64,000 nt of DNA from Cenococcum geophilum. Its lineage: Eukaryota. Each line of letters begins with the position of its first letter. The stretch's first letter is position 1. The stretch is taken from assembly GCA_050273025.1 (NCBI GenBank), contig CP158635.1, positions 11,470,001 to 11,534,000 of the forward strand. Direction: 5' to 3'. Shown here one piece after another: positions 1 to 64,000 of this stretch. The notes under the pieces were generated by a model. That model saw only the letters and a list, made by a program, of their open reading frames with translations, was not told the origin of the DNA and did not search any database. Both the position numbers and the translations under genes were made by a program.

Positions 1-1071
1 AGGTGGTTATCCAAGGTCCAGAGCAACGTAGCGCGCTTGGAAACGTTACCACAGCTATCAACCCCTTTTCCTTCGACCGCGTGTTCGGTCCTCAATCACA
101 AAACGCCGAGGTGTTTGAGGAGATTAGCCAGCTAGTGCAGAGCGCGCTTGATGGCTATAATGTGTGCATTTTCTGCTATGGTCAGACTGGTTCCGGTAAG
201 ACTTTTACCATGTCCGCCGCTGACGGTATGATTCCACGAGCCGTGCAACAAATCTACGCTGAGGCCACTCGACTTGAAGAAAAGGGCTGGAAGTATAAGA
301 TGGAGGGCTCTTTTGTTGAAGTATACAACGAGAACCTCAACGACCTCCTTGGAAAATCGGAGGACCTGGACAAGAAGAAGCTCGAGATCAGACATGATAC
401 GGCGAAAAAGCAGACTATTATCACAGATGTCACGGCTGTGCTGCTTGATGGACCTGAGCGCGTTCATGAGATGCTGAAGAGAGCGACCAATAATCGTAGC
501 GTCGCGGCCACAAAGGCTAACGAGCGCTCCTCGCGAAGTCATTCGGTGTTCATCCTCAAGCTTCTGGGCAAAAACAGCATTACCGGAGAGAGGAGCGAGG
601 GTACTCTCAATCTAGTTGATTTGGCAGGCAGCGAGAGACTCGCTCACAGTCAAGCTACGGGAGAGCGCCTCAAGGAGACACAGAGTATCAACAAAAGCTT
701 GACATGTCTCGGGGATGTCATCAATGCACTAGGGAATGCGAAGGAGGGCTCCCATATCCCGTACCGGAACAGCAAGGTAAGTTCATGCTGGGCTCCGGCA
801 GCTCTTAAAGTTATGAGGAACAGCTTGCTAATGCTCATTCCAGTTGACCTACCTCCTGCAGTATTCTCTCGGTGGCAACTCGAAGACGCTCATGTTCGTC
901 ATGATCAGCCCACTCCAGGCGCATCTGAACGAAACTATTACGAGTTTGAAGTTTGCAACAAAGGTATACCTCGAATCTTTACTCTTGTCGAACGTCAAAA
1001 GCTAATTATAGCCATAGGTGCACAACACGCACATTGGCACAGCCAAGAAGCAGACCAAAACCAAGGACTAA
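1..1071 (+). CDS. KAR3: Kinesin-14 (C-terminal motor) protein, 3' part; 5' end outside window
   Basis: Motor motifs [17 protein letters not shown] (P-loop), NERSSRSH (switch I), LVDLAGSER (switch II), HIPYRNSK. The motor ends at the C-terminus, as in kinesin-14. GT-AG introns 777-843 and 964-1017 restore [19 protein letters not shown]...[17 protein letters not shown]; stop at 1069-1071. Confidence 0.9.
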
Positions 1072-1776
1072 ACACTTTTGCATGCACGGCCATCTATTTT
1101 GCGTTTCTAAACGGTTGGATTGGGTAATAGCGTACGATATTACCAGCGTAGCAAGAAAACGCGCTGTTGGGTACCCCTTGAGCGCTTCATGTATCTCTTT
1201 TTTTTTTCCGGCAGCGAATCGAAGCGTCCAAGTCGGCTTGCTTCACTGACTGGCGTTTTGTCTAACGATTGGGCGTCCTGGGAGGAAGGGGAAGAGCCTC
1301 AAATCGGGCTCGGCTTTGCTGTGCTTATTTTATGTGGCGGCGGTTTTTCGGTGTTTTCAGGTACGGATTTTTGGGTTGGGGGATTATAGTAGGTGTGAGA
1401 TGGAGGTAGGATGAATTGTAAACATCTTGACTATTTAATTCGTCGTTTGCGGGTGGGAGTGAAGGGAGTAGGTGGAATATGCGGGAGATGTTGGAGGAGT
1501 TTGACGAACACCGGCTTAGATATAAGAGCCGCAGAGAGTACCAGAAGCTCGAGATTACTATGATACTAGGACGAGACTCGCCGTACTCTTACCAGCTTTA
1601 GTTCCCTCGTCTCCACATATTCTGCTCGGACGCCCGAAACGGCGGGAAGACGACACGCCCAACTCCACAAACCAGAGCATCCAAGATGAGCCGCCTCCTA
1701 CACCTCCCCTCCACGACCTACAAACCTCCTAGTTCTCCTATCACCCTTCCCATTCACACCATCCCCCTCTCCACCA

Positions 1777-2784
1777 CTACAGCCCAAGCCCGAGCCCCAA
1801 TCGCAACGGCAAGCAACCCGCCCACCACGGCCACAGCACCCGCCGCCCACATCACCATACCGCCCGGAACCTCGGCGCGCCTCCCACAGCATCTCCCCCC
1901 AGTATCAGTGCTCCAAGGCTCTCCAGCCCCCGCCTCGCCGCTGGCGTTGGTGTCGGACCCGATTGCGCGGTCTGAGCCATCATAGCGGCGGTCGTGGCTG
2001 TAGCAGTACCAGCACCAGTAGGGTTTGGTTGGTGCGTTTTTAGTTGGGAGTTGTGTGAGAGAGGGGAGTTAGATAGTGTTTCAGGAGTAGCAAGGAGAGA
2101 GGGGGAGTTGGAGGGAGTAGAAAGGGGAGGGGGGTAAGAAGGAGTGCGGGATAGAAGGGGAGGGGATAAAGAAAATAAGGCAGCTCACCCTTCATCCCGC
2201 AAAAAATCACGCAAGCTCTCAGAGAAAGTATCCAGTCGACAGATCCGTCTAGCCCCGAATATAGCAATCCTGACACTCCCCCCACGTCGTCGCGCCGCAC
2301 AAAACCACCCCAAATCAGCACACTCACTCTCACCAAAGCCCCCCCTTCCCTTCCCTTCCCTCCCCTCTCCAGCCCACCAAAAAAAAGCTCAGGTCGCAGC
2401 AAGGGGGAAGGTGGTAATAGTCACCCGCAAACCCTTCACATCCCCGGACTCTCTGCACCGCGCGCACATGCCTGAAACGCCCCGCTCAAGCGCAATCGTT
2501 CGGGTCCGCCAGCCCGCCGATGGTCCTGTAGCACGCCTGCAGCGCCGCGGACGTGCCGCTGCACTTCGGGTTCGTCTAGCAGATCTGTGCGCCCGGCGGG
2601 TTCGGCGCCGGAGAGGTCGTTGCGGCTGCGGTGGATGTTGAGGCGGCGTGTGGATGCATGCTGGGTGAGGTGGTGGTGTTGAAGGTCCAGAAGGTTTGAT
2701 GGCCGGTTGGGAGGATGGTTGCGGTGGTTGTGGTGGTTGTCGGGATAAGGGTGAGGAGGAGGGGGAGGGGAAAAGCAGCTTCAT
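1777..2784 (-). pseudogene. Probable decayed gene for a secreted Thr/Ser-rich, Cys-containing, GPI-type surface protein
   Basis: ATG at 2784 gives MKLL; a frameshift then continues FPLPLLLTLIPTTTTTTA (signal-peptide-like) and a Thr/Pro-rich stretch. A Cys segment PGAQIC*TNPKCSGTSAALQACYRTIGGLADPNDCA* has in-frame stops. A hydrophobic tail ...GGMVMWAAGAVAVVGGLLAVAI(fs)GLGLGL* lies near 1777-1870. Exon structure uncertain. Confidence 0.4.
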
Positions 2785-3519
2785 GGGCGAGTGTGTGAGG
2801 TTGAGGATGTCTAGACGCAGAAGGTGGATGGAATGGATGAGAGGTTAGGAAGTAGGTAGGAAAAGTAAGGTTTTTGCAGGGGGGTAGTGGAAGAGAAGGA
2901 GTATGCACAAGAGATAGACCCTCTCAACACCGAAATACCCAAGAAATAGAATAAGGAGTGTTGCGAAGACGAGTCTGGCGTATACAGCAGAGAAAGATGC
3001 TGCACCAATTCACCGCAGCAAAGAGCAAGGCTGACCAATCACCAGCATGCGTCGCAGAAACCCCGGGAATATATATGATCCGACTAGTAATAACACTTGA
3101 TGCTCTGGTCAAGCATGACGAAGAAGATTCACGTTCAAAGAACTGAAAAGATAGAAATAAACAGATGCAATTTTGAGTAGAAATTGCAAATGAATGCGAT
3201 GACTCTGGAGAACCCGAAAAAAAGCAGAGGGAAAAAAACAGGTACGGTATGTCCAATTTTTAGAATAGCAGATGAACGCCCAAAATGCCTACAACGAGGT
3301 GCCTCCATTTCAGTCTATCCAAGAATAATACTCGTAAAAATAGCGAGTTAAAATGGGTTTTGGCCCGTCAGAAACACGAATGGTATCACATCATGAACAG
3401 GTTAGAAGCCGACCGTAGCCCAATTCCCCCTCCTCCACTCTTCCTACCAAACCAATCAAATCGAATCGAATCCCACCCAATCTAATCCAGTTCAATTCAA
3501 TCCTTCTCCTCAAACAGAA

Positions 3520-4311
3520 TTAAAAAATCTCCAAGCCTTCAAAATCCACACAGAGATTCCGCTGCGTGACGCTGGGCCCGCCGTGTCTCCGCTCATACTG
3601 CGTCGTGCCGAAATTGGCCGGTCTGGACGCATACACGCCGACGCGGACGGCCTTGTCCTCGACGCCCCAGAAGAACCACGTCACCTCGCGCAGCTTCTTC
3701 CAGCCGGAGACCTCGTCCTCGTACCAGATCCAGAGGGCGTAGCCGATGCGCTCGATCTTGACGCGCAGGTCCAGCCGCCGCGCGTGGTGCGGCGGCAGCG
3801 CCGTCAGCGCCCAGTCCGCCCCGTCCGCCGTCGCGCATACCGACGTCGCGTGGCACGCGTTGTTGCAGAACTCCAGCCCGACTTTCACCCACTTGGATGC
3901 TGGCGCTGGCGGCACGTACGCTGGCGGCGCGTCCCCCTGTGCCGCTGCCGCCGCCCCCACCACTGCTGCTGCTGCTGCCACCACGCCCACTCCTGCTGTT
4001 GTAGATGTTGCTGCTGCTGTGCCCGTCTGCGCTGCTGACCCACCAATGCGCCCCGGCGGCGCGCCTGCGAATATCACCAGCCCGCCCTGATCCCATTCGA
4101 GCTCCCAATCGGCCGAGACGGTAACTTCGGCGGCGATAAAAGGGTTGCGCAGCGCTGTGTAGAGGATGGGGGCCGTCGATGTATCACGAGAAGGGGGTTT
4201 CCGCCAGAGGTCCGTGTTCGGTGGTGCCGCAAGGGTGAAGGATCCCATCCATTCTGGCACAGCCGACGGCGGGATGTTGAGCGCCGTGAAGGACGAACTG
4301 TCAGGAGGCAT
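3520..4311 (-). CDS. DUF1349 (Ree1-like, beta-sandwich) domain protein
   Basis: Intronless 263-aa ORF with TDLWRKPP, EWDQGGL, WVKVGLEF, DWAL, LREVTWFF and VGVYASRP motifs typical of fungal DUF1349 proteins; Ala-rich low-complexity insert. Confidence 0.75.
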   Translation of the reverse strand: MPPDSSSFTALNIPPSAVPEWMGSFTLAAPPNTDLWRKPPSRDTSTAPILYTALRNPFIAAEVTVSADWELEWDQGGLVIFAGAPPGRIGGSAAQTGTAAATSTTAGVGVVAAAAAVVGAAAAAQGDAPPAYVPPAPASKWVKVGLEFCNNACHATSVCATADGADWALTALPPHHARRLDLRVKIERIGYALWIWYEDEVSGWKKLREVTWFFWGVEDKAVRVGVYASRPANFGTTQYERRHGGPSVTQRNLCVDFEGLEIF

Positions 4312-7300
4312 GGCCTCTCGCTCTCTCTTTGTTTCTCTCTATATCCCTCTCTCTATCTCTCTTTCACTCTCGCTTTGCGGGTGGGAGTGAGAGGGGAGGT
4401 GAGGTGAGGCGAGGCGAGGCGAGGCAAGGGGGGGAGAATTGGAATTGATTGTAACGCGGGGAAAAGAAGAGAGGTGATGGCTCGGGTCTCTCTCGCGTCT
4501 CGCTCTCGGGGCGCAGCGATCAGTGTCCCGGTATATGTATACCCCGCCCAGAACCCTCGTTGTAGTGGGCGTTTACGACGGCGTGTACGACGTGCTTTCA
4601 AAGGTCATTCGCTTCCTGCGTCGTGGTGGTGGCAAGGATACCATATGTAAGCTGACGGCGCGCAGGGTATGTTGAAAAATGGCTGTGAGACAAAATCAGA
4701 TCTTGCCTAGGATGATGTGGGAGGATTCCCGCCGGCCGTGTTTCCGATCTGAGGAGATGCGGATGGTGTGCCCTATAGCTATGCCCGCATAGAATTAGTT
4801 GATGGCTTTTATGGCTTTATGGCTTTATGGCTTTTCTAAGTCCTGGTTATGTGATGGCTGTGTAGTAGTTATTACTGGCTGCTGTAACTCGAGGGCGAGC
4901 TTTAGGCTCATGTCATGATCGAATGCTTCTTGCTTTGCTCGCGCCAACGCCCACCAATGGCCGGTGGTGCTGGTGATGCTGGTGGTGCTGTTGGTGCTGT
5001 TGGTGCTCTACAGCGCGCCGCGTCCTGCCCACGGCACGCGCGCGCGCCAGAGAGTCGTCAGGTTTTGCGGCTTACCGGCTTAATTGGTCGAGGCTTGCAC
5101 TCCGAGAGCGGACAGAGAGAGGGCAGGAAGGGCCAGTGCAGAAATAGAAAACATTGTCTCAGACTTACCTACAGACGGAGCCCTCGGACTGACGTGATTA
5201 TCGTGATTACCGTGATTATTGAGCATCAAGGTAGCCCGCAGAGGTGAGAAGTAGGAATGGATATAAATATTTCATTTCCACCTCCATGCCTGCGCGCTCA
5301 CGCGCCCCCAACACACTTGGCCGGGCGTGTGCGAGGCGGTTCGGGCGAGCTGAGCCAAACCGCCACCGCGCGCGCGCGCACCCCTTCAACGACGACGATG
5401 ATTACGGCGACGCGCTCAGGCCGGGGGGGGCGTCAGGGCCATGCGGGAGCCCCATGGAATCATTGACTGTTGGGACGTCATCCTAGAAGGAGTGGGAAAA
5501 TGTTGCAGGAATTGTGGAATGGCAGAAGAGCATTTGTCGACGTCGCGATGCGCTGCCCGGCGCGCCTGAAAGGGAGTCGTCTCATGAGTTGCATGAGTTG
5601 CATGAGTTGATCGAGTTGCAGCAGAGGAAAAAAACACTCGCGACCCGCTACGTGGCAGCCAGGTCGAGCAGGTTCGAGCGACTCAAGCAGCAGCAGAGAC
5701 GGCCCATTCGCGACGCTGGTCCTTCGACAAAGCGTGCCCTCGTAGAAAGGTCGACGATGATGGGCGATATGCAGCCCAGTCCAGCATGCCGTGCGTCGAG
5801 GAGGGCTGTTGTGGGATCAGCGACGGATGAGCTGTCTGCCGTTACACAGCCAGGGGGAAGCGGCGATGGATGTTCTGCAGCGCGCAAGGGGCTGCAATAT
5901 GCCCATCATGCCGACGCCGCAGCCCCCCAAAACCTACCTCGACCCAATCGATGCCCTTGACTGCCCTCGAGTACAGTTGGATTACGCGATTACGGAAAAG
6001 TCGCCGCTAGGGCTGGATCACAAGAGAATGTGTGCTGTCCCGCCTTTCTCTACTAATCGCCAAGCCGCAAAGCCAGCCTCTAAACTCCCCTTAAGCCCTC
6101 CCTAAGCACTCCCGAGCAGGCAGAGTATAGGGATACTGCACTCTCTTCTCTCACCGACAGCATCTCTGATCTCCTGAGCACTTCGGGTCTATACTTAGCC
6201 AATGACTCTGGGGCGAAATGCGAAAAGGTACACCAGAGCCAACCTTATGACGAAAGGTGCAGGAGAAAAAAAAAAGAAATGATCCCCTGAACGGTCTTCG
6301 CTGTACAGGACGCTCACCGACTGAGATGCGGCACAATGCTTGCTAGTCGGAGCATTATTAAACACCGAACATGCAAAATGCAGTCAGTCGTACATGCTCG
6401 TTTCTCTTCATTCATTGCACCACTTGTTCTTTCTTTGCATTTCAGGGGTAGATAAATTTAGACATTCGAAAAAGCCGAGTGTTATTGTTTTTCTCTTCTG
6501 CTTATCTTTCTAGGAACTTGAGTTTAGAATGAATGCGAACGCTCAATGCTGTGGAACACCGATCCAAATCCAAGCGCCTGGTCCCAATGGCCGGATTGCC
6601 TGAACGAGCTGTTCCAGAGAACATCCATCGCCTTGCTTGAAAAAGACTCGCTGAAATACTCATCACAAGACTCTCTCGCCATCTCTAATAAGCATGTCAG
6701 TCACGAAATCATGGGTGCTACAAGTGCCACATCGCTTTTGCCACCATCGCCACCGCCCGGGTGCCTTATTACATCAGCCAAAAATCTCCTCGTTCCGCTT
6801 ACTCGAACATCAAGATTGAAATCTCAGGCAACGATATTTTTAGCCCCTGAACTCCCCATCTAGAACTATGTAGGACTGCTTGATCGCCGGTCAACCGTAT
6901 TTAAGGAGTTCCGACGGCATCTTCGGGTTAGCTGCATATCTCGTCCCTGAGTTCTGGTAACCGGTTCTGACCTGCATTTATGTTGTACTCCACAATCTGC
7001 GGCTGAGGCTGAACGTGCTCCACGTTGAACATCGATTACATCGCCACTGCCGGCTACCTTTTGTCCTGCCACAGTTTCCTATTCATTCGCTTATAGAAAA
7101 GTTTGTTGTAGTCTCTTCGATGTACCTTGTCGTGTGACGGTCCCCGCTGGAGAGATCGAACGGTTCGTTGTTGTCAGTCCAGCCAAAAAATCCGGAGTTC
7201 ACGCCGGTGCAACCATGCTTGTGTCACGAGTATGGTCGGCCCATCGCCATGTAGTGCACTAACGGTTGCCGAGAAAGGTGAGGTTCCGAGCACTCTAGGA

Positions 7301-9501
7301 AACGCGACATAATTCAAGTGCAGAAGTCGGCAGCGGCGGAAAGATCCCTCTCGCAAAGACGTGTTGCCGCGAATCCCGAATTTGCATCTCCTCATAACTA
7401 GCAAGGACGTTAGCACAGCCGTCCCACGTCAATTCAATCATGTGTTGAGACGTTAGAGGAGCCAGCATGCCAACTATTGGAAGAAAAAACACTTATCGGA
7501 CGCCAGGTGTGTTTGTTACCTAATCTTACAAATTTGTCCATACTATTAGCAGACGTTCACGATGGTTTTGAATTAACAATCCTGCCTATTTTGATTCTGT
7601 CTGATACCTAGGTGCGGCATTTATTTGCTTCTTAGGCGGCAGTAGCGAGTAGACGTGGTCAATGTGCGGCGTTCACCTAGAAAGCAATTATCATGCTTCC
7701 AGTGAAAGATGGTGACGTGTCAGGCATTTAGACCGCCTGTAGGCCTCTCCATATGCTCCAAGACTACGTATGTCTCCTGGGTAGGATTGTGAGACTGATA
7801 ACGGACGCCTAATCGATCATCGGTAGCCGTTATTACCTCAAATATTACATCTTATCTTCTCCTTGGAAGCTAGATGCGAAGTCGAGTTGGATACATCTAT
7901 GCGCAGTCAGAATTCGGTCGAACGCACAGAGATCCTCACGTCGGGATGATTCTGTTGGTAGCAAAACAGATTTTAATGTTGTGAATTGTCCAAACGTCAA
8001 TGCCCTACATTACAGTTTGACGACTGTAGTAGTGGAGCTACAGCGCCTCTCTTACAGCAGGTTCGTGAATGCCATTCCCGACTTTGAAAAGCTTGGGCCA
8101 TTCGGTGAGACCTTAGAAAACCAATGCTTGGATTGGTGGTTAGGTCGCGAGGCGAAGTAGACGATTTGTAGGAATGGTATTGATTTTGTGTAGAATTGGT
8201 CTTTGAGGAAAACAGTGAGCTCTAGACCCTGAGTTTACTCATCAGTCCTTTTGACGATATCAGAATGAAGGTGATGGATAACCGTCTCAGACAGCCAGCG
8301 AACATTGCCTTCCAGTCTCAAGATACCAAGCCGTGCTGGTAACCCGAGCATTCAGCGCACTCACGACGGTCCTACGGCTTGAGATTAATATCGCTCGATA
8401 TTCTCATGTAGAAAACGCGCGGGATGGACTGAACCCTGCGGGAAGAAAATTGAAGTCATTTAGCAATATGAATTATGCGCGTGGGAAGCGGCAATTGCGG
8501 GATGCTCAAGCAGGTACCGAATGAACCGCACAAGTCTCAATTTAGCGGATATCAAAGTGGAAAGTGCAATGCGGTAAATGGAGAGTGACGGGTTGAATGG
8601 AACGACCGACGATAATGCATTGATGCGGGACAGCAGCATGCAGAGAAGGCTACAGAGTCAGCGCTCAACCAGTCATAGGGAAGTCATGAGAGCATTTGTC
8701 GGCCCGGACTGACAGCTCGGGTTGTCGTCATTTCACTTTAGTTCGTTTTCTTCCTAGCTTCTGCAGGCATCCCCACACCCAGCATCCGTAGACCGGACTT
8801 GGCATCAGTTGCAATTGGCTTCTCTGATTCTTTTGGAGTAGGTCGATTGGATGTTAGTTTTCCGGTCTCAGTCGTACAATGTGGTCATCTAGGGATCCAA
8901 TAAATCGCGAGTCCCAGGGTTATGCGGGTGGCGAGTTGTCAAGGCAGGGAAAGAAGTAGCGCAAAGCCCACAGAAGCGACGATCTCGTAGCGACCAGGCG
9001 TATTTAGTGCTCTGAGGAAGTCGCTCGTCTCTGCCCACGCGATACGGTTTGAAGGCCCACAAAATACGGATCAATCATTTGTTAGGTGGAGAACTAGGAT
9101 TGTTAGGTCTCACTGCAGTGCGCGGAATACTAGGACTGCACACGTGAAAAGCGCAATCAAGAACAAGAATTGACGGAAAAATTTAGTCAGACGCTAGTCC
9201 GACATCTTGATATCATGTAGTGTCAATAGAGTGAGGGCCGGGGGGAAGGGGACTTGTCCTGGTTAAAGGGATCTCCAAATAACCTCCAATTGCCGAAAAT
9301 TCAGAGCGGGAGATTGGTCAGATAAAGAAATACGGGCAGCTTATGCCATACTCCGGTCCCCTAATTGGATGGGCGTTCAGAATTGCTCGCGAGAGCTTTA
9401 GGCAATTACCGAAGACTGGAAATGAAATGCATGATCGAGTCTAGAACCAGAAATCGGCTCGTGCCAGATGTCAGAAGCTCCTCACCGGGTCCTAGGATAA
9501 C

Positions 9502-10527
9502 CTATCCACCCCGCACAACATCCTGCTGGTCATGTTTTCGATATACGCTTATCCGGCGCGGTAATTCCTCGGACATAGCAAAATGAAAGAGCCCATGCTG
9601 TTCCAATAGTTCGGTGAATGATGTTTCAGGTCGATGTTTTATTCGCTTAAGATTCTCCCTGAAGTGCGGAGATTTCTTGGGGCCCACCGCCTTCTCGTAT
9701 GATTTCCATGGCTGGATCTCAAGCACGAGGTAACCGCCTTCCACGAGCGATGAAGCGCACTTTTTGAAGAAGGCTTCCAAGCCCCCGTCCAGGTGCTCTA
9801 GATGTATCCATTTGATGACGCTCAAGGCGAGAAGGACGTGGAAAGGGCCAGAAGTGGCCGGGTTGTTTGACACAGCCCAATCTTCGCAGACGAATGTCAC
9901 TTCAGGCCATTGAGATGGAGAAATAGCAGAATTAAACGTTTGTGCGATGGCATCCCTACTCACTAAATGTTGGGATCGGTGACCGTGCTGGAGCACCGCG
10001 GAGATGGGAAAGTAATCTGTAGCTCTTGCGGTCTCGTGCGTGGCAGGCCGAACGCGGGAGGACCGAAAAGAGAGATGGCTGCGAGCTTGTTTGATCAGGT
10101 TCTCGTCGATGTCCACACCCGTCACGGAGGCAGCATCGAAGTTGAGGGCTTGAGAGGTCAATATCAAAAAGCCAAACATTAATCGCTTGGGTATTGGCAG
10201 GGTTATCCCAACACGGCCAACACACTTACCAAGTTGGACGGTGACAGCTCCAGCGTTGCAGCCAATGTCCCCTACTTTGCTGGCTCTGAAGATATCCGGG
10301 ATCAGGGCTTCAAGCAGGCACAGACGGGGGTCTTTGACATGTGGTGAAGAAGGAGAACCCGGAAAATGGCGCGCGACGCCTTGGTATCCTGGGGGCATGG
10401 AATATGCCTTGGTCAGCGGTCGGGCTCTCGAACAGGGTTTGATTATGCCAACGATAATTGCAGTGACGGACCGTTCTCCAAATGAAATAATGTTCCACTC
10501 ACCCTCATAGTTGCCCCAGTCAGTCAT
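9502..10527 (-). CDS. Bin3/Bmc1/MePCE-family RNA methylphosphate capping SAM methyltransferase
   Basis: WGNY start, DPRL, SAM motif DIGCNAG, GVDIDENLI, LSVIKWIHL, EIQPWKSYEKA. Two in-frame GT-AG introns (10502-10389, 114 nt; 10229-10149, 81 nt) are hidden inside the 341-aa ORF. Confidence 0.85.
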   Translation of the reverse strand: MTDWGNYEGEWNIISFGERSVTAIIVGIIKPCSRARPLTKAYSMPPGYQGVARHFPGSPSSPHVKDPRLCLLEALIPDIFRASKVGDIGCNAGAVTVQLGKCVGRVGITLPIPKRLMFGFLILTSQALNFDAASVTGVDIDENLIKQARSHLSFRSSRVRPATHETARATDYFPISAVLQHGHRSQHLVSRDAIAQTFNSAISPSQWPEVTFVCEDWAVSNNPATSGPFHVLLALSVIKWIHLEHLDGGLEAFFKKCASSLVEGGYLVLEIQPWKSYEKAVGPKKSPHFRENLKRIKHRPETSFTELLEQHGLFHFAMSEELPRRISVYRKHDQQDVVRGG

Positions 10528-13492
10528 GCCTCGTGTCCTTGGGAAGTTTGCGGCAATGGCGCTGATCGCCGTCGGGAGTTTTCCGGATAGTGTCGATTGT
10601 TGTAAGGTTGCAGTCGAAATTTGCCTGGCGCGGTCTCAAACAGCAAAGCTCTTGGCCCAAGCCTGGGTGCATCGGGCTGAACCGCACGAGGTTTGCGGGA
10701 TAGGAAGCAAAACAAGCCCTCGCCTAAGGAAGCCCTCGCTTCCACTCGCCAGCACTTCCGAGTGCTTTCCAAAGTCCCCCACGGGCGTTGAAAGGCCTGC
10801 AAGCAGCCGTCACATAGCGTGAACTTCCCACGGGCCTGCACAATCCGTCGGCGGGACGGATGTGGGCGAATGTGGGCGGGTCCAGCTGCAGCTGCAGTCT
10901 TGACAGCAAAAAAGCATTGAGCATTTTGCTATCAGCTAATCCTAACCTGAACCAAACCGACCGGGCTGGGGGGAAGAATCACAGGAGGCAGAGATTGCCC
11001 ACCTCTGATCGACACGAGGGTCTCCTTCCAAAGACAGCCTTGTACCTAACCTTTTCTGCAGCTCAGCAGTTTCAATAGTTTGCCAAGCAAGGAAAGTGAG
11101 ATGCAGGGGAGCCGAACTGGTTCGCAGGAGGGTGCATGGCGGTTCTGCTTCCAGGCTGGAATTGATCATGGCAATGAGGATTCCCAGCCATACACGGACG
11201 CTTCGGGATGCGCACGACAGGGTGTGGCCAACGTCTCGGCTGAAAAGGGAATATGCCACCGCTAAGAGTTGCCAGCGAGCACGATTAAGCTTCTGTGAAT
11301 CTGGCCGCTCCGCCACGGCCGAGAAAAGCAATCTAAGGCAGGCGGGAGCTCGTTGCCAATCCTCTTGCCTCCCGAGACAGCATCCATGCATTGCACATCT
11401 GGGAGAAAGATATCCCATGTGCCCCGTGTATCCCATGACTGCTGAAAGCCTCCTCTCACTCGCCCGGAGCATGTGCCGCCCCCGGAAACAGCATACATCG
11501 GCGGCGGTGATATGTCGCATTCGCCAACTTCCACACCTGCTGTCTCTGACAACTTAAAATTCGAGCATTGCGAGGACTGTGCGAACCTGGTCAGCCACAG
11601 CAAAGCATTCGCCTTCCTGGCCGTCAACTGGCCGCCGCACGCTATGCAATTAGACGATCGCCTGGAGCTGCGCAGCCGATTGGAGGCGAGATATGCGAGG
11701 AACGAGGTGTTTCACACCCACCGACTTTGCCGATGCCTTCGATTGCTCTTCGATGCCTACCATGCCGTCCTCTGCCCAGGCTGGGATGCATGAGATACCG
11801 GACCCCAGGATTCAGGCAGCTTGCCGTCAGACGTCCGAGATGGAGCTATCTCTCTCCGCTGCATGACGGCCGTTGTCTGCAGGGCCCAAAAACCTGGGAC
11901 ACGGTGACCGAGGCAGAGTGCGTTGTAGGAAGAAGGATTTGCTGGTGGGCTGGCCATGGTCGCACAGACGGGACGTTGACGAGAGGCCGCTGACATGGGC
12001 ATGGCATGGAAGTTGGAGCGGATCCGAGGCCGCACGGCCTTTAAGCATCGGCAGAGGACATGAGCCCTGCGAGCTTGATGCTCAAGAAGCCCTGCGATCG
12101 CCTTTAGCCGCGGTCGGCGGTCTCATCCAACGGCGTTGATTCGCGCATGGCTGGCGGTTGAGCCGTTGACAGATCGCTGATTCCTGGTTCTTGATGCAGC
12201 CACGGCCGGCGCAGAATACCCCCCGGCCTTGGTCCAGCCCCTCAGCCATTCGTGTCCTTGGTGCTAAGCCAGGCCGTTTGGGAACTGCTGCCGCTTCGAG
12301 CATATGATGCCCGAGGGCGAGCTTGTCGACCTGTCCTGCTATACCACCGCTTTGCCCATCCCCCTCCCCCACCACTGCTTTTCCCTCCTCCATACCCGGC
12401 GCGCTGGCCAACGCCTCCGTCCCCTCCCCCCTTCCGCCCGCCAGCACGGAAAACCAGGCGGCTGGCTGGCTGGCTGGCTGGTAGGGACGCCTCGATGCTA
12501 CCTCAGTGCTGTGCCCATGTACGGAGTTACATGCTAATCTATGCGATAATTGCTCACAAATTGGCTGCGGTCGGGACACATTGTGATACGCCTCTAGGGT
12601 GCTGCAGCACCGACTGATTTGAAACACTCGCTTTACCCGTCCCCTTCGCGGTTTTGCGAAACCTGGGGACAGCCCTTTGTTTGCGTTTATCCGGTAGCAA
12701 CCTTATTTGGTCAGTGTATTTGGGGCGTGCGAGACGAAAATGCGTCGCTGCGCCTGCACCACCACCGGCTGCTAGGCCTTGTTGCAAGCTGCCATCGCCA
12801 GCAGAGGCGCCCTCTCGACGGCCATTCGTGCAATTCGTGCCATTGTTTGCTCCGCTAGGCGCGCCCGCCCTTAGCAGCCCTTACAAGCGGGCAGCTGGTG
12901 GGCAGTGCGTTGCAGGATAAAGCCTGGCATAATCCTGACCAAGCCCAGCGATTAACGTTTTAACGACTCTCACGCCTCAGTCCTTCCACGGCCCTGTCCC
13001 GGCGCCCATATCAACCAAGTCCCACTCCTGGGTCTCTGGGGATTACACCCCGCCAAGCACCCGGGTCCTCGCTGCTCCAATTGAGTGAGGCTATCTAGTG
13101 GGAGGCCCGCCTGGTTGCCTCCTCCAGCGTTGCCGTCGCAGATGTCTGGCGTGAGGTTTTGTCAAGCGTGCAATCCCTCCCCGGAAGCATTCGTCTGAGC
13201 CCGGAAAGCCGACGTAACTAAAAGAGGCCCGGGGCGGGGCGATCTCGCTGTTGACGATCCAGAGTGCCAGATACATACATGGTTGCTACAAGGGGCCACT
13301 CTTACCTATAAACCTCCAGACCGCCACACTCGCGGCAGTGTTCCAGTGTTCTAATATCCGCCATTTGTCAAACCGCCGCACTCCCTGGGTCTGCTCGGCC
13401 TCCCATCTTGAGCCTCTAAACTGGTCACCAGGCGGAGCTCCAAATGCGGCTTCGTGCATCGTGTCCTGCCGCGGACAAATAATAACACACGC

Positions 13493-14934
13493 ATGTCCCG
13501 ACAACAACCTCCACCGCCGCTACATCCGCCAAATTCCGTTGTCTCTACTCCAACAATGATCGAAACTCAAAAGCCTCCTACTTTTCCTCCTCCCTCATTC
13601 CTTGGTCATCCGTATCGTCGCCTGCCTCAACCGGTTCAGCTCCCACCGCTGACTATCCCGCCCAACTCTGCACGACCCGAGTATCAGTTCCGTTCGCCCA
13701 TCACCCAGCCCCTACCTTCAATCCAGCCAGGTCCTCCATCACGGCCTCAACCACGATCACACGCGGGACCTGCTGCACCTGTGGAAAAATTGCTTCACCC
13801 CAACCAGTACACCCCGCCAAGGTCGGACCCGCCATACTCACCGCAGCAGTATGGACCATCTATTTCCCCGCGCTCGGGGGTGGAGGGAAGAACAGCTCCA
13901 AGACGTCTAGCCGAGCCGCGATATTCCTTTGATGACTTACGGCCTAGTCATTCGGAGCAGCAGCCGTATGCATCCCTTGCGTCCCCCATCGAGCCCTCAC
14001 AGAAGTCGTCGTATGCCCCACTTCCCTCACCGAGTTACACGCCAAGCTACGCATCCAGCAACACTCCATTCCGGGGGTCCGTGGGATCGCATCGAGGGTC
14101 CGCTGGTTCTTCTTTGGGCCCACTAGCGTATTCCGAGTCTGCAACTTCAGGCCCTCGGCAAGCACCGCCCAGTGCGGTGCATTTGCCCGGTTCAGTCCAG
14201 CAGCCCGTGTTGAATGAGAAATTGTGAGTATTGCTTTTGTCTTGGGTGATTGCTAGAGAGGCTGCTGACTCGGCGATGAAAGACAACTCAACTACGAGCT
14301 CCGTATGCGGCAGCAGCCTATCGCTGCTCGGGCTTGCGGGTTCGGTGAACGGGATCGCAGGGTCATAGATCCTCCACCGATCATCCAGCTCCTGGTGACA
14401 GACCCGAAAACCGGAGTCGCCGACACCGAGGAGCTACGTTACTCACTCAATGTTGTTCACTGTACTCTGTGGAACGCAGACGGAACAAATGAAGAGACGG
14501 CGCTGGTCCAACCGGACCGGCGGACCACGCGTAGGCTGATGGGCCAGCTGGTAGCGTCGCCGTCCGTTGCAAAGGACGAGCATGACGTGGAGGGTTGCTT
14601 CTTCTGCTTCCCGGATCTCTCGTGCCGGACGCACGGGAAGTATCGGTTACGGTTCGTGCTGATGCGAATTGACCCGATGAACCTGCATGTGGGCGGATTC
14701 TCACCCATCCTGGCAGAGGTGTTCAGCGAGTCTTTCACCGTGTATACGGCAAAAGACTTCCCCGGCATGCGGCCGAGCAGCGCTCTGACTCGAGCGCTCA
14801 AGCTGCAAGGATGTAATATACAAGTCAAGAAGGGAAATGAAAAAGTGCTGGCGCGCAAGCGGATGACTACGAGCGTGGAGGACGACGACGATGAGGGGGA
14901 CCCGAACAAAGGAAAACGACGGCGTAGGGAGTAA
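13493..14934 (+). CDS. velC: Velvet-domain transcription factor, VelC-like (Pro-rich N-terminus, C-terminal velvet domain)
   Basis: Exon 13493-14223, intron 14224-14282, exon 14283-14934. Velvet motifs YELRMRQQPIAARACGFGERDRRVIDPPPIIQL, FFCFPDLSCRTHGKYRLRF, FTVYTAKDFPGM; basic NLS-like KGKRRRR at the end. Confidence 0.82.
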
Positions 14935-15541
14935 CGGGCGGGTTTTCTGTGGCATGCGTGTAAGCATGCTAGAGTCCAGTTTCCCCTGGGATTAATTTTT
15001 TTTTCTAGACATGGGCGGTGTGTGGCATATTTGGCTGGATATTTGTGACGAAATTTTTGGCAGAGACGTTCAGGCATATTTTTTGATAAAGGAACAAGAA
15101 AATTTGGGGTTTGTGGCGTATGAGGGTGCAGATAATTTTCCCTTTCCTAGATGAAGGTTGGAGAAGGAGGCCCCGTTGGCGGGATGCCGTAATGGATTCA
15201 GGGGTCACATCTAGCACGATACCATTCCATAGGCTATATTACGAAAGATATACGCAAGCGGCTTTACATTTCATCAATGTTGATGGTTCAGGGGCTCGGG
15301 GTGAAGTTGGGTGAAGTTAAATGAAGTTGGATGAAGTTGGATGAAGGATCTGATGTTCCAAGCGCCCTTCAGCCATTTCGTTACTGTAACTTTTGTTACA
15401 CTAGCGAGTCCCGCCTAACGCCCCACCTCGCAGCCCGGAAGCGATGCAAAATAAAATTTCTTTGATCGCGTTTGGCCTTCTTCTCTTCTTTCCCCCTGGC
15501 GGGAGCCAGCAAGGGCACTACATACTTCCAATACCATCATC

Positions 15542-17649
15542 ATGAAATACGTACTCGTCTCTGGAGGTTCGTCTCGACAATCTATTCTGCCAAATCATCG
15601 GATTAACCGTTGCCAGGTGTGATTTCCGGCGTTGGGAAGGGCATCATTGGTATGCGCGCATCCACCATCACTATCGCGTGTCCGGAGTCAAATGACTGAC
15701 AACGGAAGCGTCTGCAGCCTCTTCTACCGGCTTGCTGCTGAAGACGATCGGGTTGAAGATAAGTAAACCGGCCAACCGCCGTCTCTGGCCACCGGTGCTG
15801 ACACGCCTTTGCACGTGTCGTCCATCAAGGTCGACCCCTACTTGAACGTCGATGCGGGGACGATGAACCCGAAAGAGTAGGTGCCGTGCTCGCTCGAGAT
15901 ACCCAGCGTCTCTCTGACGATGCCACAGACACGGCGAGGTGTTCGTGCTGAATGACGGCGGCGAAGTCGATCTTGATTTGGGTAATTACGAGCGATATCT
16001 CAATATTACCCTCACGCGCGCGAATAACATCACGACGGGTAAGATCTACGAGCACGTCATACAGCGGGAGCGCAAAGGCGATTACCTAGGCAAGACGGTG
16101 CAGGTCGTGCCCCACATCACCGACGCCATCCAAGACTGGATTGAACGAGTGGCGCGGATACCCGTCGACGACACCGGCGAAGAGCCGGATGTGTGCATCA
16201 TTGAGTTGGGTGGCACCGTCGGCGATATCGAGAGCATGCCGTTCATCGAGGCCATGACCCAGCTGCGGAGAAGAGCCGGGAAGAACAACTTTCTGCAGAT
16301 TCACGTCTCTTACGTCCCTGTGATCAATGGAGAGCAGAAGACGAAGCCTACCCAGCAGGCCATTAAAGCCGTGCGGAGTGCTGGTCTCATTCCGGACTTG
16401 GTGAGAAAAACGACCAACCACATTTCAAAACGCTAGTATTAATATCCGCCTCCAGATCGCCTGCCGCTGCGAGCGCTCCCTCGAGGCCTCCGCCATCCAG
16501 AAGATCGCGCATTTCTGCCAAGTCGACCTCGAGCAAGTCATCGTGGTGCGCGACATGCCATCCATCTACCAAGTGCCGATGCTACTCGAGCAGCAAGGCG
16601 TAATCCCGCTGCTCAAGGAAATCTTGAGGCTCGACCAGCTCACCCTCTCCTCCGCGCTCGTTAGCAAAGGCCACTCGATCTGGGCCGAATGGAAAACGCT
16701 CACAGCAACCGAGAACCGCTTCTTCGAAACCGTCACCATCGTGCTGGTCGGCAAGTACGTCGAGCTGCACGACTCGTACCTGTCCGTCATCAAGTCGCTC
16801 GAGCACTCAGCCATGCGGTGCAAGCGCAAGCTGGACCTGCAGTGGGTTGACTCAGAGCACCTCGAGCCCGCGACGAGCGCACGCGACCCGGCCAAGTTCC
16901 ACAAGGCCTGGCACGCCGTCTGCACCGCGGCGGGTATCCTGGTCCCCGGCGGCTTCGGCCAGCGCGGCACAGAGGGCATGGTCGCGGCCGCCAAGTGGGC
17001 ACGCGAGAACCACACCCCCTATCTCGGCATCTGTCTCGGCATGCAGATCGCGGTCATCGAGTTCGCGCGCAACGTGTGCGGCATCGCGGGCGCCACTAGC
17101 GAGGAATTCGGCGGCAGCCCCAGCACCAGCACCGGCATCAGCACCAGCGCCGCCAGCAGTGGCAGTGGCTCGGCTGCTGATTCCCGCGTCATCATGTTCA
17201 TGCCCGAAGTCGACAAGGCCTCGATGGGCGCGACGATGCGGCTGGGCCTGCGCCCGACGCTGTTCCAGCCCGGCAGCGAGTGGAGCCGCTTGCGCGGGCT
17301 GTACGCGGACCGCGAGCAGCGCGGCGGCGGCTCGGGCACGATCCTCGAGCGCCACCGCCACCGGTACGAGGTCAACCCGGCGTTTATCGAGCGGCTGGAG
17401 AAGGGCGGGCTGAGCTTCGTCGGGAAGGATGATAAGGGTGAGCGCATGGAGATTATCGAACTCAAGGACCATCCGTGGTTTGTGGGCGTGCAGTTTCATC
17501 CGGAGTATTTGAGCAGGGTGCTGGATCCTAGTCGGCCGTATTTGGGGTTTGTGGCGGCGAGTGCGGGACTGTTGGATGAGGTTGCGGCGGAGATGAAAAG
17601 GGAGAGGGTGGTGGTGGTGAATGGGGTTAAAGCGGGTGTGGAGGTCTGA
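15542..17649 (+). CDS. URA7: CTP synthase
   Basis: Exons 15542-15566, 15617-15649, 15718-15758, 15815-15876, 15929-16400, 16456-17649. They give [85 protein letters not shown]. The third intron is AT-AC (see findings). Confidence 0.97.
15759..15814 (+). other. Non-canonical AT-AC spliceosomal intron (U2-type signals) in CTP synthase
   Basis: Starts ATAAGT, has branch site GCTGAC at 15797-15802, ends TTTGCAC. Its removal is the only way found to join [12 protein letters not shown] in frame. Confidence 0.8.
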
Positions 17650-17682
17650 GGACGGGTCGAGGGAGGGTGAGGAGAGGGTTAG

Positions 17683-17718
17683 GGGATAGGGATAGGGATA
17701 GGGATAGGGATAGGGATA
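17683..17718. repeat. (GGGATA)6 microsatellite just downstream of the CTP synthase stop codon
   Basis: Six consecutive GGGATA units read directly. Confidence 0.9.
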
Positions 17719-18002
17719 GGGGTGGGGGTGGTGGAAGGGATGTGGGAGTGGACGGCGGTATAATGTTCATACTGATGCTCATGCTGATGTTGATGCCGAT
17801 GTCTATGCTATGTCGTTTTTGTGTATATCTTCATACTGCGATCAGGTCTGGGATGCGGATTATTGGATATATAGCCTATAGACTGCGGAATCATGAACCT
17901 CCCACTCACCCATCTCCCTTTCCCTCTTCCTTTTACGCACCCCTCCCCCTCTTATCAATCCTAGGACACCCCCCTTGATCACCCAAACTCAACTCACTCC
18001 CC

Positions 18003-19408
18003 TTAATACAGCTTCCACTGCCTCGCAATCTCAATCCCCTCCGCCAGCGTCCCGACCCGCGCATCGATCGCATACCCCTCTTTCTCCAGCCGCCGACACT
18101 CGGCGTACAGCTCCGTCAGCGGCACCGAGAAGCACTCGATGAACTCGTTGTCCTCGAGCTGCGGCTGCGGGGACTGGTTTTCTGGGAGTGACAGGTCGAC
18201 TGTTACGTGTACCATGTTGAGGTTTGTGTTGCAGAAGCCGGGGTCTGTGGATGGTTAGTTTGGTGGGTGGGGAGGTTAGGGGGGTTAGGAGGGGGTTAGC
18301 AGAGGGGCTAAGGAGGGGTTGGGGGGAGAGGGTTGGGGGAGAGGGGTAGGCGAGGGGAACAGGGTGTGAGAGGGCTAGTCCTGCGCTTGAGAACCAGAGC
18401 GAGCAGCCGCAAGACAGCTCCCTCTTGACAAAGCACTGCGGCTCGGTTGCAGTGCGCGATGCGGTGCGATGCGCTTCATGTGATACCCGGCCCTTCCCAA
18501 CCCTGCCCTGTCAACTTCAACCCCAGCCAGAGCAAGGCAAGACAACGCAATGCAACACAAAGCAATGCAGGACAAGGCCCTCTAAAGTACCGCAACGCAC
18601 CGCAACGCACCGCAAAGCAACCCCACCGCCGCGGCGCCTCACCCGGCTCTCAAAACCCCCAGCCCGCGCACCGCCTCTCTCCTCGCTCCCCGCAGCAGCA
18701 GCCCCTACGCCCAACCCTGCTCGGCTCTGCTCTACTCTACTCTATTCGGCTCGGCCCGGCTCCGTGTCACTCACCATTGAACATCACCGGACTGACCCCA
18801 ACCCCCCCCTCCCCAGCCACCCGTCCCACATACCCCGTCTCCTCCTTCAACTCGCGCAGCGCGCACTGCTCTGGCGTCTCCCCCGCATCGACCAGGCCGG
18901 CAGGGACCTCGATGCAGACCGCGTTGACGGGCGGGCGGAACTGTTTTTGGAGGAGGATCGAGGGACTGCTGGGGGTGCTGCTGGTGGAGGAGGAGGAGGG
19001 GCTGGGCGAGGGCCCGTTTTGCAGGATCGCGACGATGCCGACGCCGTCGATTAGGCTGCCTGCGGGCCGGGTGAGGCGGGTGGCGGATTCCCATGTGCGG
19101 AGGGTGGAGTGCGGGTCGGTGTAGGTTGTTCTGGGGTGTGGGTGTTAGTTGCGAGGTTGGGGAGTTGGAGGGGGGCACTTTTTTAGACGAGGGGGAGGGA
19201 TGGAGGTGGGGGTTGGGAAGGCGGGTTTGGAGGTTAGGTGGGGTAGAGGTGGTTGCGTAGGGGTAGTCGGGAGGATAGTTACTTTTCTAAGGTGACCCAG
19301 CGGGCGTCTTTGTGGTCCTGAAGGGTATCAGGACTGGGCGGCGTGAAGGAGCGGACGAGAACTGACCAATGGCTCGGTGGAGACTATCTTTGACCCAGAG
19401 GCTGACAT
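18003..19408 (-). CDS. YSA1: Nudix hydrolase, ADP-ribose pyrophosphatase (Ysa1/NUDT5-like)
   Basis: Exons 19408-19367, 19317-19283, 19130-18775, 18244-18003. Motifs RTWESATR, DGVGIVAIL, LQKQFRPPV..CIEVPAGLVDAGETPEQCALRELKEETGY (Nudix box), DPGFCNTNL, IDARVGTLAEG. Confidence 0.9.
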
Positions 19409-21815
19409 GGTGGTTGGTGAGTGAGGCTGCGGTTCGGGTGGTGGTTGTTATTGTGGGTTTGGAAGAGTGTTGGTGGAGGGGTTAGAGGTGTTTTGGCGAT
19501 GATGCAGAGCATCGTGGGTCTCGGCGCCAAGACTCGCGAAATGATGGAGGGGGATTGTTTAGTTTAGGAACGAGCCTTGCCCCTGTAGGTCTATTATTGC
19601 ACCAATTGCTCTTCTACGTCGGGAAATATAGGAGACTGTATTTTAGTATCATGCGAGTTCCTATCTTGAACTTTGGATGAGGATATTGGAACAGCACCTT
19701 CACGGCTTTTGAGGCAGAAGTGGAAGCGAATCACAAGCACCGGTCTTGCACACATATCCTGAAATGTAGTCAATCGTGCTGAAGGCGTCACTCCACATGA
19801 TGCGTTGAAGTTCTCGTCTCCCGAGGCCGGCGTTCATGCCGTCTCATCTTTCCCCGCTCTTCTTCCTCTTCTTTCGGTTAAACCTAGCTTTCACAAAACC
19901 AGGCTGGGCCTCAGCGGCATCTCAGCAGCCTTAAAGTTCGCCTGGTTGACCTCTCTTTCTCGACTCCAGTCATTTGGATACAAGGGGGCAACCTAAGCAT
20001 GTCACTCGCCCTCCCTGCAAGTTTTGATGACATTATAGTAATATCCTGGAAAATAGTAAGTGCACGGCTATAGTGCCACCAGAACTTGCAGGGAGGGCGA
20101 GTGGCCCGCTCAGGTTGCCCCCTTGTATGTTTGACGTAGTGTGCTGCAGTTGGAGCCATCCGAAGCCGTTAGACGAAAGGGTTACGCAAACCGCCACGTC
20201 ACAAACAATTGGTCGGGAGCTGAGGTATCTGATGATCTTACCGTTAAGTTTCGGTGTTTTGGGGCATGACGATTGCATGGCAAGGCTTGAAACAGAGACA
20301 GGGCGAATCAGAATGAAACACCAACACGGAACATAAACACGTGGGTCAAAAATCAGACATGAACAGACAGAAGAGGAGTAGTGCTGCCGCCGACTCCTGA
20401 AACCGAGCTCTGACCTTATGGGGCTGATGGCGTGGATAGACGAGAAAAGGCAAGTGATATGTACGTCGTGCGACTGCGCTCGAGGTTCGGTAAATTTGGG
20501 TGGTCACACAGAGGGAGATGCAGGCTGCACGGTATCTCTTCTCGCCTGGCCGGCACCAAGACCAAATCCGACCCAAGCAGAGATGGTGTCAGTTCAGAGT
20601 ACGGCGCTCAGCAAGGCCGACTGGAGTGACTACGAAGCCATGACAGAGGAGGTTAGGAGAGTGGAGTAGTCTCTTCCGACGCCCTAGTGTGAAGCCTCCT
20701 TTCTGCATGAAATTCTTCCGTGATTTATCTTGATTTTTTCAAGCCCCTGGCGGACTACGTACACCGTGGTTCGCTGTTAGTCCCGCGCTTAACCTGTTCC
20801 TGAGATCATTCCACCCCCGCAAAAGCCCCTGAGCGCCTCCTGCGAGTCAATCACCACAACCGCCCGAGCCTCTTTCCTTCCGCGGATGCTACACCACTAC
20901 CACCACCAGAAGAAGACCACTGACCTACCATCCCCATTGATCGACTTGGAGCGCTCGTGAGGCACTGTGGCTCGGCGATTTGTGAGGACTGGCCTATCAG
21001 GCGGAAACAATCCGTCCACCATTCTTTCGCCCACTCACTGATAAACCGAAATAGCCCAATTCTGCCCGGGTGAGCCACAGTTTGCGACCATGTTGCTGCG
21101 TGGCACGGTTCGTGCTGCTGTTTTAAAATCGCGTATGCGAGGACGGGGTGGCTTGCAGCGACTAAGAGCATCTCAGGACGCGAAGACTGTTCCTGATATT
21201 GTTAGTCTGCGTCGTCTCCAAACTGGACTTCCCTGTATAGCAACCAAGCCGCCGGTTGACGGACCTTGGACCATGCTCTCGAACGGCACGCGGAATGTAG
21301 AGGTGAAAATGGCGTGCCGCCGCTCTATGCAGATCGCTTTTCTTTCTTTCGGCCTCCCCTTCCATTCGATCCTTCGTCCTCTCTTTCTCTCTTCACTGAC
21401 AATCTATTAGGCATTTCTCTCACTGCAACATCATTCTTTTCTCCTGTGCGGTTATCACCCTTCTCAGACACTTTTTACATCCGAGGTTTTCCTAAAGTAT
21501 CCACATACCTACCCGTGGAATTTTTTCGTAATCGTATCAATATAGACCAGGTTGTGAAACCCTGCTGTTTTTTTTAAGGAACCATCAAGGTTCAATACGA
21601 AATTTCTCCGTCCACACTTCCTACATTTCCTATTTCGAGGTCATTGTCGACTTGTGAACTGGGATATACTCTCATAGCCGCCCAAGTCGTGTAACAACCT
21701 CAGTCGGCACTTCATTTTCGCCCTCTCAAAGAGCAGTAACAGCCCAGATTACCTCCGGAGGTTAAGTTGATCAACTTCTCATTGCGAGCTAGAATCGCGA
21801 ACTTCACTCTTCATC

Positions 21816-23505
21816 ATGGGTTGGTTCGGATCTATGGCCCTGGCATGGAAATACGCGTATGTCGATCGCATTGTACTTGGTATGATTCACATGGAAACTG
21901 ACATGACCAGCATGACCTTTGGCATATTATTGGGAGTAACCATATTAGCCGGGTTTATAAAAGTCTTATATGACCGGAACAAGTACAGACCTCCATCCAA
22001 ACTTACAGAATCAGCAACTAACATATTTTCCTAGGCTAAAGAAACATACAAAGGAGGAAGAGCTAGAAGCCGGTAGCAAAGAGGATCAAGTAGAACTCAA
22101 CACGCGAGAAAAGGATGAAGGTGATCTCTTCGGCGTCCGCGCCATCGAGGCTGGATACTTTGCTGGTATTCCTCAATCTCGGCCAGGCTCTGCTGCCGGC
22201 TCGATATCGGGAGCACCGTTGTTGAGCACCAATACGTTGGTTGGGAGTCTTGCTTCGCCGAAGACCAAAGCTCAATCAGCCACCAGCAGTGTAACGAGTC
22301 TCCCTCTGGCCCACGCAAGTACCCGCAGTTCGGCAGACCCATCATCACTATTGCTATCCTCTTCCTTGTCGCCGCCCAATAAGAAATCACCGCCGACTAT
22401 CAAGCTTCGACCTTCAGAGGCAGAACTCAACGGGAGGATAAATCACAATCCTGCAGTGAACATGAATCTATCAGTTCCACCCTCTCCAGTCCTTGCTCAA
22501 GGTCCACGGTCTCCTGTTTTCTCAGGCTCTGACAGCGGTGAAAGCAGAGGTCACCAGTCGCCTCGATCACTGTCTCCTCACTCACCAAGCTTCCCTTCGA
22601 CAGGCCGACTCAAGCCTGATCACTACTTTCCCTCGCCACCTCAATTACCAACGCCCGAAGGTGTGAGTGTATCTGTTCGCGCAGCAACTGCACCCGAGAA
22701 CCCAGCCTATACCGCGAAATCTGCCGCTGCATCTATGGCAAGCGAGCAGGGTCCCTCGCCAGGACACAGTGCCCCGCCATCTCCAGGATTGCCACCACCA
22801 GAAGTCAGGACACCCACAATGCCATCCAGAGCTGCTAGAGATGAGCCACACTCGCTATTCCCCGTCCACTCTGAAAGCCGACCCTCCAGTGCAGGGAAAG
22901 GCTCAAGACGAGTAGGTGTGGAGCAGCCTCGTAAGTAGATTTACTTTCGGGCTCAATGCATTTAAGACTTAATGTCATGGGCAGAAGTCTAACGGTTCTT
23001 TTTAAAAGTTACCGAGGAAGCGGGCCGACCCTCTTCTCCGATCCAGCTTCAACCGACAATATACCAGCCCTCTCATCAGCGAGACCTCAGCTCAGCCAGC
23101 AGTACATATAGCCAAGAAAGTAAAAACTCACAGCACCAGCGGTCGAAATCAGATTCGCAAAACTCCCACAACTACTCGTTCCCCAACCACTCCACCCGCA
23201 ACTCCACTGCTGCCTCTCCCTCCGTCTCTCGCGACCAGAGCCATAGACCCAGCGCCGACAGCTCGCTGCGACCTGCCTCCATCAACACCGGCGGTGGCAG
23301 CTCGTCCGACCCACGCTTCAGCGAGTTCTACGACGCCTATTACCGGCACTCGCAGCTCAACGTCGCGCAGAAAGTAGAGGCGACGAAGCGACCAACGCAA
23401 TTGCACCTCACGCAACCGACTATTGTCGAGGTGCCATCGCTGCTACCATCGCCTGCGCCGCCGAGGTTGTCTAGTGCGAGTTATCAACCTGGCAGGACCC
23501 TTTAG
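21816..23505 (+). CDS. Fungal hypothetical single-pass membrane protein with long Ser/Pro-rich tail
   Basis: GT-AG introns 21857-21910, 21983-22034 and 22931-23008 give one open frame. It has an N-terminal hydrophobic helix (MTFGILLGVTILAGFIKVLY), a GDLFGVRAIEAGYFAGIPQSRP motif and a C-terminal FSEFYDAYYRHS motif. Confidence 0.75.
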
Positions 23506-24431
23506 TAATCTCATTGCTTCCTTTCTTTCATCACAGCGAGGAGTTTTGGGGAGGGAAAAGTAGCAGTAATAGCATTTTCGATTTTTTTTTGTTATAGCAA
23601 GATTCTCGCAGGGAATGCGGACGACCATTCATGCCGAAGGACTCTCTTGCAGTAATACTCAAAGCAGGCCCTCACTTGACTTAACCAGGCGGGGCCGCGA
23701 CGCTCATGGTAGTAATGTATAAAAAAGCCAAAACAGATGAGGATTATTATTTGATATACCCAGCAGATAGGAGAGTGGTTCTCGGAGGATGGTTTATGTA
23801 CATGTAGTCAGCTTATGCGCGAACTCCGCAGCCACAAACCAAAACAATCCCAACTACTGCCCTCCAAAACTCTCCGAAAATACCATTCTGCCTCCTCGAC
23901 GTCTTCGTCCTGCGTATCCGTGAAATGCAAGCCTCCGGAGTCCTAACTGCAGCGCCAGCATGTGAAAGGCCCTACCACAATGCTGCCCCTGACGCCGCAT
24001 CTGCCCAAGCAGCACGCAAAACAACAAACCGGCAGAAAAACATGTGAAGACTGCGCCACACGGTAAACTGCCTATTGCAGCGTGTCGACAGGGGGCGCGC
24101 TCCGCCTTTCTGGTGCGAGAAACACGTGTGGGTGGTGTCGACGCAAGGTCCGGAGCCGCTGACCGCCTTCGCTCTCTTTTGTCCGCCGCGCTAGCGCGCT
24201 TTCGTTGGGGACGGGGTGCGAATTATAATTATGAGAGACAGACTCCGGTGCTCGACAATTTACCTTACCTACAGTGCCTCTCCGCTTCCGTCGCTGCGAA
24301 ATTGCGAACTGTCTTAATTCAATTCGAGAGAGACGAAACTCTGGGTAGCTGGACGACTTGTGCACGCCTGATTTAACCAGCCAAACTAACCAACCCGCAC
24401 TCGATCGAACTGGCCGTAACCCACCGCTACA

Positions 24432-26609
24432 ATGCCGCTCATCCTCGACGAGCCGCCCTCGTCCTCGTCCTTCTCCGCCGCCGTATCCACCACCACCTCG
24501 ACAACCGCCCAAGACGACCGCGAAATCCGCCGCCGCGTCCACCACGAAGCGGACATCGTGATCGTCGGCGCGGGCATCGTGGGCTGTGCGGCGGCTGTCG
24601 CGTTCGGGAAGCAGGGACGGAGCGTTATTCTGCTGGAGAAGAGCCTCAAGGAGCCGGATCGCATTGTTGGGGAGCTGTTGCAACCCGGGGGGGTTAGGGC
24701 GCTGGAGGGATTGGGGTTGGGGGGTAGGTTTTAGCTTTCTTTTTTTTTTGGAGTTTGGGAGGGGATGGGGAAGAGGGATTGGGAAGGGAGAGGAAGAGGG
24801 GAGGTTGATTGGGGAGAGGGTGCAGGGTAGAGGCGGGCTGGTGTGGTTCTGTGGATACTGCGCGCGCGTTGTTCTGGTTGCGGGTAATTGGGCTCTTGCT
24901 GACTTGTTCCGTCTTCTGCAGACTGTCTTGAGAATATCGACTCGATTCCCGTCTACGGATACCAGGTCATATACTACGACGAGCCGGTGTGGATACCATA
25001 TCCTGAGGACAGCAGCAGCAGCAGGGAAGCGCCGGGGAGGCGGCCGGAGGGTCGCTCGTTCCATCATGGCCGCTTCATTCAGAAACTCAGGGCTGCGGCG
25101 ATGAAGACGCCGAATGTTACGGTTGTGGAGACAACGGTTACGGATGTGGTTAAGAATGGGTGGACGGGGCAGGTGTTGGGGGTGGAGTGTGAGGCGAGGA
25201 AGGAGAAGGACTATGTGAGTTGTTTTTTTGTGTTGTTGGAGCTTCTATGGAGCTGTCGTTCTATTTCCTCTCGTCATTATGACCTTTGCTTGATTCCGGA
25301 GCTTGAATGCCAAGGGTGGGTTTTACTAACGCCTGTTGCTCCTCAGCCTTGCGTTACCTATAACGCGAGCACAACAGGTGTCGGTGGTTTAGTGGTGAAA
25401 CCCATCATTCCATTCGAATTTCAGTAGACCCAAATTTGATTCCCGCCAGCAACTTTTTTTTAATTCACGCCAGACCTTCAAATCCTGTTAAGCAAATTCT
25501 GACTATTCAATAGTACTTCGGCGCCCTCACCCTCGTCGCTGACGGTTACGCTTCCAAATTCCGCAAGACATGCTCCCCCCACACACCGCAAGTACGCTCC
25601 AAATTCTGGGGCCTAGAGCTCATCGACGCCGACCTACCCATGCCCAACCACGGGCACGTGATCCTGTCCTCCGGTCCCCCAATCCTGCTCTACCAAATCG
25701 GCACGCACGAAACCCGCGCGCTCATCGACATCCCCGACCACCTGCCCTCGGCGGCGCCCTCAGCAGGCGGCGTGAAGAACCACCTCCAAAACGTAGTCCT
25801 CCCAACCCTCCCCGCCTGCGTACGTCCCAGCTTCGCAGCCGCCATAGCGCAGGGCCGGTTCCGCAGCATGCCGAACTCGTTCCTGCCGCCGTCGACGCAG
25901 CGCACGCCGGGGCTGATCCTGCTGGGCGACGCGATGAACATGCGGCATCCGCTGACGGGCGGCGGAATGACGGTCGGGTTCAGCGACGTGCTGCTGCTGT
26001 CAAAGCTGCTGGCGCCACGGCGCGTGCCGGCGCTGGAGGACACGAAGGCGGTGGCACGGCAGATGCGGACGTTTCATTGGCGGAGGAAGAATGGCGCAGC
26101 GGTTATTAATATTCTCGCAATGGCGCTGTATAGTCTGTTTGCGGCGGATGGTATGTTGGCCTCGGTTTCTACCTCTCTACCTCCATCCATCCATCTCCTC
26201 CCTCCCCTATTCCACGCAACCCCCCTTCACGACCTACCACACCCACCCACCCTCTTTATTCTCTCGTAAACCAGCCCAGCCGGCCAACAACCCCCTTCCC
26301 CCCGAATCTCCTGCTAACGCTCCCACCCTAGACGCCCACCTGAAAACCCTCCAGCTCGGCTGCTTCCGCTACTTCCAGCTCGGCGGCGCTTGCATCGACG
26401 GCCCCGTCGGCCTGCTGGCGGGCATCATCCGACAGCCCTTCGTGCTCTTCTACCACTTCTTCGCCGTCGCCTTCTACGCCGTCTGGCTGCGCGTGGTCGC
26501 CGCGCCCGCTGTGCAGAAGCCGTGGGTCGCGGTCGTGGGCGGCGGCGCGGTGCTGGCGAAAGCCGTCAGGGTTATCGGGCCGTATATTGTTTCTGAGGTG
26601 AGGGTGTGA
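24432..26609 (+). CDS. ERG1: Squalene epoxidase (monooxygenase)
   Basis: Exons 24432-24723, 24922-25214, 25514-26150, 26332-26609. FAD motif IVGAGIVG, EPDRIVGELLQPGG, GRSFHHGRFI, LLGDAMNMRHPLTGGGMTV, hydrophobic C-terminus. Confidence 0.96.
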
Positions 26610-28079
26610 TTGGGGGAAGGGGAGAGGGGGGGGTTCTTGTAGTAATTAGTTATGTTTTTAGTATTTTTGCGCCTTTTTTCCCTTTTTTTTTTATAAAGAG
26701 AAGTGGGGAAGCGATTTTTTGGTGCGGCATTTGGGTGCATTCGGGCGGGTCTGGTGTTTGAGGGTTTGAGTTTGGATTTGGGATGGGATTTTGTACTGGA
26801 AGGGGTTCTATACTGGAAGGGTCTTTTAGAGCGGGGAGGGTGCGGATAGTGAATCGCACCTCGATACCTTTTTTTCGGTCTCTCGAGTAGATGCAGTGAT
26901 ATACTGCTTGTGTGAAGGTATCTTCTTTGAGCTGCGTTGTTATTATGTTGGATTTCTGAGCCTAGGGATGTAGTCTCCTGGGGATCCGAAGAGAGTGCGG
27001 TGAGCTGGTGGTATGGCAGTCTTAATCAGATTGATTTTGTCCCTTCTGGTAAAGCACGAACCTGGAAATGAGGATTAAAATTCCACCATATATAATCACC
27101 AAACTCAGCAATATTCTTTAATGATCCTAAGTCTAAATATGAGCCATCGTAAGAATGTAGAGCTAGTTAGTCTAAAATGCAATAAGGAAGAGATCTAGAT
27201 TAAGGCCATCAGCTACTAACTACATGTTCATCCAAGAGTTAGTTGGCTCCTTAGAACCACCCGGTAGAACTACCACTGTTGAACTCGTTACCGTGGATCC
27301 TGCTCCCTTTCGGTATCGCTAGAAAGCAGAGGTGACGGTGCATAGCACCTGTTGGGTGTTTTGATTTAGAATGGTTTATTGGCCCCTCTATGATGGGGTT
27401 GAGACAGATCGCTCAAATCCTCACCGAGTGTATCACAGAGGGATCAGTTAAGCTCACCTGGCTAAAAGCTCGGCTCACGTGTTCGATGCCGCCGATCGTG
27501 CCAAGTAAAAGGGGTCGAGCTTACTACCTGGTGAGCTTAGCGAAACCGAATGTTGGGTATAGTTATAATATTATATAATTAAAGTATAGCTCTAATATAT
27601 CAATAGTAAGAATGTTAAAGAACTTTATATTAAAACCTCATCAGGCGTGAGTGTATAGGGCTAGGGTTTGTCTAGTGTAAGATTTTCAACATGAAGTATT
27701 CTTTCGACTACACTCACCGAGTCTCGGACTGCGAAGCGTCTAATTTATGAGATAAGCTAAAAGTAAGTTATGTGGAGTCCGCGATCTAAGTTAAGATTAT
27801 AATATATTTTATGCGTAGACACCGGAGATTGGAAAATATATGCTATGCAGTGCCTGAAGTTAAGCTGCACGTTGCTCTCTGTCAGTTAAAACATAGCTGC
27901 GCCGCGCCCAGTTTCAGAGCCTAAAATTGGGTCCGCGTCTCAGGTCACGAAGCGAGGAAGTCTGCACCAATGCCAGTTTCCAGGAGCTTCCAACTTGATA
28001 CAGAGACATATATATATATATATGAGGGTATCCCAAGCTATGAAGTTCCCAGTCAATCCTCCAATCTGCTCTTACCACT

Positions 28080-29405
28080 ATGCCGTCGAATTGGATAAAC
28101 CACTCCATCTCCTCAACACCCGAAATTAAGACATCCGAGGACATTGCGAACGTTGCGCATTGGCGAATTGATGAGTTCTACTTTCTGATCCACGTTGAGC
28201 TACTCTATGGCTCCCGTAGGTCTAGAGGTAGCCTGCCTGCCGAAATCGAAGAACGGCTTCGCGGTTGCGCGCCTCAAGATGTATCGGGGATACTGCAAAA
28301 AGCGCTCATTGCTGGCTCTGTGATGGACTCAGGCTGGCTCGATGACTATAACGATATTGCGGAAGCGATTTCTGTCATTACGCAGGGATATCCAAAGGAA
28401 TACCTGGCGCAACGGAGAGCGCTAAACGATGCTGCCGCCGGGCGAGAGATGAGCAATCATCCCCGAAACAAGAAAGTCCACACCGGTTCAGCATCGAAAT
28501 CCTCTAGCAAAGCGCCAACCAAGTCCTTCCCCTTCCTGAGCCTACCCGATGAAGTCCGCAACCACATCTACCGACTTACGCTCACGCCAGAGCCACTGAT
28601 AATTAGCGACTGGGCAATTGGCTCCTTACCCTCAACAATGCTGCGCAGGACTGAATACGACGTATCAATCGCCTCTACAGGCGACACGCGCAGAACTAGC
28701 TACATCGTGCTCTCGCCCCAGCGCCACCGCTTGGGGACGGAGCTCAACCTGCTGCTTGCCAATAAGCAGGTCCATCGCGAGGCGTCAAAGATCCTGTACG
28801 GCCGCGAGTTCCAGTTTCGCGGCACGGCTGACAGCACCCTTGCGTTCCTGCACGACCATTTCCGCAAGCTGAAGATGATGTCCAGGATTTCGATGCGGTT
28901 TACAACAGGAGAGACAATACCGTTTATGGGCTGCGCGGCCGTGTCGTCTTCGTCGACGACGCCGCCGTCAACGCCGAAGACGAGCTTACTGGCTTGGAAG
29001 AAGATTTTTAATATTCTGGTTCGCGCGGCTTCGGGACTGCACGATTTTGAATTGATGGTGGACAGGAAATTTTGGGATCAGGCACCGTGGTGCGAGGGTC
29101 CGGCGGCTGTGTTCAATGATACGGCATTATGCCAGCCTCGCAGTCTCTCGAAGCACTCAGGAAACACTGAAAACTTCTTGCAGCACGTTGCGAAGCTGTC
29201 TGGCATCAACTTCCGGTTGTCAATCGCTGGTGCGGGTGAAGATCAAGCGAAGAGACACTTTCAGCGCGAACTGGAGAAGTACATATGTGAGAAGATGTAT
29301 AAGAGGCCATATATGGCGGTAGAGAATATTTCTTGTACATGCCGAAAGAGGCTATTGACAGAAGCGTGTGCTTGGGACGGACAGAAGCGGCGGAGAAGTG
29401 GGTGA
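28080..29405 (+). CDS. F-box-like domain protein of unknown function
   Basis: Intronless 441-aa ORF. FPFLSLPDEVRNHIY and later LLLANKQVHREASKILYG are the hallmark segments of a large fungal F-box-like family. The N-terminal ~130 aa are unrecognised. Confidence 0.7.
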   Translation: MPSNWINHSISSTPEIKTSEDIANVAHWRIDEFYFLIHVELLYGSRRSRGSLPAEIEERLRGCAPQDVSGILQKALIAGSVMDSGWLDDYNDIAEAISVITQGYPKEYLAQRRALNDAAAGREMSNHPRNKKVHTGSASKSSSKAPTKSFPFLSLPDEVRNHIYRLTLTPEPLIISDWAIGSLPSTMLRRTEYDVSIASTGDTRRTSYIVLSPQRHRLGTELNLLLANKQVHREASKILYGREFQFRGTADSTLAFLHDHFRKLKMMSRISMRFTTGETIPFMGCAAVSSSSTTPPSTPKTSLLAWKKIFNILVRAASGLHDFELMVDRKFWDQAPWCEGPAAVFNDTALCQPRSLSKHSGNTENFLQHVAKLSGINFRLSIAGAGEDQAKRHFQRELEKYICEKMYKRPYMAVENISCTCRKRLLTEACAWDGQKRRRSG

Positions 29406-30625
29406 GACTTTCTACGAACTCATGAATTCAACGTATTTACTCTATGAAATATGAATCAGATTTCTTTGGAGTGAGATTAAGGTTTACGCTTTAAAAATAG
29501 GGTTGAGGGAATTTAGAACCTAAATACTGCTTCCGCCGGTGAGATTCAATTTTGATTGAGAGGGTCACATGCACCACATCCTACTCTTTCAAACTTGCTC
29601 CCATTTTTGGAGCTTCTGGATCATCTATCATCTTTTCGTCTCAATAATTCTTGAGGAGAGCATTTCAGGGAAAGTTTTCTGTGCGGAAATGTGGATATGC
29701 TAAAGCATTTTCCAGATCGTTTAGTGGATAAGGACAGGATTGTTTGTCAACCCTTGAAGATCTCTAGGATGGGTTAAAATTTTATTGTTAGAACACCGCG
29801 TTTTATGCGCGCGACTCTGGGATCTCAAAACTGCACGGGGCGCTAGGGAGCGTACTGTGCAGGGATACTGTAAACCAGGAAGAACGAGATGGGGAAACAG
29901 GCAGCTGAAAAGCTTGCAGGCGCTTGCAAAATTGGCTTCCGGTTTTTGTATCCGAGAAATTCTCCCCGCAAGGTCTTTCTGCAGCTCTTGGCACGCACTT
30001 TACCCAGGCCCTAGTTTAATGATGGTACAGATCCTAATAGGAGTTACACTATCCCCTGCACCGTCGTCAGCCGTACAAGGGATAGTAATTTTCCGTATAG
30101 TAAACCCACTGAAGTTCACTACGTCGCAATCGCAGTTGCTTTCGTCCACAGATGATCGTCACCCAAAATTTGATGAACGAGCAGCACTCTTTCATACGTG
30201 ATCTTAAGTCATTGCTCTAGATAATATTCAGGATATGCATTCACTGAACGGGCAGGATCAGGAGGGCAGACTAGTTGTCAACTATCAGAAGTGGAATCAC
30301 GTGGATATTGAAGACAGAGCAAAGTAAAGAAAGGAGAAATATCTGTTTAAGATCTTATCAAAAATATAGGGAACTTCGTATCATACTGTCAGTTATTTGT
30401 ATCTTAGGTAAACATGATACGGAAGATGGTGTGCCCTAATTACAAGAGATATGAGAAAGGAACGCAAGAGAGAGATCCTTAGAGAAGGCCGGGAAGGTCG
30501 CAGAATGGTTGGCGGACAGATTGCCAGAATTTCAGATGTATAGTGAAAAGGTCTCGCTATTGCGTCAATACTGCCATGCTGAATCAGAATCACCTTCCTC
30601 AGGGCAAGAATGCTCACTTGCTTAA

Positions 30626-31787
30626 TCAGCCACTGCTGATGTTCAAGTCGTTCCCTACAGAGAAATTGCCAGAGCCCGAGCTTTGAACTCCTTGCCCGCG
30701 AAAGATATGTTGAGCAACTAGTCCATGGGTGCCGGTGGACGAGTCAGATCCATGCTGACCGAGGGCTGCTGTTGCGATGGAAGGCTCTGGCGGGTCCACA
30801 TAGGAAAGGAGCTCCTTGGCACATCCAGCAGCCGCAGCAGCAGCATAATGCTGCCAAGCATCGTTCTTGTGAGAGTCTGCGTAATCAGAGATGCCCCGGA
30901 TGGCGATACATGAATACTCAGTCGTGATACCAGCCGCTTCCATCTCAAAACACATGATATCGCCTACCACTCTCCCGTCAATTTCAGCCGCGTTCGTAGC
31001 GCTCCTCATAACTTGATCCCCAGAGGCAATCAGCCCGTAATGAATCTTGGGAATGGGCTCACGTGGGGTCCGCTGAACCACTTTTATCTTGTTACATTGC
31101 CCACATGTGGCTTGATTATGGATATGGCGATATCCTGATTCGAAGAGCTCATCCGACTCTGCAGGAGGCCGTTGGTAGGAGATCCGAAGATCATCACTTT
31201 TCTGGAACATGGTCAACAAGAACTCGGGGATTTTGTTTTTGAAAATCCTGTGGTCGGACCGCATAATGCCGACAGCACTTCTCAAAATCTCTGGCGGTGG
31301 CCAAAGAAATCCCTTCATGACGAAGCCTTCCTCAGTGCTCTTGCCTAGGTCGTACTGGACCACGCCGCCATGCTGGCCGTCGGGCATACTGACGACCACG
31401 TCGCCCAAGCGGATGTCATTCGTTTTGCTCGGCACGCCTCCTCCAATACCCACCATCAATCGTAACTCGATCGATGGAAATGTACGCGCCATATCCTTTG
31501 CGACAGCCGCTGCCGCACCTTTCCCCTGGCTGCCTGGAAGGCCGGCAAGTACAACATTGTGGCCACTGAGCTCTCCGAGAATATACAGAGTCGACTCGCC
31601 CGGCTTTCTACGCAGACGGACGTGTTCTTTGTCCAGCATGTAGCGGACAGCGCTCATCTCGAATTCTATAGCACACACGATACCGACAGTATAAGCTTCG
31701 TAGCCTCGGCGCTGCTCTCATTCCACACTCCTGATTAGCGCAGGAAATTTGTTGGTCGAGCGGGCATAGCTCTTGTCTACCTTCCAT
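30626..31787 (-). CDS. Stand-alone PNP_UDP (purine nucleoside phosphorylase / nucleosidase) effector with C-terminal amyloid-type motif
   Basis: Motifs YTVGIVCA, VGIGGGVP, DIRLGDVVVS, HYGLIASGDQV, CFEMEAAG, IRGISDYADSHKND.WQHYAA; C-terminal FRGQGVQSSGSGNFSVGNDLNISSG*. The start is inferred at ATG 31787 via intron 31780-31717 (5' end uncertain). Confidence 0.88.
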
Positions 31788-32425
31788 CTTGATCGTCCGG
31801 ACTTGTCGAATGACTCGAACGATGTCACGTGCAGGACCGGTCGTTGTTGGGTAGGGACAAGGAAGTGAAAGCTGAGGTGAAAGTCGAAGAGATGATATGG
31901 GTAAATAAATGGATATTCGATGCTGGTGTCGGCTTGTCTCCCGACAGCAGTGGTGCGGCTTAAGTAGTTAGCAAATCAGAGAATAGTCAATGGGACCGCG
32001 CGTGGGTGATATGGCCATTGTTTGGTTATTATTGAAAGCTCAGCAGGCTTCGAAATCCAGTTAATAAGGGTTCTCAAGCATAACCTTGCGACTAGGCTCG
32101 AAACGTTCCGTTGGGTGCAGGTTTTTGGCAAAGTCTGGACATACCGGCATGAAATCGGTGGACCCGATTGGATACAGGTGTTCCTAGTTTCAGCTTGATA
32201 GGCGTTAAGGCGCGGCTAGTTGCAGGCCGGCCTCAACCGCCCGCAAAATCACTTGGCACAGTGAGCTTTGCAAGGGTCGTACACACTAGAAACAGGAGCG
32301 GGCAGAAAACTACAGTTGCTCAGCCGCTTCGGCCTCCCTTCTCATGAAGTTCTGCGCAACGCTTTTCTGATCTCTGTCACTTATCCTTATGCTCGGATCA
32401 ATAAAATAGAAACGGTTACTTAATT
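31788..32425. promoter_or_regulatory. Shared divergent (bidirectional) promoter region between effector and NLR
   Basis: About 640 bp separate the two oppositely oriented start codons. Assigned from position only; no motif identified. Confidence 0.55.
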
Positions 32426-35400
32426 ATGGACGCTAGACCTAAGAAGATCCGGCCGACCAAACACATATCAGTTTCCGCCGCGGAAGACCAACGCGAACAG
32501 CAACAGCCCTCACCGATACCTGTTCCTCCACATGAGGCTGGCGGAGTGTCTTCCTATCAGAAACAGTCTATTAAATTCACTGGGCAAGGGATTCAAAATG
32601 CTGGAAACTTCAACGTCAGACGGGACATAAACATTAGTTGGTTGAGACAGTTTCCCGGCGTAGCACAGTGTAGGGACTGAGTAGATTAGTGCGAGCTGGT
32701 CCCGACTCCAGCTGCCTGGCAGACCTACGGACAACCGATCCCCGTCACGACAAAAAGCGCATTCAGGACACTAAAGGTGGCCTGCTGAAAGACTCATACT
32801 GCTGGATTCTCGACAACGCCGATTTCCAACGATGGCGCGACGACGAACAGAGCCGACTGCTCTGGATTAAGGGGGATCCCGGCAAGGGCAAGACCATGCT
32901 GCTCTGTGGTATTATTGACGAGTTAAAAAGCCAAACAGGCCTTCTGCCCTACTTCTTCTGCCAGGCCGCCGACTCGCGCATCAATAATGCCACGGCCGTG
33001 TTGCGTGGCCTAATCTATCTGCTCGTCGACGAGCAGCCATCGCTCATCTCGCACGTGCAGAAGAAGTACGATCACTCGGGCAAAGGGCTCTTCGAGGACG
33101 TGAATGCCTGGGTAGCCTTGTCCGAGATCCTTACAGACGTTCTGCAAGATCTGAGTTTGAAGAGCACTGTCTTGATCATCGACGCACTCGACGAATGTGT
33201 GACAAATAGGGCGCAACTTCTCGACTTGATTGTCCAGATGTCGTCCGAGTCTCACTCCAAGTGGATTGTGTCCAGTCGCAATTGGCCGGAAATCGAGAAG
33301 AGGCTAGAAATAGCCGGAGAGAAGGTTAACCTGTGTCTTGAATTGAATGCAGAATCCGTTTCCGCTGCTGTTGGCAAATACATCCAGCATAAAGTGGATC
33401 GATTGGCGAGGCTGCAGAGGTATGACAGCAAAACACGAGATGCCGTACGAGATCACTTGTCCTCTAATGCAAATGACACATTCCTCTGGGTGGCTTTGGT
33501 CTGCCAAGAGCTGGAGAAGATCTCACGACGGAACACTCGCGCTAAGTTAAAGGCGTTTCCGCCTGGACTTGACGATCTTTACGAGCGAATGATGGAACAA
33601 ATATGCAGCTCGGATGATGTTGACATCTGCAAGCCGATACTTGCTTGCGTGACGACCGTATATCGGCCTATCACACTAAAGGAGATAACATCTCTCGTCG
33701 ATATGCAGGAGGATATATCCGATGACCCCGAGTACTTGGAGGAGGCCATACGGCTTTGTGGTTCATTTCTAACTATTCGAAACTGTACCATCTATTTCGT
33801 GCATCAGTCAGCGAAGGACTTTTTGCTCACAAAAGCAGCCGGCGACATTTTTGTATTGAAGATACAAGAGGAGCACCACAATATCTTTTCGAGATCGCTA
33901 CAGGTCATGTCCGAGGTCCTGCAACGCGATATGTACGGTTTAGACGCGCCCGGATTTCCCATCGACAAGGTCAGCCAGCCTGATCCAGATCCATTAGCTG
34001 CGGTACGCTACTCGTGCGTCCACTGGGCTGACCATCTGAGTGACTCGGATTCCTGTGGAAAACACTTAGAGGATCTCCAAGATGGCGGCGCCGTCGACAC
34101 CTTCCTGAGAAAGAAATACCTCTACTGGCTCGAGGCCCTCTCCCTTCTTAAGAACATGTCACAGGGGGTACTTTCAATGGCAAAGCTCGAGGGTTTACTT
34201 CAGGTTAGCCTTAACCAGTGTTACAATTTTACTCAAGGCCCCAACCTAATATCACTTTAGCGAAGGGCAGATACGTCCCAATTAAAAGACCTAGTTCGAG
34301 ATACACGCCGTTTTATTCTATACCATAGATGGGCGATCGAAAACAGCCCTCTTCAGGTGTACGCTTCTGCACTTGTGTTCAGCCCCGCGCGTAGCATTAC
34401 AAAAAATCTGTATAAGAAGGAAGAGCCCGAATGGATTGCAATCAAGTCGGGCATAGAGGATGACTGGAATGCATGCCTGCAGACGCTCGAGGGGCATTCG
34501 GACTTTGTCAACGCTGTAGCCTTCTCCCTGGACGGCACCGTCGTGGCATCGGCATCGGGCGATCGGACCGTCAAGCTATGGGATGTGCGGTCGGGACAGG
34601 AGCAGCAGAAGCTCGAGGGGCATCGGGGCTCGGTCAAGGCTGTAGCCTTCTCCCCGGACGGCACCGTCGTGGCATCGGCATCGAGCGATGAAACCGTCAA
34701 GCTATGGGATGTGCGGTCGGGACAGGAGCAGCAGACGCTCGAGGGGCATTCGGACTCGGTCAGCGCTGTAGCCTTCTCGCCGGACGGCACCGTCGTGGCA
34801 TCGGCATCGGAAGATGGAACCGTCAAGCTATGGGATACGCGGTCGGGACAGGAGCAGCAGACGCTCGAGGGGCATTCGAACTTTGTCAACGCTGTAACAT
34901 TCTCGCCGGATGGCACCGTCGTGGCATCGGCGTCGGAAGATGGAACCGTCGGGCTATGGGATGTGCGGTCGGGACAGGAACAGCAGACGCTTGAGGGGCA
35001 TTTGGGCTCGGTCAACACTGTAGCCTTCTCGCCGGACGGTACCGTCGTGGCATCGGCATCGGACGATGGAACCATCAAGCTATGGGATACGCGGTCGGGA
35101 CAGGAGCAGCAGACGCTCAAGGGGCATCGGGGCTCGGTCAACGCTGTAGCCTTCTCCCTGGACGGCACCGTCGTGGCATCGGCATCGGGCGATCGGACCG
35201 TCAAGCTATGGGATGCGCGATCGGGACAGGAGCAGCAGACGCTCGAGGGGCATTCGGACTTTGTCAACGCTGTAACATTCTCGCCGGACGGTACCGTTGT
35301 GGTATCGGCATCGGATGATCGAACTGTCAAGCTATGGGATGTGCGGTCGGGACAGAAGCAGCAGACGCTTAAGGGGCATTCGGGCTCGGTCGGGGCTGTA

Positions 35401-36285
35401 GCCTTCTCGCCGGACGGCACCGTCGTGGCATCGGCATCGGGCGATGGAACTGCCAAGCTATGGGATGCGCGGTCGGGACAGGAGCAGCAGACGCTCAAGG
35501 GGCATTTGGGCTCGGTCAATGCTATAGCCTTCTCGCCGGACGGCACCGTCGTGGCATCAGCATCGGGCGATCGGACCGTCAAGCTATGGGATGCGCAGTC
35601 GGGACAGGAGCAGCAGATGCTTAAGGGGCATTTAAGCTCGGTCAGCGCTGTAGCCTTCTCGCCGGACGGCACCGCCGTGGTATCGGCATCGGGCGATGGA
35701 ACTGTCAAGCTATGGGATGCGCGGTCGAGACAGGAGCAGCAGACGCTTAAAGGGCATTTAGGCTCGGTCAACGCTGTAGCCTTCTCGCCGGACGGTACCG
35801 TCGTGGCATCGGCATCGGACGATGGAACCATCAAGCTATGGGATGCGCGGTCGGGACAGGAGCAGCAGACGCTTAAGGGGCATTTAGGCCCAGTCAGCGC
35901 TGTAGCCTTCTCGCCGGACGGCACCGTCGTGGCATCGGCATCGTATCGAACCGTTAAGCTATGGCATGCGCAGTCGGGACAGGAGCAGCAGACACTTAAA
36001 GTTGACTTCCCTCTTCGTGAGATTTTATTTTTGAATAACGAATCATACCTAAATACCGATCGCGGAGTTCTTGATATTACACCTACTCGTTCTAGCTCTA
36101 CGTCTTCTGTTACTATACCATTGTTCGTCAATGAAAAATGGATCGTTCGCGGTTCAGAAGCTCTACTTTGGATTCCCCCTGAGTATCGGGCGAGAAGTGT
36201 TGCCGTTTTTGGCGGGTTGGTTGTTCTCGGGCATGCATCGGGCCGCGTTTCGATGATCGTGTTCACTTTACAAGCTCAGGTCTGA
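32426..36285 (+). CDS. Fungal NLR (NWD type): N-terminal amyloid motif - NACHT - 12 highly conserved WD40 repeats
   Basis: Exons 32426-32636, 32690-34203, 34261-36285 (GT-AG introns). HET-E-like NACHT: CLADLRTTDPR..KKRI..TKGGLL, P-loop GDPGKGKT, Walker B LIIDALDEC, FVHQSAKDFL, PLQVYASALVFSP. No HET/HeLo effector domain; a ~70-aa N-terminus ends in FTGQGIQNAGNFNVRRDINI. Confidence 0.93.
34471..35979 (+). repeat. Tandem array of 12 x 126-bp WD40-coding units (last unit 3 nt shorter)
   Basis: 42-aa unit QEQQTLxGHxxxVxAVAFSPDGTVVASASxDxTVKLWDxRSG counted 12 times; units are nearly identical at the DNA level. Confidence 0.95.
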
Positions 36286-37029
36286 ACCACCGCTAAATCA
36301 TAGAATATTATTACTATAGTAAAATCTCCTTAATACGATATGGGGTATATAACGATAACCTCTACATTACGATCTACACCCCTTAATCAAGCCTTTTTTG
36401 GTGTAATATTACGATAATCTGACTTTTGGCAATATCGTTAAGCACCTACCACCAATATCGGTATAACCAGTAGAGAATTTGTATGGGAGAGGGCCCTATT
36501 TAACCAGCGAGGTAGACATCCTAAGCCTTTTTAGGTATTAAGCTCCTCTTTTTCCTACTTATTCACCCAACACGTGACTCTTGATATAACAATACCATTG
36601 GTATTACGATACGCTCGGCCGAACAAACGGTATCGTACTAAAGAGATTTTACTGTAGTCAATACATTGGCTTTGAAATGAATAAGCATAATTATTTATCC
36701 TAGTAACTATAATGGTATCCCTTAACGCTTGCGTCCTAAGATTAAGTGGTCCGTGCAGAACACTAGAATCAAACAACGCATATAGCTTTATTTAATTGAT
36801 TTAATTGGCTCGTTCTTATCGATAACGGTAGGACGCAAACCAGCCTGTTAAGGGATACAGAACTTATGAAGGCATGTATAGTATCAGGTGAAGCTATCTA
36901 TCTATCTATTCTATATCTATATTGTATCTATATTGTATTGTTCGAAGGGTCTTGGCGGGTTTTAATTGGTCAAAGAAATTGGTCCTGGTCACGTGCTACC
37001 CCATTAAATTTTGAATCCTCCCCTTGCTG

Positions 37030-38600
37030 CTGCGAAGCTTTGCAAAAGCTCTGCAAAAGCTCTGCACAAAGCTCTGCTTATAGCCCTATCTAGAGCTTTG
37101 AAGCTCTACTAACACGCAGCACTAATATACTAGGAAGTCTTATGATCGTCTCCACGAACGTCTCCACGAACGTCTCCACGAACGTCTCCACGAACGTCTC
37201 CACGAACGTCTCCACGAACGTCTCCACGAACGTCTCCACGAACGTCTCCACGAACGTCTCCACGAACGTCTCCACGAACGTCTCCACGAACGTCTCCACG
37301 AACGTCTCCACGAACGTCTCCACGAACGTCTCTACGAACGTCTCTACGAACGTCTCTACGAACGTCTCTACGAACGGCTCTACGATCGCCTCTACGATCG
37401 CCTCTACAATTGCCTATACAATCGTCCGTACGAACGTCTCCACCATCGTCTCTACAAACGTCTGCACGAATGTCTGCACGAACGTCTGCACGAATATCTG
37501 CACAAAGCTCTATAAAGTTGTTTACAAGGCCTTTGAAAACAAGCCTAAAGATAAGCTCTACGTAACTCTGCTGAAAGCTCTATTAAAGCTCTACTCCGGG
37601 CTCTATCGAAGCTCTACTCTAAGCTCTACTCCAAGCTCTATCAAAGCTCTACTCCAAGCTCTATTAAAGCTCTACTCCAAGCTCTATCGAAGCTCTACTC
37701 TAAGCTCTATTAAAGCTCTGCTCTAAGCTCTATTAAAGCTCTGCTCTAAGCTCTATTAAAGCTCTACTCTAAGCTCTATTAACGCTCTGCTCTAAGCTCT
37801 ATTAAAGCTCTGCTCTAAGCTCTATCGAAGCTCTGCTCCAAGCTCTATCGAAGCTTTGCTCAAAGCTCTACTAACACGTAGCACTAATATACTAGGAAGT
37901 CTTACAATCGTCTCTACAATCGGCTCTATAATCACCTCTACAATCACCCATACGATCGCCCATACGAATGTCTCTATTATCGTCTCTATAAACGTCTGCA
38001 CGAACATCTATACAAATACCTACACAGAGCTCTATACAAGGTTGTTTACAAGGCCTTTAAAAATAAGCCTAAAGATAAGCTCTGCTCTAGGCTCTATTAA
38101 AGCTATACTTTAAGCTCTATTAAAGCTCTACTCTAAGCTCTACTCTAAGCTCTATTAAAGCTCTACTCTAAGCTCTATTAAAGCTTTGCTCTAAGCTCTG
38201 CTCTAAGCTCTATTAAAGCTCTACTTAAGGCTTTACTAACACGCAGCATTAATATACTAGGAAGTCTCAATCGTTTCTATAAACGGCTCTATAATTGGCT
38301 CTACAATTGCCTATACAATTATTTGTATAAATATCTTTATCTTTATCTTTATAAACGTCTATATAAATATCTACATAAATGCCTATATAAAGCTCTATAT
38401 AAAGTTATTTATAAGGCCTTTAAAAACAAGCCTAAGGGTAAGCTTTATATAGAGAAGCTCTGCATGAATTTCTATATAAAGCTTTACTTAAAGCTCTACT
38501 TAAGGCTCTATATAAGGCTCTACTTAAATCTTTATTAAAGCTTTCTAAAGCTCTATTAAAGGCCTGCTTAAAGCTTTATATAAGGCTTTATTTAATAGTA
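37030..38600. repeat. Higher-order repeat: three copies of a composite unit (anchor + 12-bp array + spacer + AAGCTCTA 11/22-bp array)
   Basis: Anchor CTAACACGCAGCACTAATATACTAGGAAGTCT recurs near 37108, 37871 and 38236. Spacer ACAAGGCCTTTGAAAACAAGCCTAAAGATAAGCTC recurs near 37524, 38048 and 38411. Copies become more TA-rich to the right. Confidence 0.8.
37148..37375. repeat. 12-bp minisatellite (GTCTCCACGAAC)15 + (GTCTCTACGAAC)4
   Basis: Direct count: 15 identical units at 37148-37327, 4 single-substitution units to 37375, then degenerate units. Confidence 0.95.
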
Positions 38601-40391
38601 GATAAAAAAGTAGTAGAAGTAATAGATAGAGTAGTATATAGAGTAGTAGCTAGAGTAATATTAGAAGTAAAAGTAGAGTAGTAGTAGGGGCTAAAGTGGG
38701 AGTAATAGTAGTATAAGTAGTAATAAGAGTAATAGTAAGAGTAGTATTAAGAGCTAGAGCTAAAGTAATAGTTAAAATAATAGGCAGGGTAATAGTTAAG
38801 CTATAGCTAAAGTAATAATAAGAGTAAAAGTAAAAGTAATAGCTAAAGTTAAAGTTTAAAATAAAATAAAAAGCCAAAGTAATAAATAGGGTAGTATTAA
38901 GTAGTAATAAAATAGTAGCTAAAATAGTTATTATAATAAAAGTAAGTGTAAAAGTAAAAGTAAAAGTAGTAAAAGCTAAAGCTAGAGCTATAGTAATAAT
39001 AGTAATAATAATTAATTTTAAAAGAGTATTTAAAATAAAAGTAAAAATAAATACTAAAATAGTAACTAAAGTAATAAATAAAGTAATAACTAAAATAACT
39101 AAAGCAGTATATAAAAAGGTAACTAAAGTAGTAATAAAAATATTTTTTGTTTAAGCTAGCTCTAAAAGCCTTATATATATATAAGGTAAGTATAAATAGT
39201 AATAAAATAGTAAGTAATAAAGTAATAGAAAGTAAAGTAGAAAGTAATAAAGTAATAAATAAATATTAATTAATAATAGTAGCTAAAATAGAAACTAAAG
39301 CTATTACTAAAGTACTAAGTTAATTTATTACCTTAACTATATATTACTTTAGTAAAGTAGCTGAAATATATATATACCACGTAAGCTACTTATTATAATA
39401 CTTTTAATAACTTTTATAAAAAGAGAACTTATAGCTATAATAAAAGTAATATCTATAATAGTAATAAGAAGTAATAGATAAAATAAAAGTAAAATTATAG
39501 CTAAGGCGCGTCCTAACTATAAAGGACTACTTTTAAAAAGTAGATTTAAATATATAAAACTAATAGCTATAATAATTTAAAACCTATTATATAACGTGTC
39601 CCGCTCTATATTACTATAAAGAAAAAAAAGAAAAAGTAATTTTAAATCTATTACAACTCTTATAGGACCTAATATATATACCTTTATAAGTAGTAATAGA
39701 AAAATATCTTTAAGCAAAAAAAAACATGGCTTTATATAGAAGTTTAATATAACTTAATATTAGATAGCCGTGTTAATACTATTTATTATTACTACTATTG
39801 CTAAATAAGGCTATTATAATAGAAAATATTATATATCTAGAAGTACTACTTTATTAGGTAGATTTATATAATTATATAGATTAGTAAGTAAGCTTTTAAA
39901 ATAGTTTTAATACCCTTTTAAATTTAAATAATAGTGTAGATGTATAATTATATCACCTAGTATACTAAACGCGTATCTACGCGTTTAGTGCACTAACCGC
40001 TTACTTATAACTAATTAGGGGGGAGGGCGCGTTAGTATATAGACTACGTAGTCTACCTTAATAGAATTGACAGTTACCACTATCCAAAAGAGTATACGAT
40101 ACTATACGTATTTTATGCCCCTAGATATAACTTACTTATATTATTAAGTTAATATAAATATTAATTAGTAAGCGCGCATAGATTAGCAATTACTTAACAC
40201 CTCCCCCCAAGCAATATACAACAGCGACTACCCGTTTAATCCTAGTACGACCTACTAGAAGGTCGGAAGTTGGGGATTATAAACCAAATCACTATCTCTA
40301 TATACTTATTTAAGTCTTAGTATAGTTTACTAAAAGTTTATAAATGCAAATATAGACCTTTATAGAACCCCCTACCCTCCTATAAACTATT

Positions 40392-40617
40392 TATAAGGTG
40401 AGGATATAGATAGGGAGTCCAATAGTAGAATAATAGGTATATTATATAGACAGAGACAAATCCTTAAGGGAAAAAGGAGGAGTCTGTGTGCGAGGTAGGA
40501 AGGGTTTTCCCTAGGCACGTGCAGAGCACGTGCCTTACGGGCGAGTCACCACTAGGTTGCCCTAGGGTCGCCCATACCTTACGGCTATATAACTATCTAC
40601 TTAGGTTTCACCTAATA
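40392..40617 (-). repeat. 3' LTR of element A
   Basis: Direct repeat of 53341-53566, adjacent to the polypurine tract. Confidence 0.93.
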
Positions 40618-43600
40618 ATGCCCCCCCCTTTAAAAAGGGTCGTCCCCAATCCTTTATATACTTAAGCCTCAATAAAACCCCATAAAAAACCTTAGTAAGG
40701 AAAAAATTTAGAAGGGAAAGAGCGTCTTAATTTTGCGTATAGAGAGACGGGTAGTATATATACGCGGCGCAAAGATATTAAGGAACTTCAACCAGCGGTT
40801 AAAGTTGTCTAATTAGTCAGATTTGCCTTGCCAAGACTCCCCCGCATTTAACCGAGCTAGTAGCAATTTTATATACCCGGTATAGAAAATCCTAATTAGT
40901 CTATTTAATAGGTAGAGCTAGTAGAGCTTAATACCGTCGCCTAAATTCGGTAGACCAGAAATATTCTAAAGCTCGCTTGTGTAGGTAAGTCGCTAGTACC
41001 TCGCGGGTAGGTTATAGGTTATTCGCATGTAGCTAGATTTATAGACGGTAAGGCTATATGCCTATTAAATCCGCCGCTAACCCTGCTTTGGCCTTACGCT
41101 ATACCGGCATAGCGCCGTATATACTTCGCGGGTAGATTATAGGTTATTTACATACAGCCAGATTAGGACGGTAAGGCTATATACCTATTAGACCCGCTAC
41201 TAACCTATATTTTAGCCTTATACGTTATCTATATAGCATATACATAGAATAGTATAAGTTATTGGTATAGGTTACCACTAGCGGGTTACTAGCAGGTTAT
41301 AGACCCTGGTTAAATAGACCTATTCTTTAATATATAAACAATCTGCTTAGCTAGCATAGAGTAACAGACTAGGTCTAGGAAGGGTGCTTTCTAAATTAAG
41401 CTTCGTTGCTAGCATATACTATAGCCTCGCCTATAAGTTATAGCAATCGCTACTTATTCTTTAATCCCTTAGGACGTCCTCTGTTCCGCTTTAATATAGG
41501 TTATATTTTAACAGCGGCGCTTGCTTTTTACCTACGCTTTAGCTATAAGGCTAGGGTATCCCGCTTACGGTACTTATCTAGCAGTTATTAACAATTCTTA
41601 AGTTCTGTCTTATATTTCTATTCATTATACTTATTTAGCCATCCTAGCCATTTAATAAGGTACTGCGGTTGTCTAGTACAATCCTAGTAGGCGACGATTG
41701 CTTCTACTTCCCAGCTACCTTTCTTAAGCTCTTTTACTACTAGGGGTTAAAACCCAGGGCGTAACTTATAAGGCTCTAATAGGGAGATATAAAAGACTAG
41801 GTAGAGCCGTGCTATAGTAGGTAGAAGCTCTAGCTTATATACTTACTGCCCTACACGCTCTAGGATCTAAAATAGTCCTATAAACTTATTATTAAGCTTT
41901 TTATAAGGACGTTTCGTGCGGATATTCTTAGAGGAGAGCAGGACTCGTTTACCAACGGCGAAATGCTTAGCTAGATGGTGACGATTGTAGTATTTTACCT
42001 AAAGCTGTTAGGTATACATTATTGACGCCGCCGCTACCTTATATGTAAGGCGCAGGCGTTATAGATATATCTCTACAAGTTTAACATTTATCAACTTAGA
42101 CCCTTCCCCACCTTACTAGGCGTCTTAGACGCTGTCTAGAACTCTATTTAGGACGTTTAGCAGCTAGCTATAGGCGAGCTTAATAAGGGAACGCTTTATT
42201 ATAGTATAGACCTTAAAGTTATAGGCAAAGGCTGCTTCTTTAAGTAGGGAGGCCTAATTAGACTATTCCTAGTTTGTAAATATATATAGGTATATCTTAA
42301 GCTCCTAGTTCTAACGCTTTGTCTAACTATCTATCTATAGGTAGAATATAGTGCTAAGTTTACGTTAAACGCGGAGATAGTAGTATATAGTGCTCTAGTA
42401 CTCGCTTATAAATACACTACCCCTATTAGAGACAATATTATCTAAAGGCCCTATTTACGTAAAGACTCTAAATAAGAGTTCTGCAAGTTATGTAGTATCA
42501 ATTATCTTATGCACTAGATAGTAGCGTACTAACTTTATAAAACGGTCTATAAGGACAAGGACGGAGTTATACTCTACGCTATTAGGAGTTTTAGACTCTA
42601 GGAGATCCGTAATAAAGTTAAATAAATAATGCTATTAGGCTTAGGTGGGGACCTAGAGAGGCTGTAACTCACTATAGGGTTTATAGCGGCGCGATTTAGA
42701 GCGTTAGTAGGCATTATAATTATCTAGGTATTTACGGAGGTCCTAGGTAAGGCCGTTCCAAGTATACTTCCGCGCAATTACCTTAAAAGTACGGTTAAAA
42801 CTATAGTAGCCGCCTATAGGATCGTCATAATTCCGCTTAAGGATCTCCTATTATAATAGTATATAATTTAGCACCTAGACCTTATTATTTTGCCTTAGGA
42901 GTCCTTAATTATTAAGGGTATAGTTTTTATTACTAGTAGGAACTTATTTCTAGGTTAACTAATTATATATAAAGCGTATAAAGGCGTCCCTTTTTTATAC
43001 TCTATAAATAAAATTAACTAGTAACTTGGGGGGGGTGTTCTATAAACGCCGTTTTGGCTAAGGTAGCTACTACTACCTCTTGCCATAGCACGAGACTTTG
43101 CGTAAAGTTAGTACTAGCAAAGTAACATACAATATATAGGTAACTCGCCGGGTTATCGCGGGGGACTATAGCCTAGGCTAAGGGGTCTTCCCTAGGGTTA
43201 AGCGCCATTAGGTCAGTCGGGGTAGTCTTAAAGAAAATAGCAGGACGCTCTAGTCCACCAGCACTAAGTTTATAAGGGTCGCTTGCATACTACATGTATA
43301 CTACTCGCTAGTTTAGTATAGTAGTACTAGGGCCGCCTATAAGGCCTATAACCCGCAACTTTTACTATAATATAGGCAGTATAGTATTAAGAATTATCCT
43401 CTTACTGCCATCTTTAAAGCCTTTAGCATAATCCGGGCGCCGGGATAGTATATTAGCAGGGTTTACTTTACCTAGCTTATATTTAATCTTAAAATTAAAC
43501 TTAGCTAGTTTCTTAGCGTACTAGGCCTAGCGAGTAGATAAGCTCTTAGTAGTTATAAAGTACCTAAGATTATTATAATCGTAAAGCACGCGCGTTACAT

Positions 43601-44561
43601 ATACAGTGTATTTAAGGTAATAGCGCCACGTCTTAAAGCATTATACTATAGCAAGTAGTTCTTTATTATGCGTATTATACTATACTTTTAGGCCAGTAAG
43701 CTTCTAACTATAATAAGCGATTAGGTGCTAGTAAAGTTAGTCTTCCTACCCTAAAGGCTGTAGAAGTATACCGCCATAGGCATAATTGGAAGCGTTAGTA
43801 ATTACCATTAGGGGTAGATTAGGGTTAAAGTGGCGAAGTAGGGGAGCCTATATAAACGCAGCGCGTAGCTTACGGAACGCCTACTGCGCGTTATTAGGCC
43901 AGGACCAAGGTTAAAACCATTTAATAGACCCTTTTAACTTACACTTCCGCTTCTTCTCCCTATCTAACATTAAGTCGCGATGCGCCTATATAAGATATGC
44001 GTATAGGGGGTATATAGTATCCAAGTAGTTCCAAATAAATCGCCTATAGAAGTTGGCAAAGCTAAGGAAGACTTAGATATCCCTATAGGACTTAGGCTTA
44101 GGCCATTCCTTAATAGCTTTTACGCGGTTAGGGTCCATTATAATACCCCTAGGGGTAATAATAAAGCCTAGGAACTTAACGTTCTTAGTATAAAAGATAT
44201 ATTTTAATAGTTTAGCGTATAGGCCCCAAGCGCGGAGCTGTCGCAGTACCTGCTTAACATACTCGACGTACTTATCCTTATTATTTAAGTAGATAAGAAT
44301 ATTATCTAGGTAAACTACGTAGATAGTATTTACTAGGGTTTCTAGAGCTTTATAAATATAGCTCTGGAAAGTTATAGGGGCGTTAGTAAGACTAAAGGGC
44401 ATTACTAGGTACTTAAAGTAACTATAGCGTATCTTAAATGCGGTCTTCCATTTATCTCCCTTTTTAATATAAATTCTATAGTACGTATTATAAAGATCTA
44501 GCTTTATAAATATCTTTACATAGCTAAGCCTATTAAAGAGTTCGCCGACTAGCGGTAGGGG

Positions 44562-44753
44562 TGTTATGGGACGGGGCAGTGGCTACAAGACGTATGTATT
44601 CGAGGAGTCTACAAGACGTTGCGCGATCGATCGTAAGGGTCGAGGGCGTAAGGAGGTGATATACCTACGCGTAGCTGACATAAGCTGTACGCGAGGTGTA
44701 CGCGAGAGCACGGGGCTCTCCTATGGAGGCCCCTGCGGTGGGGTTCCGTAATA
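44562..44753 (-). repeat. 3' LTR of element B
   Basis: Direct repeat of 50714-50905 with 6 differences, all transitions. Confidence 0.95.
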
Positions 44754-47700
44754 CTACCCCCCCTCCTATAGAGGCGGAGCTCCGGCGACGCTGTGGTTAC
44801 TATATATATATAAAAGGGATACTTAGGGTATAGAAAAGAAGAAAGGGGGGTATCGCTAAAGGCTTAAAACAATATTATGTAATAAGGCTTGGCATCTAAG
44901 AATCTAACTAATTAGACAACTTCGACCGCCGGTTAAAGTTCCTGGATATCTTAACGATATTCCGGTTATATAATCGCACTTTGCCGCAATCTAACGGCAA
45001 TCTAACGGCAATTTGCCCCTACGTGGTAATATATAACGGTTTAACTCTATAAGGGCTCCTATAGAGGATTAGGTATAAAATCTCTGCTTAGGCCCGGTTT
45101 CTATAGGTTCGCGTAGTAAAAGTCGCTAATTAGATCCTTTACATTTTTAAAATCTTCCTATAGTTACTATTCTGGCTGATCTATATTAAATCCTATATAT
45201 ATAGCTCTGTAGTAGAGCCATTATCCTCTACCTTTACCAAAGTATTTAGAGTTAATAATTCGTTTAATGGTCCACTCCTCGTGGTTCTTATCTTCATTCT
45301 TATCTCGGATTAGTACTAGTAGGGGTTTAGGCTATATCTACCCTAGTAAGGGGTTAGGCTGGTAAAGGTATAGTAGCTATAGGTAAAATATAGGCTATAT
45401 CCCGCGGGTGGCTAGGGCAGGCGGGAGCTCTAGCTCGTATACGGCTCCCCTATTAATAACTCGTTTAATTAGGTAGGGGCCGAGGTTCTTATAATTAAGT
45501 AACTTCATAGGCCTCTACGTAGAGATATTACGTGTATCTAGCCATACCCAGTTACTAACACGTATCTCCGGTAGTGGCGTTCTATAACAGTCGGCGAAGT
45601 AAGCCTACTTTACTTAAGCCCAGGCCATTTCTCCCTTATAGTAGTCAAGTAGATTTTTTATACGGTCTATATGCTAGTCGGCAAGTAGTATCTTAAGGCG
45701 TTTTCTATATAGCAGTTTCTTATTAATAGGTTCTGGTAGTTCTATGCCGGATTAGGGGTGATATCCCTTATTTGCAAAGAACGGGGTAAGTCCTATAGTA
45801 GTTAAGACGTAGTTATTCGCTATAAATTTACCTAGTAGGAGGTAATCTACCTAGTTATCTTAACTATAGGCGACTACCTATCATAGGTACGCTTTTATAC
45901 TAGCATTAGCGTTTTCCGGTTACCTAGCAGTTTTATAGTAGAAGGATATAGACATCTTAACGGAGATACTAAGGCATTAGTAGATTCGTCTCCATACATC
46001 AGAGCCAAACTATATGCCTTAGTTAGACGTAATCGAGTTAGGTAACCCATGTAATCAGTAGATTTCGCAAAGGAAGGCGTTAGTAACGTCGCTAACGGCT
46101 ACGCCTTTAGTTAGGACGTAGTGGCGCTCTTTTATAAGTCAGCATATTATTATAAGGATGTTCTTATAGGTACGGCCATGTCGCTTATAGGGTGGTAGGT
46201 TAATAACGAAATCTATGGCGATATCTGCCCATTGTTATATAGGTACTAGTAGAGGGTGCAGTAGTCCTTAGTACTTTATATTAAAGGCCTTAGCGCGCTT
46301 ATAACCGTAGCAGGCGCCTATAAAGCGTTTAACTAAGTCTATTATTTTAGGCCAAAAGTAGTATCGGCTAAAAAGCTTATAGGTTCCTCCTCTGCCTAGG
46401 TAACCGCTTAATCGGAGGTTATAGGCCATTTGGATTAGTTGCCGTTATAAATTTTCTAAGTTAAGGACGAATAGACGGCCTCTATAATAGAGCCTATTCT
46501 CTTTTACTTTTAAGGCTGCCATATTAATCTAGCCTAAGCTTTAGAGTTTAGTTAGTAGCGTATAGGCGCTAGCAGTCTTTGCGGTAATAAGTTAATATAG
46601 TAATGGGTTAATAGAGGTATTATATGCCGTGGTAATAAGCTTATTAATTTCGGGAGGTAATTCTAGTTCTATAGTGTGGAGCTGAGGTACAGTTAGCTTT
46701 ATTATAGGTAGCATACCTAGGGCCAAATTCCGTGCTTTTAGGATTGTTTATTGTTGGAACTAGTTATAGGGGTTATCTTTAGACTAAGGAAGGTCTTATA
46801 AGCGGCGTGTTAGGCTATTAGGCTTAGTACCTTATACTCCTAGCCTATATATAATTTTAAAGTTAAAACTAGAGAGAAACTCGTTCTAGCGTGCTTGGCG
46901 TTAGTTTAGCTATTTTATAGTTATAAAGTACTTAAGGTTACAATAATCCGTAAGGACTTTAGTTAGCTGGTTAGGTTCTACTAAGGAGAGTTCCGGTCAG
47001 AATTCCTCAAACGCTTATATAATCGTAAGAAGTTCCTTATTATAGATCTTATAGTTATATTCTTATAGTATAAACTTAGATAAATAGAATGTGACTAGGT
47101 AGAGGAAACCGTTATTACCTATCTAAGAAAGGACGCCTGCGTTAACGTGGTCTAAGGAGTTAGTCTTAAGATAGAGTTATTATCCTGGTATAAAGTAAGC
47201 TAAAATAGGTGCTTTGGTAAAAGCATCTTTAAGGTCTTAGAACGCCTTCTTATATTTAAGTATTTAGATAAAACGTAGATATATTTTTCTTTCTTTTATA
47301 GAAAGGCCCTTTATTCGCATTATTGCTATAAATAGTGCTATAATACCTAAGAAGTTATATATAAATTTTTAATAGAAGTTAGTAAAACCAAGGAAAGCTT
47401 ATACGTCTTTAATACAGTTAGGGATTTGCTATTTAGTAATTATATATACCTTCTTAGGGTCCATATAAACACCCTTAGTAGTAATAATTAGTTTAAGGTA
47501 TTTTACTTCTATGACTGAGAATTTATACTTCTTTAAATTAATATAAAGTCCTGCGTCCCTAAGGCGCTATAGGACCTTTTAAACGTGCTTAGTATGCTTA
47601 AAAGGGTTATCGCTATAAATAAGTATATTATCCAGGTACGCAGAGCAGAAGTTGTTAAGGTAATCCCGTAAGGCGTTATTAATATAGCTTTAGAAGCTGC

Positions 47701-50700
47701 CTGGGCCGTTATATACACTAAAGGGCATAACGGTATATTTAAATTGGCTAAAGCGTAATACGAATACGGTTTTCTATTTATTACCTTCTTATATTTAAAG
47801 GCGGTTAAAGGCGGCAATAATATTAAGCTTAGTATAGATTTTAGCTTAGCTAAGCTACTTAAAAGTCTTATATATAAGCGGTATAGGGTATCAGTTCTTA
47901 ATCGTAATAGCGTTAAGTCCTCTATAGTTAACGTAGAATTAAATACCTCCTCCTGGCTTCTTAGTAAGGAAGATAGGGGCGACTGCTGGGGATATGCTAG
48001 GGCGAATAAACCCTTTATTAAGGTGTTTGTCGATATACTTTTTAACAACTAGAAGTTTGTCTTTTAATATTAGGTAAGGTCTTTTATAGGGTAGCGTTTT
48101 TCCTTATTTAATATTAATAGCATAGTTATTAGGTTAATATGGGGGGAGTATATCTACGCTCTTTTATAAGCATACGTTAATAAAGTTATAGTACCTCTTA
48201 GGGAGGAGCTTGCGGAGTTTCTTATTAGTAAGTCCTTTTTTAAGCTTTATAAACTTCTTAAAGTTTAAAGGTAAAAGTCCATAGAGTTCTACGGGGGCAT
48301 TATTTTCTAGAAGGTCAACTATATCTATTCTATTACTGTAGAGGACGTGGTCCTATTCTTTATTAAGCTTATATAGTTATAATTAGGAGGCTGCGGTAAC
48401 GGTCTAGCCTTTCCTATATACTATACGGTAAAAGGCCGCGGCACTTATATAGTGGTAGTTGGTCATAGGTAGGGTAATAAGGGGTTCCTTAGGTTGGTAT
48501 CCTGGGGAGTAGATAGAGGTGGCTAGGCCATATCCTAGGCAGGTCTCTCTATAATATTTAGAGTTAAAGGTTACTTCTCTCTTTTTCTAGTTAATGGCGG
48601 GGTTGTGTTATTTAAGCTAGTTCATTCTAAGGATAATAGGGTAATTAGTAAGTGGTATAATATAGGCCCAGAGTTCTTCCTGGTGCCCATTTATATCTAG
48701 GTAGAGTTATACTATATAGGTAATCTTCTGTGCGGTATAACTACTATTAGCAAGTTATAGGGCGCGGGCTTTAGTAAGGGGTAAGGTAGGTAAGTTATAA
48801 GTACGCACAAATTAGGTATCTATAAATTTATTAGTAGCTCCGCAATTAATTATAGAACGGCTTTTATATTATTTTTTAGCAGTAGTTCCTATTACGGGTA
48901 AAACTATCTATTTCCGTCCATTTATCTTTACTAAGTTATCTATTAAGCAGGCCGATATATAGATCCCCTTATTATTAGGGCATCCCAACCTACGACTTAG
49001 GGCTAGGACTTGGCGTTTTCTATTTCCATATCCGACTCTACTACTATTACTACGTCTTTGTCTTGTACGGTAGTGGCATATAGCAACGTATTTAGTGTTT
49101 AAGGTACTAGGTTAGGTATTAGGCGGCGGCTGCTAAACCTAGCTATTAGGTAGTTTAGGCTATAGCTATAACAGCCTTCTTAACAATATCTATAGCAACG
49201 CTTTAGCTTCCGGAGTAGCTCGCGTTTTCTGTTTAGTAGCTTCTACGGGAAGGTTAGTATAAAAAGGTCGATATTAGGACCAGTAGTATTACTTGGGGTA
49301 GTAGGCATTAGTGGTTTAGTAGGTCCGGAGGGCTTTTATAGGGAGGTCTTTAGGTAGGGGTTTATAGTAGCAATCTAATTTAGTTGTTATTTAATCTTTT
49401 GTATGGCTGCTACCATATTATAAACATTATTATAGTTGTGGCTGGCGGCTGCGTAACTAAGGCGATAAGTGACTTTTTTAAGGAGATCTTCCTAGTCTTT
49501 AGTATTGTCTTAGATAAGGGCTTTAGTGTATTCCTAGAATTTAATATAGAACTTATTAAATAATTTAGTAGGGCTTATCTTTAGGGCACGTAGTTTAGCT
49601 TAGTTGGTAGCTAGTAGGTTATAGTTACGGTATATTAGGTTAAGATTATTAAGGACTTCTTAGTAGGACTGCTACTTTTAGGGGCTATTGGTCTCCTATT
49701 GGGCGAAGAGTCTATTAAATAGTGTACCCTTTATTCGCCCAATAATATAGCTAATCTTAGTATCTTTTATAGAAAAAAGGTAGGCGCTCTAAGTTAGTTT
49801 CTTACGGATTTATATCTTCTAGTGGCTATATTCTTTACGGTCTCCCTAAAAAACTAGGAGATTAAGGTAACGTATATTAGACCCTACGGTAATAGCTTAG
49901 GTTTAGTTATTATAGCTTTTATTATTGCTTTAGTAGGGGTTTCTATTAGATAAAGCTGCTCGGCGCTAACCCTCTATTAAGTATTAAGTAGGTAAAGTTG
50001 CCGGGGGCGTAGAGACTTAAGTGGCGTTATATATAGTAGAGAGGTGTCTAGCGTTATTACGAATATGCTCATTAAGCTAAGATTATAGGTATTTAATTAT
50101 GCCTTCTCTTTTAGTGACTGTAGTAATAAGTGTAATCTTAGCCTTCTTTAACTGTTAGATGTTGCGTTTAGACATATAAAGGTTATCTTTAGTTTCTTAA
50201 CACGTGTTATTAGCGAGCGCCTTACAAGCTTATAGGTCTTAGATAATATCGCGATCTTAGGCAGTACGCATCTTAGCTTATATAAGCTTTAGGTGGTAGT
50301 TCTATAGAAGGCGGTAGTATTTATTAGGTTCTCGTGCTACTATTTTTATAAACATCTCGGCGTCTCGTATTTTAATTTTAATAGGTAGTAGCCCTTCCGC
50401 TTACTTATCCATAATTATATAGTTAATAAAAGATAAGATATTATTGGTGTCTATCTCCTTAGGGGTTAAGGCTAGGGCTGATAAATTAAATTCTCCTGGG
50501 ATTAATTGGCGTTGTAGGTTAAATATAGGTATTGGATTATTCTTTAGGTTTAATATAGTGGCTAGTAAGGAATATTATCTTACTATTATAGGTTCCTTAA
50601 AAGTATAAAGTAAGGTAACTCATAGGCACGCTGCTTTTGGCAGCGCCTATAGTATTACAAAGACGTAGAATTAGTTGTAGGCTGGGTGTTAGTGGTAAAA

Positions 50701-50713
50701 AGGCGCAACGTAA

Positions 50714-50905
50714 TGTTATGGGACGGGGTAGTGGCTACAAGACGTATGTATTCGAGGAGTCTATAAGACGTTACGCGATCGATTGTAAGGGTCGAGGGCG
50801 TAAGGAGGTGATATACCTACGCGTAGCTGACATAAGCTGTACGCGAGGTGTACGCGAGAGCACGGGGCTCTCCTATGGAGGCCCCTGCGGTGGGGTTCCG
50901 TGACA
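50714..50905 (-). repeat. 5' LTR of element B
   Basis: Intact TG...CA termini; direct repeat of 44562-44753. Confidence 0.95.
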
Positions 50906-53340
50906 AGGGGATACTAATTTTTAATTATAATCTTGTTTAGGCGTCTGTAGTTAATATATAGCCATATTATACCGTCTGCTTTCAGTATAAAGAGGATAAG
51001 TGCTCTAGTAGGCGACTTACTAGGCCTAATCTAGCCCTTTTTAAGAGTACTGTCTAGGTACTCTTATAAGATCTATAACTCTTTCTATAAGAGGTTATAG
51101 AGGGGCATTTACGGTAGCGTCTTGCCTTCTTTTAAGTTGATTATATAGTTATACTTAGAGTTCTATAGTAGCATACTTGCTAGCTTATTAGAAAAGATAT
51201 TAATTTCCTCCTTATATATATCTGGCAGGCTAGGGGCTACAAAGGTTAAAGTAATTATTACGTGGTAGTGTACTTCCGGGAGCCAGTAAAGAGAAGGGTG
51301 CGGCCGACATACGTTTTATAGGTATGCTCGCACTAAGAGTATATACAGCTCTACTATAGTATACTTAATAGTTTTAGGGTTTTAATCACCTCCCCCTTAT
51401 ATATAGGTAATCTGCGCCAGCACTAGAAGGTCTCCACAGGTACTTACTACCAGTAACAGCAGGTCCTCTACTATATTTATAACCGGTATCTCTACGTCCG
51501 GAGGGTCTATATAGGTACTTACTACCAGTAATAATAGGTCCTCTATTATATTTACAACCGACGTAAAAAAGAAGTCTTCTAGCTATAGCAAATAGACTAT
51601 TTTACTAGCCTTAATATCTGCCAGGAGAGCGTTAAGGGTAACTATTTAGAGGCGTCTAGGGTTTAAAGTACCCTAGATAAACTGTCTAGAATGGAAGCTA
51701 ATTAATAGATCTGCTTCCACGAGCCAATCCTATCTAAGAACTATATTATAACTATTAAATAAGCCGCCCTAAAAGGTCTGCGGGCTAATAGTGCAAGAGG
51801 TACCCTAGGAGTCGCTAGTAGTAACCATTAGATTATAAGCATCCTAGATTATTATCTAGTTGCTATTAAAAAAGCGTGCAATAGGTTTATATAAATGTAG
51901 CGCGTAGCGTATAGGCAGGTTAAGCCTATAGACGATATCTTAATTAATAAGGTTAATTTAGCACCTATTATTATATAAAGCATATAGGCGGACTTCGCCC
52001 TAGGGCGTATCTATTACAATATATACCATAATACGTTTCTTCTCTCCCTCTATATTAGGCCCTAGTTATAGTTAAAAGAGATACGCTACTAGGGCTTTAG
52101 GTTTTCCAAAGCCTAAGCTAACTTCTCTTTATTAGCCTACTTCCAGTATTCCTTACGGTGGCCGCCTACGGTCCTTTAACTCGCCTACGTAGCACTAGCG
52201 TCCAGGGGGTCCCCTAAGCCATCTAGCTTTTAGGTAGTCTCCCTAGGAGTTTACTTAGAAAAGCGTTGCCCTTTTTAGGTTCTGTTCCCTAAGCCTAACT
52301 CTATAAAGCCTATACTGCGACCACGCTTCGTATACAATAATTTGCCGCTACTACTTACGCGATCTTTTGCAAGCTTTGTAGTATCAAGCAATTGCTTTAT
52401 ACGGCGGATTTCGTTAAAGAGGTCTTTAGCAGTTCTTACCCGTTAGGCGAAGTTCTAGCGGAAGAGCTCTACTTATAGGTGGGCTAGGAGATATAAGAAC
52501 TAAAAGTCTACCTATTATTTAGGATTAACAAAAGGGGTATATAAGAAGAGGTCCTCTAAGCTATATATATGGGCTAGGAAGACGTTAAACCTCTAGTTCT
52601 CCTTTATAACAGCCGTATAGTATATTATAGCGTTATTAAAGCGTCTTACTATAGGATTCCTAATCTGGTCTTAGACTATAGTCTTAAATTTATCCTATAG
52701 TAAAGGACCCTTATCCTTAGTGCCTAACCGGCAATAAACTAGTTAGGTAATTATCTTCTCTTTTACAAGACCTTTAATGGCCCAGCGCATACGTCACTTA
52801 TAGTCGTAGTTAGCATTATTAACCTTAAATCGGTTCTTAACTGCGGTAATCCACCAGTTGAAATACTGTTAAGTAGTACCGCCAATATCGGGTAGTAACT
52901 TCTTAACTAGGGCGTTGAGATTTGTTCGGCGTATACGTTCGCTATATAACTTGTGCTCTTTACTAAAAAGGCAACGGGAGGGCTTTATTAAATCGATAAT
53001 ACTCTGTAAGTTGGCTATTTTCTTAGCCAGCTTATCTAGCTCCTTTATATTAGCGGTATTAGGTAGGACGCTAGTAACCTTACTAAGCTCCTATTAAGCC
53101 TAGGTATATAAGTTAAACTAGTCTTTAGCGTTCGTAGATGTCTAATCGTTTTAAGATTTAGAAAATGGCTTAAATGCTACTAGTATGCTTCTAGCGGTTT
53201 TGTCTACACTAGATCCTAAGGCGTTCTACAGTCGCATCGCTAGCATATTACCGTCGGGTGCAGGCGTCGGTTTTCTTTTCGGAGGCATTATAGAAAAATT
53301 AAACCGGCTATCCTCCTAAGGGGATTGGTAAGGATTCGAA

Positions 53341-53566
53341 TATAAGGTAAGGATGTAGATAGGGAGTCTAATGGTAGAACAATAGGTATATTGTATAGAC
53401 AGAGACAAATCCTTAAGGGAAAAAGGAGGAGTCTGTGTATAAGGTAGGAAGGGTTTTCCCTAGGCATATGCAGAGCACGTACCTCACGGGCGAGTTACCC
53501 CTAGGTTGCCCCAGGGTCGCCCATACCTTACGGCTATATAACTATCTACTTAGGTTTTACCTAACA
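53341..53566 (-). repeat. 5' LTR of element A
   Basis: Direct repeat of 40392-40617; gag relic follows on the minus strand. Confidence 0.93.
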
Positions 53567-56518
53567 CTATTATAGACCTATTAATTGCCTTTACGGACTA
53601 TTATAAGACTTCTCAAACTATTACGGACCCGTTAATTGATTTTACGGACCGTTATAAGACCTCCTCCACCCGCTATAAGCTACTACTACCCATTATAGCT
53701 TATATAGATATACTACGCTATATAATATAGCAGATATAAGCAAGCAAATTAATAAAGGCTAAAAGAAGTGGAGTTAGGGAGTTAACCTTACGTCTATAAA
53801 CGGCGTTAACGATTATATTAATTTTAAAATCCTTAAATACAGACACTTTAAGCTTCTAAATAACAATCTATAGGAATAATATAAGGAAGACTTTATAGAC
53901 TTTATAGAAGCTATTTTTAAGACTTATAACCTTATAGCTACCCGCAACCTATAAACCCTCTTATATAACTAAGGTATATAGGTTAAAAAGAATAGGCAAG
54001 TTACTATTACACGGTCTCTGTATAATACACTATATAAGGAGGACTAAACGGAATAGATTAAAGAGCAGATTTTAGATTATATTAAAACCAGTAGACTCTT
54101 TGTCTCTTTTAAACTTAATAGGATCTCTAGTCTTATAGATAACCTATTTAACTAAATTTATTCTATAAACTAAAGAGATCTTAGAATTAATCTTACGGGC
54201 TAAAGTATACCTAGTACTTAAGTTACGGACTATAATACCCCTATAAACCAAAATATAGACTAAAACCCTTCTATTACTTAAGTTATAGATCCGTAAACTA
54301 CCTAAGTAAAAACCTATAGTAAGGAGCTAGCTAACCTAGCTAAGCTCTATACCGACAAATCTAAGTATAGCGGTAAAAATAATAATTTTAACTTTAAACT
54401 AACTATCTTTACGGACCTCTACTAGAAGGCTAATATTCCTAAATAGGAATTCAGCTAAGCCTATTCTACTATACTGCGCGGCCTAGCCCTTAACTACTAT
54501 TATACTAACCTTAAGAGTAACCCCCTTAGTGTTCCCTTTAATAAGCTATATAAAGCTATATATAACTACTTTAAAGGGCTAGAATATAAGCGTAATATCC
54601 TTATACAATAAAATATAATTAAGTTACGGACTGTAATTAATAAGAATACCAAAAAATCGACTATAGAATGCCTGCAAATTCTTATTAAAGACCTTCAGCA
54701 CTTATAGCACGGCCTTAATACTAAGCTTTAAATAGACGACTTCCTATATAATAAATTTATTACAGCCTACTAGGAAGTAAAACCCTATAAATACGCCTGT
54801 TATAAGCTTATAGACACCTTAACTAGCCTTATTAATAATTTACGGTCCTCTATTATAATATATAAAGTTTTAAACCTACTAGGTAGTACTTAAGGCTTTA
54901 TTACTAACCTATAAAACCTATAAACTAACTTAGATACCTACTTTACGGACCGCCGCTACTACTAGCAGTACTTATACCAACTAAGTCCCAACCGTAACCC
55001 CTATAATAAACCCTATATAAAAGCATACCCCTATAGATAAACCAGCTAGAAGTGCTTTATATGCAGTAAGGAAGAATATTAGTCTATAAGGTATACCTAG
55101 AAAGAATATAACAAGTTTAAGAAAAGATTTAACAGCTAGATTAACTAGTTTATCTTAAACTATAAAGGAGAGGAAGTAGAGGAGTCTCTTAATAAGTTAA
55201 TAGAAGCCCTTATAATTAACTTTAACTTAAATACCTAAGAATAGGAGACCTTAGAGACGTTCTTAACTACTTTTAAACCTTTTATAGACAGCTAAGCCTT
55301 TAATATTACGACTATATTAGCTAACCGCTCCTTTATATACTTAATCGCACCTAAAAACCAGCCTATAAGCATACCTATTAGACCCGTTATAGATGTTATA
55401 GACCGCGAATAGGACCTATTTGCATATATCACCACAGAACGCTATACCCCTAAAGAATTCTATAGCGTTATAATCGATATAAATACCTCTAAGAAGTCTA
55501 CTATAGGTTATGGATAATACCTTATATATAAGACCACTATAAATAATAATACGGACATTAATACTATGTAAACTGGGGCCGTAAACGTCTAATTCGGCAT
55601 CGGCTTAACCGCATTAATTAGATTAGTTATAGTTAAGACTCCAATTAGCCTAGTTAACTTCTATATAGTAAAAGCGGATACCCCTTTTCTACTTTACCTT
55701 ATAAACATAGATAGGTTATAGGTTTACTATAACAATGTTACAGACACCTTAATTAGCCCTATAACTGCCCTAGGAAGTAAGTATATCACCCTACTAATTA
55801 TATAATAATTTAGACACCCATTTCTTATATAGGGAGAGACTTTACGGACCTATATTTAGGAATCTTTTAACTATAACCTATACTACCTTACCAGTACTAA
55901 AATCCACTACCTATACCACTGTTTCGGCCACCTATTAGCTGAAAAGCTATATAAAGTCCTTAAACACTTTAGATATAACAATATTAATAAAAAGGCAATC
56001 AACTACCTACCTAAATACTACTCCTTCTGTTAGAAATATAGACGTTCCCCAGGCCAATTTAAGTTTACTCTTTATAAAGACCTTAATTTTAACCACTTAG
56101 TATATATAGACATTATATACATTAATGGTAGCCTAGTATTATACATAATTAATAAGGCAACCCGCTATTAAGCCGCCTATTAGTTGTAAAATATATCCAT
56201 AAAATATACTTAGGATATTTTACGGACCTACTAGATTAACATATACGTTAAAACCCCTAAGTATATTACCTACAACGCTAGTAGGAACTTTATTAGCAAG
56301 GAATTCCAATAGCACGCTATAGCTATAGCTATTTTAATAAAAGCCGTTCTAGTTAAGGCGCACTAGTCTATTAAACTTATTAAGTAAGCTTACCTAGCTC
56401 TATAGAGAGCTTACTAGATTATTACAGACAAGTATAAGGATATTTAAAAGGAACTAGCTTTATAAATAGCTATAAAAGCCGTTAATAACACCGCTAGCCC
56501 TAACGGACTAGTACCTAC

Positions 56519-59478
56519 TATTAGCAACTCAGTCAATCAAGGCACGAGTATAGCAAAAGGGTCGCGCAAGCCTATACGATTGGATTATCTATAAACGAGG
56601 ATCTAAAGCTAGAGAAAGGAAAGGAGACGGAGGGCGGCGCCGCTTAACGTTATATACGATCCTCTAGTCACGTAATAATAACTATTTAGAACTATATAAA
56701 ACTGTCTACGACTATCTATAACTATCTGCAACTGTTTATAACTGTCCGCTATAATCCACTAATATCTATTAGCTATAATCTACCAGTTTCCACCAGTGCT
56801 GTAATATTACCCCCCCCCCTCTAAAAAAGCCTGCCCTTAGGCTTTATACGTCCGTATTATATCTATAGGGTATTCTTATCTTTATGCTTAATGGGCAGCT
56901 TATTGTCTTTACTATTTTAGCACTCTATTTACTTATTAAGGTACTTTAGGGGTCCGGGTTCGTTAGGGTAACGACTATAAAATTTCTAAAGCTTATAGGG
57001 ACTACCTATAAAGTTCTATATAGGGTACTAAGTAGGGTCTAGGTTGTACCCTTTCCAACTAATATAATATTTTAACGTTCCCCTTACAAGCTTATAGGCC
57101 AGTATTTCTTTAATTTCCTATTTGTCGTCGCTATTAACTTAAATCGGTAGGGGGGGTTTATTCCTTTATCTAGGTAATAGGTTATTTACGGCTTTCTATA
57201 GTTTAGCCGGAGAGAAAATAGGGTGAACTTTAATTAAATCTGGGAGCTTTATTTTATACGCGTTGCTTATCTTCTTAAAAACCTTATATAGTCCTACTAT
57301 TTAATAGTCTAGCTTATAGCTAGGTCGTTCCGTCTTTTAGTTCTTTATTATAACCTAGACTATATTTCTTACGGTAAAGTTAGGCTCTCGCCTATACTTA
57401 TTTGCCTACTATTATATTAATTTCTAGGCCTTTTTTAGATTTATATAGGCTACTATTTAGGCTTCTTCTAAGTGTTTAGTATACTGCTAGGCTTCCTTAT
57501 AAAATAGTTTTTCGTGTATAGTCTAGAGTCCTTCTAGTCTTTCCCAGTTAAAGCTTATACGGGGTAAGTAGCCCATTTCTAGCTAGATAGGGGCAAATCC
57601 TATAGAGTTATAAGGTAGGGTTGCTTGGGCGTAGTCTATTAGGGGTAGCAGTTTAGCCTAGTTATCTTAAAAGTAGTTAATAAAGGGCTAAAGTCTTTAG
57701 TCTAAGTATTAATTTATAATTTCCGTCTAACTATTTATCTGGGGGTGGTATACTATAGAAAGCTTTAGCTTAATACCTAAGATCCGGGTAAACTTATTCT
57801 AGAAAGCTGAAATAAATTACGGCCTATAATTGGATATAATAGTATCTAGTAGTCCGTAAATTTAGTAGACGTAGTAGATATATAATCGGGCCGCCTTTTT
57901 AGTATTAATATTCTTATAATAGGGGATTAAGAACGGGCGCTTACTAAAGTGGTTAACTAGGATTATAACTATATTATATCCGTTATAGTCTATAGGTAGT
58001 TTATAGAAGTCTATAGAGATATACTACTAGGGGCGTTCTAGTATTAGGAGTGGTTTTAATAGTCCTAGGGTTTTATTTCGTGGAATTGTAAATCTATAGC
58101 AGTCGTTATAGTTCCGTATATAGCGGTTAATATTTATAACTATTTTGGGCTAGTAGTAGCGGTCGCTAATAATCTTACGGGGGTTTTTTTTAGGGTAAGC
58201 CGTAGAGACCTAGGCATAAGCTTTAGCAATAAGCCAGATCTATAAGTTCTATTCCTTAGCTACTACTAGCCGTTCCTAGTACTTAAGTAGTCCGTTTTTA
58301 AGGGACTATAGGCTAGTAATGTTCTTTACCTTTTTACAGTACTCCTATAAAGAGGGGGTCGTTTAGTTAGTCTATAGTAGTTTATTAATAAGGTTAAGTT
58401 TAGAGGAGTTAATAGGATGTATCTTGGCGCCTAAGGAGTCCGTGCTTAGTTCTGCCCGTATTTAGGGGTTAAGGTATTCTAGTTATAGTAGCGTCTAGGT
58501 CTATAATAAGATCTTTATAGCTATCTAGTTATCTAGGTCTTGCTTACGCCTTATAAAAGCGTTTATATAGTTTATAGCGCCTATTCTATATATAATTAAG
58601 AAGTTAAACTAATATAGGGTATCCGCCTAGCGTATCTACTGGGCCGTAAGGGCCTTGGTTGTTATAAAGTATTCTAAGGCCTTATAATCTAAAACTACCT
58701 TAATTGGCTTAGGAGTCCCCTTTAGCTATATACGCCAGTGCTAAAAGCTAGAGATAATAGCCAGCATTTCTTTATTATGGATATAGTAGTTTAGCTTAGC
58801 ATCTATTATAGTCTTTAAATAGTATATAATAGGGTGCCACTCTCCGTCTAGTTACTTTTAGGAAAAAACACTAGCTATCGCGCCGTTTAAGGCATTAGTT
58901 TCTAGTATTGAGGGCTGTTTTAGGTTAAAATAGGTAAGTAGGGGAGCCGATACTAGCCGTTTCTTAAGCTTATTAAAGGCCTGCCTATATATAGCGTTAA
59001 AGTAAAAGGGCTAGTCTTTTCTAGTAAGATAGTTAAGAGGCCAGGCAATTCTGCTATAATTCTTAATAAAGCGTTAGTAAAAGTTACAAAAACCTAAAAA
59101 TAATTGTACCCCCTTTACGGTCCGTAGGGGTGCCTACTAGTTAATTACGGCCGTCTTCTCTGGGTCGGTTTTAATTCCGTTTATACTAATAATAAAACCT
59201 AGGTACTTTATATGCTTAATACTAAACTCTAACTTCTTAATATTAACCTAGAGGCTAGCCTTGCGGAGCCGTTATAGGGCTTTATAAACGTACTCCTTAT
59301 ATTCTAGCTCGTTCTTAAAGTAAATTATAATATTATCTAAATAGGCCGTATAGAAGTCGTTAAGGTAGTTAAAGAGTATATTATTTATATACCGCTGGTA
59401 CATAGCTAGTCCGTTAGTTAGTTTAAAAGGGAGTACCTTATATTTATACGTTTTGTAATAGGTCTAAAATATAGTAAG
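56519..59478 (-). mobile_element. Gypsy/chromovirus LTR retrotransposon D, 3' half (inserted in the Copia integrase; interrupted by E)
   Basis: LTR candidate 56519-56806 followed by a C-run PPT. Minus-strand chromodomain (EIxEILA..LKY..SWKGYxxDPT ~57030-57130), integrase, RNase H and RT (AYLDxIII ~59335; YKVLPFxLTNG ~59430), cut at 59478. Second LTR not in window. Confidence 0.85.
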
Positions 59479-62400
59479 TGTAACGGCGCTATTATACGTT
59501 ACCTGCCAAATTCTGCCATATTCTGCCGACCTATAATTGGCCCGCCCAAAGCTAGCGCCTTAGCGGCTCACCCTATATATTTGTTTATATCAGTCCTAGT
59601 AACCCCTTTTCCTTCTCTTTAGCTTAGTATCTTTATAAGATAGCATTCTATAAGCTTTAGTTTAGAGGTATTTGTATAAGCCGTTATATTATACTAAGCT
59701 TACCCTACCTTGCCTGGGAAGGCCTTAATAATATCCCACCCTAAAGAAACTTTGTCTGTAATAATGTATTAATACGCTATACTTAGACACTAAAACAACT
59801 CTATATTGTTTGGGAAGGCCTAGATAATATCCCACCTTATAAGCTAAATAGAACTAGACCTATACCCCTAGAATTAAAACTAAAGCGTATAATACTAATA
59901 AACCTTAGGAAGCTAATAATAGTACCTAAAGCAAGCTTATCTAAGAGAGCTGCCTCTACCTAAGAGGAACCTAAGATTTAATTAGGATTAGAAATTAAAG
60001 ATAATAATAACGTTATAGACATACGCGAGTAGATTCGTGCCCTTACAGCTAGCTAGGAAGCCAATTGTCTTAAAGCGAGAAATATATAAGAGACCCTATA
60101 AGAGATCCTAGAAAGCCTTATAGCCCTATAAAATAGCCTAGCTCCTCCTTTTTAAAGCCCTAGCTAACCTATTTACTCCACTAAATATAATATACTAGGG
60201 AGTATAGATATAATAATAAAGTAATTAAAGTCTATTAAGCTCCCTAACCCCCTACCACTATCTAATAGAATAGACCCTACCTTTAAGAATTAGAGGGTTT
60301 AAGTATAAGGAAAGCTCCGTGTTAACTATAACTATTTCCTTTCTAAAGAAGCTAAAATACTCTACCTCTTTAGTTAAACTACTAGAGACGCCTAACGGCA
60401 CCTTTAAGCTAAGTTTAAGGATAACTTCCCTATCTAATTTATATATATTAATAAGATAATACGGCACTTAGCAGCTATGTATATTAACCTAAATAAAGTA
60501 TAGAATGCCCGTTATAACTATAATCGCCTAATAATAAAACTAAACTAACCCTTTATTAAATTTTAGACTTAATTCCTATACCTTATAAGAGAAGGCTAGG
60601 TTCCCCTTAAGAACTACTAATTAGACCTATATAATAAGCTAATAATCTAGCTATAAGAAAAGATTGCCGTAACCTTAAATAACCTACTAACCTATAAAAG
60701 ATTTACAGCTAGGTTAACAGCTTATTACCTATTATTAGACTTAAAACTAAAGCGGATTAACGCCTACCCTAATTAATAGAAGCGACTCTATAATAATTAG
60801 AACTCGCTAGCTATACCTATAGGAGCTAAAGTAGGAAGATAAGTTATAACTACTCTTATACTAAAGGCGGTTATAACTATATACTAGTAAGCCTTACCTA
60901 ACCAGTTATATACTACGCTATTAACTAGTATTTACCGCAATACTCTAATTAACCCTACCTTAGCTACGTGCTATAACTATAATAAGTAGGGTTACTTTAC
61001 CTTATTTTACCTAAAGCTAAAAAATATAGGCGATATTAAGGAGATAGAGGAAGGAGAAACGTCTAATAAGTTAGAAAAAGAAGAATCCTAGGGAAAGACT
61101 CCTCCCTAGGGTACCCTATTAATCTTAAAAAGATTAATCTTAGTTAGTTAATAGGTGGAAAGCATTTTATAGTTCTATATATAGTATCTTAAAATAGATA
61201 TAGAGTTAATATAACCGCCCTTATTAATACTAGAGTAAATAGCTTCGCCTTTATAAATACTGCCTATATAAATAATGTTGCTAAGTTTTTAAATATAGAA
61301 GCTATCTAACTAGAGAAGCCTATTTAGGTAAAAGGCTATAACGGCTAAGCTAGTTAGCCTATTACCTACGTCTTAAAGTTATATATTACTCTTAACGGAT
61401 AACGCTAATATAGTATCCCCTTTTATATCCTAGACCTAGGGTCCTATAATATAATCCTTAGACGAAAATAGATGTCCTATTTTAATATTTAGTTAAATAT
61501 ATAATAAAGACGGTTTGTCTAGCCAGAGGATAGACTAAAGTTACCCTCCTTTATTAGGGAGATCTAAACTAACCGCAAGACATTAGCTATAAGGGCTAAC
61601 CCTACCTACTAGTAGGATGTCTAGGCCTATAACCTAGCTTTTACCTAAGAAAACGCCCGCCATAAAGCTAGAAAGAACTATACTAATAAAGATACTCTTC
61701 TAAAGCACTACGTTTAAAGGGGACTTTACGTATAGAAGTAGGATAAATAGTAATATAAATAATATCTAAATCGCATAAATCTAACTAGTATGGAAAAGAA
61801 CGTATTAATAGGATATAAGGGATAACCTCTAAAAGATATAATAGGAGCTAAAAGAAGTAATAATAACGCTAGTACTCTAGAAGTCCCTAAAGTTATATAC
61901 ACCTCTATTATTAGGTAACCCCCCTACTATAAATATTGCCGTAATTAGCGCTATAGCGTTTTACTTTAATATATACTAGAAGGATAATAAGGTCTTTATA
62001 ATAAGCCTATATAAGATTAACTAAATTATTAATAATAGAGAGGAAAGGCTAGCTAAGGAAACTAATAAGGAACTAGTTAAACGCCTCCTTTTTACCATTT
62101 ATATAAACTATAAGGATATATTTTTAAAGGCGGCCTTAGATAAGTTACCCTCTACTAGATATATAATTATAAGATCTAATTAGAAGCTAATAACTCGCTA
62201 GGCTATAGCCCCCTCTACTATTAATTAATGGATAAGCTAAAAGTAATAAAGTAGTATTTAATTAATAACCTAGATAAAGGGTTTATTAAGCTAAGTTAAG
62301 CCCCTTTTACTTCCCCTATTCTGTTTATAAAAAAGCCTAATAAAAGTCTTAATTTTTATATTAACTATTAAAAGCTAAACGCTATTACTTAAAAGGACCA

Positions 62401-64000
62401 GTATCCTATTCCTTTAATTAATAAGACCCTTATATATCTAAGCTAGGTAAAGATCTTTACTAAACTTAATATCTACTAAGCTTTTTACTAAATTAGGATA
62501 GACCTTATATCCAAAGATTTAATAACGTTCTATACCCGTTATAGTTCTTATAAATATAAAGTTCTTCCTTTTAGACTAATAAATGGACCAGCTATGTACT
62601 AAAGGTATATAAATAACGTTCTTTTTAATTACCTTAATAAATTCTATATGGTATACCTAGACAATATTCTTATATACTTAGACAATAAACTTAAGTATTA
62701 AGTTTATATTAAGAAGGTTCTAGAGAGACTACAAAACACGGGCTTATAAGTTAATATTAAGAAATGCGAGTTTAGGGTAAAACGTATAAAATACCTTAGG
62801 TTTATTATAACTATAGAAGAAATTAAGGTTAACCCTAAGAAGGTAGAGGCAATCCGTAACTAGGGGCCCCCTTATATAGTAAAAGAAATCTAATTCTTCC
62901 TTAGCTTTTATAACTTCTACTACCGGTTTATCTATAACTATAGAATTATAGCAAAACCTCTTATATAACTAACTAGGAAGGACATACCTTTTATCTTTAA
63001 TAATAGCTATATAGAAGCCTTTAAAGAGATAAAAAATCGGCTTATCTCTTTTTTAATTCTTTATTACTATAACCTAAACCTTAAATTAATGCTAGAAATA
63101 GACGCCTCTAATAGGGTTATAGTGGGAATCCTATTATAGTTATATCTAGACGGCAAATAGTACCCTATAGCTTTCTTCTTAAAAATAATAAACTTAGCTA
63201 AGTATAACTATAAAGTACATAATAAAGAAATACTAGCTATTATTTAATTACTCTCTTAATAATATATAGAGCTTAAAGGTATAAACTTTTAGATTAAGAT
63301 ATATATAGATTATAAAGCCCTAAAGTATTTTATAATTATAAAGTAGCTTACTAAACAGTAAGCCTAGTAGGCTAAAATACTCTTTTAATTCTTTTTTATA
63401 ATTATATATTATTCTAGTAAGTAAAACTCTAAGGCTAATACCCTAACCTAAAGGGAATAAGACGTAAGACCTTAGAATAAGCTAAAGACCTAATATTAAA
63501 CGCGTGCCCTTCTTTATCTAGAATAGCTTAACCCGCGGATCCTTAAGGAGCTAAACTTCTAGTAAAACGAGCTAGCACTAATAGAGGAGTCCTTAGATAA
63601 GCTAATAGGGCTAATTAACCGCCTTTTAACTATAAACCGTATAGCTAATACCTTAAGGGCCCTCCGCAAATAAGCCGTAAAAGGAAACCCTAATTTTAAA
63701 ATAGAGGAAGGATTGCTCCTATACTAGGAGCGGCTTATAGTCCCTAACGTTAATAATTTACGGACTAAACTAATCCGCAAAGCTTATTATTAAGTCTCTA
63801 TAGTATACCTTAGTAAGAATAAGACCCGTAAAATTATTAACTGCCACTACTACTAGCTAAGAATAGTTGCGGATATTAATTAATATATATAGAACTATAA
63901 AGACTGCTAAAGAGCTATAATCCTACAGGATAAGACCCTAAAACTACTTAAGCTACTCCCAATACTAGAGCGCCCTTAGTAGTATATCTTTATAGACTTT
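59479..64000 (+). mobile_element. Gypsy LTR retrotransposon E, 5' part, nested in the RT of D; runs off the window
   Basis: 5' LTR 59479-59688 with inverted termini TGTAACGGC...GCCGTTATA. Plus-strand relic gag with zinc knuckle (~60970), protease (~61220), RT (VYLDNILIY ~62650), RNase H (ETDAS-like ~63100) and the start of integrase. Confidence 0.88.

Follow-up and report, generated by a model that had tools for sequence, protein, structure and literature searches.

Positions 30626..36285 of the window, the whole 64,000-nt stretch of DNA that was analysed, hold two divergent neighbours: a minus-strand gene for a PNP_UDP protein of 365 aa and a plus-strand gene for a NACHT-WD40 receptor of 1249 aa (Table 1). 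The two peptides singled out in the initial annotation, FRGQGVQSSGSGNFSVGNDLNI near the end of the first protein and FTGQGIQNAGNFNVRRDINI near the start of the second, were both found where they had been placed.

Table 1. Features of the divergent gene pair, with positions in the window.
Feature	Position	Strand	Basis or remark
PNP_UDP effector exon 2	30626..31716	-	open frame; includes stop codon 30626-30628
Effector-side PUASM, long form, FRGQGVQSSGSGNFSVGNDLNI	30638..30703	-	residues 341-362 of 365
Variable linker, ~45 residues, enzyme domain to motif	30704..30838	-	alignment A1
PNP_UDP / MTAN-like nucleosidase domain	30839..31690	-	Pfam PNP_UDP_1 E 9.6e-11, ORF residues 10-293
Effector intron, 64 nt (GTAGAC ... 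CTAAT ... GAG)	31717..31780	-	RNA joint
Effector exon 1 (ATGGAAG), 7 nt	31781..31787	-	RNA joint, frame
Divergent intergenic region, 638 nt, start codon to start codon	31788..32425	.	
NLR exon 1, 70-aa leader with motif at its end	32426..32636	+	reading frame
NLR-side PUASM, short form, FTGQGIQNAGNFNVRRDINI	32576..32635	+	residues 51-70
NLR intron 1, 53 nt (GTTGGT...TAG), phase 1	32637..32689	+	joint 32636->32690
NLR exon 2, NPHP3_N/NACHT NTPase + winged helix	32690..34203	+	Pfam
NLR intron 2, 57 nt (GTTAGC...TAG), phase 0	34204..34260	+	joint 34201->34259
NLR exon 3, WD40 repeats + C-terminal tail	34261..36285	+	stop codon included

The two effector exons, when joined, give a CDS of 1098 nt (365 aa) with a terminal stop only. 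The splice joint 31716->31781 is present in a contig of RNA run X1 that is identical to the window, and removal of the intron restores the frame M-E-E-Q-R-R-G-Y-E-A-Y-T-V; in-frame stops lie inside the intron, at positions that differ between strains. The first exon is kept in a 95%-identical locus (L001). The span of this gene had been given correctly in the initial annotation, but its 7-nt first exon (31787-31781) and 64-nt intron had been missed. Exon 2 was shown to be transcribed from the minus strand at a depth of 13-75 in the stranded RNA-seq run X19. In alignment A1 the enzyme domain and the motif are conserved and the linker between them is variable, its columns being the least conserved of the alignment. 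The motif is followed by SSG and the stop codon.

All three exons of the receptor gene are open. Pfam matched NPHP3_N (E 2e-36), NACHT (E 4e-15) and winged-helix (E 3e-8) domains, and Walker A (GDPGKGKT, residue 132) and Walker B (VLIIDALDE, residue 231) are intact. Exon 2 shares 60-70% identity with HET-E/HET-D/NWD-type NACHT-WD40 proteins. Twelve tandem WD40 repeats of 42 aa lie at 34486-35997, as seen in 12 Pfam WD40 stretches and in the aligned repeats; TRF reported a period of 126, 12 copies and 88% matches. Exon 1 matched no family in the Pfam search. As had been proposed, the receptor lacks an effector domain, and FTGQGIQNAGNFNVRRDINI sits 62 residues N-terminal of its Walker A.

Both genes are transcribed, each from the expected strand. 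The NLR contig begins at 32369 and the PNP contig extends to 32017; contig depth in run X3 is 5.2 in the intergenic region versus 105-170 over the genes. The earlier reading had been made to turn on whether exon 32426-32636 is joined to the NACHT exon, and this joint (32636->32690) was observed in three X19 reads and one X15 contig. The intron 2 joint 34201->34259 (cut +2) was seen in seven X19 reads and in contigs of X1, X3 and X15.

Twelve identical positions had been counted between the two motifs, and BLASTP between the PNP tail (40 aa) and NLR exon 1 (70 aa) returned the same number (12/22 identities, 17/22 positives, E 1e-6) with a single gap of 2 residues. A six-frame search of the 64-kb window gave a single hit for the pattern FxGxGxQxxGxGxF, in the PNP tail, and a single hit for FxGxGxQxxGxF, shorter by 2 residues, in the NLR exon; 100 shuffled windows gave none for either. 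The suggested check against a PUASM-type profile was carried out with 90 effector-side tails from other fungi, the window and its 97% twin being excluded. Among the 1085 ORFs of the window, this profile recovered the PNP tail (E 8e-14) and the NLR exon-1 ORF (E 7.1e-10), with the next best at E 0.78. The stretches are short (20-22 residues) and biased in composition, as two Gly/Asn/Gln-rich tails that resemble each other by chance would be. This explanation is hardly credible and was refuted by shuffle, profile and homologue controls. The Smith-Waterman score of 59 compares with a mean of 20.2 (sd 3.9, maximum 43) for composition-preserving shuffles of the NLR peptide, none of 5000 reaching 59; the NLR exon is the top non-self match to the PNP tail across the window (63 versus 38 for the next); and among the 120 closest NACHT proteins listed the motif is N-terminal in 3 and nowhere else in the first 150 residues.

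PUASM, the PNP_UDP-associated amyloid signalling motif, was described with the same effector/NLR architecture in Pezizomycotina (Wojciechowski et al., 2022; PMC9815663). The published family has FxGxGxQxxGxGxF, GND on the PNP side and a NACHT-WD40 NLR; because the motif and architecture of the pair are those of this family, the name given in the initial annotation was the right one. Both peptides of a Colletotrichum pair were shown to give ThT-positive fibres with cross-beta FTIR signatures, the effector-side motif propagates as a prion in Podospora in the form of GFP-PUASM, and PNP_UDP is classed as an enzymatic effector type in amyloid signalling (PMC9815663). The earlier claim of novelty is overstated: the enzymatic class, the architecture and its name, the prion behaviour of the effector motif and the fact that both peptides form amyloid were published in 2022 (PMC9815663). 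Activation of a PNP through PUASM, however, is unreported in the literature searched. That search found no report of an NLR activating a PNP effector via PUASM, no assay of a PUASM-bearing PNP effector and no published cross-seeding between effector-side and NLR-side PUASM.

The effector tail shows the strict pattern with the GND extension and a preceding histidine, and agrees at 17 of 24 positions, as counted from the text, with the printed Colletotrichum peptide, the one that gave fibres and a prion in Podospora (PMC9815663). The NLR-side motif departs from the strict published pattern in that its G-x-G turn is two residues short, and it has RRD versus the ARD given as prevailing in PMC9815663. 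All six NLR-side motifs examined fall two residues short of the usual effector-side length, and the short form is also present in 12 of the 90 profile effector tails.

Among stand-alone PNP homologues, 90 of 119 have a C-terminal motif core, and the strict pattern was found in 38 among the 120 matches listed. The effector of L001 differs by 22 synonymous and 11 non-synonymous codons, none of which changes the motif; three of the latter are in the linker (residues 313, 314 and 317). The protein sequence of the effector-side motif is the same in L001 and P0002, and the two X19 variants within it are both synonymous. The gene pairing was found to recur, as had been anticipated. In Ilyonectria destructans a PUASM PNP (KAH6985510.1) and an N-terminal-PUASM NACHT-WD40 protein (KAH6985511.1) share a contig and follow one another directly in accession number, and 11 rows of the motif-pair table in supplement file 4 of PMC9815663 name NLR32.

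A PDB profile search with the PNP domain retrieved MTA/SAH nucleosidases (best 3eei, E 5.6e-16). The MTAN-type blocks A-x-E-x-E, GGxG, EMEAAG and R-G-I-S-D-Y-A-D could be aligned, and the predicted nucleosidase active-site motifs are conserved in the effector. The PADLOC model 'Effector PN-superfamily' matches at E 4e-10; the NCBIfam housekeeping MTAN model gives E 4.4e-19 at 68.9 bits, below its cut-off of 169, and in HMM scores housekeeping MTAN models do as well as defence models. Relative to MTAN, the effector has an insertion of ~95 residues at profile positions ~117 to 217. The earlier link to bacterial immunity was sound, as Cap17 and DtcC have been shown to be ATP nucleosidases (preprint 10.1101/2023.01.24.525353). 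The PNP domain of a Hyaloscypha variabilis NLR is an ATP nucleosidase in vitro, with ATP preferred over dATP, and is toxic in E. coli (10.1101/2023.01.24.525353).

The two genes probably make up a fungal NLR module of PUASM type. The receptor is best read as a HET-E/NWD-family NACHT-WD40 STAND protein with a 20-residue motif where an effector domain would be, and the effector is likely a PNP_UDP/MTAN-fold nucleosidase whose matching motif closes a flexible C-terminal linker. Because the neighbours share one PUASM tag, they would form a clean new example of a known, putative cell-death wiring; the pair, with intact, transcribed and spliced genes, adds a member to the published family, a kind already described in 2022. 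We infer the following steps, substrate and outcome. Ligand on the WD40 propeller would lead to NTP-dependent NACHT oligomerisation, the oligomers would gather the N-terminal motifs into a cross-beta (beta-arch) fold, and this fold could template the C-terminal motif of the effector and recruit it into the fibril. Clustering would then turn the nucleosidase on, most likely converting ATP/dATP to adenine and ribose triphosphate, so that growth stops or the cell dies. The setting may be allorecognition or defence. Amyloid and prion behaviour is carried over here from PUASM in other proteins (PMC9815663), and ATP nucleosidase activity from the fungal NLR-fused PNP domain (10.1101/2023.01.24.525353).

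Other readings of the intact pair were weighed against this scheme. The shared motif might dock the enzyme on the NLR without prion-like templating, in a finite hetero-oligomer or with the enzyme inactive until release. Such docking would suit the shorter NLR-side motif of both the window pair and the Ilyonectria pair, a difference that strict in-register amyloid must absorb, and two-sided cross-seeding is unpublished, the study of co-aggregation having been deferred by PMC9815663. However, the length gap lies in the glycine-rich turn, which is variable in a beta-arch, the short form is also found on the effector side, and the ThT, cross-beta and prion results for the published motifs (PMC9815663) argue for templating; docking is improbable. 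It is unlikely, too, that the effector is a nucleosidase with another substrate (MTA/SAH, NAD-derived or signalling nucleotides) and a regulatory, non-lethal output. It comes nearest to MTA/SAH and futalosine nucleosidases, both among solved structures and among NCBIfam models, and the role of its insertion is unassigned, but it falls short of the curated housekeeping equivalog score, and domains 55-89% identical to it are N-terminal in many NLRs, a place typical of death or effector domains. Moreover, the sole fungal NLR PNP domain tested is a toxic ATP/dATP nucleosidase (10.1101/2023.01.24.525353).

There is also a slim chance that the module, though of a genuine type, is uncoupled or silent in this strain, with an NLR transcript that mostly retains intron 1 and an effector that serves a PUASM-NLR encoded at another genomic site, or none. 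Removal of intron 1 was observed in X19 and X15 only, which come from a strain about 95% identical; intron 1 is kept in the contigs of X1 and X3, for which 0 differences from the window were counted, and in X1 this goes with a spliced intron 2 on the same contig. Translation of the retained form would end at 32678-32680, leaving a motif peptide of 84 residues. In L001 the effector is intact and no NLR was found in 2.26 kb upstream, so the effector is not obligately paired with the window's NLR, and non-adjacent PUASM effector and NLR genes are described as co-occurring genome-wide (PMC9815663). Yet minor variants are lost when contigs follow the dominant path, and the other two introns too occur unspliced in X3, so that pre-mRNA or DNA in the libraries may account for the retention. 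The open NLR exons with intact Walker motifs, together with the spliced orthologous X15 transcript and X19 reads, likewise speak against this reading.

In Podospora anserina, HET-S and NWD2 are encoded by adjacent genes and share the HRAM motif. NWD2 is an effector-less NACHT-WD40 protein with an N-terminal motif that corresponds to the prion-forming region at the C-terminus of HET-S, and its WD40 repeats are highly alike, as in the window's NLR. HET-S combines a pore-forming HeLo domain with two repeats of the motif, whereas here an enzyme carries one motif, from an unrelated sequence family. The NLR-associated Bab/Agp system of E. coli (BASS motifs) also has adjacent genes that share an amyloid motif, and templating by the sensor activates the effector (preprint 10.1101/2024.11.07.622273), but Bab is pore-former-like, the host is prokaryotic and the motif families are unrelated in sequence. 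The pair also resembles the type pair of Colletotrichum gloeosporioides Cg-14, EQB50682.1 (PNP_UDP) and EQB50683.1 (NACHT), also from an ascomycete, in which a stand-alone PNP_UDP with C-terminal FxGxGxQxxGxGxF, GND and a hydrophobic extension adjoins a NACHT(-WD40) NLR with an N-terminal motif (PMC9815663). The pair described here differs in its NLR-side motif, which is short by 2 residues and has RRD in place of ARD.

The same PNP domain (55-89% identical) is also found in fused PNP_UDP-NACHT-WD40, -ankyrin and -TPR NLRs ('Pfs, NACHT and WD domain protein'), such as P0268 of Pochonia chlamydosporia and P0251. In P0251 it is 89% identical over 290 residues and fused to a NACHT of the same family as the window's (58% identical), without the motif; PNP-NACHT-WD40, PNP-NACHT-ankyrin and PNP-NB-ARC-TPR proteins show 55-69% identity. 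A single PUASM-like motif lies between PNP and NACHT in 6 of 118 fused NLRs. These fused NLRs are one polypeptide, whereas here there are two. Cap17 (CBASS), DtcC (Detocs) and the Hyaloscypha variabilis 'NLRN' share the PNP_UDP_1 fold and the MTAN-type catalytic blocks (10.1101/2023.01.24.525353), and their PNP domains likewise serve as output for immune sensors, NLR-type or other (Rousset et al., 2023). They are triggered by cyclic nucleotide, phosphotransfer or direct fusion, in contrast to the putative amyloid-motif link of the present pair.

The effector gene (a PNP_UDP protein) and the NLR gene (a NACHT-WD40 receptor) are neighbouring and divergent, and their start codons lie 638 nt apart. 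The effector tail and the NLR N-terminus had been described in the initial annotation as sharing a motif, and this likeness was found to be real and highly significant. In a BLASTP alignment of the motifs (E 1e-6), 12/22 positions are identical and 17/22 positive, with a single gap of 2 residues. In 5000 shuffles of the NLR peptide, Smith-Waterman scores averaged 20.2 (sd 3.9) and peaked at 43, and none reached the 59 of the true pair. When the window was translated in six frames, the best non-self match to the PNP tail was the NLR exon, at 63 versus 38 for the next. Across the window, FxGxGxQxxGxGxF and FxGxGxQxxGxF have a single occurrence each, at the two motifs, and 100 shuffled windows contained neither.

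The motif had been tentatively identified as PUASM, the PNP_UDP-associated amyloid signalling motif, and this identity is supported on every testable feature. An HMM was built from the tails of the 90 of 119 homologues (P0003-P0121) that have a recognisable core, with the window and the close homologue P0002 excluded. Among 1085 window ORF translations, its E values were 8e-14 for the PNP tail, 7.1e-10 for the NLR exon-1 ORF and 0.78 for the next best match. In the available part of the defining paper, every PUASM effector is of the PNP_UDP type, every NLR with the motif is annotated NACHT or NACHT WD40, and the hosts are without exception Pezizomycotina (PMC9815663). The effector side mostly carries GND and the NLR side mostly ARD, followed by a four-residue hydrophobic pattern, and a histidine often stands ahead of the effector motif (PMC9815663). 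Judged by these published features, the effector tail ...QHIFRGQGVQSSGSGNFSVGNDLNISSG has the GND extension and then the hydrophobic pattern, and a histidine precedes its motif. It agrees with the tested Colletotrichum peptide at 17/24 positions, as counted by hand from the same paper. In the NLR (MDARPKK...KQSIKFTGQGIQNAGNFNVRRDINI), the motif spans residues 51-70, ahead of the nucleotide-binding domain, and reads RRD where ARD prevails. The strict 14-residue pattern is absent on this side because two turn residues are missing. From the sequences, the assignment of the two genes to a putative PUASM effector/NLR pair is thus supported. Both peptides of a Colletotrichum gloeosporioides pair (EQB50682.1/EQB50683.1) have been shown to give fibres by FTIR, AFM and ThT, and GFP-PUASM forms transmissible foci in Podospora (PMC9815663). 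Within the available part of that paper, amyloid and prion behaviour is published only for the Colletotrichum peptides, and cross-seeding is unpublished.

Features of the effector/NLR pair and its surroundings, in window coordinates
Feature	Position	Strand	Detail
Open frame convergent with effector gene	28044-29402	+	453 aa
Segment just past effector stop	30552-30620		67 nt skipped in 6 X19 reads, TG instead
Effector ORF	30626-31717	-	ends ...AQHIFRGQGVQSSGSGNFSVGNDLNISSG*
Effector motif	30662-30703	-	one exact match to FxGxGxQxxGxGxF; residues 341-354 of 365
Apparently variable effector 5' end	31711-31830	-	
Effector first exon	31787-31781	-	7 nt, ATGGAAG
NLR exon 1, from the ATG at 32426	32426-32636	+	70 aa, with motif
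NLR intron 1, as predicted	32637-32689	+	phase 1
Stop in intron-1-retaining form	32678-32680	+	after 84 residues
NPHP3_N, NACHT, winged helix	32692-34203	+	
NLR intron 2, as predicted	34204-34260	+	phase 0
WD40 stretches	34261-36282	+	12
Open frame antisense to WD40 array	34353-36275	-	640 aa
Arrays of 12-, 23-, 46- and 69-nt tandem repeats	37147-38595		
AT-rich, repeat-rich region	38-64 kb		26 kb, 24-40% GC
Reverse-transcriptase relic	44076-44582	-	

Transcription of both genes was followed in RNA mapped to 30300-34400, taken from the stranded run X19 (same species label, about 95% identical) and from contigs of three other runs. Runs under this species label contain 0.86-0.97, 0.26 or almost none of the words sampled from the stretch. 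First mates of X19 map to the plus strand over the PNP gene (depth 13-75) and to the minus strand over the NLR (depth 3-40), and this orientation shows that both genes are transcribed from the expected strands. The two NLR introns were first predicted by hand. The joint of the first, 32636->32690 (GT..AG, 53 nt), was recovered in 3 X19 reads and in a contig of X15, a run from a strain of similar divergence. The motif exon is thus spliced to NACHT, as the proposed receptor demands. The joint of the second, 34201->34259 (cut +2, 57 nt), is supported by 7 X19 reads and by X1, X3 and X15 contigs. Intron 1 is kept in the X1 and X3 contigs, both identical to the window, and intron 2 is spliced on the same X1 contig. 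Translation of the retaining form would end after the leader and motif only, and an ORF of a relative with 84 residues (P0243, 89% identical) has the same read-through tail. This form could be a motif-only product, or it could merely reflect pre-mRNA and a naive gene call.

The effector domain belongs to PNP_UDP (PF01048) / PNP_UDP_1 (Pfam E 9.6e-11; 42 bits, with the cut-off at 25.1). No in-frame ATG was found in the PNP ORF upstream of its first conserved strand. A joint at 31716->31781 in an X1 contig with 0 differences from the window implies a very short first exon and a 64-nt intron. The joined coding sequence is 1098 nt long (365 aa) and has a terminal stop only, and its start, M-E-E-Q-R-R-G-Y-E-A-Y-T-V-G, parallels homologue N-termini such as MEERVQSLGYEAYT. 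In X19 the intron is 69 nt long (31711->31781, 5 reads), which is out of frame with the ATG at 31787 on the window sequence and in frame with an upstream ATG of P0002 (97% identical). At that codon, the window and the related metagenome locus L001 have GTG. Start codon and acceptor use at the effector 5' end are probably strain-specific. The effector 3' UTR also varies between strains. X15 has a 16-nt gap at 30517, and RNA fragment ends are numerous near 30490.

The joined NLR coding sequence is 3750 nt long (1249 aa), again with a terminal stop only. Pfam assigned NPHP3_N (2.1e-36), NACHT (3.8e-15) and a winged helix to its central exon. Both Walker motifs are intact, A as GDPGKGKT (residue 132) and B as VLIIDALDE (residue 231), and the WD40 array is built from highly similar 42-aa tandem repeats with a period of 126 nt and 88% matches. 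Such a NACHT with tandem 42-aa WD40 repeats is what defines the HET-E/HET-D/NWD family. Exon 1 matched no Pfam family, and the N-terminal HET domain of the HNWD subset was not seen there. The NLR is therefore placed in the NWD2-like subset with a short motif and is not a HET-E-type protein. The 126-nt tandem repeat accounts for the long open frame on the strand opposite the WD40 array; stranded RNA-seq gave no antisense-strand reads over the NLR in the region up to 34400.

The enzyme domain was examined with A1, a 29-sequence alignment of effector homologues in which this domain and the motif are conserved and the linker of about 45 residues between them is variable. The A1 profile matched 37 PDB sequences, every one of them an MTA/SAH or (aminodeoxy)futalosine nucleosidase, with 3eei as the best match (E 5.6e-16). 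The A-x-E-F-E, GIGGG, FEMEAAG and RGISDYAD stretches of the fungal domain are invariant in A1 and align with the MTAN blocks AxExE, GGxG, EMEAAG and RxISDxAD, where the Met-Glu pair and the catalytic Glu and Asp residues of MTANs lie. By these profile-to-PDB alignments, the PNP_UDP_1/MTAN fold and its catalytic blocks are retained in the effector. The NCBIfam match to MTAN (4.4e-19) is below the cut-off, and PADLOC returned PDC-M60C (4.4e-16) and 'Effector PN-superfamily' (4e-10); the domain is therefore probably a divergent nucleosidase and not a housekeeping equivalog. An AlphaFold2 model from A1 was poor (mean pLDDT 56, catalytic core partly under 50). A complex predicted between 35 aa of NLR motif and 45 aa of effector tail scored 0.02 against a mark of 0.34, which is evidence neither way.

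Of 8000 sequences scored, at least 7961 match the PNP protein with E <= 0.001. Most of the best 120 are fungal and about 360 aa long, from Penicillium, Colletotrichum, Trichoderma, Xylaria, Fusarium, Lasiosphaeria and others; the strict motif pattern is present in 38 of these and near variants in most of the rest. The NACHT exon matches HET-E/HET-D/NWD-type NACHT-WD40 proteins at 60-70% identity, and these have a variety of N-termini. An N-terminal PUASM was found in 3 of the 120 NACHT matches listed, namely in Monosporascus (P0187), Ilyonectria destructans (P0195) and Fusarium redolens (P0207). In Ilyonectria destructans, the NLR is KAH6985511.1 and a PNP protein with PUASM (P0040), whose contig has an equal length, is KAH6985510.1, and the consecutive accessions point to adjacent genes. 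This pairing was found independently of the lists in PMC9815663, and the pairing proposed for the window recurs in another genome. A phmmer search with exon 1, a weak survey with one short query, returned 4 matches with E <= 0.001 among 1.84 billion representatives. Two are short ORFs that keep the short-form motif, P0243 and P0245 (73 aa, 56% identical), and the other two were rejected as low-complexity. Other close NACHT relatives (P0124, P0139, P0153, P0163, P0199, P0189 and P0213) include N-termini with different short Gly/Asn-rich motifs, such as ...GDARIHVGN... and ...RLQVGNNY..., and some that are HET or NACHT_N domains. N-terminal modules are therefore exchanged within this one NACHT clade. 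One of these relatives, P0124, lies on the same contig as the Ilyonectria PUASM pair.

The two sides of the pair differ in motif length. Among 90 effector tails, the turn is long (G-x-G) in 75, short in 12 and unclassed in 3. The motif is short, 2 residues less than the usual effector form, in 6/6 NLR-side examples examined (the window, P0243, P0245, P0187, P0195 and P0207), of which P0195 is the NLR adjoining the PUASM effector in Ilyonectria. These six perhaps represent three independent lineages, and the length asymmetry is for this reason a lead and not a result. The supplement of PMC9815663 gives motif spans of both 22 and 20 residues for NLRs, so either length is probably present in NLRs elsewhere.

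The same PNP domain has also been found joined directly to receptors. It heads PNP-NACHT-WD40, PNP-NACHT-ankyrin and PNP-NB-ARC-TPR proteins at 55-69% identity, and overall the effector domain is 55-89% identical to NLR-fused PNP domains. The 824-aa protein P0251 has a PNP domain 89% identical (259/290) up to ...VDPPEPSI, then a 13-residue stretch without the motif, then a NACHT 58% identical (296/510) to that of the window. In P0251 the split pair has a near-isogenic counterpart in fused form. A single PUASM-like match lies between the PNP domain and Walker A in 6 of 118 long PNP-NLR proteins (P0256, P0265, P0268, P0279, P0280 and P0347); they may truly be all-in-one proteins that keep the motif, or else tandem gene pairs merged into one model.

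A metagenome scan with the PNP alignment gave 458 relatives, of which 80 were kept, and L001 is the only one of these with a PUASM tail. A regex match in another locus, L063, was spurious, as it runs through stop codons. Other loci are 43-56% identical, and L002 is 89% identical and cut at residue 288. L001 matches window 32074-24645 at 95.4%. Its effector gene has 22 synonymous and 11 non-synonymous codon differences, none of them in the last 45 residues. Upstream of the effector, where the NLR stands in the window, L001:1-2700, set against window 31938-38294, holds 2.26 kb of simple repeats like those of window 37056-38294 in opposite orientation. A plain deletion of the NLR was considered and rejected because of this wrong orientation. 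An NLR is therefore present at this position in some close relatives and absent in others. The pair sits at the border of gene-rich and repeat-rich compartments. On one side lies a housekeeping block (kinesin, Bin3 methyltransferase, velvet factor, CTP synthase and squalene epoxidase), and on the other the AT-rich, repeat-rich region with the reverse-transcriptase relic. The open frame convergent with the effector gene is conserved in L001 and has a weak DUF7730 match (E 1.2e-5, below cut-off).

By analogy, the best-supported reading of the pair is that NLR oligomerisation would template an amyloid, which would cluster the nucleosidase and lead to nucleotide depletion and death; both experimental pillars of this reading come from other proteins. 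A more specific scheme was built on the three wiring states seen at small divergence, namely the PUASM-coupled split pair of the window, the effector with its motif unchanged and without an adjoining NLR (L001) and the fused, motif-less P0251. Gain and loss of the amyloid link would then be a recent, reversible switch between cis and trans wiring, and the length asymmetry would impose one-way templating, in which the NLR nucleates the enzyme and enzyme fibrils do not back-activate the NLR. This scheme is considered rather unlikely. If true, the locus would offer a natural near-isogenic system for a first demonstration that amyloid can control an enzyme and not just a pore-former.

To our knowledge, the amyloid-controlled cell-death effectors with shown action (HET-S, HELLP/HELLF and Bab, and MLKL downstream of RIPK3) all act on membranes. 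A soluble enzyme switched on by a cross-beta template is so far a genome-based prediction. No report of NLR-to-PNP activation through PUASM was found in the literature searched, and the only complete sensor/effector demonstration met there, in the available part of its report, concerns a pore-former-like bacterial effector (10.1101/2024.11.07.622273). The novelty first attached to the architecture did not stand, as PUASM pairs of this kind were published in 2022 (PMC9815663); the window pair therefore joins a known family as a good, well-documented further case and adds some modest leads. As a genome observation, the locus brings no new principle. It does provide a complete, intact and expressed pair with a published motif family, and natural controls are to hand in the motif-less fused form and the NLR-less strain. 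For these reasons, it is a reasonable substrate for testing amyloid control of an enzyme.

Immune nucleosidases are among the closest known systems. Cap17 and DtcC have been shown to convert ATP/dATP to adenine, and eukaryotic PNP domains fall in the same defensive clade (bioRxiv 10.1101/2023.01.24.525353). The PNP domain of a Hyaloscypha variabilis NLR (residues 2-308) shows toxicity in E. coli and a preference for ATP over dATP (bioRxiv 10.1101/2023.01.24.525353), and the same view of fungal PNP_UDP domains is taken in a 2025 review (PMC12881547). The cleavage of ATP/dATP to adenine that marks Cap17-like immune ATP nucleosidases is known only for that other fungal NLR PNP domain and is a prediction for the present effector.
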